Assembly: GCA_963826785.1 (NCBI GenBank)
Contig: CAWGYD010000008.1
Location: forward strand, 64,001-128,000
DNA: 64,000 nt
DNA from: an uncultured delta proteobacterium
GTDB taxonomy: Bacteria; Desulfobacterota; Desulfobacteria; Desulfobacterales; Desulfosalsimonadaceae
Direction of reading: 5' to 3'
How positions within the stretch are numbered: the first letter of the stretch is position 1; every line of letters starts with the position of its first letter. Positions 1-64,000 of the stretch are shown here, one piece after another. A program made the position numbers and the translations under genes. The notes below the pieces were generated by a model, which searched no databases, was not told where the DNA came from, and worked only from the letters and a program-made list of their open reading frames with translations.

Positions 1-1179
1 GCCGTTCTCAAACTTTACCAGACTGCGGGGGGTGGTGACGCCGCCTATGATGTCTCTGTCCACAAGATCATCACGGTTAATCCCGAATTGAGTCGCGCGA
101 ACGGATATACCTTTGATGGCGCCAATGACTGGACCGCTAATAACAGCTGTTATAACGGCGTCCCCATGGCTCAGGCCGATATCGCCCAGGCTGAAGATGT
201 AAACAGTCTGAATCTGAGCCCAGGAGTCAAGGAATGGGATGTAAAGGGCATGGTTCAGGAATGGGTCAGCAATCCCTCCTCGAATTACGGACTCATGTTG
301 AATTCGGATGCAGTGGCCGGCTCAAACAGCTACCGGTATTTCGCCTCCAGCAAAGCAAGCGAGCCTGCCTACCGACCCCATTTTGAAATCGTCTACACCG
401 TTAATTCTCCGGATGACATGGATGGCGATAATGACGGGTATACCGTAAATGAAGGCGACTGCAACGACAATGATCCGTCTATCCACCCCGGCGCCGTTGA
501 AATCTGCGGTGACGGCATCGATCAGGATTGCAGCGGCAGCGATTTGGACTGCAGTGCAAACAGCGAAAACACGGTGGTGTTCGGCGATACAGCAGGTGCG
601 GATTACCCCGGCACCCTTCAGGACACCTTCATCGACCTCAGTTCAGCTGTAAATGTCTCGTCAGCCCAACTGTGCACCTACACATGGCCGAAAAACCAGC
701 CGGCCAATGCCATGCTGATCAAATTAAGCCTGCCGAATGCCATACCGGCCGGCGTGCAAATTAAGCGCGCCACTCTCAAACTTTATCAGACTAAAGCAGG
801 AGGCGACGCATCCTACGATGTATCCGTGCATAAAATCATCAAATATAATCCTGACTTGAATGCCGTAAACGGTTACACCTATGATGGCGTTCATGGCTGG
901 ACCGCCAACGCGATCTGTCACAAAAATGTTCCCCTGGCCCAGGCCGATATCGCCCAGGCCGAAGATATGAACAGCCTTGGCCAAACCAATGGCTACAAGG
1001 CATGGAATGTGACGGGCATGGTTCAGGACTGGGTCCGTAATCCGGCTTCGAACTATGGTCTCATGTTGAATTCGGATTTGGTGGCCGGCAACAACAGCTA
1101 TCGCTATTTTGCATCCAGCGAAGCAAGCAACGCAGCGTTGAGGCCGTACATCGAAATCGTATACACGATTAATCCATAG
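1..1179 (+). CDS. 5'-truncated extracellular protein with tandem DNRLRE-like domains and an Asp/Cys putative metal-binding repeat
   Basis: Frame open from base 1 (AVLKLYQTAGGG...). Two similar domains (LKLYQ...WxVxxMVQxWVxNPxSNYGLML...FASSxA...RP) flank DMDGDNDGY..GDCNDNDPSIHPGAVEICGDGIDQDC. Confidence 0.75.
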   Translation, partial: AVLKLYQTAGGGDAAYDVSVHKIITVNPELSRANGYTFDGANDWTANNSCYNGVPMAQADIAQAEDVNSLNLSPGVKEWDVKGMVQEWVSNPSSNYGLMLNSDAVAGSNSYRYFASSKASEPAYRPHFEIVYTVNSPDDMDGDNDGYTVNEGDCNDNDPSIHPGAVEICGDGIDQDCSGSDLDCSANSENTVVFGDTAGADYPGTLQDTFIDLSSAVNVSSAQLCTYTWPKNQPANAMLIKLSLPNAIPAGVQIKRATLKLYQTKAGGDASYDVSVHKIIKYNPDLNAVNGYTYDGVHGWTANAICHKNVPLAQADIAQAEDMNSLGQTNGYKAWNVTGMVQDWVRNPASNYGLMLNSDLVAGNNSYRYFASSEASNAALRPYIEIVYTINP

Positions 1180-1327
1180 ATCTCCATGGACTCGATAACC
1201 GTGAAGGATTATGTATATATCAACTCACAATCATCGTAAATTCGCATCGCCATGTGAAAATCAGATCAAAATGGTGTCTAAACCATAAATGAACCAGTGA
1301 AATTAAATAAAGAATATGAGGTCTATA

Positions 1328-2161
1328 ATGAAAAAAATCGTTTTTATCGCTTCAATCCTTATAATAGCCGTATCGGCCAGCGCCCAGGCCGGTATCATAT
1401 GGCAGGAAAACTTCAATGGGTACAGTTCGAACTGGTCGTGCACGGATGGGGATTGTGAGGCAGGATGCCCTTCCGGATATGTCGGTTGCCGTGGAGATCA
1501 GTCTGTTGCCGGCGGGCCGGATATTGAGATAAGTACTGCATATGAAAGATCAAACCCGGGCCCCAGCAACAGGGGGTATCGTGTTTGGGTCTATGACGGA
1601 ACAAGCGGAACCTGCTGCGAGAACGTCCTGCGAAAATCGGTTCCGGCAGGAACTAATTTTTATCTCCGCTGGTACATGCGTCTTTCGACCAATAAGCTGG
1701 AAAATTACTGGAAAATGTTCCGAATGTTTTCCAACGGAACTCAAATATTCATTTTGGAACCGAAATATCGCTATTCGTGGGGCGAGACAAGATTCAACCT
1801 ATCAAATGGAACGGGATCGGCTGAGGCAAATTGGACTCAATGGGTTATCAGCAAAGATTACACCCCCGACACATGGGTTTGCATGGAAGTTTTTATCAAC
1901 CAGACAAATGGCCAAGCCACCTTGTGGGTTGATGGCGCAAGTAAAGGAACAATAAGCATATCCCAACTCCAATCATCTAATTACAGCATTGATCGAATCG
2001 AAATTGGCGGCAACCAGTCGGATATCGCCGGCGGCAACGATAATTATATGGATTATGATGACGTCGTCGTCAGCACGACATATATCGGGCCCGCTAACGA
2101 TAATGGCGGCACGGTAGATCCATTGACGCCCCCGAGCGCTTTGAAAGTCACCGAACAATAA
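1328..2161 (+). CDS. Secreted beta-jelly-roll (LamG/polysaccharide-lyase-like) protein
   Basis: Signal peptide MKKIVF...SAQA; FYLRWYMR, WVCMEV, LWVDG, YDDVVVSTTYIGP pattern. Alternative ATG at 1316. Confidence 0.55.
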   Translation: MKKIVFIASILIIAVSASAQAGIIWQENFNGYSSNWSCTDGDCEAGCPSGYVGCRGDQSVAGGPDIEISTAYERSNPGPSNRGYRVWVYDGTSGTCCENVLRKSVPAGTNFYLRWYMRLSTNKLENYWKMFRMFSNGTQIFILEPKYRYSWGETRFNLSNGTGSAEANWTQWVISKDYTPDTWVCMEVFINQTNGQATLWVDGASKGTISISQLQSSNYSIDRIEIGGNQSDIAGGNDNYMDYDDVVVSTTYIGPANDNGGTVDPLTPPSALKVTEQ

Positions 2162-2253
2162 AAATCCTGCTTTTCAGTCCTCTAAGTTCACCAATCGTTG
2201 TAAAATGAAACTGATATGGCGTCATCTTATTTGGAGTCATTTTTAAGCAACCC

Positions 2254-2895
2254 CTAAAAAATGCGATGGCCATCATAAAGATCAATATGTTGTGCATGTA
2301 AAACCGGCAGAACTTTTTCCAAAATCGTTATAACATTATCGTTATCATCATGGAGCAGTAGAATGTCTCTTGGTGAAACTTCTTGCGCGATTTTTTCCAC
2401 AATGCTTTCGCAGTCGCTTGGGATCAAGTATCTGCCAGTCATTCGCATGTCGGGACCAAAGCAGAAACTTCATTCCAAAAATTTTAGACGCAATTAAGCT
2501 TGTTGGTGAAATTTGTCCACCTGGTGGCCTGAATATTTTAGGCTTTTCCCCGATACAAGATTCTATTGCCATTTGACATCTCGAAACATCATGCAGGTAA
2601 TGTAAAAAGGAGAGGCTGGTTTTTGTTACAGTGCACGAAAGTATGATTTCCAATTAAGTGACCTTGGTCGTGTATCATTTTAATGACTTGTGGGGCTTTG
2701 CGCATGCGCCGACCAACAATAAAAAATATTGCACGAGCATTGTATGCTCTTAATAATTCTAATACTTTCGGGGTAATTTCTGGGTGTGGTCCTCCTCGAT
2801 GGCCAACAAATCGCTATATCATAGACATCGCTTCTTATACCTGGCATTCGAAACGGGAAATAATTTTTCCCATTCAGGCATATTAAACTATTCAT
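2254..2895 (-). pseudogene. Frameshifted NodB/CE4 polysaccharide deacetylase
   Basis: Motifs in different frames: GPHPEITPKVLELL..AIFFIVG..GHLIGNHTFVH / FRPPGG..LWS..NDW / DILLLHD. The TFDDGP motif is degenerate. Confidence 0.75.
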
Positions 2896-3701
2896 TTTCT
2901 CATCTTTATCAGCAGGCCGAAAGCAAAATATCTCATCAATTTTTTGTGGCGATTCTTGAACATGAATTTCCCGACGGCAACAGAAAATTTCGGCAGGAGG
3001 ACATCAATGAATGGGATTCTGAAATCAAAATACTGAAATTCATCCACCTGAAATCCCATCAACTCAGCATCCCTGACAAATTCACGGTAATCGAAATAAT
3101 TAAAATCAAAATTGATCTGATCGTACTTTTTGCCCGTAAGTTTCGACTTCATCAAGTGATAAAAAGGCACCAGTTTTTCATACAGGCCGGGAAACCGTAT
3201 CTTGTTGACTTGAACAATCGCTTCTCCGCCGGGTTTCAGCACGCGGTGAATTTCGGATAAAACAGGAAGATAATCTTTTACATAACACATGACGCCGATA
3301 CACAAAACAATGTCTAGTTCCTTGTTCGAAAACGGCAGATTCGATGCGTCATTTACAGCAAAATATGCTTTTTCCGCTGACGGATTCTGCAAAGCCTTGT
3401 TTTTGGCCTGCTTGATCATTTCGATCGAAAGGTCCGTGCTGTATACCTTCAAGCCTTTTTCGAGCAGATTTTCTGTTAATATGCCCGGTCCGCATCCAAT
3501 ATCAAGCACTGTAGCCGAGGTCTGGTTTAAAAAATCCAGTACCAGTTTCCGCCGTGTCACATAAGCGATTCCCTCGCAAAGTGAATTTTGATATCTCATC
3601 TTCGTGTATTGCGGGGCATCCAGATCGTGGAAATACTTCACTCTCTCTAAATGCGAATTCAACTCTTCTTTGGCCTGCACGGCGTGCTCACCTCCATTCA
3701 T
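2892..3701 (-). CDS. Class I SAM-dependent methyltransferase
   Basis: VLDIGCGPG, DASNLPF, RVLKPGG. Confidence 0.9.
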   Translation of the reverse strand: MNGGEHAVQAKEELNSHLERVKYFHDLDAPQYTKMRYQNSLCEGIAYVTRRKLVLDFLNQTSATVLDIGCGPGILTENLLEKGLKVYSTDLSIEMIKQAKNKALQNPSAEKAYFAVNDASNLPFSNKELDIVLCIGVMCYVKDYLPVLSEIHRVLKPGGEAIVQVNKIRFPGLYEKLVPFYHLMKSKLTGKKYDQINFDFNYFDYREFVRDAELMGFQVDEFQYFDFRIPFIDVLLPKFSVAVGKFMFKNRHKKLMRYFAFGLLIKMRK

Positions 3702-3707
3702 GTAAAG

Positions 3708-4898
3708 TTAAAGCCTTTCTGCCCTGCCCCACTGATTGATCTTTCTCCCCAATATTCCGATGACATCAATGCCCCCTTTCCAAATCAAAAATACGGGGCA
3801 ATACGCGAGTGCGCCGAGGAATTTCAGTATCGGCATGTTCGTGAGGAAAATTCCACTGAAAAAGTAGGTGAATTCGAGAAACAGCATAAACGAAATCCAG
3901 TAAACCAGGTATGCCGTTTCATATACAAGATTTTGCAAAATGAGTACGAAAAGCAGCGCTATGGTCATGTTTACCATCAATGACAGATTGGGAAGCAAAA
4001 GAGCGAAACTGGCATCTATTATCCTGATGTTTCGTTCTGCCAATCCCTTTTTAAAAAGCCTCACCCCGAAGGTCCTGGCCACCTGAAACCGGCCGGTGGA
4101 CCACCGAATTCTTTGTGCCGTGGCATGACGGATCCCAAGAGATTCCTGATGATATATTTTTGCCTTTGCTGCAAAACCAATCATTTCGTTTTCCATTATC
4201 AGCTTTGCATAATATTCATAATCTTCTGCGATCGTGCTGGCCGACCAGCCATGTTTTTCAAGGATGCGGGTCGTAAAGCACATGCCATTTCCCATAAGAT
4301 ATGAGGACAACCCCAATTTGTATTTTGCGTGATGGTATAAGTTGTTATTTATCGTTCTGGAGACATGGATAATCTTCGTAAAAATGCTGGCTTCAGGATT
4401 GGCAAGGCAATTGTTGCATTGAATGATTTCGCTTCCCCTTCCGATGATCTCGTTTAGACCTTGGAAGAAAAAGGAATCGACGATGTTATCCGCATCCACT
4501 ATTATCACCGCATCAAAACGCTTAAAATCGATATTCTTCAACGCCCACTCGATCGCAAAACCTTTTCCCCTTTCGGCGCTATTTTCCCGTGTCATGACGT
4601 TCACACCAAAACCCGCGGCGATCTGAGCCGTATTATCCTTACAATTATCTGCAATGACGGACACTTCAAAAAGACTCGGATCGTAGTTCACCGTCTTTAA
4701 ACTTTCCAGCATCCTGCCGATGACCGCCTGCTCATTATGAGCGGGAATAAGAAGGATATACCGGTATCGGTCCGCCGACTGGACGGGATGCGTTTCCCTG
4801 ATCAGGAAAAAAGCGACTGCGAGAAAAACATGATATATGGCCGCAAAACTGATGAAAATCAGGATAGGCGACCAGATGAGGGTCAGTATGATGCCCAT
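3708..4898 (-). CDS. Membrane GT2 glycosyltransferase
   Basis: LIPAHNE, DADN, AED, QRIRW motifs; N- and C-terminal TM helices. Confidence 0.92.
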   Translation of the reverse strand: MGIILTLIWSPILIFISFAAIYHVFLAVAFFLIRETHPVQSADRYRYILLIPAHNEQAVIGRMLESLKTVNYDPSLFEVSVIADNCKDNTAQIAAGFGVNVMTRENSAERGKGFAIEWALKNIDFKRFDAVIIVDADNIVDSFFFQGLNEIIGRGSEIIQCNNCLANPEASIFTKIIHVSRTINNNLYHHAKYKLGLSSYLMGNGMCFTTRILEKHGWSASTIAEDYEYYAKLIMENEMIGFAAKAKIYHQESLGIRHATAQRIRWSTGRFQVARTFGVRLFKKGLAERNIRIIDASFALLLPNLSLMVNMTIALLFVLILQNLVYETAYLVYWISFMLFLEFTYFFSGIFLTNMPILKFLGALAYCPVFLIWKGGIDVIGILGRKINQWGRAERL

Positions 4899-4936
4899 GA
4901 TCTTTCTTTTTGCCTCAGGTTTTTTTCAATAAAGGG

Positions 4937-7042
4937 TCACCCGTTGTTTCGATACCAGCCAAAACATTCTCCAAGCCCCTGATCCATGGAGACGTTTGGT
5001 GACCAACCCAATTTTGCCTTGACTTCTGTATTGCTGAAAATGACATCATTGGAGGCTGAACTCAGACGGTATCTTGTCAGGACCGGATTTTTACCCATCA
5101 TTTTAAAAACCATCTCCTGAAAAAAGATCCCTGAATAAACGAACCAGTAAGGAAAGGCCACGGATAGTGATTTTTTGAAAACCGCCTCTTTGACCCTTTT
5201 TACATATTCGCGCTTGGTGATGCAGCCGTCATCCACCACGTTGAACACCTGTCCCGCCGCGTTTTCATTTTCCAGAGACAGTACAATCGCATCCACGAGA
5301 TTATCAATATAGACAAATGGAAGTTTCATGCTGCTCCTGCCGAGGATCGCAAAAATCTTGTCAAAAACAGAAATGCCGATCAGTGGGCTGAAAACCGGAC
5401 CGCCCGGGCCGAAGATAGTTGCCGGCCTCAGAATCACAGTAGGGACGCCATCGCTTTGATTCATGACCTTTTCCGCGACCTTCTCGGCTTTCAGCTTTGA
5501 CCATGTATAAAAACCCCGGGCCTGCGGTTTTCTTTCGAGAGGCGAATCTTCCGTTATGACCGAACCCGGCTTCATGCCGCTGACCTGATAGACACTCATG
5601 GAACTGATGTAGACGACACGGGAAACGCCGAGTTCACGTGAAAAAGCAAAAACGTCTTCCGTTCCCTTGACGGTCGTCTGTTCGAATTCCGCCCAATCGC
5701 CATCCTGTGCAGCTGCCGCATGAACCACATAATCTACTCCGCGTATGGCATTCTCCAGGGTTTCCGGATGACGAATGTCTCCATAATGTATTTCCGCACC
5801 GAGATTTTTTAAATGATCTTCTTTGGACAATTTCCGCAACAACACCCGAACACCGTATCCTTGTTGAATAAGAACCTGGCACAGCCGCCTGCCGAGGAAT
5901 CCCCCCCCACCGGTAACGAGCACCTTCCCCTTGGTGTTTTCGGCCATACCAGCCGGAGCCGGAATATTTTCAAAACCGGGGTGAAGTTTTCCAGCGCTTT
6001 CCCAGATACCGTCGATAACGCCCATGACATTCAGGGCCTTTTCCCTGGTGACCGGGACCTCGCTTTGATTCCGGATCGAGTCATAAAATGAATGGATCAG
6101 GTTTCGCATCCCTGAATATGGCTTCAATTTACCGCGGGCGAAATTCAACACGTTGCCAACGGTTTGCCCGGACAGGCCGGCTGCGCTGCTAAAGTTATCT
6201 ACGATCTTGGCCGCCGCTCCCGGCATTTTCCGCACCGGATTCACGATCGTGGTCATGTTATTGAAATCGACATTGATGATGGCTTTTTTGTGGTAAATCT
6301 TCAAAAAATGCTGGAACGGCTTTGCATTGAAGGAAATCGTTAGTTTTCCCATAGCGTTTTCCCCCGCCGCCATCACGTGGAGTTCATCCGTTAAATCCTG
6401 GAAAAGCGCTCCATTGCAATTGCTAAGCGTTTCAACCTTCACAGGTTTTCCGATATACTCAAGAAGAAGATAAAGCGGATGAGCGATGAAATCGTGAAAG
6501 AGGCCGCCGGGCAGACCGAAAATCCAGGAGATTTCGTTTGGAGACGGGTAATTCATGATCTCGGGTATCTGGACATTGATGCCGTAATAACTCTCTACAT
6601 ATACAATATCCTCGTACCGCAATCCGTTGAGAACCGATTTGGCCTTCAGCATCCATGGGTCGAAAAGATGATTGTGATCAACGCAGAGCTTGACTCCGTT
6701 TTCCTGGGCAAGGTCGTAAAGCCTGCATGCACTCGGGTAATCGATCGTCATCGGTTTTTCGACCAGGACATGATTTTTCAACTTGAGAGCCGTTTCGGCC
6801 AACGCGGCATGTGTCTGAGGTGGAGTCGTGATGTGGATGACATGGGTCCCCTCTTTTTGAATCATTTCTTCCATGTCTGTGTAGCATCGATCTATTCCAT
6901 ACACGCCTTTGACCTTCTCCAGCGCCTTCTCATTCTTGTCCGCCACTGCGCAAAGGCTGGCGCCTTCATAATTTTCGATGAATGCGCGATGATGATGAAA
7001 AATCGTTCCACACCCGACAATGCCGACTCTCAATTTTTCCAT
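4937..7042 (-). CDS. Gfo/Idh/MocA oxidoreductase fused to NAD-dependent epimerase/dehydratase
   Basis: N-half GIVGCG and VLVEKP; C-half VLVTGGGGFLG, YTWSK, LRPATIFGP. Confidence 0.9.
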   Translation of the reverse strand: MEKLRVGIVGCGTIFHHHRAFIENYEGASLCAVADKNEKALEKVKGVYGIDRCYTDMEEMIQKEGTHVIHITTPPQTHAALAETALKLKNHVLVEKPMTIDYPSACRLYDLAQENGVKLCVDHNHLFDPWMLKAKSVLNGLRYEDIVYVESYYGINVQIPEIMNYPSPNEISWIFGLPGGLFHDFIAHPLYLLLEYIGKPVKVETLSNCNGALFQDLTDELHVMAAGENAMGKLTISFNAKPFQHFLKIYHKKAIINVDFNNMTTIVNPVRKMPGAAAKIVDNFSSAAGLSGQTVGNVLNFARGKLKPYSGMRNLIHSFYDSIRNQSEVPVTREKALNVMGVIDGIWESAGKLHPGFENIPAPAGMAENTKGKVLVTGGGGFLGRRLCQVLIQQGYGVRVLLRKLSKEDHLKNLGAEIHYGDIRHPETLENAIRGVDYVVHAAAAQDGDWAEFEQTTVKGTEDVFAFSRELGVSRVVYISSMSVYQVSGMKPGSVITEDSPLERKPQARGFYTWSKLKAEKVAEKVMNQSDGVPTVILRPATIFGPGGPVFSPLIGISVFDKIFAILGRSSMKLPFVYIDNLVDAIVLSLENENAAGQVFNVVDDGCITKREYVKRVKEAVFKKSLSVAFPYWFVYSGIFFQEMVFKMMGKNPVLTRYRLSSASNDVIFSNTEVKAKLGWSPNVSMDQGLGECFGWYRNNG

Positions 7043-7057
7043 TCGGTGCTTACCCCC

Positions 7058-8188
7058 TCATTTCAACAATTCATGATATATATGTTCGATATTTCCGATC
7101 CAATTTGAACGATTGAAGGCGGACGCAATCTTTGCCTGAGCATTTCTCGATATCTCACGATACCTGTCCGTGTCCTTCAGCAAAATTTCAATGGCCGCCG
7201 CAATTGCACGAGGATCGTTCGGTTCTACGATCATGCCGTCAATTCCATCTTCAATGATCTCGGGAATGCCCCCGACCCGGGTGGATACAACCGGAATGGC
7301 ATGTTTCATGGCCTCGAGAACGACCAGGGGAATTCCTTCTGTTTTAGAAGATATTACCAATAAATCCAGGGACTGATAAATGGGTTCCATGTCGTTGACG
7401 AAACCGCAGAATTGGATCCTTCCCGTTAAATTTTGACTCGCCGCTGTTTTTTCAAGGTTTTGTCTCTCCGGTCCGTCCCCCACGATCAAAAACTTTACCT
7501 TCCTGAATTTGGGCAACAGCAACCGGGCCGCTTCCAGGAAACCGGCTACATTTTTTTCCGGACTTAACCTTCCAATAATCCCAATCAAAAAATCATCACT
7601 GCTTTTAAAATGCGTTGCTCCGCCCTTTTTCAATTTATGGTCCAAATGAATGTCTACGGAATTGTGGAGACGCGAAATCTTGTGGGGCTTGAATCTCAAA
7701 GCAGCCAGATCATCCTTGATCTGATCGGATACGGGAAGAATCCGGTCAAAAAAACGGAGGGCGAATCGATCGCAATGACCATAGAATCTAAGCCTCGGGT
7801 CAATATTTACCCATCCGTGCAGGGTCGATACAATTGGAAGCCGGTTCGCCTTGGCGGCAATCAGTCCGATGATATCCGAACGATATCCATGAGTGTGGAT
7901 GATATTGATCTTTTCTCTGCTGATGAATTTTATAAGTTTGAAAATATTTTCAAAATCGATGGTTCTTTTGAGCCAGAAGACCTCGTGAGATATCGCTTTC
8001 TCCTTGAGCCGTTCGATAAACTGATTTTTCCTGAAATGAAAATTCACGAATGCGCCGATCACGACTTTAAACTTTAAATCGTTTATGGCTTCCGCAAGAT
8101 CGAGCACGACACGCTCCGCCCCTCCGAAATGGGTCGGCGCAATAAGCTGAAGCACTGCGATTCTCTTTTCTGATTTTTCGGTGAGCAC
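7058..8188 (-). CDS. GT4 glycosyltransferase
   Basis: GGAERV, GRLSPEK, EGIPLVVLEAM; GTG start. Confidence 0.92.
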   Translation of the reverse strand: MLTEKSEKRIAVLQLIAPTHFGGAERVVLDLAEAINDLKFKVVIGAFVNFHFRKNQFIERLKEKAISHEVFWLKRTIDFENIFKLIKFISREKINIIHTHGYRSDIIGLIAAKANRLPIVSTLHGWVNIDPRLRFYGHCDRFALRFFDRILPVSDQIKDDLAALRFKPHKISRLHNSVDIHLDHKLKKGGATHFKSSDDFLIGIIGRLSPEKNVAGFLEAARLLLPKFRKVKFLIVGDGPERQNLEKTAASQNLTGRIQFCGFVNDMEPIYQSLDLLVISSKTEGIPLVVLEAMKHAIPVVSTRVGGIPEIIEDGIDGMIVEPNDPRAIAAAIEILLKDTDRYREISRNAQAKIASAFNRSNWIGNIEHIYHELLK

Positions 8189-8190
8189 CT

Positions 8191-8811
8191 TTATTTCCGT
8201 GCAGAAAGTATTTCGCTGGAATCGGCGGAGTGCCCCTTCCAGCCGGCAACTTTTCGAATGATTTTAGCGGGATTTCCAGCAACCATATTGAGCGGTTCAA
8301 CGCTTTTCGTCACCACGGATCCTGCCCCCACAACCGCGCCTTCACCGATAGTTACACCTTTAAGAATAATGGCGCGACATCCGATCCATGCGCCGTCCTT
8401 TATTCTTACCGGCACACAAACTTCATTTTTTCCATCGGTTGAATGATAATCCCGATCAAGAATCACGCAATCCCATGCGATGATGACATCATTTCCGATA
8501 TCCACATGATTTCCGGCATGAATTTCGGTACGGTCGCCGATTGAGCAGCGTTTCCCGATGGCAATTTTCGCTTTATGATCCTTGCGTCTTCCAAAGCAAG
8601 AAAGTTTTACACCCGGCCAGAACTCCGTATATTCACCGACTGAAATGGATCCGTTTTTCTTATGTATTTTTATGGGTCCCCGAACAGATATCAGTTCCCG
8701 GTTCTCCAACCGAAAGGAAATGATGATTCCGCGCAAAGATGAAATGCATCCGGCCAAAATCTCGTGCAACGACTTGCCTCTGAGTTTTTGTAAGATCTCA
8801 GCGAATTTCAT
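8191..8811 (-). CDS. Hexapeptide-repeat acyltransferase
   Basis: WIGCRAIILKGVTIGEGAVVGAGSVVTK..VAGNPAK; start uncertain (8811 or 8826). Confidence 0.9.
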   Translation of the reverse strand: MKFAEILQKLRGKSLHEILAGCISSLRGIIISFRLENRELISVRGPIKIHKKNGSISVGEYTEFWPGVKLSCFGRRKDHKAKIAIGKRCSIGDRTEIHAGNHVDIGNDVIIAWDCVILDRDYHSTDGKNEVCVPVRIKDGAWIGCRAIILKGVTIGEGAVVGAGSVVTKSVEPLNMVAGNPAKIIRKVAGWKGHSADSSEILSARK

Positions 8812-8983
8812 CCATATAACCAGCAAAAATTATAAAAAGTTTGTTATTCTATTTCATGAAAGCGACTTTAACCCCCACTCGGGGATCCAGTGGAAAAACA
8901 GGTGGATGTAAGAAGAATGGGTGTATAACCATTTAAGGGGTCATTAACGCAGCCCATTGGCATAGATAGGGTTCCAAATCTTT

Positions 8984-9670
8984 CTAATAGCGCTTAACAT
9001 AATACAACCAATTTGAATCAGGAGCATTTTCTTCCAAACTGGCATCTTGTCTCCATCCCATTTTACTATAAAACCGGGTGGCGCAAATGTTCTCTGAATG
9101 CACTCTTAACCGCCCTTCGGTGATTCCGGATTCTTTTATTGTTTCCTCGAAATGCTCGAAAAGATTTTCGGCAACACCGGTTCCCCTAAAATCATTTATG
9201 ACAGCAGTAAACATGATATAAATTGCATTCGGCCTGATATTTTTTTCAAAGTTTTCCTTTTTGGCTACACGAGAAACATTTTTAAATATCCGGATGAATT
9301 TCTTTCGGGTCTCCTGCTTCATGACGGTCATTCGAATGGATTTTCGGGTTAGAAATTTATAACTGAAAATGGCCGCTATCAAAAAAAAATGGTTGGATAA
9401 AAATTCTTTATTGTGACTGGAGACATTTTTAGACCCGATTATGAATCCGACTACCTGGCTGGTATCAGAATTTTCTTCCACAGCCACTGCCGAAATATCA
9501 TAATCATGATTGCAAAATTCACGAATATATAAGGTCAGCCATTTCTTCCCAAGATCCGAGAGCAAGCCGGTAAATAATGACGCGTATATATTCACGACTT
9601 CAGCAACATGCGTGTGCTGCATTTTCACGATTCTGATTTTTTTCATCTGATCAGATAATTGCACAATCAT
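8984..9670 (-). CDS. GNAT N-acetyltransferase
   Basis: AVINDFRGTGVA and N..A..FY.KMGW. Confidence 0.85.
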   Translation of the reverse strand: MIVQLSDQMKKIRIVKMQHTHVAEVVNIYASLFTGLLSDLGKKWLTLYIREFCNHDYDISAVAVEENSDTSQVVGFIIGSKNVSSHNKEFLSNHFFLIAAIFSYKFLTRKSIRMTVMKQETRKKFIRIFKNVSRVAKKENFEKNIRPNAIYIMFTAVINDFRGTGVAENLFEHFEETIKESGITEGRLRVHSENICATRFYSKMGWRQDASLEENAPDSNWLYYVKRY

Positions 9671-9718
9671 TATTCATGCCTGCTTATTGATCCGATGGAG
9701 GGGCTATCCGGATTTCCG

Positions 9719-10903
9719 CTATTCCCAGATCCCCTCCAGTGAATCGTGAGAACTGGGGCGGAAGCTTTTTTGCCGGATCATCTTCGTCATCATATCGAGA
9801 CCGAATGTGAAAAAGGGCATTGGATCTTTCCGGCAAAAATCGTCCAGTGCGATATCTTGCATGAAAAGCCCGCAATATTCCTTAATGAAACTTAATTTGT
9901 AACGGTGGTGCTTCAATGCCTGGGGGAGCGTTCGCAGGTCCCCCCAAAGCCATCGGGTCATAACGCCTTTTGCAAATCCCGGAGTTTCTTTCACATCTCC
10001 TTTTGATGCAATCTGATAGAGCATGTATGGGAAATCGACGCCGCTTGCGATTCCCTGGGCCAGGGATCCCCAGAACCGCGGATTGATATCGATGAGGTAG
10101 GGTATGCCGGTATTTTCCTCGACTAAAAAATCGGCCTGACAGATCCCATGCCATTTAAGGGCTTCGAGAAATTTTTTCATCAGGATGACGATCTCCGGCT
10201 TATCGACGCTGACCCGGAGTGTCGCCTGTCCGCCGGAAAACGGCAGATCCCTCAGCTGTTTATAGACCAAATGCCCTTTAAGAATTCCCTGGTTCATCAC
10301 CATGGCCACACAGTAAACATTCCCCTTGATTTTCTCCTGGACAAAAAAACGATCCCATGGACGATCGGCATGATTGCTCTTTTCAAGCAGTTTTGTAAGA
10401 TCCTGCCGGGAATCTGCCTGGGCAATCCCCCATGCGCCGCCGCCTTGCTTCGGTTTAATCAAAACCGGGAAATCGAGTTTGCCCATTTCCTTTCTGAGTT
10501 CGTCAATGCCTGCCGAGCGAGGAACCGGGATACCGAGATTACGGGCGAGGGGCAGCCATTTGTCTTTGTTGTGCGCAATCAATATCTGCGCATAATCCGG
10601 GATCGCCATTTTCACATGCGTCGATACAGCCGATTTGTATTTTGCCAGTAAAAATGTTTCTTCAAAGACCGGGATCAAGGCCTCGGCCCGCAGACGTCTG
10701 GCATTTTCAACAATGGCGTTAATGAAGGCTTGTGGTTCCTTAAAAGGAGAAGGATACAAAAAATGCCCCTTTGAATACCGTGAACTGAATGCCATGGACA
10801 TGGGGACGAAATCAGCCGTATAGACGTCAATGCCTTTTTCACCAAGGCTTTTCACGATGCCATAGGCCATTCTGCTTTTGGCATTGGTTACGATTACCCT
10901 CAT
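9719..10903 (-). CDS. ATP-grasp carboxylate-amine ligase
   Basis: FPVLIKPKQGGGAWG, VQEKIKG, LIDINPRFWGS. Confidence 0.88.
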   Translation of the reverse strand: MRVIVTNAKSRMAYGIVKSLGEKGIDVYTADFVPMSMAFSSRYSKGHFLYPSPFKEPQAFINAIVENARRLRAEALIPVFEETFLLAKYKSAVSTHVKMAIPDYAQILIAHNKDKWLPLARNLGIPVPRSAGIDELRKEMGKLDFPVLIKPKQGGGAWGIAQADSRQDLTKLLEKSNHADRPWDRFFVQEKIKGNVYCVAMVMNQGILKGHLVYKQLRDLPFSGGQATLRVSVDKPEIVILMKKFLEALKWHGICQADFLVEENTGIPYLIDINPRFWGSLAQGIASGVDFPYMLYQIASKGDVKETPGFAKGVMTRWLWGDLRTLPQALKHHRYKLSFIKEYCGLFMQDIALDDFCRKDPMPFFTFGLDMMTKMIRQKSFRPSSHDSLEGIWE

Positions 10904-10909
10904 GGCTGC

Positions 10910-12103
10910 CTAAACGATCCTGCGCGTCTTTTGTTTCATCATGTTGATGGCATGCTGCTTCCATTGATAATAAAAAGGCTTGGGATCCCTTTTATTTAGA
11001 ACGGCAAATACTTTTCTGCCCAAATAGGGTGCCATATATTCTTTAAGGCTGAATTGCTCCAGGTGATGGTGCAACAGGGTATGCAGTACGTCTTTGTAGA
11101 GATGAATCCAGTAAATATCGCTTTGGTAGGAATTTGACCTGGCTTTCCGGCCTTTTACCAGATCAAGATACTGGATATAAGGAAAATTAATGCCGCACGC
11201 GACACACAATCCGATATAAAAAATAAATCGCATATTGATCTCGATGAGTTTGTATTTATCCTCTCTTGGATCGTATTTCCATTCGATTTCCGAAAAACCG
11301 TGATAGCCCAAGTTCTTTAAAAGAGCGTAACTCATCTCGTCTAAGCACTTGCTTTTTTCACTTTTAACGACTCTTCCGTATCCGTACTTCGGCGGATCCT
11401 GACGTATTTTCCGGGATGTCATCGAAGCAAGAAGCTCTCCAGAACGATCAATGTAGGAGGCATACTGGATCATCTGCTCACTGTCCGGACCGGGAATAAT
11501 TTCACTGATCGACAATTCGTATTCATCTTTTGTAAAATCAGAAGTCAGACACTTATACTCATCAACCAATTCTTCAAATGTGTCTACCTCGATCATCTTG
11601 ATGTCGTGTTTTCTGTAAAAGAGATGCCCAAGCCCTGGTTTTATAAGACATGGGAATCTCAGATCCGCTTTTATATGGTTGAGTTCATCGCGTGTTTTTG
11701 GGGAAAATGTCTTTGGAACGGCGATGCCGAGACTTTCTGCCGCTCTGTAAAGAGCGCTTTTATTCATTATCTTTTGCACAATTTCAATATCGAGTTTCGG
11801 TATCCGGTAATATTTCGAGAGAATATCCTGATGCGCAGCCAGAAATTCAACAGTATAATCTTTTGTCGGTACAATCAGAAATCCCGCCCATTCACCCTTC
11901 TTTTCCAGAAGGAAATCCAACAATAATGAAGGATTTTCGATAAAGCCCGGAATCCTGATGGATTCAGTGACGTACTTCGAATATCTTCCGATCTCATCTT
12001 TATCCTGATCATAGAGAACGATGCTTCTGATCCCCTTCTCACCAAGCGCCCGAATAACCTGGTAACCGAGTTCGGTTCCATTCAAAATGATAACTTTTTC
12101 CAT
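10910..12103 (-). CDS. ATP-grasp carboxylate-amine ligase (D-aspartate-ligase-like)
   Basis: FPCLIKP, SEIIPGPD, EIEWKYDPR..KLIEINMR. Confidence 0.85.
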   Translation of the reverse strand: MEKVIILNGTELGYQVIRALGEKGIRSIVLYDQDKDEIGRYSKYVTESIRIPGFIENPSLLLDFLLEKKGEWAGFLIVPTKDYTVEFLAAHQDILSKYYRIPKLDIEIVQKIMNKSALYRAAESLGIAVPKTFSPKTRDELNHIKADLRFPCLIKPGLGHLFYRKHDIKMIEVDTFEELVDEYKCLTSDFTKDEYELSISEIIPGPDSEQMIQYASYIDRSGELLASMTSRKIRQDPPKYGYGRVVKSEKSKCLDEMSYALLKNLGYHGFSEIEWKYDPREDKYKLIEINMRFIFYIGLCVACGINFPYIQYLDLVKGRKARSNSYQSDIYWIHLYKDVLHTLLHHHLEQFSLKEYMAPYLGRKVFAVLNKRDPKPFYYQWKQHAINMMKQKTRRIV

Positions 12104-12219
12104 AAAATAATTTCTGAATTCGTATGATATTGAGAAGTAATCTATTGAAATTAGAGCTTCATTATCAAAAGCGGCAGGAGGGATGCGATACTGGATAATC
12201 GTTCAAAAAGATGCAAACT

Positions 12220-13377
12220 TCATTGATGCGACAAGGATTCATCTACACTGCGAAAATTTAAACGCGATTTATCTAATTTGAAGTTATGGTCGCCGCTCAC
12301 ATTCGCATTCAAATCAAAAAATGACATTTCATGTATCCCGGGTATACAGTATCGTTTTTCACATTTTTGTAGAAATTTTGGATCGTCATCGCCATCTTTG
12401 TCCTTGAAAATGGCGGCTTTAATTTTTCCTTTTTCATCATACATAAATGGATTGGACTTTAAAAATGCTGAGACTTGTTTGTTCTTTTCAATGGGTTTAA
12501 TATAATAATAACTTCTGGAGGGCTTCCCTATATTTAAGCCAAGTCCCCTTTTAAATTGAAGAACGCCATCATTTAAGAAACTCCTTGTATAGCCTGTATT
12601 GACTTCTCTAAAGCCAATTTTTTTGAGGTAATCAAATCCAAAGAAATAAATCGCCGGAATGATATATTCATTTCTATACTCAAAGATATCCACTTTAATA
12701 CCCAGAGTCCAAAACCTTGGTCTTCTTTCTTTTAGATTTATCAATGCCCCCGCGATGTTCATATTATCCTGTCTCACGAACAGGCATATACAATCCTTGA
12801 ATTTTTTCGCCATATTTTCATATGTCCAAACCAAGGCCCCTTCATTATATCTACTGTTAATATAGGGCAGGTACATATCATGGTAAAACGCCTCAAGTGA
12901 TTTCAGATCCGATGTGACAATATAGCTTAGATTATTTTCGGTTATTTTTTTAAGATTTCGCCTGTGGTTTCTGCTCATGTTGATCGAAGGTTCTTTGTCT
13001 ATGTTGACCCACCCGGATACCCAGCATGGTACAAAATACCCATCATTTCTAAATAAACTTTCTTTCAATTGATTCCCGATTTCGATGACCAATAGAGATG
13101 CCCCTGCTTTTTCAATTAAGTTTTGCTTCGCCAAAATACTGCTCGTATGCCTCCCTATGAATTTATCTTGCAGCAGGCGATCAAAAATCCGATTAACCAT
13201 ATCGTGTTTATTGATCAATGACCCCCCAAAGATTACGCTGTATGCTTCTTTGGTGCTTTTGTCCACGCCTGTTAACAACCAGAAGTTGTTCCTCATTTTC
13301 TTAATTGAATACGCCAGATCGTATAAGGTCGATGCCGAATTGCGAAATACATCTGTCATTATGGATATCCCATCCAA
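12220..13377 (-). CDS. Hypothetical protein with Fem/GNAT-like region
   Basis: Long ORF in the operon; RRNLKK..F...Y and G.TRSFLNDGVLQFKRGLG resemble FemAB/GNAT-fold proteins. Confidence 0.55.
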   Translation of the reverse strand: MDGISIMTDVFRNSASTLYDLAYSIKKMRNNFWLLTGVDKSTKEAYSVIFGGSLINKHDMVNRIFDRLLQDKFIGRHTSSILAKQNLIEKAGASLLVIEIGNQLKESLFRNDGYFVPCWVSGWVNIDKEPSINMSRNHRRNLKKITENNLSYIVTSDLKSLEAFYHDMYLPYINSRYNEGALVWTYENMAKKFKDCICLFVRQDNMNIAGALINLKERRPRFWTLGIKVDIFEYRNEYIIPAIYFFGFDYLKKIGFREVNTGYTRSFLNDGVLQFKRGLGLNIGKPSRSYYYIKPIEKNKQVSAFLKSNPFMYDEKGKIKAAIFKDKDGDDDPKFLQKCEKRYCIPGIHEMSFFDLNANVSGDHNFKLDKSRLNFRSVDESLSHQ

Positions 13378-13394
13378 GGCCTGCGCCCCTGATT

Positions 13395-14544
13395 TTAAAT
13401 TTTGAAATTATATGCTGCCAACGCTGCTTTCAGACGGGGGGTCAGCAACCCCCCGTTGGTCGCTTGTATTCCGGCCGTCCCCCACTCAATATTTCCCTCG
13501 ATGATCACCGGCCCGACATCAGTGATGGCGATGTCCCATCCGATGGACTTGAGTTGAAAAAAGGCTTTTTGCGCCTTTTCTGCCAATAAGCACACCTCGT
13601 TCCAGAAGGGGACTTGAAAATTCTTGAATCTGACGTTTGTTTTTGGATGAGCCGTAACCGTGGTTCCAAAGTTCGGATGAAAGAACCCGGTTTCTTTTAG
13701 TTTGCCATTTGACAGGTTTATACCGACCACAATCCCTCCTGTGGAAAAATTGTCAGTGCAGTTTTCATCGGCGCCCGTTCTCAACATCCCGGCAAGCAAA
13801 ATAACCGACATTTCTTTTGTCAAAAAGGTTATGATCCGGATCGTGTTTACCGAGCATGGATTTAATTTTTTCATTTCCCTGTGCTGATCGATCCGTTCCT
13901 CAATGATAAAATCCCCTGCTTTAAACCTGGCTTCTGCGATTTCCAGTTCTGATCCGTGTTTAATCAGCATTTTGACCAGCTCATTTCCAGAAAGAAAATG
14001 AATCCCCAATCCCTGAACGCCCTTTGCCGGCTTAATCACGAAGGTACTTATTCAAATTATTATTCAAATAATCACATAAACTAATGCCGTCGCCAATTAC
14101 CCTTCCTTCATGAAAAATGCCGCACAGCTTTGGTGTCGGCAATTGTCGGCTCCGGCAATAACAATGAAAAGTATACTTATCATTGACGAGCATGGTGTAC
14201 TCGACATTCCATAATATGGAATACAACTGTCGCCTGATGAAAGGGGAATCCGGTTCGTCGAGATATGTGGCGAATTCGTGGCGTTTTTTGACATCAAATC
14301 GCCATAGCCGGTAATTTCTCGGGAGCATTCCACGAACAAAAAACAAGTACAGGTAATCCGATATAATAGACGCCGCATTTTTTGCCGGCTGCCCCGGTTC
14401 GCGATATGATTTGCTGCCCAATCCTTCAAAAAGGTTCGGCAGGCGCCGCAGGTGGGCAATCGCGTGACCCAGCAGCCTCGAGTAACGGACAGCTCTTGTG
14501 CCCATAGATTCACTTTGCCTTGGCATTGAATACGGAGGAATCAT
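13395..14544 (-). CDS. Sugar-transfer-associated ATP-grasp protein, split by a frameshift near 14043
   Basis: NDKY..LPTP (upstream ORF) continues into FVIKPAKGVQGLG, NPCSVNTIRI, DNFSTGG, IGWDIAIT..IEGN after removing one base. Confidence 0.8.
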
Positions 14545-14588
14545 GTGAACTACTTATTATCCCACTTCTAAAATAAGTCGATCAAATC

Positions 14589-14626
14589 AAAGGCAGGGGT
14601 GCGGCGACGGCCCCACCCCTGCCTTT
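14589..14626. terminator. Probable bidirectional intrinsic terminator
   Basis: Stem AAGGCAGGGGTG/CACCCCTGCCTT with T-rich tails on both strands, just after the PKD gene stop. Confidence 0.75.
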
Positions 14627-14640
14627 TTCTTTCTTTCGAT

Positions 14641-17600
14641 TTACCGCATGGAAGCAGGCGGCTTCGAAAAATCCAAAAACTCATAGATGGGTTCGATGGA
14701 ATTCAAAAGGCTCAGGATCTCCTGATCGCTGTATCCGAGCAGATAGGATCTCAGATAATCATCGGCTGTATAAGTTCCGGAGTCCTTTGTGGCGCAAAAC
14801 ATTTTTCCGCGGTGGAACGTCCCCACATAATATTGGGCGGAGTTGCAGGATCCGTAGAACATTCGCCCGTATTTCATTTCTGCTTCCGGTATTTTGGCTC
14901 TGCGGGCATCCAGGATAACCTTCCCAAAGGTAATCGGGCTGCCGGTCGATCTCGAATAATAATGGGGTTTGTGGTGAAATGTATTGTCCGCATAGATCAG
15001 ACCGATAATATTGTATACAAAATCCGTTTCACGCTCCACGTCATACCCGTTGGGTCCGGACACGGTCAGGGTAACCGTATAAGCTCCCGGCTCCGTATAA
15101 GTGTGGGTCGGGTTATGCTCTGTGCTGACCGGGGATCCGTCTCCGAAATCCCACTCCCAGCTTGTAATTTCCCCGGCGCTTTGATCGATAAAATCCACGA
15201 CTGTTCGATCTGAGCCCAATCGGTTCAGGGACGTGAATTCCGCCTGGATCAAGGGCGATGTCCCAACCGCGATAAAATCGGTCTTGACCTCTGTATCGTG
15301 TTCCCCGGATGAATCGGTTACCCTGAGACTTACGGTGTAAAGCCCGGGATTCGCATAGGTGTGGGTCGGGTTCTCCAGGATGCTGTAGGTCCCATCGCCG
15401 AAATCCCAGTACCAATCCGTAATTCCTCCGGAGACATCCGACATGGAATAAAAAGAGCCCATCTGGACAAACTGGACCGCCAGGGGAGCGCCTCCCGATG
15501 TCACGTCGGCTCTGAATTCGGATTGGAGAATCTTTGCCGGATTCTCCAGGGCGCTTAAGAATAAAGGCATCCGCAATCACCGTCCCGTCCGCATCGTCAC
15601 TCACCTGGAAGGTGTAGGCGCCTTCGTCGAAGTAAAAAGCCCCCAGGGTGTTCGCGAGTTGTGTTTCCCGTTGGTCCACTTCGACAATACTTGATCCTCC
15701 CGCATGCTGGATCGTAAATTTGGCATTGGTGGCATTGGCCGGATCCGGATACCAGGACGCCAGAGCGGCATAATAGCCCGGATACTTCACCAGCAGGGTA
15801 AAAGTTGCGGTATTCTGACCGGTTCCGGGTAAATGGTACTGATAGTTATACCCCAAATAACCGGCTTCTCCCATATAACCCGCCCCGGCAACCTTTGCCA
15901 TCGGCCAGTTACCGACGACATCGAACCGGTTGAAATCGGAATCCGTGTTGGTGATAAAGTATTCGGGATTTGCCATCGGGTCCGGCGGGGCTGAACCATT
16001 GGGCCAGTCCCAGGCCGGAACGTTGGCGTCGGGAAACCTTTCGAGATAGCTTCCGTTCGACAGTTCCACCTTGTAGGTGTTCGGATCTCCCGGAATCTCG
16101 TATTTCAGATAATAATTATACGGCGGAGTTCCTTCGTCAAAAGTGTACGGCATGATTCCGCTGGAATAATCGCTGTAGATCGGCAGCCAGTTGGGATAGG
16201 CCTGGCCATATTGCATTCCGTCGATTTTGACCGACACCATATCGGTGGAAAAACTCATGAAGCGTTCGTCATCAATGAAATAGATATTGTCTATCTGTTG
16301 TCGGTAGACTTCTGACACAGTGGCAAAGGTGAGCCCCAATCCGAAATTGGCATGCCCATTGATAACGATGTGGGAATCCTGCTCTTTAAGGGCGGCATCC
16401 ATCGCCGCCGGCGTTCTCACGGTGTGAATGAAGTAGGTGATGTTTTTGTCCGTATTCGTATATACGTATACGCCGTTGTTTTCCACGGCGCCCATACTGG
16501 TGAGCATTTGCGTCGTGTGGGGGATAAACAAAGCGTCCCCGGCATATCCGTCGCAGAGATAAATATTTTCAGCGGCCGCGAGGATGTGAATATAATTTTG
16601 CCGGGTTTCGGTATCCGACCCCGAAGAATTTTCCACCGTAAGGGAAACCGTATAATCACCCGGTTCCAGATACTCATGAACCGGGTTTTCTTCCGTGCTG
16701 GTGTTTCCGTCACCAAAATTCCAGAGCCAGTCCGTCACATTCCCAAGGCTCATGTCGGTAAACTGAATCGTATATGGCGCTCCGCCGTATACGCTATCCG
16801 CGGAAAAATCGGCGACCGGAGGGCTTGCCTGGGCCACCCGGGTGAATTTCATTGCATCCGCGCACGTGCTCGATGGCCCGGGCTGAGCAGTAATCGTGAT
16901 GCGATAGCTGGTATTGGCCTCGAATAAATAATCGCCCAGGGTGTTCCACTTTCCTCCGTTGGCCTGCTGGTTCACCAACACGGTAGTGGAGCCTCCTGCA
17001 TACGCAATTTTAACTGGAACACTCATGCTCCTGGATGGCCACTCCGTCCACCACATGAAAATTTCATAATGATCTGAAACCACGGGTTGAAACGTCCAGG
17101 TATAGGTGGCGCCATCCCGGCTCCATAAAGAATTTGTCCCGTAGTAACCCGAAGCCCCGGAAACATACCAGGCTCCGGTATAAGAAGTGCCGGCCCCGCC
17201 ATTGTCGATGACGATTTCTTCAGGAATTTCATCGATGGTCAGGCTTTGAGTCACGGGTTGAGAAGCGGCTCCATCCTCGTCGTAAACCACAAAGGTGATC
17301 GTGTGGGTACCTTTGGAGAGCACATTTGTTGAAAATGATGAAAAATCGCTTAAATGCCCGTCGATATCCGAATCCCAACTATAGCCGGTCACGGTTCCGT
17401 CCGGATCTTCGCCGTGTCCGGAAAAGACAATCAGCGCATCAAGATTTGCCGGGTTTGGAGAAATGCTGTCGATATAAGCAGTTGGAGGAATATTTCCAAC
17501 GCTCAGACTGGCTTCAGCCGGAACCGACCATGCGCCTGCATCGTCTTGAACTCTGAATGTAATGGCGTGCACCCCATTTGAAAGGCCAGCCGAGGAAAAT

Positions 17601-18898
17601 GAAGGCTGGTCGCTCAGTTCCCCGTCGATGCTGGACTTCCAGGCATATGCCGATACACTGCCGTCGGTGTCCTCTCCGTGGCCGGTAAAGGTCACTTCCT
17701 GGCCTGCATCCGCCGGGTTGGGGGAAATGGAATCGATATTTGCCGTCGGTGTACTGTTCGTTTCCATAAAATTGAATTTGACCGCATCCGCACATGTGCT
17801 CGACGGGTACGGCTGGGATTTTATGCTGACTTTCCCTCCGGAATTGGTATCGAAACGGTAAACACCGAGGCTGTTCCATTTCCCGCCATTTTGTTGCTGA
17901 TTGATATTGATCGTCTCTGACCCGCCATCATACTGGATGGTGACCGGCACACTGGTGCTTCTCGAAGGCCACACCGTCCACCACATGGTCAGCTCATATT
18001 CGCCGGTCTGGGGTGGAGTGAAGTTCCAGGTGAATGTCGTCCCATCCCTGCTCCATACCGAATCAGGGCCATAGGGATTGGATGCGCCTGAAACTTCCCA
18101 AGTGCCGGTCTGGGAGGTGCCGGCGGCGCGATTATCGATGATGATTTCGGTGGGAACGCTGCCCACGATCAATGTCTGCGTCGCGGGCACGGACCAGAGG
18201 CCCTCCGCATCCTGGACGCTGAAGGAAATGATATGGGTGCCTTCGGTTAATGATGTCGTAAAAGACGCAACATCGCTCAAAAGACCGTCTATGCTCGATT
18301 CCCAACGATAGGCGGCAATGTCTCCCTCGGTATCCGCGCCTGAACCTTGAAACTCTATTATCTGTTGCGGCTCGGCCGGATTGGGATCAATCATGTCGAT
18401 GGAAGCAGTTGGCGGGGTATTGCCGGAGATGAATCGGTACCACACCGCATCTGCGCAAGTGCTGAGGGTCGCCCCGTAGGCGGCCGTAATCGTGACGGTG
18501 CCGCTCCCATTGAAAAAATAAGTCCCCAAACTGTTCCACTGCCCGGCATTTTCCTGCTGATTAACACTCAGGTTTTCCGTTCCGTTTGCATGATATATGG
18601 CAACAGGGATTTTTGTTGCTCTTGATTTATAAGCCGACCACCACATAAGCACCTCATAGGTGCCGGGAAGCTGGGAATTCATCTGCCAGGAATAGGTTAC
18701 CCCATCGCGCGAGGCCAGGCTGTCACCATCGTAGGGCAAGGTTCCTCCAGATGGATACCAGGCGCCTGTGAAGGAAGTGCCGGAATCGCCGTCATCGATC
18801 AGGACATCGCCAAACGCACTTCCGCATAAGAAAAATAGAACCAAAAATAGCAACACCGGCCAAGAATAAATAAAACCGCTTCCGTATTTTCGTTTCAT
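14641..18898 (-). CDS. Large secreted protein with golvesin-like and PKD domains, frameshifted near 15553
   Basis: Signal peptide; repeated IDN..GTS.TG.W..S..YG modules, PPTA.ID.I.PNPA Ig-like repeats, three WxWxFGDG PKD motifs. ADAFILK joins ALENPAKILQ after removing one base. Confidence 0.82.
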
Positions 18899-19192
18899 TG
18901 ATTTCCTCCTTCCCAGAAAGATTGATAAAAACCCATTAAATTCAATGTCCAGAACCTGCCTGCTTTTGGATACAATGATAACTTGGACTTTTTCAGGCGT
19001 GGGTCAATGCCCGGAGTTCCAACCGGAGAACGCAGCTTGTGAAATTTGAAAAATTTTTATGTAAAAAGATTTTTCTCGCAAAACGGCCGGGGTTGGAGTG
19101 GCCTTTTCGTCATGGCGAGAAATTCAAGTATTCAGATTTGCATCAGATGGGATTTAAGGAAGCGGTAATAAACTTGAGCAGTCCAGCCGTTT

Positions 19193-20519
19193 TTACGATA
19201 CAGATGAATCAGCCGACAATCGACTGGTGATGGATCGATGTTTGCCCGTCGCCCCGCGCTCAAGAAATTGAACCGGCACTACATCTATTTTTATCATTCC
19301 GCCTAAGATATCACGGAGATTGTTCAGAATCCGTCTTCTGACGTTTTCGATTTGGCTGTCTTGGTCGATGACGACATAAACGGTTATGTTGTAGTCGATA
19401 TCCTGATGTATTTTAAATTCCTTGACTGCGGAGATGGTCTCAACCTGGAACACCATCGTTTGGGGATCCAGTAATTTCCCGTTCGGCAGGACAATGAAAT
19501 CATCGGATCTTCCAACAATAGATTGAAAATACGGAAAGGTGCGGCCGCATGCGCATTTACTCTGTGATAATATACCGATATCTCCGATTTCATAGCGAAG
19601 ATAAGGCATCGAATAGTTATTCAAGGCGGTGATGACGATTTTCCCCTTCTCTCCGGGCGGCAGAGTTCTTCCATTTTCGTCATGGATTTCGACAATGACA
19701 TTATCGGCATGCCACATGAAGATTCTGCATCCTGCACTCAAAGCCGATTGCCGAAAATTCCAGGCATGAATAGTCATCGTACACTTTGCATTGGAATGCA
19801 TGTTCAACAGTGTTTCGAATACTGTCCGTTAACAGTTCCGAATTGGAGAGGATAAACTTGAGACCGAGTTTTGATGCCTGTTCTTTTGTAATCACCTTTG
19901 CAAGAAGGTAAAGAACGGATGGATATGCATTGAGTATTTGAGGACGAATGTCCAAAATTTTGGACAACTGCTTCTCCGCCGGCCATTCAAGCGGGAGATA
20001 GGACCTCCTGAGAAGGCCGAATTTCTGGATGGCCAGTTCCGTCACCGGTGGGCCATAACGGATGTAAACCGATTTGTACCAGGGCTTGTACCCGAAATCG
20101 CAGAGCTGCCGAAATTGCATCAAACGATAGAGGGCAGCCACTTTGTGATCCAGCAGCACATCGAGTTTTTTCCCCGAAGAACCGGACGTCATTCGAGATG
20201 AGCATCGATTTGGATCCACACGCCTTGAAGTGATCTTATCCGGATAGTTTTCAAGAATGATATCCTTGGTCAGCACCGGGATTTTACTCAAGTCGGTAAT
20301 TGAGCGTACATCCTGCGGCCGCAACGCCATAGCATCAAATAACGCTTTGTAATAAATTACATTTTCATAAGCATAATTCACAAGCTTTTGCAGCAGCATC
20401 GTCTGCATTTTCGCAAGTGATTTTTCGCTCTTCCATTGATTTACGAAAATCGCCGGAAGCCGCAGCGCATGATAGCCGTAATTGAAAACTGGATTCAAAA
20501 GAAAGCCTCGTTCTTTCAC
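19193..20519 (-). CDS. Phenylacetate-CoA ligase/CapK-like adenylate-forming enzyme, frameshifted near 19709
   Basis: TSGSSG, AYPS, YSCLE in upstream ORF; MPYLRYEIGD, GRSDD in downstream ORF. Confidence 0.85.
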
Positions 20520-20520
20520 T

Positions 20521-21780
20521 TCACATACGAGTGGTTAAAGCCTCATTTTTTAAATTTCGCATGCTCGCACTCATGGCCAGCAGAAAAAACAAGTGGATCG
20601 AATAACCCTGAGTTAGAAATAGAGCGCTGGTCCAGAATCCGTAAAAACTGATTCCGAGAAATATCGGGAGCAGTGATCGTTTAAGTTCCATCTCCGTTCT
20701 CATTCGCCGGAGGTTGGCAATGGCGCCCAGGTTCAGAAGAACGTAGACAATAAACCCCGGAACCCCTGTTTCGACGGCCACCTCAATGATAGACGAATGG
20801 GGGACTTGCCATGCCTGTACCCCGTCCCTGTTCTCGGCGCGGCGCAGACCCAATGCAATCGATGAACAGTTGGCCCCCACGCCAAAAATGGGATTTTCCA
20901 TAAGAATTAATAAATTTTGCTTCCAGATATTCAATCGGCCTTTTTCATCAGAAACATTGTAATCACTCCCTATATTATGGAAGCGCTCCCCTGCCACGGG
21001 CAAATAATAGGCAAGAACACTCAGAAGTAGAATGACGACGAAAAATTTTCTGCCACCACGCCAGGCATCCGTTTTAATCCGCATCATTGCGATGATGATG
21101 ACCGCAAACGCGAGGATCCCGCCCCGGGACTGGGCGATTAGAATGCTTACCGCCATAGAAATGGAGGCCAATAAAAAAAAAATCTTCGTCATAAATTTAT
21201 GTTTGACCAGAAAAAAATAAAAGGTGAGCGGCAGGTATGTCACCAGCAGGAAGGCGACATCGTTCGGATCATACATCTGGCTGGCGTAAACCCGGTATCC
21301 CACGTTCCCAGCAAGAATGGTGTCTTTAATGTAGTTGAGCGAAATAAATACGGCTCCGGCAACAGCAGCCCAGGCAACACTGTTGAGCCGTTTTTCCGAA
21401 TTGACCAGAATGATAAATATAATAAAGTACAGTAAAGTACCTGGAAAAGCGGAAAAAACGAAATGAAAGGCGACCCCTCTATGAACCGCGAAAGGGATTC
21501 CCACCATCATGATCATAAAAAAAATGAGGAGAAAACGAACCTCCCGATTGCGATTGATGCCATCTGGAAATTTTATTCCTGCAAGGATCATGGAAATCAG
21601 CGTCAATGCGGAAATCATCGCAACGGGTCGCAGAAAAATGAGAAAGGTTATATAATCCTGTGGCCTTCCGATGAGCACGAAGGTCCATATCCAAAGGAAT
21701 GCAAAAGGCAATTTATCATTCGATTCTTTTGCCTCGATCCGTTCGTTACAGGGATTTTGAATGATGAATTCCGAAGACAT
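20521..21780 (-). CDS. O-antigen ligase family / Wzy-like polymerase
   Basis: Multiple TM helices, DPND, SRGG, R..IW, PIFGVG, HS..E..VETG. Confidence 0.85.
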   Translation of the reverse strand: MSSEFIIQNPCNERIEAKESNDKLPFAFLWIWTFVLIGRPQDYITFLIFLRPVAMISALTLISMILAGIKFPDGINRNREVRFLLIFFMIMMVGIPFAVHRGVAFHFVFSAFPGTLLYFIIFIILVNSEKRLNSVAWAAVAGAVFISLNYIKDTILAGNVGYRVYASQMYDPNDVAFLLVTYLPLTFYFFLVKHKFMTKIFFLLASISMAVSILIAQSRGGILAFAVIIIAMMRIKTDAWRGGRKFFVVILLLSVLAYYLPVAGERFHNIGSDYNVSDEKGRLNIWKQNLLILMENPIFGVGANCSSIALGLRRAENRDGVQAWQVPHSSIIEVAVETGVPGFIVYVLLNLGAIANLRRMRTEMELKRSLLPIFLGISFYGFWTSALFLTQGYSIHLFFLLAMSASMRNLKNEALTTRM

Positions 21781-21786
21781 CTGGGG

Positions 21787-23309
21787 TTACCGCACAAAAT
21801 TCATTGCAGCGCGAAGCTGATGGAATCGGGCAATCCGCTCTTCCCTGGAAAAACAGAGGGAAAAAACACAAAGTATGTATAGCGGCCATGGCCAAAGACA
21901 TTTCGAATAAAAATGTCATCCATGTCATGAATCGCAATCCACTGCGAGAGAAAATACAAGGTTAAAGAAAAGATCAACACGGCAAACAAAGGCGGGAAAA
22001 AAGCCTCTCCTAAAAATTTCCGGTACGAAATTTTCAACAATCTGCACGTATACCATGGAATCCACAGGAGATTGAACATGATCATCGGTATGGTTTTTCC
22101 GAGCGCCGTTCCCGCTATGCCGTAATATTTCATTAGAACAATGATTAAAACGATGCTGATAACGGCCTGCAAAACGGCAGAGTATGCCGCAAGATTATGT
22201 TTTGCCAGACCCTGCAGGACCTGAATGCAAATATGCTGAGCGAGAAAGGCGATGATTCCGATGGACAAAATGACAAGGGTCGGATAACTGAGGGCGGCAT
22301 ATTTATGACCGATCCACAGATTTAAAAATTCATGGCCGACAATCATGTAAGATGCGCCCATCGGCAAGGAAATCATCATGACATACTTGGTTCCGACTGA
22401 CATTAACGATTTGTACTTTGCATTTTGATTCAGAGCCTCCAGCTGGCTTACGGTCGGCTGGAAAACACTCATTCCCATTACTAACAGCCGTATATACCCG
22501 GTTAATCGATGAGCAACCCCGTAGAAAGCGATGGCAGCGGTCCCGATGAAGTATCCGATCAGAAGGCTGTCGGCCGCAAAAATCAATCGTATTGCGATAA
22601 TATATAAAAAAAAGAAGAGGCTGTAGTCGGAAACCATTCTGAAGCTCTTTTTGCGGATAAATTTCATACCGATCTTAAAGCCGTCGTTCATTTTATAAAC
22701 ATATATGATTTGAACTGCACCTTCCAATAGGCTGGTGACGAAATGAATCATCGCAAGACATATCAACCCGAATCCATACAGGACAAAGATCACGATCGCC
22801 ATTGTGCGAAGGATCATCATGCAGATAGAAATAAATGCGATCGCATCATATCTCTGGACGCCTCGCATGTAGCTTGAAAAAATACTTAACGGTATGGATG
22901 CGGCTATCTGAAGTCCGATGATGAGAACGACATATTTGGCCTCGGTGAGAAGCTGAACCGGTATCTTGAAATAAACGATCCCGTAAAACGAGATGATAAC
23001 CGATAAGATCGCCGCGAGAATGCCTGTTCCCAGATACAGGCAAAAAGATGCCGTGCAAATTTCATTCAATGATGCGATGTCTTTTTTGGAGGTATATTCG
23101 GCCACATATTTGACGACCGATCCGCCTACCCCGAGATTAAGCAATCCGAGATAACCGGTGAAGTTCAATGTCAAAATCCAGAGGCCGTAACGGTCATCCC
23201 CATAGCTGTGGATGAGAAACGGCATCATCAGGAAACCGACCATCATCCCGAGGAAAATGGACCCCCAGTTCCCAAGGATATTCCGAATAATTTGAACAGA
23301 TGTGATCAT
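21787..23309 (-). CDS. wzx: Wzx-type flippase (C-terminus apparently frameshifted)
   Basis: Many TM helices, MOP-family pattern. As-is stop at 21801; two single-base corrections (about 21926 and 21880) give ...TWMTFLFEMSLAMAAYILCVFSLCFSREER...FVR* ending at 21787. Confidence 0.85.
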
Positions 23310-23340
23310 GGTATAAAAACCGAATGCGGGTTATTTGGGG

Positions 23341-24459
23341 TTATGCGCATTTTGCAATTTCTATAAATAAATCTTCATAACTTTTAATCCATTTCCGGGT
23401 ATCATGCTTTTCATGAACATAGCGCTGTGCATTTGCGGACAGCATTTTAGAAAGACTTTGGGATTGCAGGATTCTTATCAACGCCCGGCTGAGCGCTTGG
23501 GGATCATTGGGGGGAACCAGCAGGCCGGTTTTTTCATTAGCCACAACATCTCTGATACCGATAATATCAGTCCCGACGATCGGACGACTCGCCGCCATGG
23601 CTTCCAGGAGTGTCAGGGGGATACCTTCCATATCCGAAGGCAGACAATAAACATCCATGATCTGCATCAATTCAGGAATATCAGATCTTGACCCCGCTAT
23701 GATGACATCATTTACCAAACCCAGCTTTTCGATCAGGTTCATCAGATCAGATCGTCGCTTGCCTTCACCGACGATCAGTAATTTCACATGATCCATTCTT
23801 TGTTTGATGAGATTGAAAGCCGCAATCAAATTGGGATAGTTCTTTTGCCGCTTCAGACTGCCGACAGATCCGATGACCCGGTCTTCATTTTTAAACCCGA
23901 ATTCCTTTTTTTTATCAAAAACCGTTTCGGCAGTCTCAAACCGGGAAATATTGATAGAATTTTGAATCGTAAACACCTTGGTATAATTCAGCCCGTATTT
24001 CCTGTGTATGGAATCACTGACATCCCTTGAAATGCCGATCCCTCCTTCAGAAAATTTCAGCATGAATTTCCCCACAGCCGGCCAGTACTTTTTTACGCCT
24101 TCAACTTCCCAGCAGCTATGGGCAGTGTACAGTAATTTGCACCGATTCAATTTCGCCGCAAAAAATCCATAAAAAAATGGCGTCATGTGATGCGCATTGA
24201 TGAGTTGAATATGGTTTTGACTACAATAACTTGATACTTTCCTTATGGTTTCGAGTGCGTCTTTTCCTTGCTTGTGAATACAAACTGTGGGAATTCCAAG
24301 ATTGCGAAATTCTTCATGCATTTCTCCATCAGTAAGGGAGATGACAAATGGCTGAAATTTTCTGCTGCTCAAGTTCTCACATAAATCCTTGACGACCCTT
24401 TCCGACCCCCCGGTCCGGAAAGTTTGCAGAATAAATAAAATTCTGATTTTTTCGCTCAT
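23341..24459 (-). CDS. GT4 glycosyltransferase
   Basis: GGSERV, EGIPLTLLEAM; start uncertain (24459 or 24537). Confidence 0.9.
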   Translation of the reverse strand: MSEKIRILFILQTFRTGGSERVVKDLCENLSSRKFQPFVISLTDGEMHEEFRNLGIPTVCIHKQGKDALETIRKVSSYCSQNHIQLINAHHMTPFFYGFFAAKLNRCKLLYTAHSCWEVEGVKKYWPAVGKFMLKFSEGGIGISRDVSDSIHRKYGLNYTKVFTIQNSINISRFETAETVFDKKKEFGFKNEDRVIGSVGSLKRQKNYPNLIAAFNLIKQRMDHVKLLIVGEGKRRSDLMNLIEKLGLVNDVIIAGSRSDIPELMQIMDVYCLPSDMEGIPLTLLEAMAASRPIVGTDIIGIRDVVANEKTGLLVPPNDPQALSRALIRILQSQSLSKMLSANAQRYVHEKHDTRKWIKSYEDLFIEIAKCA

Positions 24460-24550
24460 AATGTTCTGATATTCAATGCTTCCATCATCTGTTTTCAAGC
24501 GTTCTCTCTCCGGTAAGGACGAATTCACCAATACCAATAGAATATATCGG

Positions 24551-25303
24551 CTATACTTCAGCGCCGCGAGGAAACGTCACTACATTTTTTAAGACGAACT
24601 TATAATAGCCGAATTTCATTTGTGCCTTTATGAAATCATTTAGTGTCCATCGTTTCCTGCCGATGTTTCGGTCATAGATTTGTTTGAAATCATTGATGGT
24701 CAAACGTGTCCCAATGTGGCGATTCAACAATTCGATTGACCGTTCTGTCTTTATAATTAGATCTTCGAAGCTTAAACTCAAATAATCCAGACCTTCCGTT
24801 TTTAGGAAATGCTTGGAAGCTTCTTCAGAAGATTGATGTATTGCTTTTAGTTTTTCGATGGGGATGGCAAATTTTCCTCTTAAAATCAAACCCGTCCACG
24901 TTTGCCGCAAATCCCGCGTCATGAGGATAAATTTGCATTTTTGGATGTCGACCAATTTTTTCCAGAATTGCATCGTAAATGACAGCCTGGGATCCTTCCA
25001 CAGCCACGGCATGTGCTTATCATTCTCAATTACAAACTGATTATAGGGATTTAGATCTATCTTACCATGCAGTTCACCTATCTTATGAGGAGAAGGAGAA
25101 GGGATATCGGAAACATCTCTCCAAAAAAATCCGGATTTCCTGAACAGTTCGATATTATGATCCACCAGGGCGGCGTTCTCGTATGTGTCGTAAGCGACCT
25201 TTTTTGTATCCTTCCCCACCCAGTATCCTTCTTTTGAGATGAGCGCCGCAAGAACGCTGCTACCGCATATTCCGCCTGTTAAGATGATGACATTGGGCAA
25301 CAT
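24551..25303 (-). CDS. Sulfotransferase-family protein
   Basis: N-terminal IILTGGICGSS loop, WKDPR, LMTRD, LSFEDLI. Confidence 0.65.
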   Translation of the reverse strand: MLPNVIILTGGICGSSVLAALISKEGYWVGKDTKKVAYDTYENAALVDHNIELFRKSGFFWRDVSDIPSPSPHKIGELHGKIDLNPYNQFVIENDKHMPWLWKDPRLSFTMQFWKKLVDIQKCKFILMTRDLRQTWTGLILRGKFAIPIEKLKAIHQSSEEASKHFLKTEGLDYLSLSFEDLIIKTERSIELLNRHIGTRLTINDFKQIYDRNIGRKRWTLNDFIKAQMKFGYYKFVLKNVVTFPRGAEV

Positions 25304-25385
25304 ATGGTATGACTCCTGATGTTATTCCATGAAAAGAGATTTGGATTTTTCGGCCTTGCATACCGTTCCGGACAGGAACTGTGAT

Positions 25386-26063
25386 TCAGGTCAAGAACGT
25401 CTGATAAAACTTTAATTTGACATATTCTACCAGCAGGCCGGATGCCGAGACATTTGTATGGGAACCATATACATAAACCTTGACCGGTTTATGCTTTAGA
25501 AACTGTTCAAAGCTGATCCGGACTCTTCGGGTGTGATAATCAGATGAAATCAGGACTACAGACGTGTATGACTCGCCAATAATTATCCGGGAAATATTTT
25601 TGGCCTCATTATGTGTCCCGAAATACCCATCTTCCATCTTTATAAAATTAATCTTTTCAACAGGAATGCCAATTTTTTTCATTTCTGCGGATGCCCATTC
25701 GTCATTGGTCAAATTCCGGCCGGCAGGTGGGCTGTATTCTGTTATTCCCGGCCGGCTCAGCATTAAAATTTTTTTACAGTTCCGTTTTCTGCAAAGGTCG
25801 TAAACCACTTGAAATTTTTGAATCAGGCTGTTTTGGCTGCCGCCCAGGATATAAACCGCATCGACATCATTTTTCGGCAAACGCAAATCAGCATCAACGA
25901 GTCTTGGCAGGATCAAACCCGATATTGCCTGATCAAAGGAGGGCATCCATCTCCCACATGATTGTTCATTGATGTAAGGGTAAATCAGGAAAGCGAAAGT
26001 GAAGCCAAAAAGAGCAATTGCCCAAAAAAGAAGAGTTTTTTGTTTTCCTTCAACTATCTGCAT
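25386..26063 (-). CDS. YdcF/DUF218 (ElyC/SanA-like) protein
   Basis: VYILGG, GTHNEA, SSDYHTRR, EYVK. Confidence 0.8.
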   Translation of the reverse strand: MQIVEGKQKTLLFWAIALFGFTFAFLIYPYINEQSCGRWMPSFDQAISGLILPRLVDADLRLPKNDVDAVYILGGSQNSLIQKFQVVYDLCRKRNCKKILMLSRPGITEYSPPAGRNLTNDEWASAEMKKIGIPVEKINFIKMEDGYFGTHNEAKNISRIIIGESYTSVVLISSDYHTRRVRISFEQFLKHKPVKVYVYGSHTNVSASGLLVEYVKLKFYQTFLT

Positions 26064-26064
26064 T

Positions 26065-27213
26065 TCACCGGCTCGGATTCCAGATCATATCTGTTTCACC
26101 CCGGAGAAATTTTATCCAGCCTTTGATCACGGAGAGGTTTACCATCACAAATGTGCGGCAAATCTCTGCCACTTTAAGCGCATGGGTCTGCTTCGGAATC
26201 GGCAATATTTTAAATGCGATAAAATAGAAACTTAACTGGGCGAACAATGTGCCCGCGTAAAACGGATTCAAATTGCCGATGACGATGAATACATTTGCCA
26301 GAAACGCCGTCAATAAAAGAACCGGCACGAAAAATCTCAACAACTTGTGTGAAAATAACTGAAAACTGAACAAGGGGTATTTTAAAGGATTGAGCAGAGA
26401 ACCATGTGTAAAAATAGCTCTGAGGGTGCGATTGGTGATTCGCACCTGACGGGCATATTCATTTTCTGAATCCCGACAGGTGTTTTCGCAGCAAAATGCC
26501 CCCTGCGCCAGCACCCCGCGATATCCCTGTTCCACAATTTTAAGGGGGATTACGAAATCATTTATATCGCAGCAGGCCAAGGGTTTGTAAAGCTTGCTGC
26601 GAATTGCGAAGATTGCGCCATCGGCACAGACACATGATCCGATTTTTCCTTCCAGTCTCTTCGTCCATGCCTCTATCCGGGTATACAGACCCACCGATAA
26701 ATGCGAACATGATTCTTGATTTTGGCGATAACGGGTATGGCCCGTAACAAAGCCGACTTTTCTCAAGGCAAAACAGCGCACCAGCGATTTGATGGATTCT
26801 TTATGATACAGGGAGTTCGCATCCGAAAAGACGATTATGTCTCCCGTCGCCGAAGGTATGGTCATGTTGAGGCATGCGGTTTTTCCGATGCGACCGGTAT
26901 AATGTTTCAACATCACACCGCGGTCGGCAAACGATTGAACGATGCTGTCGGTCTGATCGGTGGATCCATCAGAAATCACGATGATTTCAAGAAGGTCGGC
27001 CGGGTATTCCAGTTCCAGGGTATTTACAAGCTTTTTTTCAATGTTTTTTGCTTCGTTGTATGCCGAAATCAGGATGGACACCCTGGGGAAATGCGTGCTT
27101 TCATGCAAAGGGGGCTCTTTACTGAAGAAAATGCCTGCTAACGAAAGCAAAAGAGGATAACCGACGTAAGCATAAACAATCAGAGTGACAGAAAGCCAGA
27201 AAAGGAGAATCAT
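26065..27213 (-). CDS. GT2 glycosyltransferase
   Basis: ISAYNE, SDGSTD, FSDAN, RQVR; TM ends. Confidence 0.92.
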   Translation of the reverse strand: MILLFWLSVTLIVYAYVGYPLLLSLAGIFFSKEPPLHESTHFPRVSILISAYNEAKNIEKKLVNTLELEYPADLLEIIVISDGSTDQTDSIVQSFADRGVMLKHYTGRIGKTACLNMTIPSATGDIIVFSDANSLYHKESIKSLVRCFALRKVGFVTGHTRYRQNQESCSHLSVGLYTRIEAWTKRLEGKIGSCVCADGAIFAIRSKLYKPLACCDINDFVIPLKIVEQGYRGVLAQGAFCCENTCRDSENEYARQVRITNRTLRAIFTHGSLLNPLKYPLFSFQLFSHKLLRFFVPVLLLTAFLANVFIVIGNLNPFYAGTLFAQLSFYFIAFKILPIPKQTHALKVAEICRTFVMVNLSVIKGWIKFLRGETDMIWNPSR

Positions 27214-27255
27214 GAAATACCCGTCTTGTTTTCTACTTGAATAAAATTTGGCGCA

Positions 27256-27906
27256 CTATTTTTCTTCCGGCCAATAATCAGGAAGAATGATCAACAGTTT
27301 TTCCGCAAAAAATCGCATGTCTTCTTTGGCCTGCGCCAATTTATCTTTTGGCGTCAACATCGAAATGCGAATAAATGCGCCGTCATTACGATTATGCGCG
27401 ATGCGTCCTATGAAACGCTGGATATTCTGCTCAATGCCGTTAGAAAGGACGTGTATCTTATCGCTTTGATACCAGTGCAAAACATTTTCGTACACATCGC
27501 CTTTTTGGGCGACAATATAGTTTACAGCCGCCCTGCCCCGTCCTGTGTCCAGCGAAACTGTCCCGGTTTTGATGATCCCCCAGCCCGCACTCGGCAGGCA
27601 GGCATATGGGTTGTGGCCGGTGCGACCGCCCTTGGCCGTGCCGTAATAGCCGATGTATAGATTGACCCGGGTGCCATTCGGATTCAGATATTGCCGGTAT
27701 ACATAATGATCTGCGTTTAGCGCCGCATATACCGAATCGGGGAATCGTTTTTCAGTTCCTTGATACGCGCCGATTTGCATCGGGATGTTTTCAAGGTTGG
27801 TATTAACGACCACCGGCATGCCGCGTTTTCCGACAAGAATGACGGCCAATAAAGTGGCGGCCAATAAGGTGATTGAAATCGCATATGGTTTATTCAAAAA
27901 AATCAT
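27256..27906 (-). CDS. epsI: Exosortase-associated EpsI family protein
   Basis: LYIGYY..HNPYACLPSAGW, HWYQ, DGAFIRIS; directly downstream of the exosortase. Confidence 0.88.
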   Translation of the reverse strand: MIFLNKPYAISITLLAATLLAVILVGKRGMPVVVNTNLENIPMQIGAYQGTEKRFPDSVYAALNADHYVYRQYLNPNGTRVNLYIGYYGTAKGGRTGHNPYACLPSAGWGIIKTGTVSLDTGRGRAAVNYIVAQKGDVYENVLHWYQSDKIHVLSNGIEQNIQRFIGRIAHNRNDGAFIRISMLTPKDKLAQAKEDMRFFAEKLLIILPDYWPEEK

Positions 27907-27993
27907 TTGATTTTTACTGGCATCGGTTTTTCAAAAAAAAATCATGGCAGCACCGCCCATTATCGCGCCTTGAAAAAACATTTGTTCAATATT

Positions 27994-28125
27994 GATGAAC
28001 CCGCAAAAAGTCCGAAGTTCGTCACTCCGGTGAAAACCGGACTCTATAACCAACTTAGTTTGTAGTAGATTCCGGCCTCCGCCGGAATGACGAAAGCGTA
28101 AAATCCGACTTTTTACGGCTTCATC
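27994..28125. mobile_element. MITE family A, copy 1
   Basis: TIRs GATGAACCCGCAAAAAGT / ACTTTTTACGGCTTCATC, flanked on both sides by AATATT; homologous to 46541-46645 in inverted orientation. Confidence 0.8.
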
Positions 28126-28133
28126 AATATTTA

Positions 28134-28274
28134 GTGGCTGAACGAAAACCGTCTATTTGCCCAATATCTGCGTCAAGCTAAAATTTTAATCCTCAAAATA
28201 CCTCGAGTATTCCTGCGGTTAAAATTTTCGCCTTCCTTGATCTTGAACAAATATACTGGTTTTCGTTCGGCCAC
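28134..28274. mobile_element. MITE family B
   Basis: TIRs GTGGCTGAACGAAAACC / GGTTTTCGTTCGGCCAC; 6-bp direct repeat TATTTA on both sides. Confidence 0.8.
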
Positions 28275-28285
28275 TATTTAGTTTC

Positions 28286-29161
28286 TTATGCACCGCATTG
28301 TGTATATTTTTTCTTCAACTTGGAGCCGTATGCATGCTGAAGCATTTGATAAGTGCCCATCAGGATGACCAGTCCAAAGACGAACACAGCCATGCCTGAA
28401 AATTCGTGTAAAAAACCCTGCGCCACGCGGGCGCCGTAAAAATGCGCCAGTATGCCGGTCCCCGTTACCCTGATGATATTTGCAAAGATGGCGATGGGAA
28501 CGGTCAATGCAATCAGCAGCGCAGCACCGGGTGCGGCCATCCGGTTGTGATATACGAACAGGATGCCCAGCATCAGCATGGCCATCATCGATTGAATACC
28601 GCTGCAAGCTTGGGCTACTTCCAACTGTGTCCGCGCAAAATATAGGATGTTGCCTTCCTGATACACCGGGATCGAAACAAACTGGATCAAGGCAGCGGAA
28701 ATGTCGGTTGCCAGGTGCTGCAATGGAAGTGAGATAAGCGTTAAGATGGAGACCGGCACCGGTATCATAAAAAGCAAAAAGAAAAGTGGAAATGACAATT
28801 TTTTAAAAACGATTGCACCATAATTATAGAGCACCAATCCCATTAATGAAAAAACCATCATGCAGCGCGCGCTAACGGAAATGCCTCCCGCCAGACTTAA
28901 AACGTAGATCGACAGGCTCCCGAACAACAAAAATACGCCCCGCAAGTCCACCTGGATGGGGCAACCCTTGAGTTCAGGCCGCTTTTTCCATATGTAAAAA
29001 GCGGCGATCAACGGAACCAGCAATCCATGGGAATTATTGGGATCATCTGTCCACGCCTTTATCAATTGAGGGAATAATGGATAAAAGACGACCATCCACA
29101 TCGCAAAAAGGGTCAAACCTTTAACACTTAATAGTTTATGGGTTCTAAAAGAACCTGGCAT
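28286..29161 (-). CDS. Exosortase (EpsH/Xrt family), in frame with upstream DegT
   Basis: HGLLVP, VAQACSG (Cys), NIIRV (Arg), FLHEFSG (His), multiple TMs; own GGAG RBS before ATG 29161. Confidence 0.92.
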   Translation of the reverse strand: MPGSFRTHKLLSVKGLTLFAMWMVVFYPLFPQLIKAWTDDPNNSHGLLVPLIAAFYIWKKRPELKGCPIQVDLRGVFLLFGSLSIYVLSLAGGISVSARCMMVFSLMGLVLYNYGAIVFKKLSFPLFFLLFMIPVPVSILTLISLPLQHLATDISAALIQFVSIPVYQEGNILYFARTQLEVAQACSGIQSMMAMLMLGILFVYHNRMAAPGAALLIALTVPIAIFANIIRVTGTGILAHFYGARVAQGFLHEFSGMAVFVFGLVILMGTYQMLQHAYGSKLKKKYTQCGA

Positions 29162-30478
29162 TTGTACTCCCATTAAACGAAAATGCATGATGTGATGGGT
29201 GCGAGATGATCCGGAAATGAGAGTGCTCAACTCGAATAGAGATGATGCATTCGCATGAACTTTTTCAAAAATGCCGATGATCCTTTGTCGGTCTTTTGAT
29301 GACAGAAACCCATGCACCGGAAGGGTTAAGAGTCTTTCGGCGCACGCTTTTGCGCCGGGAAAATCCGTTGCGCAAGATTCATATTTGAGTTCGCCGATGG
29401 CATCTATCGAGTCCGGGTATGAAGGCATCAGGCCAAGTCCCTGCTGATCACTCATTTCAAGCAGATTTTCCCGCAGGGCGGCATTCTGAACCAGGACGGG
29501 AAACCGGAGTAAGGGATAGGCCGGTACCCGCCCGTTTGTTTTTGGAATTGATTCAATCCAGTCAAAATGACCCAAAGCATGCGCCCAGAAAGCCGCGTGA
29601 CCTGCACGCACCTGCTGAAATGCTGCGATGGCCATTTTCCAGTTTCGTGCCAGACCTGCCTGGAAAGCTGAAAATTGTTTAATGGGGAACTCGGGATCAA
29701 AAATAGTTTCCCCCAGTTTCAGCATCGGCATGGATTTCGGTATCCAGAAAAAGGAAGGATGCATAAAGGCGGACAGCGCAATGGCATATGCAAGATGATT
29801 CAATCGATGCGCTGAAGATTGCACAGCAAAATTGGGGATAACCGATTCGATGCGTTCTGCCATCCCGTCTGAGTTGGTGAGAACGATCCCGCCATCAACA
29901 GTGGAAAAGGCTTTGCCGCGGCCAAGGCTGAAAAAACCGATGTCTCCCAGGGTTCCCAGAAGTTTTTTATTGAAGACATTTCCCATGGCCTGAGCCGCAT
30001 CCTCGATGATGAATACCTCCGGATCGATTAGCAGCGTTCGTATTCGGTTTATATCAGAGGGGATGCCGAACAGGTGATTGCCGACAATCGCAAGAAGACG
30101 ATCCGTATGCTTAAGGGTGGCTTTAAGTTTTTCATCATCATAATTCAGGGTTGCCGGATTAACATCGCATAAACGCACCTTCAGCCCGGCTCTTATGATG
30201 GCGGATGGAACGGAATAGCATGTAAAGGCCGGTATGAGGACCTCGTTCCGGTCGGGAAAATTCTGTTTGAGCGCCCGGAGGATAATGGTCAAAGCAGCTT
30301 TTCCCGATGAGAGCAAAAAGCAGTGCTTGACCTTGAAATGGTCTTTGAGCGAAAGCATGAAATCATCAATTTCTGCCTGCCCGCGCATCACCCCTTTAAA
30401 GCCCCGGAAAACCGCATGGATAGGGATCGGGGCTGCGGCCGGAGGAAGGGTGCGCTTGATAAGCATACGATTGATCAC
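29162..30478 (-). CDS. DegT/DnrJ/EryC1/StrS PLP-dependent aminotransferase (no stop before the exosortase)
   Basis: SSGKAAL, IPAFTC, HLFG, IIEDAAQA, FSLGRGK, LTLPVH. Confidence 0.88.
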
Positions 30479-31545
30479 AAGGAAATATATTTTCTTATCC
30501 GGCTGCCGATAAAAGTGGCGGCAGGAAGCGGCATCTTCTGGAAAACGGCTTCACCCATACTTCGAATTTGATTTCCCGCATTGGAAACGGATCCGGGCAG
30601 CAGGAACCTGGATTTTGTCTTCGAAATCTTCCAATTTTCCCAGTTTAAAGGATGCGGTTTTGCCCCCCACTGTTGCTTGAACCTGTAAGTTCCTTCACCG
30701 GGTGTTGAACGGCCGAAATCGAAAAATGCATATCCCTTGTCGGCGGCATATTTAATGAACGACCAATACAGGGTCATGTTGGCATTATATCGATTGAACC
30801 GTCTCAGGGAAGAAGCCCAGGGAATGGATACGACACGTTTGTGGCAAAGGATAATTCCGGCGGCGGCGGGCGTATGATCCGGCATGTATACAACGCCGCA
30901 TTTTGCCCTTTCATCATAATACTTCAAAATGCTTCTCAACCAGTTTCTACTGTGAACAGGGGAACCCAGGTCACGCATGTTTTCGTTAAAGACAGAATAA
31001 AAATCATTTAAAAGTTCCGCCCCCCCCACCACGGCGAACAAACCATCCCGTTCCGGTTTATTGATCTGGCTTCGAAGTTTTGATTTGAAGGAAGAAAAAA
31101 GGTCTTCCGAATTGTCCGGCAATTCAAGAAGCATGCGTACTTTTTGCGGGGAGAATTTATTGGAGTCGGGATTCGATTCAATGGAAGATCGCATCTCCAC
31201 GTTTGAAATCTTGTGCACAAGTGCATATCGGCAGGCAAAATCAAAAAGATCTTCAGCAACTTCCGGACTTTCGGCCAACATGCCGCCGATATCGCAATAG
31301 GGCAGAGAAACAAGCTTTCCCTCACATAAAGGGGGATGAACGTGGACCGTCGGCAGAATACCGCAGACCCGATCCTCCTCCTCCGCCAAAAAATACGGGC
31401 ATTCGAATTGATAGGAATCTTCTATGGCCTGCTTCCAGGCAAAAAAATGGTAGGCAAGCCCAATTTTATGGCCCTCTACAAAATCATCCCATCGCGTTTG
31501 ATCAGCGTTTTGAGCACTTCGGATAGTGATATTTTGAGAACTCAC
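30475..31545 (-). CDS. FemAB-related PEP-CTERM-system-associated protein
   Basis: SLPYCDIGG, KSKLRSQI, NMRDLGSP, FDFGRS..FKQQWG; GTG start overlaps upstream TGA. Confidence 0.88.
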   Translation of the reverse strand: MSSQNITIRSAQNADQTRWDDFVEGHKIGLAYHFFAWKQAIEDSYQFECPYFLAEEEDRVCGILPTVHVHPPLCEGKLVSLPYCDIGGMLAESPEVAEDLFDFACRYALVHKISNVEMRSSIESNPDSNKFSPQKVRMLLELPDNSEDLFSSFKSKLRSQINKPERDGLFAVVGGAELLNDFYSVFNENMRDLGSPVHSRNWLRSILKYYDERAKCGVVYMPDHTPAAAGIILCHKRVVSIPWASSLRRFNRYNANMTLYWSFIKYAADKGYAFFDFGRSTPGEGTYRFKQQWGAKPHPLNWENWKISKTKSRFLLPGSVSNAGNQIRSMGEAVFQKMPLPAATFIGSRIRKYISL

Positions 31546-31976
31546 CGGATATCTCTTTTTGACATCGACGCTAATGAGTGAATGAAACATCCGCCGCCGC
31601 CGCCATCCTGACCCGAATCCACATCATGATTCGAATTCCCATCCTGAGCGCTGGAGACAGCATAGTAGACGGCTTCTGAAAAATCGCTTTCGTTGCCTTG
31701 CCTGTCAAAACTTTTTGCCGCAAATCCGTAGGTCGCCCCTTCCGCCAGGCCGAACACGCGGCAGGAAGTCTGTTCAGGCGAATTGATAATTTCCGCAGGC
31801 TCTGATTTGAAGTCGGTATCCGCGCATCCATAAAATAAAAAGTATCCGGAAACTCTCAAATCATCGGGTTTTGCCCAACTCAGGATCACATTTTGCGATT
31901 GGACTGAAGCTGCAGGTATTGAGAAAAACAGACTTGAAAAAATGATAATTTTCCGCAGCAATGAAAGTCGCCTCAT
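31542..31976 (-). CDS. Small secreted FN3-domain protein with GGGGGCFI tail
   Basis: Signal peptide; VILSW..GY.LFYG..GL.EG.TY.FA...D..GNESDFS; ends GGGGGCFIHSLASMSKRDIR. Confidence 0.8.
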   Translation of the reverse strand: MRRLSLLRKIIIFSSLFFSIPAASVQSQNVILSWAKPDDLRVSGYFLFYGCADTDFKSEPAEIINSPEQTSCRVFGLAEGATYGFAAKSFDRQGNESDFSEAVYYAVSSAQDGNSNHDVDSGQDGGGGGCFIHSLASMSKRDIR

Positions 31977-32093
31977 TTCATCATCCGGGATTTTTTTTGC
32001 AGCATGTTCTTTTGATGCACTCCGTCCCTTTCGGGGACAACCGTGAGCGGCCCTTCCTGGAAAACTGATGACTTTTTTTACTGTAATTACCGA

Positions 32094-32252
32094 ATCTGGT
32101 TATCCGGAATACTCCAGTTAGAATTCCGAATTCAAAGTCCCCCTTTGGAAAAGGGGGATTTAGGGGGATTTGGCGCCTCCCGGGAGAAATCCCCCCCCCC
32201 CTTTTCAAAAGGGGGAGAAAAACGATTACTGGATTTTTCGGGATAAACAGAT
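32094..32252. mobile_element. MITE family C, copy 1
   Basis: TIRs ATCTGGTTATCC / GGATAAACAGAT, TSD TACCGA; near-identical to 41775-41937. Confidence 0.85.
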
Positions 32253-32283
32253 TACCGAATATCTAGTCTGAAATCGATAATGG

Positions 32284-33093
32284 CTATGGCAATGGGACGA
32301 ATTTAAAATCGCTTAATAGCCGCTCAAAGCGTCCCATGGTTTTACTGAGATTGTTATAATGCCGGAACCTGGATATAAGCTTCGCCTGTTTAAACCGGGG
32401 CTGCTCGCAATCGATTTCCCACGGATGCAGGTAAAACAGGAAAGGTCTTCTTTCTTTCTTGTTTATTCGTTTAAGGGCAAGTCGGGTGAGCCAGTAGGGA
32501 AATAATCTGAAATACCCCCCCCCGGCGATTGGAATTTTTTGTCCGCAAAAGAGTGCCGTGCTGATCGGAAATTCCACCATACCCTTCTGGGGCAGGTTAT
32601 AGCGAAAACGCGGGGATTCAGGAATTCCGCATACATCATGCAAGATCGGAAAGATGCTCGAATCAGTGGTGAACCCCAGTTCTTCAAGAATATCCAGCGC
32701 CCACAGCGACTTTTTGGTAATCGAATAGCTCGGGGCCCGATAGGATGTGATTTTTTTGCAGCAAATGCTTTCCAAAATGGTTTTTGCCTTAAGCGTATCT
32801 TCCCGGAACTCTTCCGGTGTAAGGTCATATATTTTTCGGTGCCAGAAGCTGTGGCATCCGATTTCATGCTTGTCGGCCATAATGGATCGAACGATCCGCG
32901 GATGCTTTTCAGCAATCCATCCCACGACAAAAAACGTCGCCTTTACCCGGTGTTTTTTCAGCAATCCCAGGATGAGGGTTGTGTTTGCATGAATCCGCTG
33001 ATCCATGGCATCCCAGTCGGCAGGAGAGATGATATCCCCGAACGCTGAAACCTGAAAATAATCCTCAACATCTATGGTCAGGTAATTATTCAC
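32284..33093 (-). CDS. XrtA-system polysaccharide deacetylase (DUF3473-type)
   Basis: LTIDVEDYFQV, HEIGCH, YRAPSYSI, GGGYFRL, YLHPWEID. Confidence 0.9.
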   Translation of the reverse strand: MNNYLTIDVEDYFQVSAFGDIISPADWDAMDQRIHANTTLILGLLKKHRVKATFFVVGWIAEKHPRIVRSIMADKHEIGCHSFWHRKIYDLTPEEFREDTLKAKTILESICCKKITSYRAPSYSITKKSLWALDILEELGFTTDSSIFPILHDVCGIPESPRFRYNLPQKGMVEFPISTALFCGQKIPIAGGGYFRLFPYWLTRLALKRINKKERRPFLFYLHPWEIDCEQPRFKQAKLISRFRHYNNLSKTMGRFERLLSDFKFVPLP

Positions 33094-33113
33094 TTAGCAG
33101 TGCAATAAAACAT

Positions 33114-33668
33114 CTAATGGACGGGTTCGACGCAGTGTTCATCAATTTCAACCGATAGGGCCTGCATGATGCTGCTGATTGAAATTACCAGCCTGCAATG
33201 CCTGTCTTTTCGAACGATCATACCTTCGATATCTTTCATCGGCCCTGTTTTGATGCGGACCCGCTGCCCTTCCTGCGTAAAATCCCAGGGAAGCACCGGA
33301 GCGCCTCCTGACAGAGTTTGCTGGACCTGGCCCAACTCTCCGATGAGTTGTTTTTGATCTTTAACTTCAATCATCCGGGCTATGTGATTGGATTTAAATG
33401 CCTTGTGACGGTCCGCATCGTCTGCCTTGAGAAAAAGGTATCCACTGAAAAGCGGCACCTGGCTGAAACGGATACGGTTTTGACTGATCTGGCGCTTTTG
33501 AAACATTGGCAAATAGTAGCCGATGTTTGCTTGCTCCAGGTAATTGGCCAGCGCTTTTTCACGCCGGCTTTTGGTATGGACCACCCGCCATGGATTATCA
33601 TCTTTGCTGCAGATCAAGATGTCATTCGGGAAGAGCGGCTTCGGATTTTGTCCAGTACTTAGCGTCAT
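33114..33668 (-). CDS. NusG-paralog antiterminator (RfaH/UpxY/LoaP-like)
   Basis: W.VVHTKSRREK, PLFSGYLF, KOW motif GQRVRIKTGPMKDIEG. Confidence 0.88.
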   Translation of the reverse strand: MTLSTGQNPKPLFPNDILICSKDDNPWRVVHTKSRREKALANYLEQANIGYYLPMFQKRQISQNRIRFSQVPLFSGYLFLKADDADRHKAFKSNHIARMIEVKDQKQLIGELGQVQQTLSGGAPVLPWDFTQEGQRVRIKTGPMKDIEGMIVRKDRHCRLVISISSIMQALSVEIDEHCVEPVH

Positions 33669-33747
33669 GTCACAACTTTTCTAATTGTTTTTCAAAAATA
33701 CCATTTTGCCGTTATCCGATACAAAGCGGCATCCGCTTGCACACATG

Positions 33748-33759
33748 CAAACTACCGCC
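33748..33759 (-). promoter_or_regulatory. ops-like element GGCGGTAGTTTG
   Basis: Exact match to GGCGGTAGnnTG about 80 nt upstream of the NusG-paralog start. Confidence 0.6.
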
Positions 33760-34147
33760 TGGAAGGCAATCTTCTGCGAATAACCCCGCCGAAAACAATA
33801 AGGCCAGCCCCTACCAGCATCATGGTCGAAGGCTCTGGAACGGGTTGTGGATCGCTGGAATTTACAAAATTCATTCTTTTTAGGCCTGCCCGGCCTGCAG
33901 CCCGCGGCGGGATCACCAACTTCTCATTTGCTGAGTGCATCCAATGATATGAAAAACCCGGAAATCGATTCAGGACTGTATGAACATTTAATTCTGAAAA
34001 AATTTCGCTTTCAGTATGATATAGATCAAAATCTTTTGAATACGGGTGATGCCCTGGTTTTTGAAAAGGGGCGGGAACTGCAGCTGCAGAACCTGCAAAA
34101 ATGAAAAAACACACTATTGCTGTCACTATTTTTAAAAGCCGCCTCAT
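33752..34147 (-). CDS. PEP-CTERM protein
   Basis: GGAGGA RBS, signal peptide, C-terminal VPEPSTMMLVGAGLIVFGGVIRRR. Confidence 0.92.
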   Translation of the reverse strand: MRRLLKIVTAIVCFFIFAGSAAAVPAPFQKPGHHPYSKDFDLYHTESEIFSELNVHTVLNRFPGFSYHWMHSANEKLVIPPRAAGRAGLKRMNFVNSSDPQPVPEPSTMMLVGAGLIVFGGVIRRRLPSRR

Positions 34148-34186
34148 GGCCGTATCCTCCTTTTTTTCGTAATAATATACACATAG

Positions 34187-34202
34187 AGCAATTCCCATGC
34201 CA
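34187..34202 (-). promoter_or_regulatory. Sigma-54 (-24/-12) promoter
   Basis: TGGCATGGGAATTGCT upstream of the PEP-CTERM gene. Confidence 0.8.
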
Positions 34203-34225
34203 TGGCGTCGGGCAGAGATCCTATC

Positions 34226-34241
34226 TGTAAAAATGGCGACA
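34226..34241 (-). promoter_or_regulatory. Putative PrsR/PEP-CTERM-box site
   Basis: TGTCGCCATTTTTACA; related sites at 47073-47089 and 47767-47783. Confidence 0.5.
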
Positions 34242-34329
34242 TCTCCCTGAATTCATGAACTTAATTTTTGTGAAAAAAAGAATTTTTGGTAACTAAAATG
34301 AAGGGGGGGAAATCCTTTAATGCGGTTTT

Positions 34330-34511
34330 TTCCGAAAATTCGGAAAAATTTTCAGGTGAATCGAATCATTGCTTGATAAATTTATATCAATAGGGTCAAA
34401 GGTCAGTATCCCATTGTCTTACTTCGTTTTTCGATGGTATTTTCGGAAATCTACATAGATTTGATTTTTGAGAATTTCCGGAAATCAGGAATTTTTTCCG
34501 ATTTTCCGGAA
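34330..34511. promoter_or_regulatory. Three TTCCG-N6-(C/A)GGAA inverted repeats, putative enhancer sites
   Basis: 34330-34345, 34476-34491 and 34496-34511. Confidence 0.55.
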
Positions 34512-34615
34512 AAACCCGTGTGAGAGGGCTCTATGTTTGCCGGAAAGAATACAATATTGGCGCGTTAAATCGGAGGGAATCAATCGTATCAGAGAAAAAT
34601 GAATGGCGACGCTTC

Positions 34616-35167
34616 TCAAATCTCACATTCAATGGGCATAAGATAGGGCGGTCTCGCTCTCATCTCTTTGAAGATGAGCCCTGTTTCGAAACATTCCATA
34701 ATATTTTCAATAACTCTGTGCCAGCAAATCTGTGCAAATCCCTGGAGTTGGGGAATCGTAAAATGATGATCAAAATTATAAATCAGCCACGCACCGGCCG
34801 GAATCTGTTTTCTTGAAAGAATGCGCATGCCGCTTGCGCTGTAATCAATTGTAATTGCCATTTCAGCAAAATCGTTCGTCAGATTGCCATCTGAATTGCA
34901 GGAACGGATCAGGACTTTTTGCTGAATCAAATTTCTTTTAAACTGCCGCCTGCTTCCGTTAATGTCTTTTACCGAAAGCGTTTTCTCTTTTTTCAGTTCC
35001 CGAGACTTTTCATAAAACCGGCATTTTGAATATATGGGAGAAAGGCAATGCGTGAGGAGGTTTTCTTTTGAAGGCAGGTAAAATCCATCAGTGCACAGAC
35101 TGCATGTTTGCATGTCCTGTAAAAAATATGGACATCTCCCTACAATACTGTTTTCCGATTCCTGCAT
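34616..35167 (-). CDS. PilZ-domain protein with Cys-rich N-terminus
   Basis: RRQFKR (RxxxR) and DYSASG (DxSxxG); N-terminal CPY..C..C..C..C. Confidence 0.8.
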   Translation of the reverse strand: MQESENSIVGRCPYFLQDMQTCSLCTDGFYLPSKENLLTHCLSPIYSKCRFYEKSRELKKEKTLSVKDINGSRRQFKRNLIQQKVLIRSCNSDGNLTNDFAEMAITIDYSASGMRILSRKQIPAGAWLIYNFDHHFTIPQLQGFAQICWHRVIENIMECFETGLIFKEMRARPPYLMPIECEI

Positions 35168-35243
35168 GATGTATCAGCCACCTTGCGCCGCTGGCAATGA
35201 TAAGGGAAAATCACAGGCATCAATTTCTGCCCCCCATCTGCAA

Positions 35244-35259
35244 TGCAAAGCGAATGCCA
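35244..35259 (-). promoter_or_regulatory. Sigma-54 promoter
   Basis: TGGCATTCGCTTTGCA directly after the regulator stop, upstream of the PilZ gene. Confidence 0.7.
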
Positions 35260-36846
35260 TCAATTGCAAATTTGCTTGAATTTCTTTGGATTTATTCCGT
35301 AACGTTTCATTTTTTCGTAAAAAGTCGTTTTTGACAGGCATAATTGATTTGCCGCATCATCTATCTTCCAGTTGCAGTTTCTGAGCGCCCCGGAAATCAT
35401 TTCTGCCTCAAAAATAGAAACACTCTCCTTGAGAGACAGATCATTCAGTTTTTCAAATAGTTGCTCAGGAACTAATTGAGACTTCAGGGGTTGAGCTTCA
35501 AGTTTAAGACCCAGATCATTTGGTGCAATCATTCCATTTTTGGACAGCAGCACAGCGCGCTTAATGACATTATCCAACTCCCGGATGTTGCCAGGCCAGT
35601 TATATTCCAATAACAGTTCCATCACACTCGTAGGCAGAAAAGTGATTTCCTTATTGTAGCGCTCCCTGTATTTGACAAGAAAATTCGTTGATAACAGGAC
35701 AATATCTTCCTTGCGTTCGCGAAGCGGCACCTGGTGCAGGTTGATCACATTTAGACGATAATACAGATCTTCACGGAATGTGCCGGCTTTTACGGCAGCG
35801 CTTAAGTCCTTGTTCGTGGCGGCAATTATCCTGACATCCACTGAGATCGGTTTGTTCGAACCCAAACGGAAAAGCTGCCCATCCTGGAGCACACGCAGCA
35901 GGGAAGCTTGCATCTTGGGGCTGATATCTCCGATTTCATCAAGAAAGATGGTCCCCCCGTCTGCCTCCTCGAATTTACCCTTGCGGCCTGTTGCCGCCCC
36001 GGTGAAAGCGCCTTTTTCAAAGCCAAAGAGATCACTTTCGAGTAAGCTTTCCGCAACAGCAGAGCAGTTAAACCGAATATAGCGCTTATCCGCCCGGCTG
36101 CTCTGCTGCTGAACCAGATCCGCCACCAGCTCCTTGCCCGTTCCTGATTCTCCGGTTATCAGAATAGTGGCATCAGAATCCGCCACTTGATAGATCAACT
36201 CCCGGATTGCACGGATCGGCTTGCTTTCGCCAATCATTTTCTCCCTGCCGATCAGCCCTTCGGTTTCTTTCTTTAAAAAATTGATTTCAGAATACAGCTG
36301 CTGTCTTTCCATCTCATTTTCTTTCAGAGCGGCGATTCTTTCCCTTAAAACGGCTTCGATATTCTTGCTGTATTTTTCCAGCTCGAGTTCATGCAATTTT
36401 TTCTGCGTTACGTCTCTTAGAATCAATAAGTTGAGATTGTCCTTGCGGTATCCGATGAAAGGGACATAGCCATATTCCACGTAGAAAGGACCGGTAAGCG
36501 TTCTTTCAAACATCTGGCCATACCGCTGCTCGGAATTCTGGCACCTGAAAGGGCATAAATCCGTTTCGCAGGGACTTTCGAGTCCGGCGATCACCTGGTA
36601 ACATCTATTGCCTTGCTGATTGCCAAATCGGGATTTTGCCGCCGTATTCATGCGCTCGATCAGAAAATTATCTCTTATGATCAGAAGCATATCCGGCAAT
36701 AAATCGAAAAGCACTTTTGTGTTTTGCGCCAGACGATCGATTTCCTTGTCAATGCTTATGACTCTTTCCCGCATGGAGGCCATCTCGACTAACCCGGTTT
36801 TTTTCATCATCGGCGAATGCAGTAAGGAATCGTTAAATTGCACCAT
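35260..36846 (-). CDS. Sigma-54-dependent activator (PAS-like + AAA+ + Fis HTH)
   Basis: GESGTGKE, GAFTGA, FLDEIG, WPGNIREL; no receiver domain. Confidence 0.93.
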   Translation of the reverse strand: MVQFNDSLLHSPMMKKTGLVEMASMRERVISIDKEIDRLAQNTKVLFDLLPDMLLIIRDNFLIERMNTAAKSRFGNQQGNRCYQVIAGLESPCETDLCPFRCQNSEQRYGQMFERTLTGPFYVEYGYVPFIGYRKDNLNLLILRDVTQKKLHELELEKYSKNIEAVLRERIAALKENEMERQQLYSEINFLKKETEGLIGREKMIGESKPIRAIRELIYQVADSDATILITGESGTGKELVADLVQQQSSRADKRYIRFNCSAVAESLLESDLFGFEKGAFTGAATGRKGKFEEADGGTIFLDEIGDISPKMQASLLRVLQDGQLFRLGSNKPISVDVRIIAATNKDLSAAVKAGTFREDLYYRLNVINLHQVPLRERKEDIVLLSTNFLVKYRERYNKEITFLPTSVMELLLEYNWPGNIRELDNVIKRAVLLSKNGMIAPNDLGLKLEAQPLKSQLVPEQLFEKLNDLSLKESVSIFEAEMISGALRNCNWKIDDAANQLCLSKTTFYEKMKRYGINPKKFKQICN

Positions 36847-36848
36847 CT

Positions 36849-38228
36849 CTACCGAGCGCCTTTCTGATACAGAACCACTTTAATTGTCTGAAAAATTGTC
36901 AAAAAATCTATGCCGGTGGAAAGGTTTTTGATGTAATACAAATCATATTCAAGCTTGCGCAATGCATCTTGAACAGAGGACCCATAAGGGTAGTAAATCT
37001 GAGCCAAACCGGTAATCCCCGGCTTGATCACATGCCGATTATTATAATACGGTATGTCTTTTGCCAGCGCTTCGACAAATACAGGCCGCTCCGGCCGGGG
37101 TCCGACAAAACTCATGTCTCCCTTGAGCACATTGATCAATTGCGGCAGTTCGTCGATCCGAAATTTCCGGATAAATCTGCCGACTTTCGTTATCCGGCTA
37201 TCGTCCTTGGCGGCCCATATCGGTCCGTTTAATTCTGCGCTCTCGACCATTGAACGAAATTTTATGATCTGAAAAGTTTTCCCATTTTCACCAACGCGCT
37301 CCTGGCGGTAAAATATTCGTCCATTGGTTTCAAGTTTGATCATTAGCGCACATACCAGGAAAACCGGCAGCGTAATGATAAACAATGTCGCAGCGGCCAG
37401 TACATCCAGGATGCGCTTTATCATCCTTCTAAACCGGCTGATGTGGAATCCCTCTGAAAAAACGATCCATGAAGGGTTCACCCATTCCACTGGAACTTTC
37501 CCGACCAATTCTTCATAAAACCTTGCAGCTTGTATGATTTCAACTCCAAGAAATTTAAATTGAATAAGTGTATGCAATGGCATTCCGCGCTTTTCATCCA
37601 GCGCCACCACGATCTTCCCTATGGCGTGACGCTGGCAAAGTTCCCGCAAGTCTTCCACCTCGCCAAAAACAGGCAATTCCCTTGGCAAACCAGTACCAAC
37701 CCGGTCTCCGACAAGGGCAATGATCTTATAACCGGAATCCTTTTTCTTTTCGATTTCTTCTATGATTTCTCGCGCATAAACGCCTGTGCCGATTATCGCG
37801 ATCGGTTTGACAAACATCCGGTTTTCAAGAATTTTGAAATAAAAAAAACGCCAGAAAAAAACCGCAAGGCCGATAGCGGATATCCCGTACCAGAAAATCC
37901 GATCGGAAATATTTACAATTGGAAACAAATGATAAATCAACGCCAGTATGATGCAGCCCAGACCAAATGTCTGGGCCACCTTCAACATGTGGTCAGAGAT
38001 TGTGGGAAGTATTTTAAGATCGTACAAATCAAAATAGTAAAAGCACAAATGAAATACCAGGGTGACAATAAATGCCCGCAAGAGATAAAGAGAGATTAAC
38101 GCCTCAAATTCTGATGTCCCCGCCCAGGCAATAAATACGATGTTTATGATGAGAAAAATTAAAATTCCCTCACCAAATATGAACAGCAGATTTCTCCACG
38201 GATAATATCTTTTAAGAATATGCGGCAT
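36849..38228 (-). CDS. PEP-CTERM-system priming sugar transferase (polyprenyl glycosylphosphotransferase)
   Basis: KFRSM, RIDELPQL.NVLKGDMSFVGPRPERP, KPGITG; N-terminal TMs. Confidence 0.93.
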   Translation of the reverse strand: MPHILKRYYPWRNLLFIFGEGILIFLIINIVFIAWAGTSEFEALISLYLLRAFIVTLVFHLCFYYFDLYDLKILPTISDHMLKVAQTFGLGCIILALIYHLFPIVNISDRIFWYGISAIGLAVFFWRFFYFKILENRMFVKPIAIIGTGVYAREIIEEIEKKKDSGYKIIALVGDRVGTGLPRELPVFGEVEDLRELCQRHAIGKIVVALDEKRGMPLHTLIQFKFLGVEIIQAARFYEELVGKVPVEWVNPSWIVFSEGFHISRFRRMIKRILDVLAAATLFIITLPVFLVCALMIKLETNGRIFYRQERVGENGKTFQIIKFRSMVESAELNGPIWAAKDDSRITKVGRFIRKFRIDELPQLINVLKGDMSFVGPRPERPVFVEALAKDIPYYNNRHVIKPGITGLAQIYYPYGSSVQDALRKLEYDLYYIKNLSTGIDFLTIFQTIKVVLYQKGAR

Positions 38229-38253
38229 GATTAAAAGCCCTAAAGGATTAACT

Positions 38254-39094
38254 TCAATAGTGGTAATATCCGTTTCCTTTTTTTCTGGACAGGAAGCTCT
38301 CTATTTTGTTTTCAGGGCATGCATTAAATACCAGTCCCACGATTTTTTCAGGCCCTATCGTATCTGCAAACTTTTTAATCTGTTCTCTGCTTGAAACACC
38401 GTGGCGAACCACAAGAATAACGCCGTCAATATGTTTGGCCAGCACACTCGTTTCAGAAGCCACGCCGACAGGCGGGCTGTCAAAGAGGAAAATACTTTCC
38501 GGATACCGGTCCGCGAGTTCGTGAATAAATGAGATCATTTTGCCCGAACTCAGCAGTTCGGATGGATTTGACGGCGATTTGCCGCTCGGAATCAGCGAAA
38601 GTTTCGGCTGTCCCGTTTTTCTGACGAACAGCGAAACATCGGCATCATCCTGCAAATAATCGACCAGACCGGCTTCATTGGTAATTCCAAATAACGGGGC
38701 GATGGCGGGGCGTCTAAAATCACAGTCCAGGATCATGGCGCGATACCCCAGGTCTTGAGAAATCGCGATGCCTAAATTCGCGCACACAAATCCCTTGCCC
38801 TCATGCGGCATTATACTGGTAACGAGCAGTGTTTTGCACTTGCGCTCCAGGGATGAATCCAGAACTGCGAACCCTAAGACGGCGTAAATTCTCAAAAAAA
38901 GGAGAATTCTGTTTTATGGCAAGCTGCAAACGGGCGTCCCAGTGGTCACACCGGAAAAATTCGAGATCTGAAGCATCTTCCATAAAGGCGGCAGATCTTT
39001 CCCCAAATTGAGAATTGATTTCACTTGATGGGACAAAATTCATCGCACGTTTTTTTCGAGATGTTTTTTCAAATGCCTTCGACAGCTTGCCCAT
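38254..39094 (-). CDS. CpsD/CapB-type tyrosine kinase (Wzc C-domain), frameshifted at GGG 38872-38874
   Basis: MGKLSKAFEK..ENLRRLR joins FAVLD..EGKGF..DCDFRRP..FDSPP; Tyr tail GYYHY. Confidence 0.85.
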
Positions 39095-39183
39095 GTTTAA
39101 TCCTCATTGTGAATTGAACGTGCAAATCCATCTCTTTTTCTAAAAACCGGCCGTACGCGACACCAAAGTCATATTTCCGGTTT

Positions 39184-40767
39184 CTATGCAAAAATAAGTG
39201 CCCCGGTACTCCAGAAATACAGGGTTGCCGTAATCAATGCCAGTACCCAGATGGCAAAAAAGAGATACCACAAAATATTTTTGATTTTCTGGCGTTTAAG
39301 TTCAAAATCGGTAAAAATCAGTGGCAAGGTACAGGTCACGGGTATTTGCAAATAATCTTCCATTTCTTTCTGGTTTTTAAAAGAAGGATCTAAGAAATCA
39401 ATACCCAGAACGAGTACTGCGCCCACCGCAAGCCCGATCGCCATTGACGAGATCAAGATCTTCAAAAAAGATCCTTTAACAGGTGTCTCCGGTAAATATG
39501 CGGGATCCACGATCTTGAATTGACTTCCTTTCTGCCGTATTTCCAAACTTTCGGCGGCTTCGGCCGCCAGGCTCTGCGCCACGAGGGCGTCATGATATCT
39601 TTTGAGTTCATCATAGTCTCTCGTCAAATCCGACCATTCGGCTTCACGGATCGGCGATGCATCTATCCATTTCTGATAGGTTTTAATCTGGCTCAGAATG
39701 TTTTCGCTCTCTTTTCGCAGGTTTTTCAGATCCAGATCAATCTCCTTTAACTGGATCGAAAGTTCCTGGATGCGCGGATCAACCGCCTCCATAACGGACA
39801 CGGCTTCTTTGCTGTCCGGGTCTTTGAAATTTGAAATTTCGGATTCAAGATTTTCGATCCGCTTTTCTATTCGCCTGACACTCGGATGCTGTTTCGTATA
39901 CCTTGCCAGCAATTCATTTCGGCTATTGCGCGCATTGGCAAGTTCAGTCTGGAGTAAGCCTGCCTTGGTTTCAGGCACAGCGACATCAGCATTAAAAGCC
40001 GCTTTTTGAAGGTTTTTACGGACTTCAAGCTGCTCCGAGGCAAGCAGACGGGTTTGTTCAAGCCCCTGAATATTTGTCTGTATCGCCTGAAACTGCGACT
40101 GCAACGTATTTAACCGGGTGACATTCGAGGCGCGCTGATCGCGCATTTCATTGTAATATTTCAGTTTATAATCCCGCATTTGGGATTCTTTTTCATGAAG
40201 GGTGACTTTGGACATTCGAAGTTCCTCCTGGATATAAGAGGCCCTTTCCCTTGCCCGCTCCTCCCTTACGCGAATATTTTCCTCAATGAATTTCGCCGCC
40301 AGTGCGTTGGTGACCTGCCTGACGGTATTCGGATTCTTGCCTCTGAAAGAAATGGTGAAGACATTACCCGTCTTTCGGCCAAGATCGATATCAATCGCGT
40401 TCTTGCGCAGTCGTTCAATGATATCTTCTTTGGCCGCGTTTTCTCGCATTTCAGCGTAGAGATTGAATTCCTCGATTATTTTCTCGAGATTTGTCCGGCT
40501 CAACACCTGCTGGGCGATCGTATTGACCATTTCACCGATTTGCACTTTTTCATCCGGAGACAATCGGGACGGATTTATTCTTTGCTCCTGATAAATAATG
40601 GAAGCACTGGACTGATAGATCTGCGGCGTTCTCAGATAATACGCATACCCGGCAGTGACAGCCAATAAAAGCATCACGATAATCAACTTGTGCCGGCTGA
40701 GTAACAGATTCAAATATTTATATATGATCTGAATCTGGGGTTCCTGTGCATTCATTTGATATCCCAT
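39184..40767 (-). CDS. Polysaccharide co-polymerase (Wzc N-domain/GumC)
   Basis: TMs flanking a long coiled coil; YTKQHPSV, IVDPAYLP. Confidence 0.9.
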   Translation of the reverse strand: MGYQMNAQEPQIQIIYKYLNLLLSRHKLIIVMLLLAVTAGYAYYLRTPQIYQSSASIIYQEQRINPSRLSPDEKVQIGEMVNTIAQQVLSRTNLEKIIEEFNLYAEMRENAAKEDIIERLRKNAIDIDLGRKTGNVFTISFRGKNPNTVRQVTNALAAKFIEENIRVREERARERASYIQEELRMSKVTLHEKESQMRDYKLKYYNEMRDQRASNVTRLNTLQSQFQAIQTNIQGLEQTRLLASEQLEVRKNLQKAAFNADVAVPETKAGLLQTELANARNSRNELLARYTKQHPSVRRIEKRIENLESEISNFKDPDSKEAVSVMEAVDPRIQELSIQLKEIDLDLKNLRKESENILSQIKTYQKWIDASPIREAEWSDLTRDYDELKRYHDALVAQSLAAEAAESLEIRQKGSQFKIVDPAYLPETPVKGSFLKILISSMAIGLAVGAVLVLGIDFLDPSFKNQKEMEDYLQIPVTCTLPLIFTDFELKRQKIKNILWYLFFAIWVLALITATLYFWSTGALIFA

Positions 40768-40813
40768 ATTGAAAAGCCCGGTGTTTTAATGAATAGAGAT
40801 TTCCTCGATGCGG

Positions 40814-41476
40814 TCAGGGGACGACAATCGTATCCCCCGGTCGGATCAGAACCACTTGCCCCAGGCTGTCTCCGCCCAGAAAGTCATCATAATCAAAATA
40901 TAAAATTTTTTCCGATGTCCCCGGTCCGTTTACAATCATGATCCGGGATTTTTTAGCCCATTCAAGGAAACCGCCCGCACGGGCGATTGCCTGAAGAACC
41001 GTTATGGGCTGGGTGATGATGAATTCTCCGGGCTGGCCGACTTGACCGAGAACATAATAGACCTTTTCCCTGCTCGCACTGAGAATGACCGTAACATCTG
41101 CCACCTCGATAAATTTCGTGAGCTTGGCAGATATTTTCTCAGCAAGGGCCGGCGGTGTAAACCCTTCTGCGACTAAATCCCCGGTGAGGGGCAGAGAAAT
41201 TCTGCCATCGCTTCGGATGGTAACGTTTCGAGATATTTCAGGCTCCCCGTGCACGACAATATCCAAAACATCGCCGACGCCCAGTTTATAAATACCTGGA
41301 TCGCTGTCTACGGTTTGCTGCTGCTGGGCCGCAACCGAAGGGCTGCAAATCATGAAAACGGATGCGGCCCAGAAACACATCATCAAATTCAACATTCTGA
41401 GCAACTGATTCGATCTGCAATCCATTTTTTGATTTCTTTTAAGCGCGCCGCCTGCGGCAGAAATTAAGAAAAGCAT
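40814..41476 (-). CDS. wza: Short polysaccharide export (OPX/Wza) protein
   Basis: YKLGVGDVLDI, DGRISLPL.G, V.GQV..PG, AIARAGGF, RPGDTIVVP; start uncertain. Confidence 0.88.
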   Translation of the reverse strand: MLFLISAAGGALKRNQKMDCRSNQLLRMLNLMMCFWAASVFMICSPSVAAQQQQTVDSDPGIYKLGVGDVLDIVVHGEPEISRNVTIRSDGRISLPLTGDLVAEGFTPPALAEKISAKLTKFIEVADVTVILSASREKVYYVLGQVGQPGEFIITQPITVLQAIARAGGFLEWAKKSRIMIVNGPGTSEKILYFDYDDFLGGDSLGQVVLIRPGDTIVVP

Positions 41477-41531
41477 ATTTCACCTGCTCATTACTTGGTT
41501 AGTGTAAATCGTTAAGAACTTTATTTCCTTA

Positions 41532-41560
41532 ATTCTGATATCTCCAGACCATCCTGTCAA
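41532..41560 (-). promoter_or_regulatory. Possible sigma-70 promoter for the wza-wzc operon
   Basis: TTGACA-N17-CAGAAT. Confidence 0.4.
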
Positions 41561-41774
41561 ATGGATCAAAAAAATGAGGTGATCATCAAGATTTCAGTAG
41601 CATCGCCGGTTTTTGCAACTGACAGGGCCGGATGAACTGCATCGCAGCCCATCTCAACAGGTAATATTTTCGAGGGCCGTTTCGATGAAAAAAAATTATG
41701 ACGCCTGCATATCCGGCGACAGGGATTCCGCTGCTTTGACAAAGCGCTTCATCAGGCACAATAAATTTATCCAA

Positions 41775-41937
41775 ATCTGGTTATCCGGAATACTCCAGTT
41801 AGAATTCCGGATTCAAAGTCCCCCTTTGGAAAAGGGGGATTTAGGGGGATTTGGCGCCTCCCGGGAGAAATCCCCCCCGCCCCCCTTTTCAAAAGGGGGG
41901 AGAAAAACGATTACTGGTTTTTTCGGGATAACCAGAT
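41775..41937. mobile_element. MITE family C, copy 2
   Basis: Perfect TIRs ATCTGGTTATCC / GGATAACCAGAT, TSD ATCCAA. Confidence 0.85.
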
Positions 41938-42082
41938 ATCCAAATTCAAAATGGATGATGAATCGAAATCACTTTGTACCGGTAGTGGAAAAGCAAAGTT
42001 TTTAATTCGCGTCAGGTATTACCCGTCTGCAGCACTGTACGTCCTGTTGTCTCAACAGATTGACGAACCATGAGGATTATTT

Positions 42083-44362
42083 ATGAATATGGGCAGAAAA
42101 ACAGCTTTTTTAATGTTTGTAATCCTGTGTCTCATTTCGACAGCTTGCGCGGATTTTGAAGAAAAAAAAACGCATTATTTTGAAAAGGGTATGGAATATC
42201 AAAAGGCGGGGAACTATGAAGCGGCAATAATTGAATTTCGAAATTGCGTGAAGATTGATCCTAAATTCGCAGACGCCCGCTACAATCTCGGTCTTGCATA
42301 CCTTAAAACCCGGCAGATAAGCGAAGCACTGGGAGAATTCGAACGGGCGGCAACCCTTGACCCCCAAAATACGGATGCCCTTTTAAAAACTGCTGAAATA
42401 TATTTTCTGGCGGATAAGTTCGATGAAAGCCGGGACAATATTAATAAAATTTTTGAAGTGGACGAAAATTTTCCGGATGCCTTTGCGTTGCTCGCCCGGA
42501 TAGAACTCAGCCAGCAAAATTTGGGTTCGGCCGAGAAGGCAATCGGAAAAGCCCTGAAGTTAAGCCCCCAAAACAGCCGTTACCATATCATTCACTCGCA
42601 TATACTGGGTTCTGAAAACCGATATGGCGAAGCCGAAACCGCATTGAAAAAGGCCATAGAGATTGACCCGCGGCCTGAAAATTTAAAAGAACTTGCCCTC
42701 TTCTTTATTGAACAGAATAACGATCACGAAGCCGAACAGATTCTCAAAGAACTTCTTTCCAGGGACCCGGATCGGCCGGAACCTTATCTTGATCTGGCAA
42801 GATTTTGTATGATGAAGGGTCGGCAATCAGAGGCTGAACAAAATATTCTTGCGGCAATCCGCAAAGATCCGAAATCATGCGAAGCATATATCCTGTTGGC
42901 CGCTTTTTACCAGGAGACCGGGGCCTTCGAAAAATCAGAGAAAGCGTATAAAAATGCCATCGTCAATTCGGATACGCCTGCCGATATTAAAATGATGCTG
43001 GCCGATCTTTATTATGAAAATGAAGAATATGCGCTTGCATCCCGGGAAGTTGAAGGCGTATTAGCGGAGGATGCTCAACATCCCCAGGCAAATTTAATCG
43101 CCGCCAAGTTGAATATCAGGAATAATAAAAATTCAGAGGCGCTGTCAATTCTCGATAATCTTATCCGAAATGAACCCGGCTGCGGGGAGGCCTATTATCT
43201 CAAAGGGATTGCCCTCCTCAACAGAGGTGAAATCGAGCTTTCATTAAATGCGGCAAACCAGGCGCTCAAATTCGACCCGAAGAATGCGGACGCGCTGACG
43301 TTGCGGGCCCATCATCTTTTCCTGAAAGGCGATTTTGAAGCGGCCCGGAATAGCGCCGCAAAAGCCCTGCAGGAGAAACCGGGCAATCTTCGCGCCGGGA
43401 TCATTCTCGCCAAGACCCTCCTATCCCTTGGTGAAATTGAAAGCGCAGCGGCCCTGTTCGAAAAAATGGAAACGGTTGCCCCCGGGAATATTGAAATCAT
43501 GTACAACAAATCTCTGGCTTACCTGGCCCGGGACGATGTTGCAAAGGCCAGGGATTCACTTGAAAAAATTCTGGTTTTAAATCCGGATTTCAATCCCGCG
43601 CTGATCAGTTTATGTCAGATAGCGATTCAGCAGCAAGATCCCGATCAGGCAATTGCCGTAGCCCGAAAACAGTTGCAGAATTCCCCGAACAATCCACATC
43701 ACATGATCTTACTGGCAGAGCTTCTGGACAGATATGCGCAATCTCCGGATGAAGCACTGGCTTTGCTGAAACGGGCCCGTGAAACCGCACCGGAGGTCCC
43801 CGGCATCTATTCCCTGACCGCCAATATTTTGATGAATGAAGGAAAAACTGCAGAAGCGATCAATCAGTATAAAACGCTGATCGAGAAGCAGCCCGATATG
43901 GCCGAAAACCACCTGATTCTGGGAATTTTGCTTGACAGGAGCGGCGATTCCGAAGGCGCGAAGAGCGAATATCTCCGGGTACTGGAACTTCGCCCTGAAT
44001 TTCCGGTTGCGGCAAATAACCTGGCATGGTTGACAGCCAACACGAAGGAACCGGATCTTGGAGAAGCGTTGCGCCTTGCGCTCATTGCAAAAGAAGGTTC
44101 TCCTGACGATCCGTTGATTGCGGACACGCTCGGGTGGATTTATTACAAGCGGGGGGCATACGACCTAGCTCTGACCCAGTTCACGATCGCCACTCAAAAG
44201 CGTTCGGACGCACCCACCCTGCGCTATCACATGGCCCTGGCGCTTTTTGCTAAAGGGGAGATAGACGAAGCGAAAACACAATTACAAACGTGTCTGTCAT
44301 CAAAAGAACAGTTTCCGGAATACACCGAAGCCGCCCTTTTGATGAACAAGATCATCAATTGA
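42083..44362 (+). CDS. prsT: TPR-repeat lipoprotein (PrsT-like)
   Basis: Lipobox-like ISTAC, many TPRs, C-terminal NNLAW..DTLGWIYY; next to prsK. Confidence 0.82.
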   Translation: MNMGRKTAFLMFVILCLISTACADFEEKKTHYFEKGMEYQKAGNYEAAIIEFRNCVKIDPKFADARYNLGLAYLKTRQISEALGEFERAATLDPQNTDALLKTAEIYFLADKFDESRDNINKIFEVDENFPDAFALLARIELSQQNLGSAEKAIGKALKLSPQNSRYHIIHSHILGSENRYGEAETALKKAIEIDPRPENLKELALFFIEQNNDHEAEQILKELLSRDPDRPEPYLDLARFCMMKGRQSEAEQNILAAIRKDPKSCEAYILLAAFYQETGAFEKSEKAYKNAIVNSDTPADIKMMLADLYYENEEYALASREVEGVLAEDAQHPQANLIAAKLNIRNNKNSEALSILDNLIRNEPGCGEAYYLKGIALLNRGEIELSLNAANQALKFDPKNADALTLRAHHLFLKGDFEAARNSAAKALQEKPGNLRAGIILAKTLLSLGEIESAAALFEKMETVAPGNIEIMYNKSLAYLARDDVAKARDSLEKILVLNPDFNPALISLCQIAIQQQDPDQAIAVARKQLQNSPNNPHHMILLAELLDRYAQSPDEALALLKRARETAPEVPGIYSLTANILMNEGKTAEAINQYKTLIEKQPDMAENHLILGILLDRSGDSEGAKSEYLRVLELRPEFPVAANNLAWLTANTKEPDLGEALRLALIAKEGSPDDPLIADTLGWIYYKRGAYDLALTQFTIATQKRSDAPTLRYHMALALFAKGEIDEAKTQLQTCLSSKEQFPEYTEAALLMNKIIN

Positions 44363-44420
44363 CCGGGTCTGCTTTTCGAACTCGAAGCGCCTGATGAGAA
44401 GTTCCGTGAAACTTTAATGT

Positions 44421-46520
44421 ATGAATGCTGTCATATATTCCTTAAATTACGGGCTGTTGTTTTCCTGCCTTTTTGAAACGGCTTGTCCGCAAATCGAAAA
44501 GCGCTTCTCCCTTGGCCTTATTCGTCTCTTGATATTTTTACCCCTTCTGGCACTCGAATACCTGTATTTCAGTGCATACCTAAGAAATGACCTGGTGGCG
44601 CCGCTTTTCTTTTCAGAAAATGTATTTGCGTTAACCTGTATTCTGCTGGCCTGCAATCTGCCGCCGGTTATCCTCCCTTTATCCGGAAAATCAATCCCAT
44701 TGCGCCTGACGTTCTTTGTCGCCATTTTCGGCCTGGCGTTTGCCGGTGCTCACAAGATGTTCAGGGCGCCGCAATTCAGCATTTATCAGGGCAACCTGTT
44801 TTTCCCTGTTCATGGGCATCTGTATTTTGCCTCGCTATTTTTACTGATCGCCGTTCTGGTAATCGCATGGCGGCTCGAAGCCTTCTGGCGGGCGCTGCGC
44901 CCCAGGCACCGCTGGTCCTATAAATACATGGTGATCGGAATTTTTCTGATCAGTGGAACGATAGGGTGGTCGACCGCTTTGCGGCTGGCGTATTTACATC
45001 TGAACATCAATCATCTGCTTTTGTCGGCGGTTCTTCTGGTTTTTGCCTGGCTTTTGACGGCATATGCGGTCATCGGCAACAGGTTGGTCAATCGCAGCAT
45101 ATTCGTATCCCGAAAAGTGGTATATGCCACGATCGCGCCGGCTGCGTTTGCAGGCTATTTTTTCGCCATCGGCATCATTTCTCTGCTGATGAAAAGCTTC
45201 GGCTGGTCGCTGCACTTTGTTCTGCAATGGGCTCTGGTGATCGGGGGTCTGCTGGTGATTTCCATCATCGCATTTTCAACCAAAGTTCGCGCCAATGTCA
45301 AATATTTCATCAGCACCCACTTCTATGTAAATAAATATGAATATCGCGATGAATGGCTGGCATTTTCCGATTTACTGCACCAGAAATTAACCGAAAACGG
45401 AATATGCGATGCATTGCAGCACATTCTGCAGGACAGCCTGTATACGGATACGATTATAATCTGGGTTGGCGACACAACATCGGGGTTTCGCCTGACCGGT
45501 AAACAGGACGGCATCTCTGATGCGGCTGTCCTGAAAATCTCAGTTCATGACCCACTGATTCAATATTTAAAAAATGCCCCCTACCTGGATTTGAAAGCAT
45601 CCGATTCGAAAGCGCAGTGCCTGTCGAAAAAAGGTGATCATTTCTCATCCATGGGACTGGCGCTGCTCGTGCCGCTGACCATTGGGGAGCATTTTCTGGG
45701 GATCATCGGTCTGGGTTCTGAATACACCGGCGGCAGATACGGCAAGGATGATTTCGACCTGCTTGCAGCCCTCTGCTCCCAGGCGTCCTCCGCGCTGCTT
45801 GCGGTTCGAATGGCAGAAGAACTTGCCCGGGCACGTGAACAATTTGCCTGGGACACGCTTTCCGCATTTGTGCTTCATGATATCAAAAATGCCGTCACCA
45901 TGTTGTCTCTGGTCAAAGAAAATGCCCCCCGGCATATTCAGAATCCCGAGTTTCAGCATGACATGCTCGATGTGGTTGATGATGCCCTGAAAAGAATGCT
46001 GAAGGTGCAGTCGCGCTTAAACAATTTGAATAAAGAAATCACGCCGGTATTGACATCCATAAAAGCGGGGGAATGGGTAAATGACTGCTGTGAAATCATC
46101 GGTAAAAAGCTGTCAAGTGTCAGATTTGATATCGAATGCCGGGATGATTTTTTCATGCATACGGATCAGGACTTTCTGGGCATCATTCTGGAAAATATGG
46201 TTTTAAATGCCATAGAGGCCTGCGCTGGAAATAGGGTGCGGGTATGGATTAAAATTGAATCATCAACAGATGGATTTTTCCTGATGGAATGCACGGACAA
46301 CGGCCCCGGCATTCCACTGGAAATGCTGCCCGATCGTCTTTTTGCCCCGTTTATCACCTCCAAACCGGAGGGCAGCGGAATCGGTATGTGGCAGGCCAAA
46401 AAACTCGTTGAAAGTCTTGGCGGGGAAATCCGGGCACAGAATTCTAAAAGCCGTGGCGCCCGATTTACAATCCGACTGCCTGTAAATCATGAAGCCGTAT
46501 ACGGCCCGGCAATAAATTGA
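44421..46520 (+). CDS. prsK: PEP-CTERM system histidine kinase
   Basis: TM region, THFYVNKYEYRDEW, GAF-like domain, AFVLHDIKN, DNGPG, LFAPF.TSK..GSGIG. Confidence 0.9.
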   Translation: MNAVIYSLNYGLLFSCLFETACPQIEKRFSLGLIRLLIFLPLLALEYLYFSAYLRNDLVAPLFFSENVFALTCILLACNLPPVILPLSGKSIPLRLTFFVAIFGLAFAGAHKMFRAPQFSIYQGNLFFPVHGHLYFASLFLLIAVLVIAWRLEAFWRALRPRHRWSYKYMVIGIFLISGTIGWSTALRLAYLHLNINHLLLSAVLLVFAWLLTAYAVIGNRLVNRSIFVSRKVVYATIAPAAFAGYFFAIGIISLLMKSFGWSLHFVLQWALVIGGLLVISIIAFSTKVRANVKYFISTHFYVNKYEYRDEWLAFSDLLHQKLTENGICDALQHILQDSLYTDTIIIWVGDTTSGFRLTGKQDGISDAAVLKISVHDPLIQYLKNAPYLDLKASDSKAQCLSKKGDHFSSMGLALLVPLTIGEHFLGIIGLGSEYTGGRYGKDDFDLLAALCSQASSALLAVRMAEELARAREQFAWDTLSAFVLHDIKNAVTMLSLVKENAPRHIQNPEFQHDMLDVVDDALKRMLKVQSRLNNLNKEITPVLTSIKAGEWVNDCCEIIGKKLSSVRFDIECRDDFFMHTDQDFLGIILENMVLNAIEACAGNRVRVWIKIESSTDGFFLMECTDNGPGIPLEMLPDRLFAPFITSKPEGSGIGMWQAKKLVESLGGEIRAQNSKSRGARFTIRLPVNHEAVYGPAIN

Positions 46521-46540
46521 AAGATGCGGGAATGAACATC

Positions 46541-46645
46541 GATGACGCCGTAAAAAGTCGGATTTTACGCTTTCGTCATTCTAAGTTGGTTATAGACTCC
46601 GGTTTTCACCGGAGTGACGAACTTTGGACTTTTTACGGGTTCATC
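46541..46645. mobile_element. MITE family A, copy 2 (inverted, internally shorter)
   Basis: GATGACGCCGTAAAAAGT / ACTTTTTACGGGTTCATC; flanks AACATC / AACATT. Confidence 0.78.
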
Positions 46646-46651
46646 AACATT

Positions 46652-47048
46652 GATGAAGCCCTGAAAAGCTCCCAGCCCCGCTGCGCGGTGTTTTACAGAA
46701 AGAAACTTTCGAATCGCAACGGCCACCGCCGGCCACACCCCCCTTTTATTCCCCCCTCAAGGGGGGATTAGACCTTGAAATTATGATCAAATTCATCCAT
46801 CGGGGGGGGACACCTCCCTTTAATTCCCCCCTCGAGGGGGGTCAGGGGGGTGTTGGATCTGCGAAAACCAAAGAATGCTATTTATTTTAACCCCTTGTCG
46901 GAATTAAGCTCATTCCGTGGAAGCCTGATTCCCCTCGCCTAACGCTCCAAAAAACCAAAAAAACCGCGAAGGTAAAATATTCGAAAAATCATTTTACCTT
47001 CGCGGCCTGGGCGCCTTGGCGATAAAAAACACTTTTTGCGATTTCATC
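46652..47048. mobile_element. Longer family-A-like element carrying REP-like units and a hairpin
   Basis: Ends GATGAAGCCCTGAAAAGC / ACTTTTTGCGATTTCATC; interior resembles 62939-63105; no clean TSD. Confidence 0.55.
46957..47005 (-). terminator. Intrinsic terminator after the PEP-CTERM gene
   Basis: 15-bp stem CCGCGAAGGTAAAAT/ATTTTACCTTCGCGG followed by T7 on the minus strand. Confidence 0.7.
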
Positions 47049-47090
47049 AAATATTTTAATTTTTTAAACCGCTGTAAAAAATTCCGACAT

Positions 47091-47585
47091 TCAACTCATC
47101 AGCCGTTTTCGTCTGGATGCGACGAGTCCACCCGCTATACCGAATCCCAGTAAAAGAAGGGTGGCGGGTTCGGGCACGGGGGATGTCGTATTATCACCGG
47201 GAGGATGCTTTTTCCAATCGGTTTTCTTCCATCCTTTTTTCATCCCCCTCATCCACAAGTCATAAGCACCACCGGATTTCCAATTTTTTGCATTTTTTAC
47301 AAAATTGAGATAAAATCCAAGTGCTTTACCCGTCTTGACCGCAGAAAAGCTGGTTGGCCCAAAGGGCGTCGTTTTCACTTCCCATTTTCCCGTGATTTTA
47401 TCCTGAGTGATGATCCAATTACCATGTTTCAAAAATAAGGGTTCTATGACAAAAGATGGATCTTTTGCGAATGAAGATGAATTACGCAAAAAATCAACCG
47501 TATTGAATATGGACCCTGCCGATGCCATGCCAATCCAGCAAAAAACAAATAAAATCGACAATGAAAAAATCATTCGTGTTCTCAT
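47091..47585 (-). CDS. PEP-CTERM protein
   Basis: AAGGA RBS, signal peptide ..ASA, C-terminal VPEPATLLLLGFGIAGGLVASRRKR. Confidence 0.92.
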   Translation of the reverse strand: MRTRMIFSLSILFVFCWIGMASAGSIFNTVDFLRNSSSFAKDPSFVIEPLFLKHGNWIITQDKITGKWEVKTTPFGPTSFSAVKTGKALGFYLNFVKNAKNWKSGGAYDLWMRGMKKGWKKTDWKKHPPGDNTTSPVPEPATLLLLGFGIAGGLVASRRKRLMS

Positions 47586-47687
47586 ACATGTTTCCTTTCT
47601 CACCCATTTAAGCGTTTCCCGGATTTGAGTCGATATATGCCCGTTCTTTATGCCTGCGAGTTCTTCAACCATTTGGCCTCATAATAC

Positions 47688-47703
47688 TGCAAGACACATA
47701 CCA
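47688..47703 (-). promoter_or_regulatory. Sigma-54 promoter
   Basis: TGGTATGTGTCTTGCA, with a TGT-N11-ACA site at 47767-47783 upstream. Confidence 0.7.
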
Positions 47704-47856
47704 TGCATTTGAATGCACTGAACTTACTGGATTTAATCTTATCGAAGATTTTGCAGCACCAGGAAATGTAAAAAAAACCGACACGCACGCGGTACAGCCG
47801 TTTTGGCCTTGCAAACAGCAGGAGCGGTGCTTGAAAGGAGAATGGGGTTTGACCCA

Positions 47857-49215
47857 TCAGATGCCATGCTTTTTTAGAAGGTCATGGAGCGTGGGGCGGC
47901 TGATTTGCAGAAGTTTGGCCGCCTGGCTGATATTATCGCCGGTCATAAGCAGGGCCTGCCGAATGCATTGATGTTCAGCCTGACCCCGGGCTTCCTGCAG
48001 CGTCTGAACGGTTTCATCCACGTTTCGAAAATTTTTCTCCTCCAAACCCAGGTCAATAGAAGTGATGGTCTGATTGCTATAAACCGAAAGCGCTCTTCGG
48101 ATGCGATTCTGGAGTTCGCGGATATTGCCCGGCCAGTCATGAGCTAAAAGAGCGGATATGGCGCAGGGTGAAAAACAGACCCGGCCCGAGTTAAGCGATT
48201 GTGCTTCCCGGCGGAGAAAGTGCTGAGCCAGCATCATGATATCCTCACGGCGCGCGTTGAGCGGCGGCAGATGGATCGGTATCACATTTAAACGAAAGTA
48301 GAGGTCCTCCCTGAAAATTCCTTCGCTTGTGGACAGTTCCAGATCGTTATGGGTTGCCGCAATGACCCTGGCGTTTACCGAAAGGGTTTGATTTCCCCCC
48401 ACGCGTTCGATAGTCCCCTCCTGCAGAAACCGAAGGATTTTCACCTGCATGGCCAGCGGCATTTCACCGATTTCATCCAGAAATACCGTTCCGGAGTCCG
48501 CTTGCTCCAGTTTGCCGATTTTACGGGCAACCGCGCCGGTAAAGGCGCCTTTTTCATGTCCGAACAATTCCCCCTCCAGCAGATTTTCAGGAATGGCGGC
48601 GCAGTTGATAATCACAAAGGCCTTTTTCGAGCGGGGACTCAACTGATGAATGGCATGAGCCACCATTTCCTTACCGGTACCCGATGCACCCGTAATCAGA
48701 ACCGGGTACGCTGTTCTGCTGACCTTCCGGATCGATGAAAAAAGCTTTTGCATTGCCGGGGATACGCCGAGCATGCCGCACAGGGAAACCACCTGGTCAT
48801 TTTGCTCGCTGAGCTGACGATTGATTTCCTCCAGTTTCCAGATCCTGAAAGTTCTTTTCAGGATAATCGTTAATGTATTCAGGTCTATGGGCTTTTCACA
48901 AAAATCCACCGCACCTGCCGCAACGGCTTTGATTGCATTTTCTTGTTCGGAATTGCCGGTAATGACGATTATCTTTGTCTGAGGTGCGAGGTTTCGCGAT
49001 TCTTTTAAAAGTTTAAAGCCTTCCAATGGCGTATCCGGCGAAGGCGGAAGGCCAAGGTCGAGCGTGGCCACGGGAAAAGCCTGGCTTGACAATAAATGAC
49101 GCGCTTTTTTGCCATCAGCGGCAATTGTAATGTCATAGAGATCCCCCAGTGACCACCGGAGTTGCCTGGCCACTGAAGCCTCGTCCTCGATGATTAACAA
49201 TTTTTCTTTTGCCAC
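47857..49215 (-). CDS. prsR: PEP-CTERM-box response regulator
   Basis: Receiver with LDLGLPP, GASGTGKE, GAFTGA, ISRPTLHDL HTH. Confidence 0.92.
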   Translation of the reverse strand: MAKEKLLIIEDEASVARQLRWSLGDLYDITIAADGKKARHLLSSQAFPVATLDLGLPPSPDTPLEGFKLLKESRNLAPQTKIIVITGNSEQENAIKAVAAGAVDFCEKPIDLNTLTIILKRTFRIWKLEEINRQLSEQNDQVVSLCGMLGVSPAMQKLFSSIRKVSRTAYPVLITGASGTGKEMVAHAIHQLSPRSKKAFVIINCAAIPENLLEGELFGHEKGAFTGAVARKIGKLEQADSGTVFLDEIGEMPLAMQVKILRFLQEGTIERVGGNQTLSVNARVIAATHNDLELSTSEGIFREDLYFRLNVIPIHLPPLNARREDIMMLAQHFLRREAQSLNSGRVCFSPCAISALLAHDWPGNIRELQNRIRRALSVYSNQTITSIDLGLEEKNFRNVDETVQTLQEARGQAEHQCIRQALLMTGDNISQAAKLLQISRPTLHDLLKKHGI

Positions 49216-49299
49216 CCATGCCTCCTGCTTCAGCAGCCCTCACCCGGGAAGGTTGATAATTAATATACCGCAAAAACACCCGCAGATCGCTTATCGGGT

Positions 49300-50181
49300 T
49301 TAATGCGTTGACTGGCTGGGCGTAAAATATATTCTATCTGCTGCGATTGGATGATTGGGCAAGATGACGTGATCCGATGGGGAAATATCGAGTTCTTTTG
49401 CGCATTCCTTGATAATTTTCTTTTTAATTGATTTTGCGGAATTGATGTATCCTGTCAATAAAGCCCGGTCCGCTATGATATTGATCAGGCGGGGATATCC
49501 TTTGGAAAAAAGATGAATCCCGTTGATGGCACTGGACTTGAAAATTTTACGACCCGCTCCGGCAACCCCCAGGCGGTATTCAATATATTTTTCGGTTTCC
49601 TTCAAGGAAAGCCTCGGAATATTATAGTTAACCGTAATTCTCTGCCGGATGGCTCTGTTCTCCGGCTGATTCAGAATGTCGTTGAATTCAAGCTGGCCCA
49701 CAAAAAACACGTTGATCAGCTTGATCCCTTTGTTTTCCAAGTTCGAAAAAAGTCTGATTTCTGAAAGGAGTGAATTGCTGAGCAGCTGGCATTCATCAAT
49801 AATCAGCAGCACGCGTTTCCCCTGATAATGCAGCTTGAGCAAAAAATCATTAAAGGCGCTGAGAAATGATCCTTTTGTTTTAAATTTCCCGCCAAAACCG
49901 AAAAGCCTTGATACATAATTGAAGAAATCAAGAGAATCGAGCAAAGGATTACTGACCACAGCCGTCCGGGCATTCCCATGCAGCCATTGCAGAAATGCAT
50001 TTACAATGGTTGTTTTTCCGACACCGACATCACCGGTTAAAAGCAAAAAACCCTTGTTCTCAAGTACGCCGTACTTAAGCGCCGCTAAAGCTTCTTTCTG
50101 CTTATCACCAAACCAGATAAATTCCGGGTCGGTATCAATTTGAAAAGGCTTTTTGCAGAGATGATAATAATCGAGATACAT
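49300..50181 (-). CDS. ExeA-like AAA ATPase of the PEP-CTERM system
   Basis: KPF..DPEF, GDVGVGKT, IIDECQ, GQLE, GYPRLIN. Confidence 0.9.
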   Translation of the reverse strand: MYLDYYHLCKKPFQIDTDPEFIWFGDKQKEALAALKYGVLENKGFLLLTGDVGVGKTTIVNAFLQWLHGNARTAVVSNPLLDSLDFFNYVSRLFGFGGKFKTKGSFLSAFNDFLLKLHYQGKRVLLIIDECQLLSNSLLSEIRLFSNLENKGIKLINVFFVGQLEFNDILNQPENRAIRQRITVNYNIPRLSLKETEKYIEYRLGVAGAGRKIFKSSAINGIHLFSKGYPRLINIIADRALLTGYINSAKSIKKKIIKECAKELDISPSDHVILPNHPIAADRIYFTPSQSTH

Positions 50182-50572
50182 ATTTCTACGCTCATGTTCA
50201 GTTTCTGATATCTTGAGATCAGCCTTTTTGCAGACTCAATACAATTGCCTCTTGTTGACAAACTTAAATCTTAATTTGCGCCTTTCAAATGGCTTTATGC
50301 CATTAAGTCATATTATCAAATGATTATAATCTATTTAGAGACATTCTTTACTGCCCTCCATCTATAATTGGTCCGGACACACGACCAGCCGACAGCCCAC
50401 TTGCCCCCACCCCGGCTTCAAATATTTTCGCCATACCGCTATGGACGCAATTGAATCTTTACGGGTAATGAAGGTGAATCATCAACCATGATTTGATGTA
50501 GTTATTTGAATTATATCTTAATATTCATATTCAATTTGCTTCCTGCTCAAAACCCGCTTATCTTAAAAATCA

Positions 50573-51874
50573 ATGAAAACTTATCTTCGTCATATCCTTG
50601 TTCTTGCCATCGGAATCGCGTCAACTATCTGTTTCATGCAGGGCGGTGCCGGCGCCGCGGTGACGATGTCTCCGGGCATATCCGTTCAAAATACCTATTC
50701 CGACAATATCAACCTGGCTTCGGAAAATGAGAGGCACGATTTCATCACTTCGCTCGGCCCCAGCATCAACTTGGGCATGACCGGGCGGTCTACTGCTTTC
50801 AACCTTTCCTATCAACCGGTTTACGCAAGTTATTTGCGGTTCCCCCGATATAACACCATGCGGCATCGAGCAGTGATGGACGGTTCCCGTCAGATTTCCA
50901 GAACGACACGATTCGAATTCAACGACAATTATCAGTATACTGAAGAACCGCTTTATATCAGTGAAGATGCGCCTTTAGAAGTGGATACCGACATCCTGAG
51001 AGGCAGAAATCCCTATCATATGAATACATCCCGAATCGGTGTTATCAACCAGTTCGGTCCGGAAAATGTTATCGACCTTCAATATGAATATTATTTTCTT
51101 AAGAATGAAAACGATACGATTGAGGACCGCGAATATTATCAACCCGATGTAACGATTACTTTCTGGCCATCTCCCAACCGCATCGGGACTGAATCGGAAA
51201 TCAGTTTTACGCGCAGAAATTTCGATGATTCCGGGGACTATGATGATGTTTATGGGAGACTGAGATTGATACGGCGTTTGGGTCCTCATTTTGACTTCTA
51301 TGCACAATATACGCACGAATTGACCGACTATGTCGATGTGGGCAATGATTATCAGGTCGCCAGCCCTTTGCTGGGATTTATCTGGAATGAATACATGAAT
51401 GCGACTTTTGAGGTGAGTTTCGGTTATTTCAATCAGGAAAAAGAAAAAAATGGAGATGAAAGCGGACCGGTAGGAACGATTGAGACCCGCTATACGTTTC
51501 AAAAAGGGACTGCTGTTTCGATAGCGGGCAGTACCGGATATGATCAGGACACTTCCGGTGCTGAAGTTCTCGGGTTTAACAAGTATTACACGTTCATCGG
51601 AACGCTAAAGCATCCATTGAGCCGGCGATTGATCAGCAATTTTACCGCCGGGTATCGTCAATCCCTCTATACGGAACTGGATCCGGAAAGACAGGATTCC
51701 ATTTGGGAATCTACTGCCGGATTGACATATCAGCCGTTGCCATGGATGACCCTGGAAGTGAAGTATTCTTTCCGCAAAGTCAATTCGGATATCAATGCAG
51801 ATGATTACACGGAGAACCGGGCCGCAATTGCCGTGTTTCTGAATCCGCGCAAGCCGGTGATGTTAATCCGTTAG
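50573..51874 (+). CDS. Outer-membrane beta-barrel, EPS/PEP-CTERM associated
   Basis: Signal peptide, YSDNINL..DFIT..P, amphipathic strands, DYTENR near the C-terminus. Confidence 0.82.
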   Translation: MKTYLRHILVLAIGIASTICFMQGGAGAAVTMSPGISVQNTYSDNINLASENERHDFITSLGPSINLGMTGRSTAFNLSYQPVYASYLRFPRYNTMRHRAVMDGSRQISRTTRFEFNDNYQYTEEPLYISEDAPLEVDTDILRGRNPYHMNTSRIGVINQFGPENVIDLQYEYYFLKNENDTIEDREYYQPDVTITFWPSPNRIGTESEISFTRRNFDDSGDYDDVYGRLRLIRRLGPHFDFYAQYTHELTDYVDVGNDYQVASPLLGFIWNEYMNATFEVSFGYFNQEKEKNGDESGPVGTIETRYTFQKGTAVSIAGSTGYDQDTSGAEVLGFNKYYTFIGTLKHPLSRRLISNFTAGYRQSLYTELDPERQDSIWESTAGLTYQPLPWMTLEVKYSFRKVNSDINADDYTENRAAIAVFLNPRKPVMLIR

Positions 51875-51897
51875 CCGAAGGATAAATTGGAGGGTGT

Positions 51898-54873
51898 ATG
51901 CGAAAAAAACTAAAACTTTTCATCGGGATGGTTCTCATCCTGATGGGATTGAACCGGTTTCATTTTCAGGAAGCACATGCCCTGGATTTCAATGGTGTAA
52001 TCGATGCCGACAGCCGTTGGACTACCGCGGACAGCCCCGTCCATATAACGGGCGACGTGCATGTCGAGCCGAACACCTCGTTGACGATTGAACCCGGTGT
52101 TGACGTAATTTTCAAATCACCCGCTGATATCGGGAAAGGATATTCCATCCGTGTCGATGGAACGCTGATCGCCCGGGGGAAAACACATCAACCCATTATA
52201 TTTACCGCAGAAGACAGATCCATACCCTGGGGGGCAATCCTCTTTGGCGACGAAAGCAGGGATTGGAATCAAACCACAACAAGCGGATGTATTTTAGAAT
52301 ATTGTGTCTTTGAATATGGCGGAAATGAACCCTCCGGCAAAGGCATGATCGTCGCCATTGATGCCGCGCCCTTTATCACCCGCAATGCAATCCGATTCGG
52401 TGCGGCTGCAGGTATTTCAGCATTGGTTTCAGATGATCCGGCAGCGGTATCCACCCTGAGCGGAAATATCCGGATCGTTTCCAACCAGATATATAACAAC
52501 CCAACCGGAATCCGGTTGCTGGCAGAGGGAGGAATCATCGAGGACAATTATTTCCTCAACAACGGTCAGGCAATCGATCTTCAGGTCCGCACCAATGATG
52601 TGACGATTTCCGATAATACCGTGGTGAGTTCGTCTTCCAACCGATCCGGGAGCGATATCCGGCTTCTATTAAATGAAGCGCACAGCGGGATAGCCGCTTA
52701 CCAGTGGCGGCAAACCGGAGGGACGCCCGTTGAACTGATCCATCCGCAAAACGCCCGGGCATCCTTTTTATCGCCCGATCCCGGCAATGGCGTGGAAAAT
52801 TTAACATTTGATCTGACCGTGACCAATAAAAACGGACTCCAGGCGCATGAAACAGTAAAGATCGACATTGTCGGCGAAAATCCGCCACCTGTTGCCAAAA
52901 CCGGTGCCGATCTCAATGTTCAGCTTCCCGAAGAAGAAGGTGAAGAATTGGTCATAATGCTCAGCGGGGAAAATTCCGTCGATCCTTACCTGGGAATAGT
53001 TAAATACGCATGGAAACAGACGGAAGGGATAACGGTAGATCTGCAGGGAGCCGATACCGTCGAACCGACGTTTACCGTTCCCGCATCCGTATCCGCCGGC
53101 GATCGAATGACCTTTCAATTGACAGTGACAGACCAGGCCGGACTGACCTCGACGGATTCAGTCGATATCATATTTTACGATGACAATATCTTCCCGGTTG
53201 CAGCAGCAGGCAATGATCAAAGGGTTTCTCAGGGAAATGCCGTTTTTCTCGATGGTTCCGCATCAAGAGATCCAGACGGCAGCATATCGGCATATGAGTG
53301 GGTACAGACAAACGGATTGCCGGTAAATCTGATCAATCCGAACACCGCAAAACCGCGCTTTGAACCACCCGAAGGAAGCAATGTTCCAGAAGTGCTGACT
53401 TTCAGATTGAAGGTTACGGATAATGGCGGACTGCAGGATTTCGATGATATCGCCGTCACCGTAAATGGCACCTTGACAGCCGGCGCCGAAATCAGCTTTT
53501 CTGACGATGGTATGATCATTCTGGATGGAAGTGCGTCTTTGGACCGGAACGCCGCCGCGACTGTCGATATTGTATCCAACAATTTTTTGGCAAAAGAGGC
53601 CGGCACGGGACTGCTGGCCATCACGGCCAATGAAAACGCCTCCTATGCTTTGAACGTTACCTGGAACAATCTCAACACCGACGAGAAGAAGGGTTATCTC
53701 GTCTATCTCCATGACTGGCCGATCGAATCATCAGCGCCCCTTGACATGCCGGGCAACTGGTGGGGCGTCAGTGACGCATTGACGATTGAATCCTTCATAT
53801 ATGATCAGGATGAAAATTATAGTTTACCGGCAGTGGAATTCCGCCCGTTTGCAGGGGGAAAAATACCCGGGATCGGATCATCACTTCCCTATCCCCCGCT
53901 TGCGGATGCCGGTCCCGATATGGAAGCGGTTACCGACACTTTAGTCACCCTGGATGGGAGCCGCTCCTATGATCCCGAGAACATCGCGCAATATCGATGG
54001 AAACAAACCGGGGGGCCGATGGTGGATCTCAAAAACGCGAACCAGGCGAAGGCTTCATTCATTGCCCCGCCCGGCGGCCCTGATGGGGCCGATCTTCAAT
54101 TCGAACTGAGTGTTTCAACCGACGGCGCTTTTACCCACAGCGATACGGCAAACGCCGCCATCAGGCCTGAAAGCGATCTTCCCACCGTAGACGTGGGCGG
54201 ATGTTTTATTCAAACGGCCGCATCCCAGCATCTGAATCATGCGCTTTTTCTCATTTTTCCAATTTTGATTCTGATAATTTTTTTAAACTTGCTGGCCCGG
54301 TTTTTATCACTGCGTTTCAAATTGCCGGCAGTATGTATTTTCCTGACGATGATGTTCATCATCGGGGCTCCCGCCCGGGCCGGATATCTTTCTGTGGGGG
54401 GCGGAGCCGGAGGAGATGCCGACGATTACAACGTAACACTTGAAACCGGCGCCAAAGATATCCGGGCCGGCAACCTTGATCTGTTGTTTGGTGTCGGAAT
54501 CTTTTTGATTCCCCATTCGGATGATGATTTCCCGGATGACACGATTTCCTTCCCATGCCCGAATGTGGATTGCATCCGATTCGACACCGCAAGAAAAGGA
54601 AATGAGGTCGGTTTCTTGGGAAAACTTGGGATTGAAATCGGGTCCAGCGATTTTTATGTGTCGGGCATCGGCGGATTTACGGCTTACACGGAAAGCGAAA
54701 TTTCCTTTTCACCTGCGACGGGCCGCTATTATGAAGAATCTTCGGACAGCACGGTCGAAGCGCTATATGGCGGCGGAATCAGCTATTTCATCGATCAAAA
54801 ATGGAAAATCGTTCTTGAAGTGGACTACGACAACATCCGGGGGGTAACCGGTTTGGCCGGTTTGCACTGGTAA
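51898..54873 (+). CDS. Secreted beta-helix/PKD protein with internal GGCFI motif and C-terminal OM barrel-like domain
   Basis: WTTADSP..ITGDV.V..LTIEPGV start, GNWWG, PKD-like repeats, GGCFIQTAA, two hydrophobic segments, ends GLHW. Confidence 0.8.
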   Translation: MRKKLKLFIGMVLILMGLNRFHFQEAHALDFNGVIDADSRWTTADSPVHITGDVHVEPNTSLTIEPGVDVIFKSPADIGKGYSIRVDGTLIARGKTHQPIIFTAEDRSIPWGAILFGDESRDWNQTTTSGCILEYCVFEYGGNEPSGKGMIVAIDAAPFITRNAIRFGAAAGISALVSDDPAAVSTLSGNIRIVSNQIYNNPTGIRLLAEGGIIEDNYFLNNGQAIDLQVRTNDVTISDNTVVSSSSNRSGSDIRLLLNEAHSGIAAYQWRQTGGTPVELIHPQNARASFLSPDPGNGVENLTFDLTVTNKNGLQAHETVKIDIVGENPPPVAKTGADLNVQLPEEEGEELVIMLSGENSVDPYLGIVKYAWKQTEGITVDLQGADTVEPTFTVPASVSAGDRMTFQLTVTDQAGLTSTDSVDIIFYDDNIFPVAAAGNDQRVSQGNAVFLDGSASRDPDGSISAYEWVQTNGLPVNLINPNTAKPRFEPPEGSNVPEVLTFRLKVTDNGGLQDFDDIAVTVNGTLTAGAEISFSDDGMIILDGSASLDRNAAATVDIVSNNFLAKEAGTGLLAITANENASYALNVTWNNLNTDEKKGYLVYLHDWPIESSAPLDMPGNWWGVSDALTIESFIYDQDENYSLPAVEFRPFAGGKIPGIGSSLPYPPLADAGPDMEAVTDTLVTLDGSRSYDPENIAQYRWKQTGGPMVDLKNANQAKASFIAPPGGPDGADLQFELSVSTDGAFTHSDTANAAIRPESDLPTVDVGGCFIQTAASQHLNHALFLIFPILILIIFLNLLARFLSLRFKLPAVCIFLTMMFIIGAPARAGYLSVGGGAGGDADDYNVTLETGAKDIRAGNLDLLFGVGIFLIPHSDDDFPDDTISFPCPNVDCIRFDTARKGNEVGFLGKLGIEIGSSDFYVSGIGGFTAYTESEISFSPATGRYYEESSDSTVEALYGGGISYFIDQKWKIVLEVDYDNIRGVTGLAGLHW

Positions 54874-54874
54874 T

Positions 54875-55525
54875 TCAATCAGGCGATGCGGATGCGATTT
54901 TTTCGATGGTGACGTTATATCCGGAAAGGGTGTCCGTGAGCGGCCGTCCGAATAAAAACAAGAGGATGTCGGCCGGCAGGTTCCCCTTCCCTGTGGCCAG
55001 TTTTCTATACTGCAGGTCCAGGTTGACCCATTCGGTCAGCCTGGAAGCGGCCTCCGGATTTCCGTTCTCCCGCTGCTCTACCCATTTTCTGATCTCTTCA
55101 TATGAACAGACCGACTCATGCGAGGAAACCAACTCCTTGAGCCATTGAATATGGCCGATTACGGCCAAACGGTCCACCCGGCCGCGGTCATACCCCTCCA
55201 TGATGCGGGCCGAATCCCAGCAGGCCTGCAGCCGGCATTCCAGTGGCCGGCCTTTATAAATGCGGCAGCCGTTTTCCTCCTCGATAAAATGGATGCACGT
55301 TTTTCCTTTCGGAATTGACCTGATTTTAACAATTTCATGCGCCATATCGATCCGGTGCCCGGCTACATTGTCATAGGCCCGCTCCCCTTTCCGGATGGTC
55401 ATCAGCATATCCAGTTCGATGGCCCCGCTTCGGATAAGGGGCAGGTCTTCTTCATGCAGCGCGGGCCCCCCTTTTCGGCAGCAGGTGCCGCAGCGGGTAC
55501 AGGCGGTAATCTGGTTTTCTTTCAT
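54875..55525 (-). CDS. YkgJ-family Cys-cluster protein
   Basis: CTRCGTCC, C.HF..C.IY..RP.EC. Confidence 0.85.
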   Translation of the reverse strand: MKENQITACTRCGTCCRKGGPALHEEDLPLIRSGAIELDMLMTIRKGERAYDNVAGHRIDMAHEIVKIRSIPKGKTCIHFIEEENGCRIYKGRPLECRLQACWDSARIMEGYDRGRVDRLAVIGHIQWLKELVSSHESVCSYEEIRKWVEQRENGNPEAASRLTEWVNLDLQYRKLATGKGNLPADILLFLFGRPLTDTLSGYNVTIEKIASASPD

Positions 55526-55542
55526 TTGACCTCGACACGTTC

Positions 55543-55578
55543 AAAAAAGCGGAGGCCGTTTGTGCACAAACGGCCTCC
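55543..55578 (-). terminator. Probable terminator downstream of PFOR
   Basis: Perfect palindrome GGAGGCCGTTTGTGCACAAACGGCCTCC, then GC and T6 on the minus strand. Confidence 0.65.
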
Positions 55579-55633
55579 TGTTTCATATTCAATTTATTCG
55601 AGATAATAAGGCATTGCTTCTCAAGCTTTAACA

Positions 55634-55735
55634 CCCCCCTGCCCCCCTCAAGGGGGGATTCCCCCCCGTGTCCCCCCTGCCCCCCTCAAGGGGGGATTTC
55701 CCCCCGTGTCCCCCCTGCCCCCCCTCAAGGGGGGA
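55634..55735. repeat. Tandem REP-like palindromic repeat (38-nt period)
   Basis: Three CCCCCCTGCCCCCCTCAAGGGGGGA units. Confidence 0.85.
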
Positions 55736-55804
55736 ATATCGGGAAGGAAGGAGACAGGGGGATGTTTGCGGCTCTTTTAAAAAGGCTTCAAGTTTTAAGC
55801 GATA

Positions 55805-59377
<3,573 letters not shown>

Positions 59378-59642
59378 TTACTCCGTTTCTGAAATTAACA
59401 TCATATATAAATCTTTTTGGATTGGTGAAAACATAATCCGAAAACTTAAAATTGTAAAATTTATCTTAAAACTGGCCGCATGTAAATGAAAAATTGAACG
59501 TTTGGCATCGGGAGTCAGCGCCCGAACCTGAATGGAGGCTGCAGGTGGTAAATCAAAGCCAGGCGCAAGCCCTGCGGGTCGCCCGTCTGGGCCGAAAAGC
59601 GTCTGAAAATGCAGAATTGGCGCAGAAGCGGTCTATCCCGTG

Positions 59643-61154
59643 CTACTCCACCCGGTAGAGCAGATCGATATAGCGCTCCATGATCTGTCCCACCAGCCCC
59701 CGCACCGGGATGGTGGCCGCCATCCCGTACACCGGTGCCATGGGGCCGGATTCGTCGGGATGCTTCCGGACATGCGCTTCGGCCTCCGCCAGATCCGCGA
59801 TGAACCGCTCGGCCACGCCCGGCTGCGTGTGCCTCAGGGTCACGCAGATATGCACGCAGGGCGGTTTGTGCAGACCGTTCAAGCTCCAGCCCTTCTCCCC
59901 CATCCGATCCATGATCTGATAAATATTGGCATCTTTTGCATCAAAGGCGATCACCCACAAGGGGTCGCCCAGGATGTTCAGACCGGGGATATTCTGGATT
60001 CCCGCCTTGATCTTGTCGGCACTCGACAGGATCTTTTCCGTGGCGGACAGATATCCGGATTCCCCCATGGACACCAGGGCCGCCCAGCAGGCGGCGCTCA
60101 GCGCACCCGGCCGGCTGCCGGCAAAAGTGGGGGAAAAATACAGGCCGCCGGGCCAGTCGGTAATGGTGAAATACTGGTAATGCCGCAGGTCCGTGCCCCT
60201 ATACAGCACCACCGATGTCCCTTTGGCGGCATACCCGTATTTGTGGGTATCCGCGGACATGGAGGTCACCCCGGGAAGACTGAAATCAAAAGGGGGCACC
60301 GCATAGCCGAGTTTTTCTGCAAAGGGGAGCACAAACCCGCCCAGGCAGGCGTCCGTGTGAAATCCGATCCCCTTTTTCAATGCGATCTCCGAGAGTTCGG
60401 AAATGGGGTCAACCGCGCCATGGGGGAACGAGGGGGCCGACCCCACCATCACGATGGTGTTTTTGGTGACTGCCTTTTCAGCGGCGGCCGCATCGGCACG
60501 AAAATTCGCATCCACCGGGATATGGATGATCTTGATGTTGAAGTATTGGGCAGCCTTGTCAAAGGCCGCATGGGCGGTAACCGGTACGATCATCTCGGGG
60601 GAGCGGATGTTTTTCTCTTTGCGGGCCTTGTCCCGGTAGGTCTTCATGGCCAGCAGGATGCTTTCGGTTCCGCCCGAGGAAACCGTCCCGCAGATCTCGC
60701 CATCCGTCTTGTCCGCCCCCAGCATCCGGGCGGTCATGGAGACGATTTCCGCTTCGTACTTGGCCCCGCTGGGCCAGACGTCGGAATGAAGCGGGTTGCT
60801 CTGGGAATTTAAGCTGTAAACCCGATTTAAAAAATCGATGTGCGCCTCGTCTCCATGATAGACCGCCCCCGAGACAAACCCGTCTTTCCATTTGCCCACC
60901 TCTTTTTGATGGATATCTTCCATCAGGGCAATAATCCGGTCCCGCTCCACCCCGGTCTCCGGCAGGCTGGCAAACTGCGCCACGCTGCCGCGGTAAGGTT
61001 TGACCGTGGTTTCGATCTGGGCCATCATTTCGTTGACCTGATTTTCGATTGCCCTTGCCACAAAGGGAATCCGTCTGATGGAATTAAACGCCCGGGCCGC
61101 CATTTTGGGGGGAAGCCGGTAAAGTGATTTTTCCAGAAACCGCTGAAGCCCCAA
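59643..61154 (-). CDS. Sphingosine-1-phosphate-lyase-like PLP enzyme
   Basis: [52 protein letters not shown] start with GGAGG RBS. Confidence 0.85.
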
Positions 61155-61293
61155 TCCGCACCTCCGCTTTGATGATAAAACCCAGAAAATAACGTAAATA
61201 TCGCCCCCCCTTGCAGGCAGGAATCATCCCACCGCAAGAGAGGATCTAAGAAGTGTCATGGTCTTTGTGCCCTTCGTGGTGAATACCTGTTTT

Positions 61294-62877
61294 TCAGACG
61301 CGATTCAGTGTTCTGTAGATTTTTTTGTTTTTGCGATAGATCTGCTTGAACTGCGCAAACAGCCGGTCGTAAATGTCCCGGTTGGCCGGGTCGGGATCAT
61401 AGGTGTTTGCCACCTCCACCGTTGCCGGAATATCCTTGTAGTCCATGTATCCCAGGGCGACTGCCGCCAGGAGGGCTGCGCCCCGAACGTTTGCCAGAAG
61501 CGGCTGTTTGACCTGGCGGATGCTCCGGTTAAAAACATCCGCATGGATTCTGCACCAGATGTCCGATGCGCCCCCCCCGCCGATCATGCGGATGGGATCG
61601 AGGCGCTTCTTGGTAAACCGTTCAACAGCCGACAGGAGCCACCGGCCATTGAAGGCCACCCCTTCCAGCACGGCCCGGATCATGTGGGCCCGGGTGGTTT
61701 CGAGGGACTGGTTGAAAAAACCGCCCCGGACGAAAGGGTCATCCAAGGGGGTGCGTTCGCCGTACAGCCAGGGGGTAAAGATGACGTTTCCGCTGCCCGG
61801 GGGAACGGTGGCCGCCACCTGGTCGAACCGCTTGTAGACATCGGACGGACAGGGTCCTGTGCACAGGGCGTCATTGTGAAAGAAGAGGTTGTCCCGTAAA
61901 AAAGTAAGGCAGGCCCCGGCGGTTTCCTGCTCGTTGGCCACGAAATACCGGCCCGGAATGGCCGAGGGCAGCGAAGCGATTCCGGAGGCGAGATCGGTTT
62001 TCTTGTAGGGCACATGGCAGGTCAGCCAGGATGAGGTCCCGATATAAAAATGTGCCTCAAAATCATTGACCCCTCCGGACCCCACGGCCGCGGCCTGAAC
62101 GTCCGGGGTCCCCATGACCACTTTCACATCAGCGCCCAGTCCCAGTTCGGCAGCCAGTTCTTTCTGGAGGGGGCCCAGAATCGCGTTGGCGCCCTTAAGC
62201 TCGGGGAGTTTATCCCCGTCGATGGTGGACATGGACACCAGCTTATCATCATAACAGATGTGGTTGATATCCCGGTTGTCCGTCACCCAGTGCAGGGTGA
62301 TGGAATCCACGGAGGCGGCAAACCGGCCGGTGAGCCGAAAATTGATATAATCCTTGGGCTCCAGAAACTTGAAGGTCCGCCGATAGATGTCCGGGTGGCG
62401 GTTTTTGATGTAGAGTATATGGGCGATGGGGTCCTTGCCCGAATGGCTGGGCGCCCCGCCGGTAAGCCGCAGCCAGCGCTGCAGTTTACCGATGCCGTAG
62501 CCCTCGATCTTTACCAGTCCGCCGGTGATCTTTCTGATGTACGGGCTCCCCCGGGAATCCAGCCAGATCAGGGCGTTCATCAGGGGGGTGCCGTCGCGGT
62601 CGACGGCCACGGTGCCGGACCACTGGGTGGAGCAGCTGACCGCCACGATATCTTCCGGCGGCACCCGTTTTTTTGAAAGCAGCACCTTGAAGGTTTCAAG
62701 AATCGAATTCCACCACTGGGCCGGTTCCTGTTCAGCCCCGCCGTCGGGGAGCAGGTGTACGCGGTTCTCGACGAACGTGTGGTCGATGATTTCACCCCGG
62801 GTGGATACCAGTGCGGATTTCGGACCGGATGTCCCCAGATCCACGGCCAGAATATACTTTTTCTTTTCCTGAGCCAT
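61294..62877 (-). CDS. FGGY-family carbohydrate kinase (xylulokinase-like)
   Basis: VDLGTSGPK, WLDSR, GTSSW, GERTP, RAVLEGVAF, GGG. Confidence 0.92.
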   Translation of the reverse strand: MAQEKKKYILAVDLGTSGPKSALVSTRGEIIDHTFVENRVHLLPDGGAEQEPAQWWNSILETFKVLLSKKRVPPEDIVAVSCSTQWSGTVAVDRDGTPLMNALIWLDSRGSPYIRKITGGLVKIEGYGIGKLQRWLRLTGGAPSHSGKDPIAHILYIKNRHPDIYRRTFKFLEPKDYINFRLTGRFAASVDSITLHWVTDNRDINHICYDDKLVSMSTIDGDKLPELKGANAILGPLQKELAAELGLGADVKVVMGTPDVQAAAVGSGGVNDFEAHFYIGTSSWLTCHVPYKKTDLASGIASLPSAIPGRYFVANEQETAGACLTFLRDNLFFHNDALCTGPCPSDVYKRFDQVAATVPPGSGNVIFTPWLYGERTPLDDPFVRGGFFNQSLETTRAHMIRAVLEGVAFNGRWLLSAVERFTKKRLDPIRMIGGGGASDIWCRIHADVFNRSIRQVKQPLLANVRGAALLAAVALGYMDYKDIPATVEVANTYDPDPANRDIYDRLFAQFKQIYRKNKKIYRTLNRV

Positions 62878-62938
62878 GCCCCCCCTAAGCTATTTGAATA
62901 GTTGGCTGCTGATATTTCCGGTAATTTGATTCAATAGA

Positions 62939-63105
62939 AAGCTACCGACCCCGGTGTGCGGTGTTTTTATAGAAAGGAGCTATCGAATCGTAACGGCCGC
63001 CGCCGGCACACCCCCCTTTAATTCCCCCCTCAAGGGGGGACTCCTTTTTTATTCCCCCCTGCGAGGGGGGACCAAGGGGGGTGTTGGGCCTGTGGATTAC
63101 AAAAA
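62939..63105. repeat. REP-like repeat unit homologous to the interior of 46652-47048
   Basis: Shared AAGCT..CCCG.TG.GCGGTGTTTT..TCGAATCG.AACGGCC.CCGCCGGC and CCCCCTCAAGGGGGG hairpins. Confidence 0.7.
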
Positions 63106-63201
63106 TTGAAGTCACTTCATCTGTTTGCCAAGTTGAGTCGCTTGGAAGCTCCCCGCCCCGCTGTGCGGTATTATTGCAGTGAGGAACTTGCGGTCTCCCT
63201 T

Positions 63202-63795
63202 TCAGGGAATGTTGTTGTCATACAGGAAGGAAAATGTTTCAGAATGTTCGATGCCGATCAGCTTGATGGTCAAATCAACGGGGCCATCGACACCTGCAAG
63301 CACTTCATCCAGATCGACCACGCCTTCGGCATTGGTGGGCGCCCTCCTGTCGAGTCCGGCCTCTGCATTCTGGATGATCAGCACTTCCTCGTCTGCCGGC
63401 TGCGGGGTCCCGCATGCAACGGTTTCCCCCGTATCATAGGTGCCCAGCTTTTCCACCCGGCGGCTTTGTTCAACGATGGCATAGGAGCGGAGCATGTCAA
63501 AGAGGCCCAGCCCGAAAAACGGCATTTCCAGAATCGCCAGATACAACCCCCGCCGCTGTTTTGCCGTCACCCGCAGCTTTTCTATTTTTTCATTGCACAT
63601 GGGCGTTTTCTCAACGACGATCCGGTTTCCCATGGCGTGGTAATCGTAATCGAATTTGCTGAAATCGCCTGCAATGGTTTCGCCGTTTTTGAGTTCCGAT
63701 TTTGCAGGCCCCACATAGGTAAGGAAACTGGAGCATCCGGAAACGCAGAAGGAAAATATCAGAAAAATAAAAACCTGCAGTGCGTTTCGTCCCAT
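63202..63795 (-). CDS. Hypothetical lipoprotein
   Basis: MGRNALQVFIFLIFSFCVSGC lipobox; purine-rich RBS. Confidence 0.7.
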   Translation of the reverse strand: MGRNALQVFIFLIFSFCVSGCSSFLTYVGPAKSELKNGETIAGDFSKFDYDYHAMGNRIVVEKTPMCNEKIEKLRVTAKQRRGLYLAILEMPFFGLGLFDMLRSYAIVEQSRRVEKLGTYDTGETVACGTPQPADEEVLIIQNAEAGLDRRAPTNAEGVVDLDEVLAGVDGPVDLTIKLIGIEHSETFSFLYDNNIP

Positions 63796-63927
63796 TTCTT
63801 CCCCCTTTTTTTGAATCCGGCCAACATGCCTGAAATTTGACAGCGGTGTAAAAAATCTGTACAAATATCAATAGCTCATATCACAATCATACGAATGTCA
63901 CAACCCCCAAATCAAAAGGGAGTTCTT

Positions 63928-64000
63928 ATGAAAAGGAAACATCTGATCTGCGTCTGCCTGTTTTTTCTCCTTGGCGCCGGCTGTCTGACCGAACCGCCGG
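63928..64000 (+). CDS. Start of a putative lipoprotein (runs off the window)
   Basis: AGGGAG RBS then MKRKHLICVCLFFLLGAGC. Confidence 0.6.
   Translation, partial: MKRKHLICVCLFFLLGAGCLTEPP

Follow-up and report, generated by a model that had tools for sequence, protein, structure and literature searches.

One reading frame for a CFI-tagged, adhesin-like passenger and an eight-stranded outer-membrane barrel in a Desulfobacterota bacterium: a likely two-protein precursor

Can a single bacterial gene supply two envelope proteins? The question is raised by a 991-residue open reading frame in the window, the 64,000-nucleotide stretch of an uncultured delta proteobacterium analyzed here. A sequence-only reading had described it as a passenger, an internal GGCFI motif, a transmembrane (TM) helix, a second signal peptide and a small barrel, and had proposed that it yields a CFI-processed surface protein and a signal-peptidase-released barrel, which may export or display that protein. 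This layout and all of its coordinates check out against the sequence: a single frame at 51898-54873 of the forward strand, preceded by a ribosome-binding site (GGAGG, 51889-51893), joins an adhesin-like passenger, a CFI tag, a membrane hairpin and an eight-stranded barrel (Table 1). The explanation favored here, with a probability of about 0.6, is that this precursor of tagged passenger, hairpin and barrel is likely cut after Ala828 into two partners.

Layout of the gene and its surroundings

Table 1. Features of the 991-residue protein and of neighboring genes (positions are those of the window).
Feature	Residues	Position	Strand	Basis or remark
FN3 protein with a bare CFI tag	144 aa	31542..31976	-	ends 16 aa after the Cys; TM helix absent
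TIGR03016-like outer-membrane barrel of PEP-CTERM/EPS locus		50573..51874	+	70.4 bits, under cut-off; 23 nt upstream of the 991-aa gene
Predicted N-terminal Sec signal peptide, end AHA	1-28	51898..51981	+	sequence; model helix 4-20; hydrophobic leaders in homologs
Right-handed beta-helix, part one	29-260	51982..52677	+	PF13229, 33.1 bits, over cut-off; model
Three K319L-like PKD (Ig-like) domains	261-525	52678..53472	+	PF22352, E 3e-54, 4 stretches; model
Short-strand region, probably beta-helix part two	526-663	53473..53886	+	secondary structure pattern; assignment inferred
Fourth PKD domain	664-757	53887..54168	+	Pfam and model
CFI tag GGCFI (Cys769 at 54202-54204)		54196..54210	+	C769/F770 invariant in 53/53 aligned sequences
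TM helix 1, predicted stop-transfer	783-801	54244..54300	+	17-residue KD mean 3.08
Basic loop RFLSLRFK, predicted cytoplasmic n-region of second signal		54298..54321	+	basic residues kept in homologs
Second signal peptide, h-region and c-region ending PARA		54331..54381	+	predicted signal peptidase I site after Ala828
Eight-stranded outer-membrane beta-barrel, from Gly829 (54382)	829-991	54382..54873	+	conserved CPNxxC loop; C-terminal Trp

The gene lies in a PEP-CTERM/exopolysaccharide locus with PrsK, PrsT, an exosortase and EpsI, and a neighboring protein (47091-47672) matches PEP-CTERM. The TIGR03016-like gene upstream is kept in all five fused loci examined. Because of this context, the passenger is probably an adhesin or a matrix-binding protein. 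In fold searches, the full model gave only low-TM-score matches (about 0.1) to Ig/cadherin stalks, the PKD region resembling tandem Ig/cadherin/RTX-adhesin stalks, and the beta-helix returned no hint of function. The full-length AF2 model (pLDDT 86.5) agrees with that of the C-terminal part; the CFI segment is disordered in it (pLDDT below 50 at 769-783), with no sign of docking.

Modeled with AF2 on a 117-sequence alignment, the last 237 residues form two helices and then eight long strands, at a mean pLDDT of 87.8. Six matches were obtained with Foldseek at E ≤ 0.001, every one of them OmpA or Ail. The C-terminal barrel proposed from the sequence is thus borne out by structure prediction. 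The strands are amphipathic and antiparallel and end in an aromatic residue, as in barrels of the OmpA/OmpX type, and the final Trp is present in all 54 parsed fused homologs. At the profile level, PF13505 gives 17.1 bits, under its cut-off of 28.7, and the MXAN_2562 barrel family NF040596 (more than 100 bits needed) had no match at E ≤ 1, with the full protein or with the barrel.

Eight-stranded barrels of the OmpA/Ail type have no protein-conducting pore, so that a role of the barrel as export channel for the passenger is not supported, and passenger export by this route is unlikely. The view that the layout departs from that of a classical autotransporter holds up on comparative evidence. 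Type Va autotransporters consist of a signal peptide, a beta-helical passenger and a C-terminal barrel ending in an aromatic residue, all of which are found here as well. Their barrel, however, is 12-stranded, with a linker helix in the pore and a translocator of about 280 aa, whereas the window protein has eight strands in 163 aa and an inner-membrane hairpin in front of them. The first strand of the full model begins right at residue 828-829, so that an uncut chain would have no linker with which to cross the periplasm; because the strand begins at the predicted cleavage site, an uncut barrel would be unable to reach the outer membrane.

Fused and split forms of the passenger-barrel pair

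The search for other proteins combining CFI, TM helix, signal and barrel was productive: a profile search among longer proteins gave 48 matches, 47 besides the query, of 710-1764 aa and with the same junction and barrel. Fifty-five fused proteins were examined, 54 of which could be parsed for tag and cleavage site. C-F-[ILV] is present in all 54, as is a small residue at both -3 and -1 of the predicted signal peptidase site (Ala at -1 in 50), and position -2 is occupied by 11 residue types. In 52 of the 55 proteins, helix 1 reaches a KD mean of 1.6 or more over 17 residues; between the helices, at least two Lys/Arg occur in every one, with a median of zero acidic residues. Column identity reaches 0.92 in the CFI and 0.73 in the barrel, 0.44 in the N-terminal signal and 0.30-0.38 in the spacer, helix 1, loop and h-region. 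The low identity of this linker, together with the small residues kept at -3 and -1, suggests a signal peptide conserved for its properties. Called by hydropathy and motif counts, the internal signal has the n-, h- and c-regions and the small -3/-1 residues of a signal peptidase I polyprotein.

In a survey of 300 genomes of the class, 16 others carry the barrel, ten in fused and six in split form. No stop interrupts the frame in the 11 fused loci of those ten genomes. In the split loci, the passenger with its PKD domains stops shortly after the CFI and the TM helix is absent; the next gene opens with a normal signal, the predicted cleavage site of which aligns with Ala828/Gly829. As split passengers are devoid of the helix, helix 1 appears only where the topology needs it. 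Most of 114 barrel representatives stand alone, measure about 175-200 aa and bring a signal peptide of their own; their mature part begins at the same junction as the fused barrel. Since the fused homologs keep the -3/-1 pattern and six genomes encode the halves separately, signal peptidase I likely cleaves the precursor behind Ala828, giving two partner proteins. The idea of two envelope proteins from one frame thereby gains comparative support from the split pairs in 6/16 genomes and the retained site rule, and that of a barrel released by signal peptidase from the 54/54 rule and the standalone homologs.

A quick tree of 73 barrels, in which 35/69 branches are unresolved and which does not set the direction of fusion or splitting, requires three changes for the fused label and four for the split one; its well-supported branches alone force at least two and at least three, respectively. 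The split copies of genome G296, the assembly of which shows apparent frameshifts, and the standalone protein P0061 form the sister group of the window's fused clade (SH-aLRT 98).

The same predicted layout of passenger, CFI, hairpin and barrel recurs with barrels not detectably related to the one in the window. A second case in the same genome (C10:104176-105876) combines three FN3 domains with a different barrel; no similarity was found between the two barrels, in a comparison of a shallow profile with one sequence that leaves room for remote kinship. Nine full-length relatives of this second family were found in 120 genomes, seven with the hairpin and two (L028 and L030) with the CFI joined straight to the barrel; the second signal is, thus, not always needed. 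Among the best 30 NF041770 loci of the phylum, 29 of them parsed, three run on into a second signal and a barrel (two barrels of the MXAN_2562 family over cut-off, one TraB-like under cut-off), and in two the following gene encodes such a barrel, in one case with HMM confirmation. The NF040596 cut-off is passed by L055, L063 and L066.

The fused frame could be a sequencing or assembly artefact of two genes, and apparent frameshifts do occur elsewhere in the same assembly. Nevertheless, the read-through is common to the 47 long homologs and the ten other genomes, and the fused forms carry a TM helix missing from the split ones, so that conservation effectively refutes this reading. It is also improbable that the barrel is made from an internal translation start, with no need for cleavage of a shared precursor. 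In one locus, L014, the n-region does offer an in-frame ATG together with a purine-rich site, and a Met lies within the basic segment of six of the 55 fused proteins. In the window gene, however, none of the in-frame starts is matched by a Shine-Dalgarno sequence over at least 4 nt, and such matched in-frame starts were found in only 2/10 parsed fused loci (the window gene not counted) vs. 7/8 split loci. An autotransporter-like behavior, in which cleavage comes late or never and the barrel serves to export the passenger or to display it directly, would account for the passenger preceding the barrel in the chain and for the hairpin-less fusions of the second family. It is very unlikely in view of the OmpA/Ail-like barrel of eight strands, the lack of any match of the window protein to autotransporter family models, the basic loop between two hydrophobic helices in 55/55 proteins and the existence of a two-gene version of the pair.

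The CFI tag and a candidate protease pair

Two NCBIfam families, NF041763 and NF041770, describe CFI boxes as a Gly/Ser-rich linker followed by an invariant C-F-[ILV] after an exported passenger. The window family agrees with this description, the triplet following a flexible linker and an exported passenger in 54/54 proteins and being terminal in the split orthologs. The window protein does not reach the 40 bits of NF041770 (CFI-box-CTERM, 69 positions), which has no match in its own genome and matches in 49/151 genomes of the phylum. In contrast to that family, the window motif is devoid of the RD-LL-N-G-YY middle, which sits in a separate membrane protein of the same genome. With NF041763 (14-position motif, 15.9 bits), the window motif is absent from the ten own-genome matches at E ≤ 10, and other proteins of the genome pass the cut-off. 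No match to PEP-CTERM models (PEP motif, TM, basic cluster) or to the MYXO-CTERM model was detected in the window protein. As had been supposed, the sorting system is little described: NCBIfam models exist, although neither the CFI-box nor its motif gave a full-text match in the literature searched.

A bare CFI tag closes five ORFs of at least 100 aa in this genome, a sixth regex match being apparently spurious, and a further bare tag lies in a frameshifted gene. Four intact ORFs of this kind carry signal peptides by inspection. The FN3 protein of the window, which had been linked to the same system earlier, is likely a second substrate. Among the top 30 NF041763 loci of the class, a sample biased towards what the model favors, 25 end within 15 aa after the Cys, two are longer, one is spurious and two remained unparsed; most CFI tags found here end 7-15 aa after the Cys, without a TM helix.

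The earlier proposal of a sorting system beside the exosortase stands for the CFI system itself and has to be modified for its enzyme. The exosortase was set aside as the CFI enzyme because the split forms lie outside EPS loci; four of five split loci examined precede a TolC-like gene, three of these with adaptor and peptidase genes in view. The candidate CFI sortase suggested by the comparisons is, instead, a CPBP/CAAX-type protease on another contig (C10:49566-50348 of the window's genome, G000), outside the exosortase locus. It is one of three CPBP proteases of the genome and bears EExxR and HxxxN motifs. All three score below the Mrt cut-offs, the best value of the candidate being 39.6 of 75 bits with MrtJ.

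Co-occurrence, adjacency and a shared module point to this protease and its partner, a 504-aa membrane/HEAT protein encoded directly upstream. Of the three proteases (the candidate, L067 and L069), the first two were profiled. Relatives of the candidate were found in 70/120 genomes, 41/43 of the CFI-positive and 29/77 of the others, a profile that follows lineage, the genomes being kin rather than independent, which makes the Fisher value unusable. The two CFI-positive genomes without the protease have single weak matches in short frames, and 29 protease-positive genomes have no NF041763 match. The control protease L067, present in 2/120 genomes, is too rare to be a fair lineage control. Protease and partner are adjacent in 66/69 genomes having both. 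Independently of the co-occurrence profile, the partner weakly matches NF041770 positions 19-44 in four of five members scanned. With a profile made from the CFI-box-CTERM middle, the CFI peptide being left out, it is the best match among 21,971 own ORFs (E 0.008; the runner-up has 0.84). Each of the 18 members extracted scores at E < 0.04, and hhalign puts the match at 93.5%. The common segment takes in the most conserved residues of the partner. Among the 49 phylum genomes with the long CFI-box-CTERM domain, three contain the partner, a count that fits a division between cis and trans arrangements and also simple lineage restriction. A T2SS cluster begins about 4 kb from the protease pair, with a GspD over cut-off 8 kb away.

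These data tentatively suggest, for Desulfobacteria, a TM-free C-terminal Cys tag (C-F-I and a few residues) that would be a bacterial counterpart of the CaaX box of eukaryotes. It might be processed by a dedicated Rce1-like protease with a membrane partner supplying in trans what the long CFI-box-CTERM domain carries as a cis module. The window gene would then be a true polyprotein, embedding the tag, a stop-transfer helix and a second signal for equal amounts of adhesin and docking barrel.

Processing at the tag is something that we infer here, which gives some room to a reading in which only the barrel is released by signal peptidase. Helix 1 would keep the passenger tethered to the inner membrane on its periplasmic side, and the CFI would be an uncleaved binding or structural element. 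In agreement with this, the spacer of 11 residues between tag and helix is unlike that of most described CPBP substrates, and many long CFI-box-CTERM proteins retain a TM tail where the partner was not found (46/49 genomes). However, split orthologs without a TM anchor still hold the Cys motif, 25 of the top 30 NF041763 loci end close behind it, and a beta-helix with an Ig stalk suits a surface protein; an anchored passenger is, hence, considered unlikely.

Proposed processing and relation to known systems

According to the favored explanation, a precursor cleaved into two partners, Sec would export the passenger, helix 1 would stop transfer and the basic loop would remain in the cytoplasm. 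The retained second signal would then quite probably re-export the barrel, to be released and inserted by BAM. These steps, from Sec export to re-initiation, signal peptidase I release and BAM insertion, combine established envelope biology with the comparative evidence presented above. The chances are about even for the next step, in which the CFI cysteine would probably receive a lipid and the candidate protease, aided by the upstream membrane/HEAT protein, would trim the chain behind this residue. Somewhat more doubtful is surface delivery of the passenger through type II secretion, which would give an adhesin and its docking barrel at the exopolysaccharide locus, like TraA/TraB. For the lipid modification, the trimming at the Cys and the display through the T2SS, the analogy is with MrtX and TraA, where the Cys is required for cleavage and lipidation has so far only been proposed (PMC11980579). 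A role of the barrel in docking or stabilizing the passenger is a guess from gene linkage. The fusion would provide a fixed 1:1 supply of passenger and barrel.

Reports of bacterial polyproteins that are divided by an internal signal peptide are, to our knowledge, rare, and none of this kind was found among the literature matches listed. The cytochrome b-c1 precursor FbcH of Bradyrhizobium japonicum is reportedly divided in this way, one gene likewise giving two envelope proteins. Those are said to be inner-membrane respiratory subunits without a sorting tag or an outer-membrane barrel, whereas the window gene joins a tagged adhesin-like passenger to such a barrel.

Myxosortase systems (MrtX, MrtJ and MrtS) resemble the present one in having an invariant Cys tag, an Rce1-like CPBP protease and a T2SS. 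In the descriptions given there, myxosortase-type tags consist of a motif, a TM helix and a basic cluster (bioRxiv 10.1101/2023.06.07.544157; PMC11980579). Most CFI tags, on the contrary, have no TM helix, and the candidate protease stays under all Mrt cut-offs. Most described Cys-CTERM signals abut the helix (bioRxiv 10.1101/2023.06.07.544157), whereas the window tag lies 11 residues away from it.

The concept of a tagged adhesin plus barrel already has a published precedent in MXAN_5598 of Myxococcus xanthus, presented as an adhesin that carries a MYXO-CTERM internally and continues into an outer-membrane beta-barrel and an OmpA domain. It is proposed to be a fusion of a TraA/TraB-like pair with a processed N-terminal part (PMC11980579). 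Both ORFs combine an adhesin, an internal Cys-bearing sorting tag and an outer-membrane barrel; the window gene differs by its CFI tag, its other barrel and the lack of an OmpA domain. The passages on MXAN_5598 in that source make no mention of a second signal peptide, and the split orthologs of the window family have a TM-less tag. New here are the distinct, unnamed barrel family in fused and split forms, the TM-less tag of the split orthologs and the homology that links the CFI-box-CTERM domain to the partner of the protease. As this kind of pair is found fused, split and without a hairpin, evolution has supplied the controls. The named protease pair makes CFI processing testable in cultured Desulfobacteria or by co-expression in E. 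coli, as for MrtX (PMC11980579).

The wider question of why small outer-membrane barrels accompany Cys-tagged surface proteins, such as TraA and SgmI, is sharpened by these results. The two-gene counterpart of the layout, SgmI (MXAN_2561, NF045522) and MXAN_2562 (NF040596), is reported as a tagged Ig/FN3-type surface protein followed by a small outer-membrane barrel, with a fitness profile like that of EPS/LPS mutants (bioRxiv 10.64898/2026.08.28.747804). The window gene is distinguished from this pair by a barrel outside NF040596, a passenger of beta-helix and PKD domains and a single ORF. CFI-box versions of the SgmI/MXAN_2562 pair also occur, fused in L055 and L063 and split in L066.

Candidate machinery for CFI sorting

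A two-gene unit of the genome carrying the window (G000), ~4 kb away from a T2SS cluster, is a candidate machinery for the sorting of proteins with the CFI tag, a cysteine motif. The first gene encodes a 504-aa membrane protein with HEAT repeats, of which an RD-LL-N-G-YY segment is homologous to the middle of CFI-box-CTERM. At L117:1588-3203, an ORF ending in CFI is convergent with the protease (CPBP) gene, and the final seven residues are identical in both, possibly an inverted-repeat assembly artefact.

Features in G000 and in the window
Feature	Location	Strand	Remark
Membrane/HEAT protein, then Rce1-like protease (L110, L118)	G000:C10:48226-50348		conserved
Second fused protein of G000	G000:C10:104176-105876 (= L002:8177-9877)	minus	three FN3 domains, CFI, hairpin, barrel
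Exported, terminal bare CFI tag	G000 C4:180277-182835
Exported, terminal bare CFI tag	G000 C8:251273-253009
Exported, terminal bare CFI tag	G000 C10:12131-13402
Exported, terminal bare CFI tag	G000 C1:348729-349712
Exported, terminal bare CFI tag	G000 C1 near 73203
Genes apparently broken into overlapping frames	window 15113-18898, 14641-15576, 13395-14544, 19193-20519, 55805-59371

Fused and split passenger-barrel forms

The barrel of the second fused protein differs from that of the window gene 51898-54873, and the hairpin is missing in its relatives at L028 and L030. L040 (genome G374) has CFI-box-CTERM and, joined to it via a second signal, a barrel that resembles TraB (E 2.7e-12, below the cut-off): a TraA/TraB-type fusion, here outside the myxobacteria. 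The fused gene of L014 (genome G116) retains an ATG and a purine-rich site where the second signal begins; it is possibly an intermediate between the split and fused states.

Downstream of the split pairs at L074, L075, L076 and L078 lies a TolC-like gene, followed, where the contig shows them, by adaptor, M50-like peptidase and SecA-like genes; upstream at L074, a giant RTX-repeat protein is encoded. These neighbourhoods may form an export cluster for a giant adhesin.

Bare-CFI proteins and assembly quality

The bare-CFI exported proteins at the five sites are unrelated. One site is downstream of a TonB-receptor-like gene, two are within apparently frameshifted genes, and the tag-coding end at C10:13358 is present again at 13595 (a duplication).

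Indel errors in this assembly are suggested by the window genes that appear broken into overlapping frames, which include a PKD protein, ATP-grasp, CoA ligase and pyruvate:ferredoxin oxidoreductase. At window 28286-30478 (minus), a DegT-type sugar aminotransferase and the exosortase share a single 730-aa ORF, which may be a genuine fusion or may reflect the loss of a stop codon.
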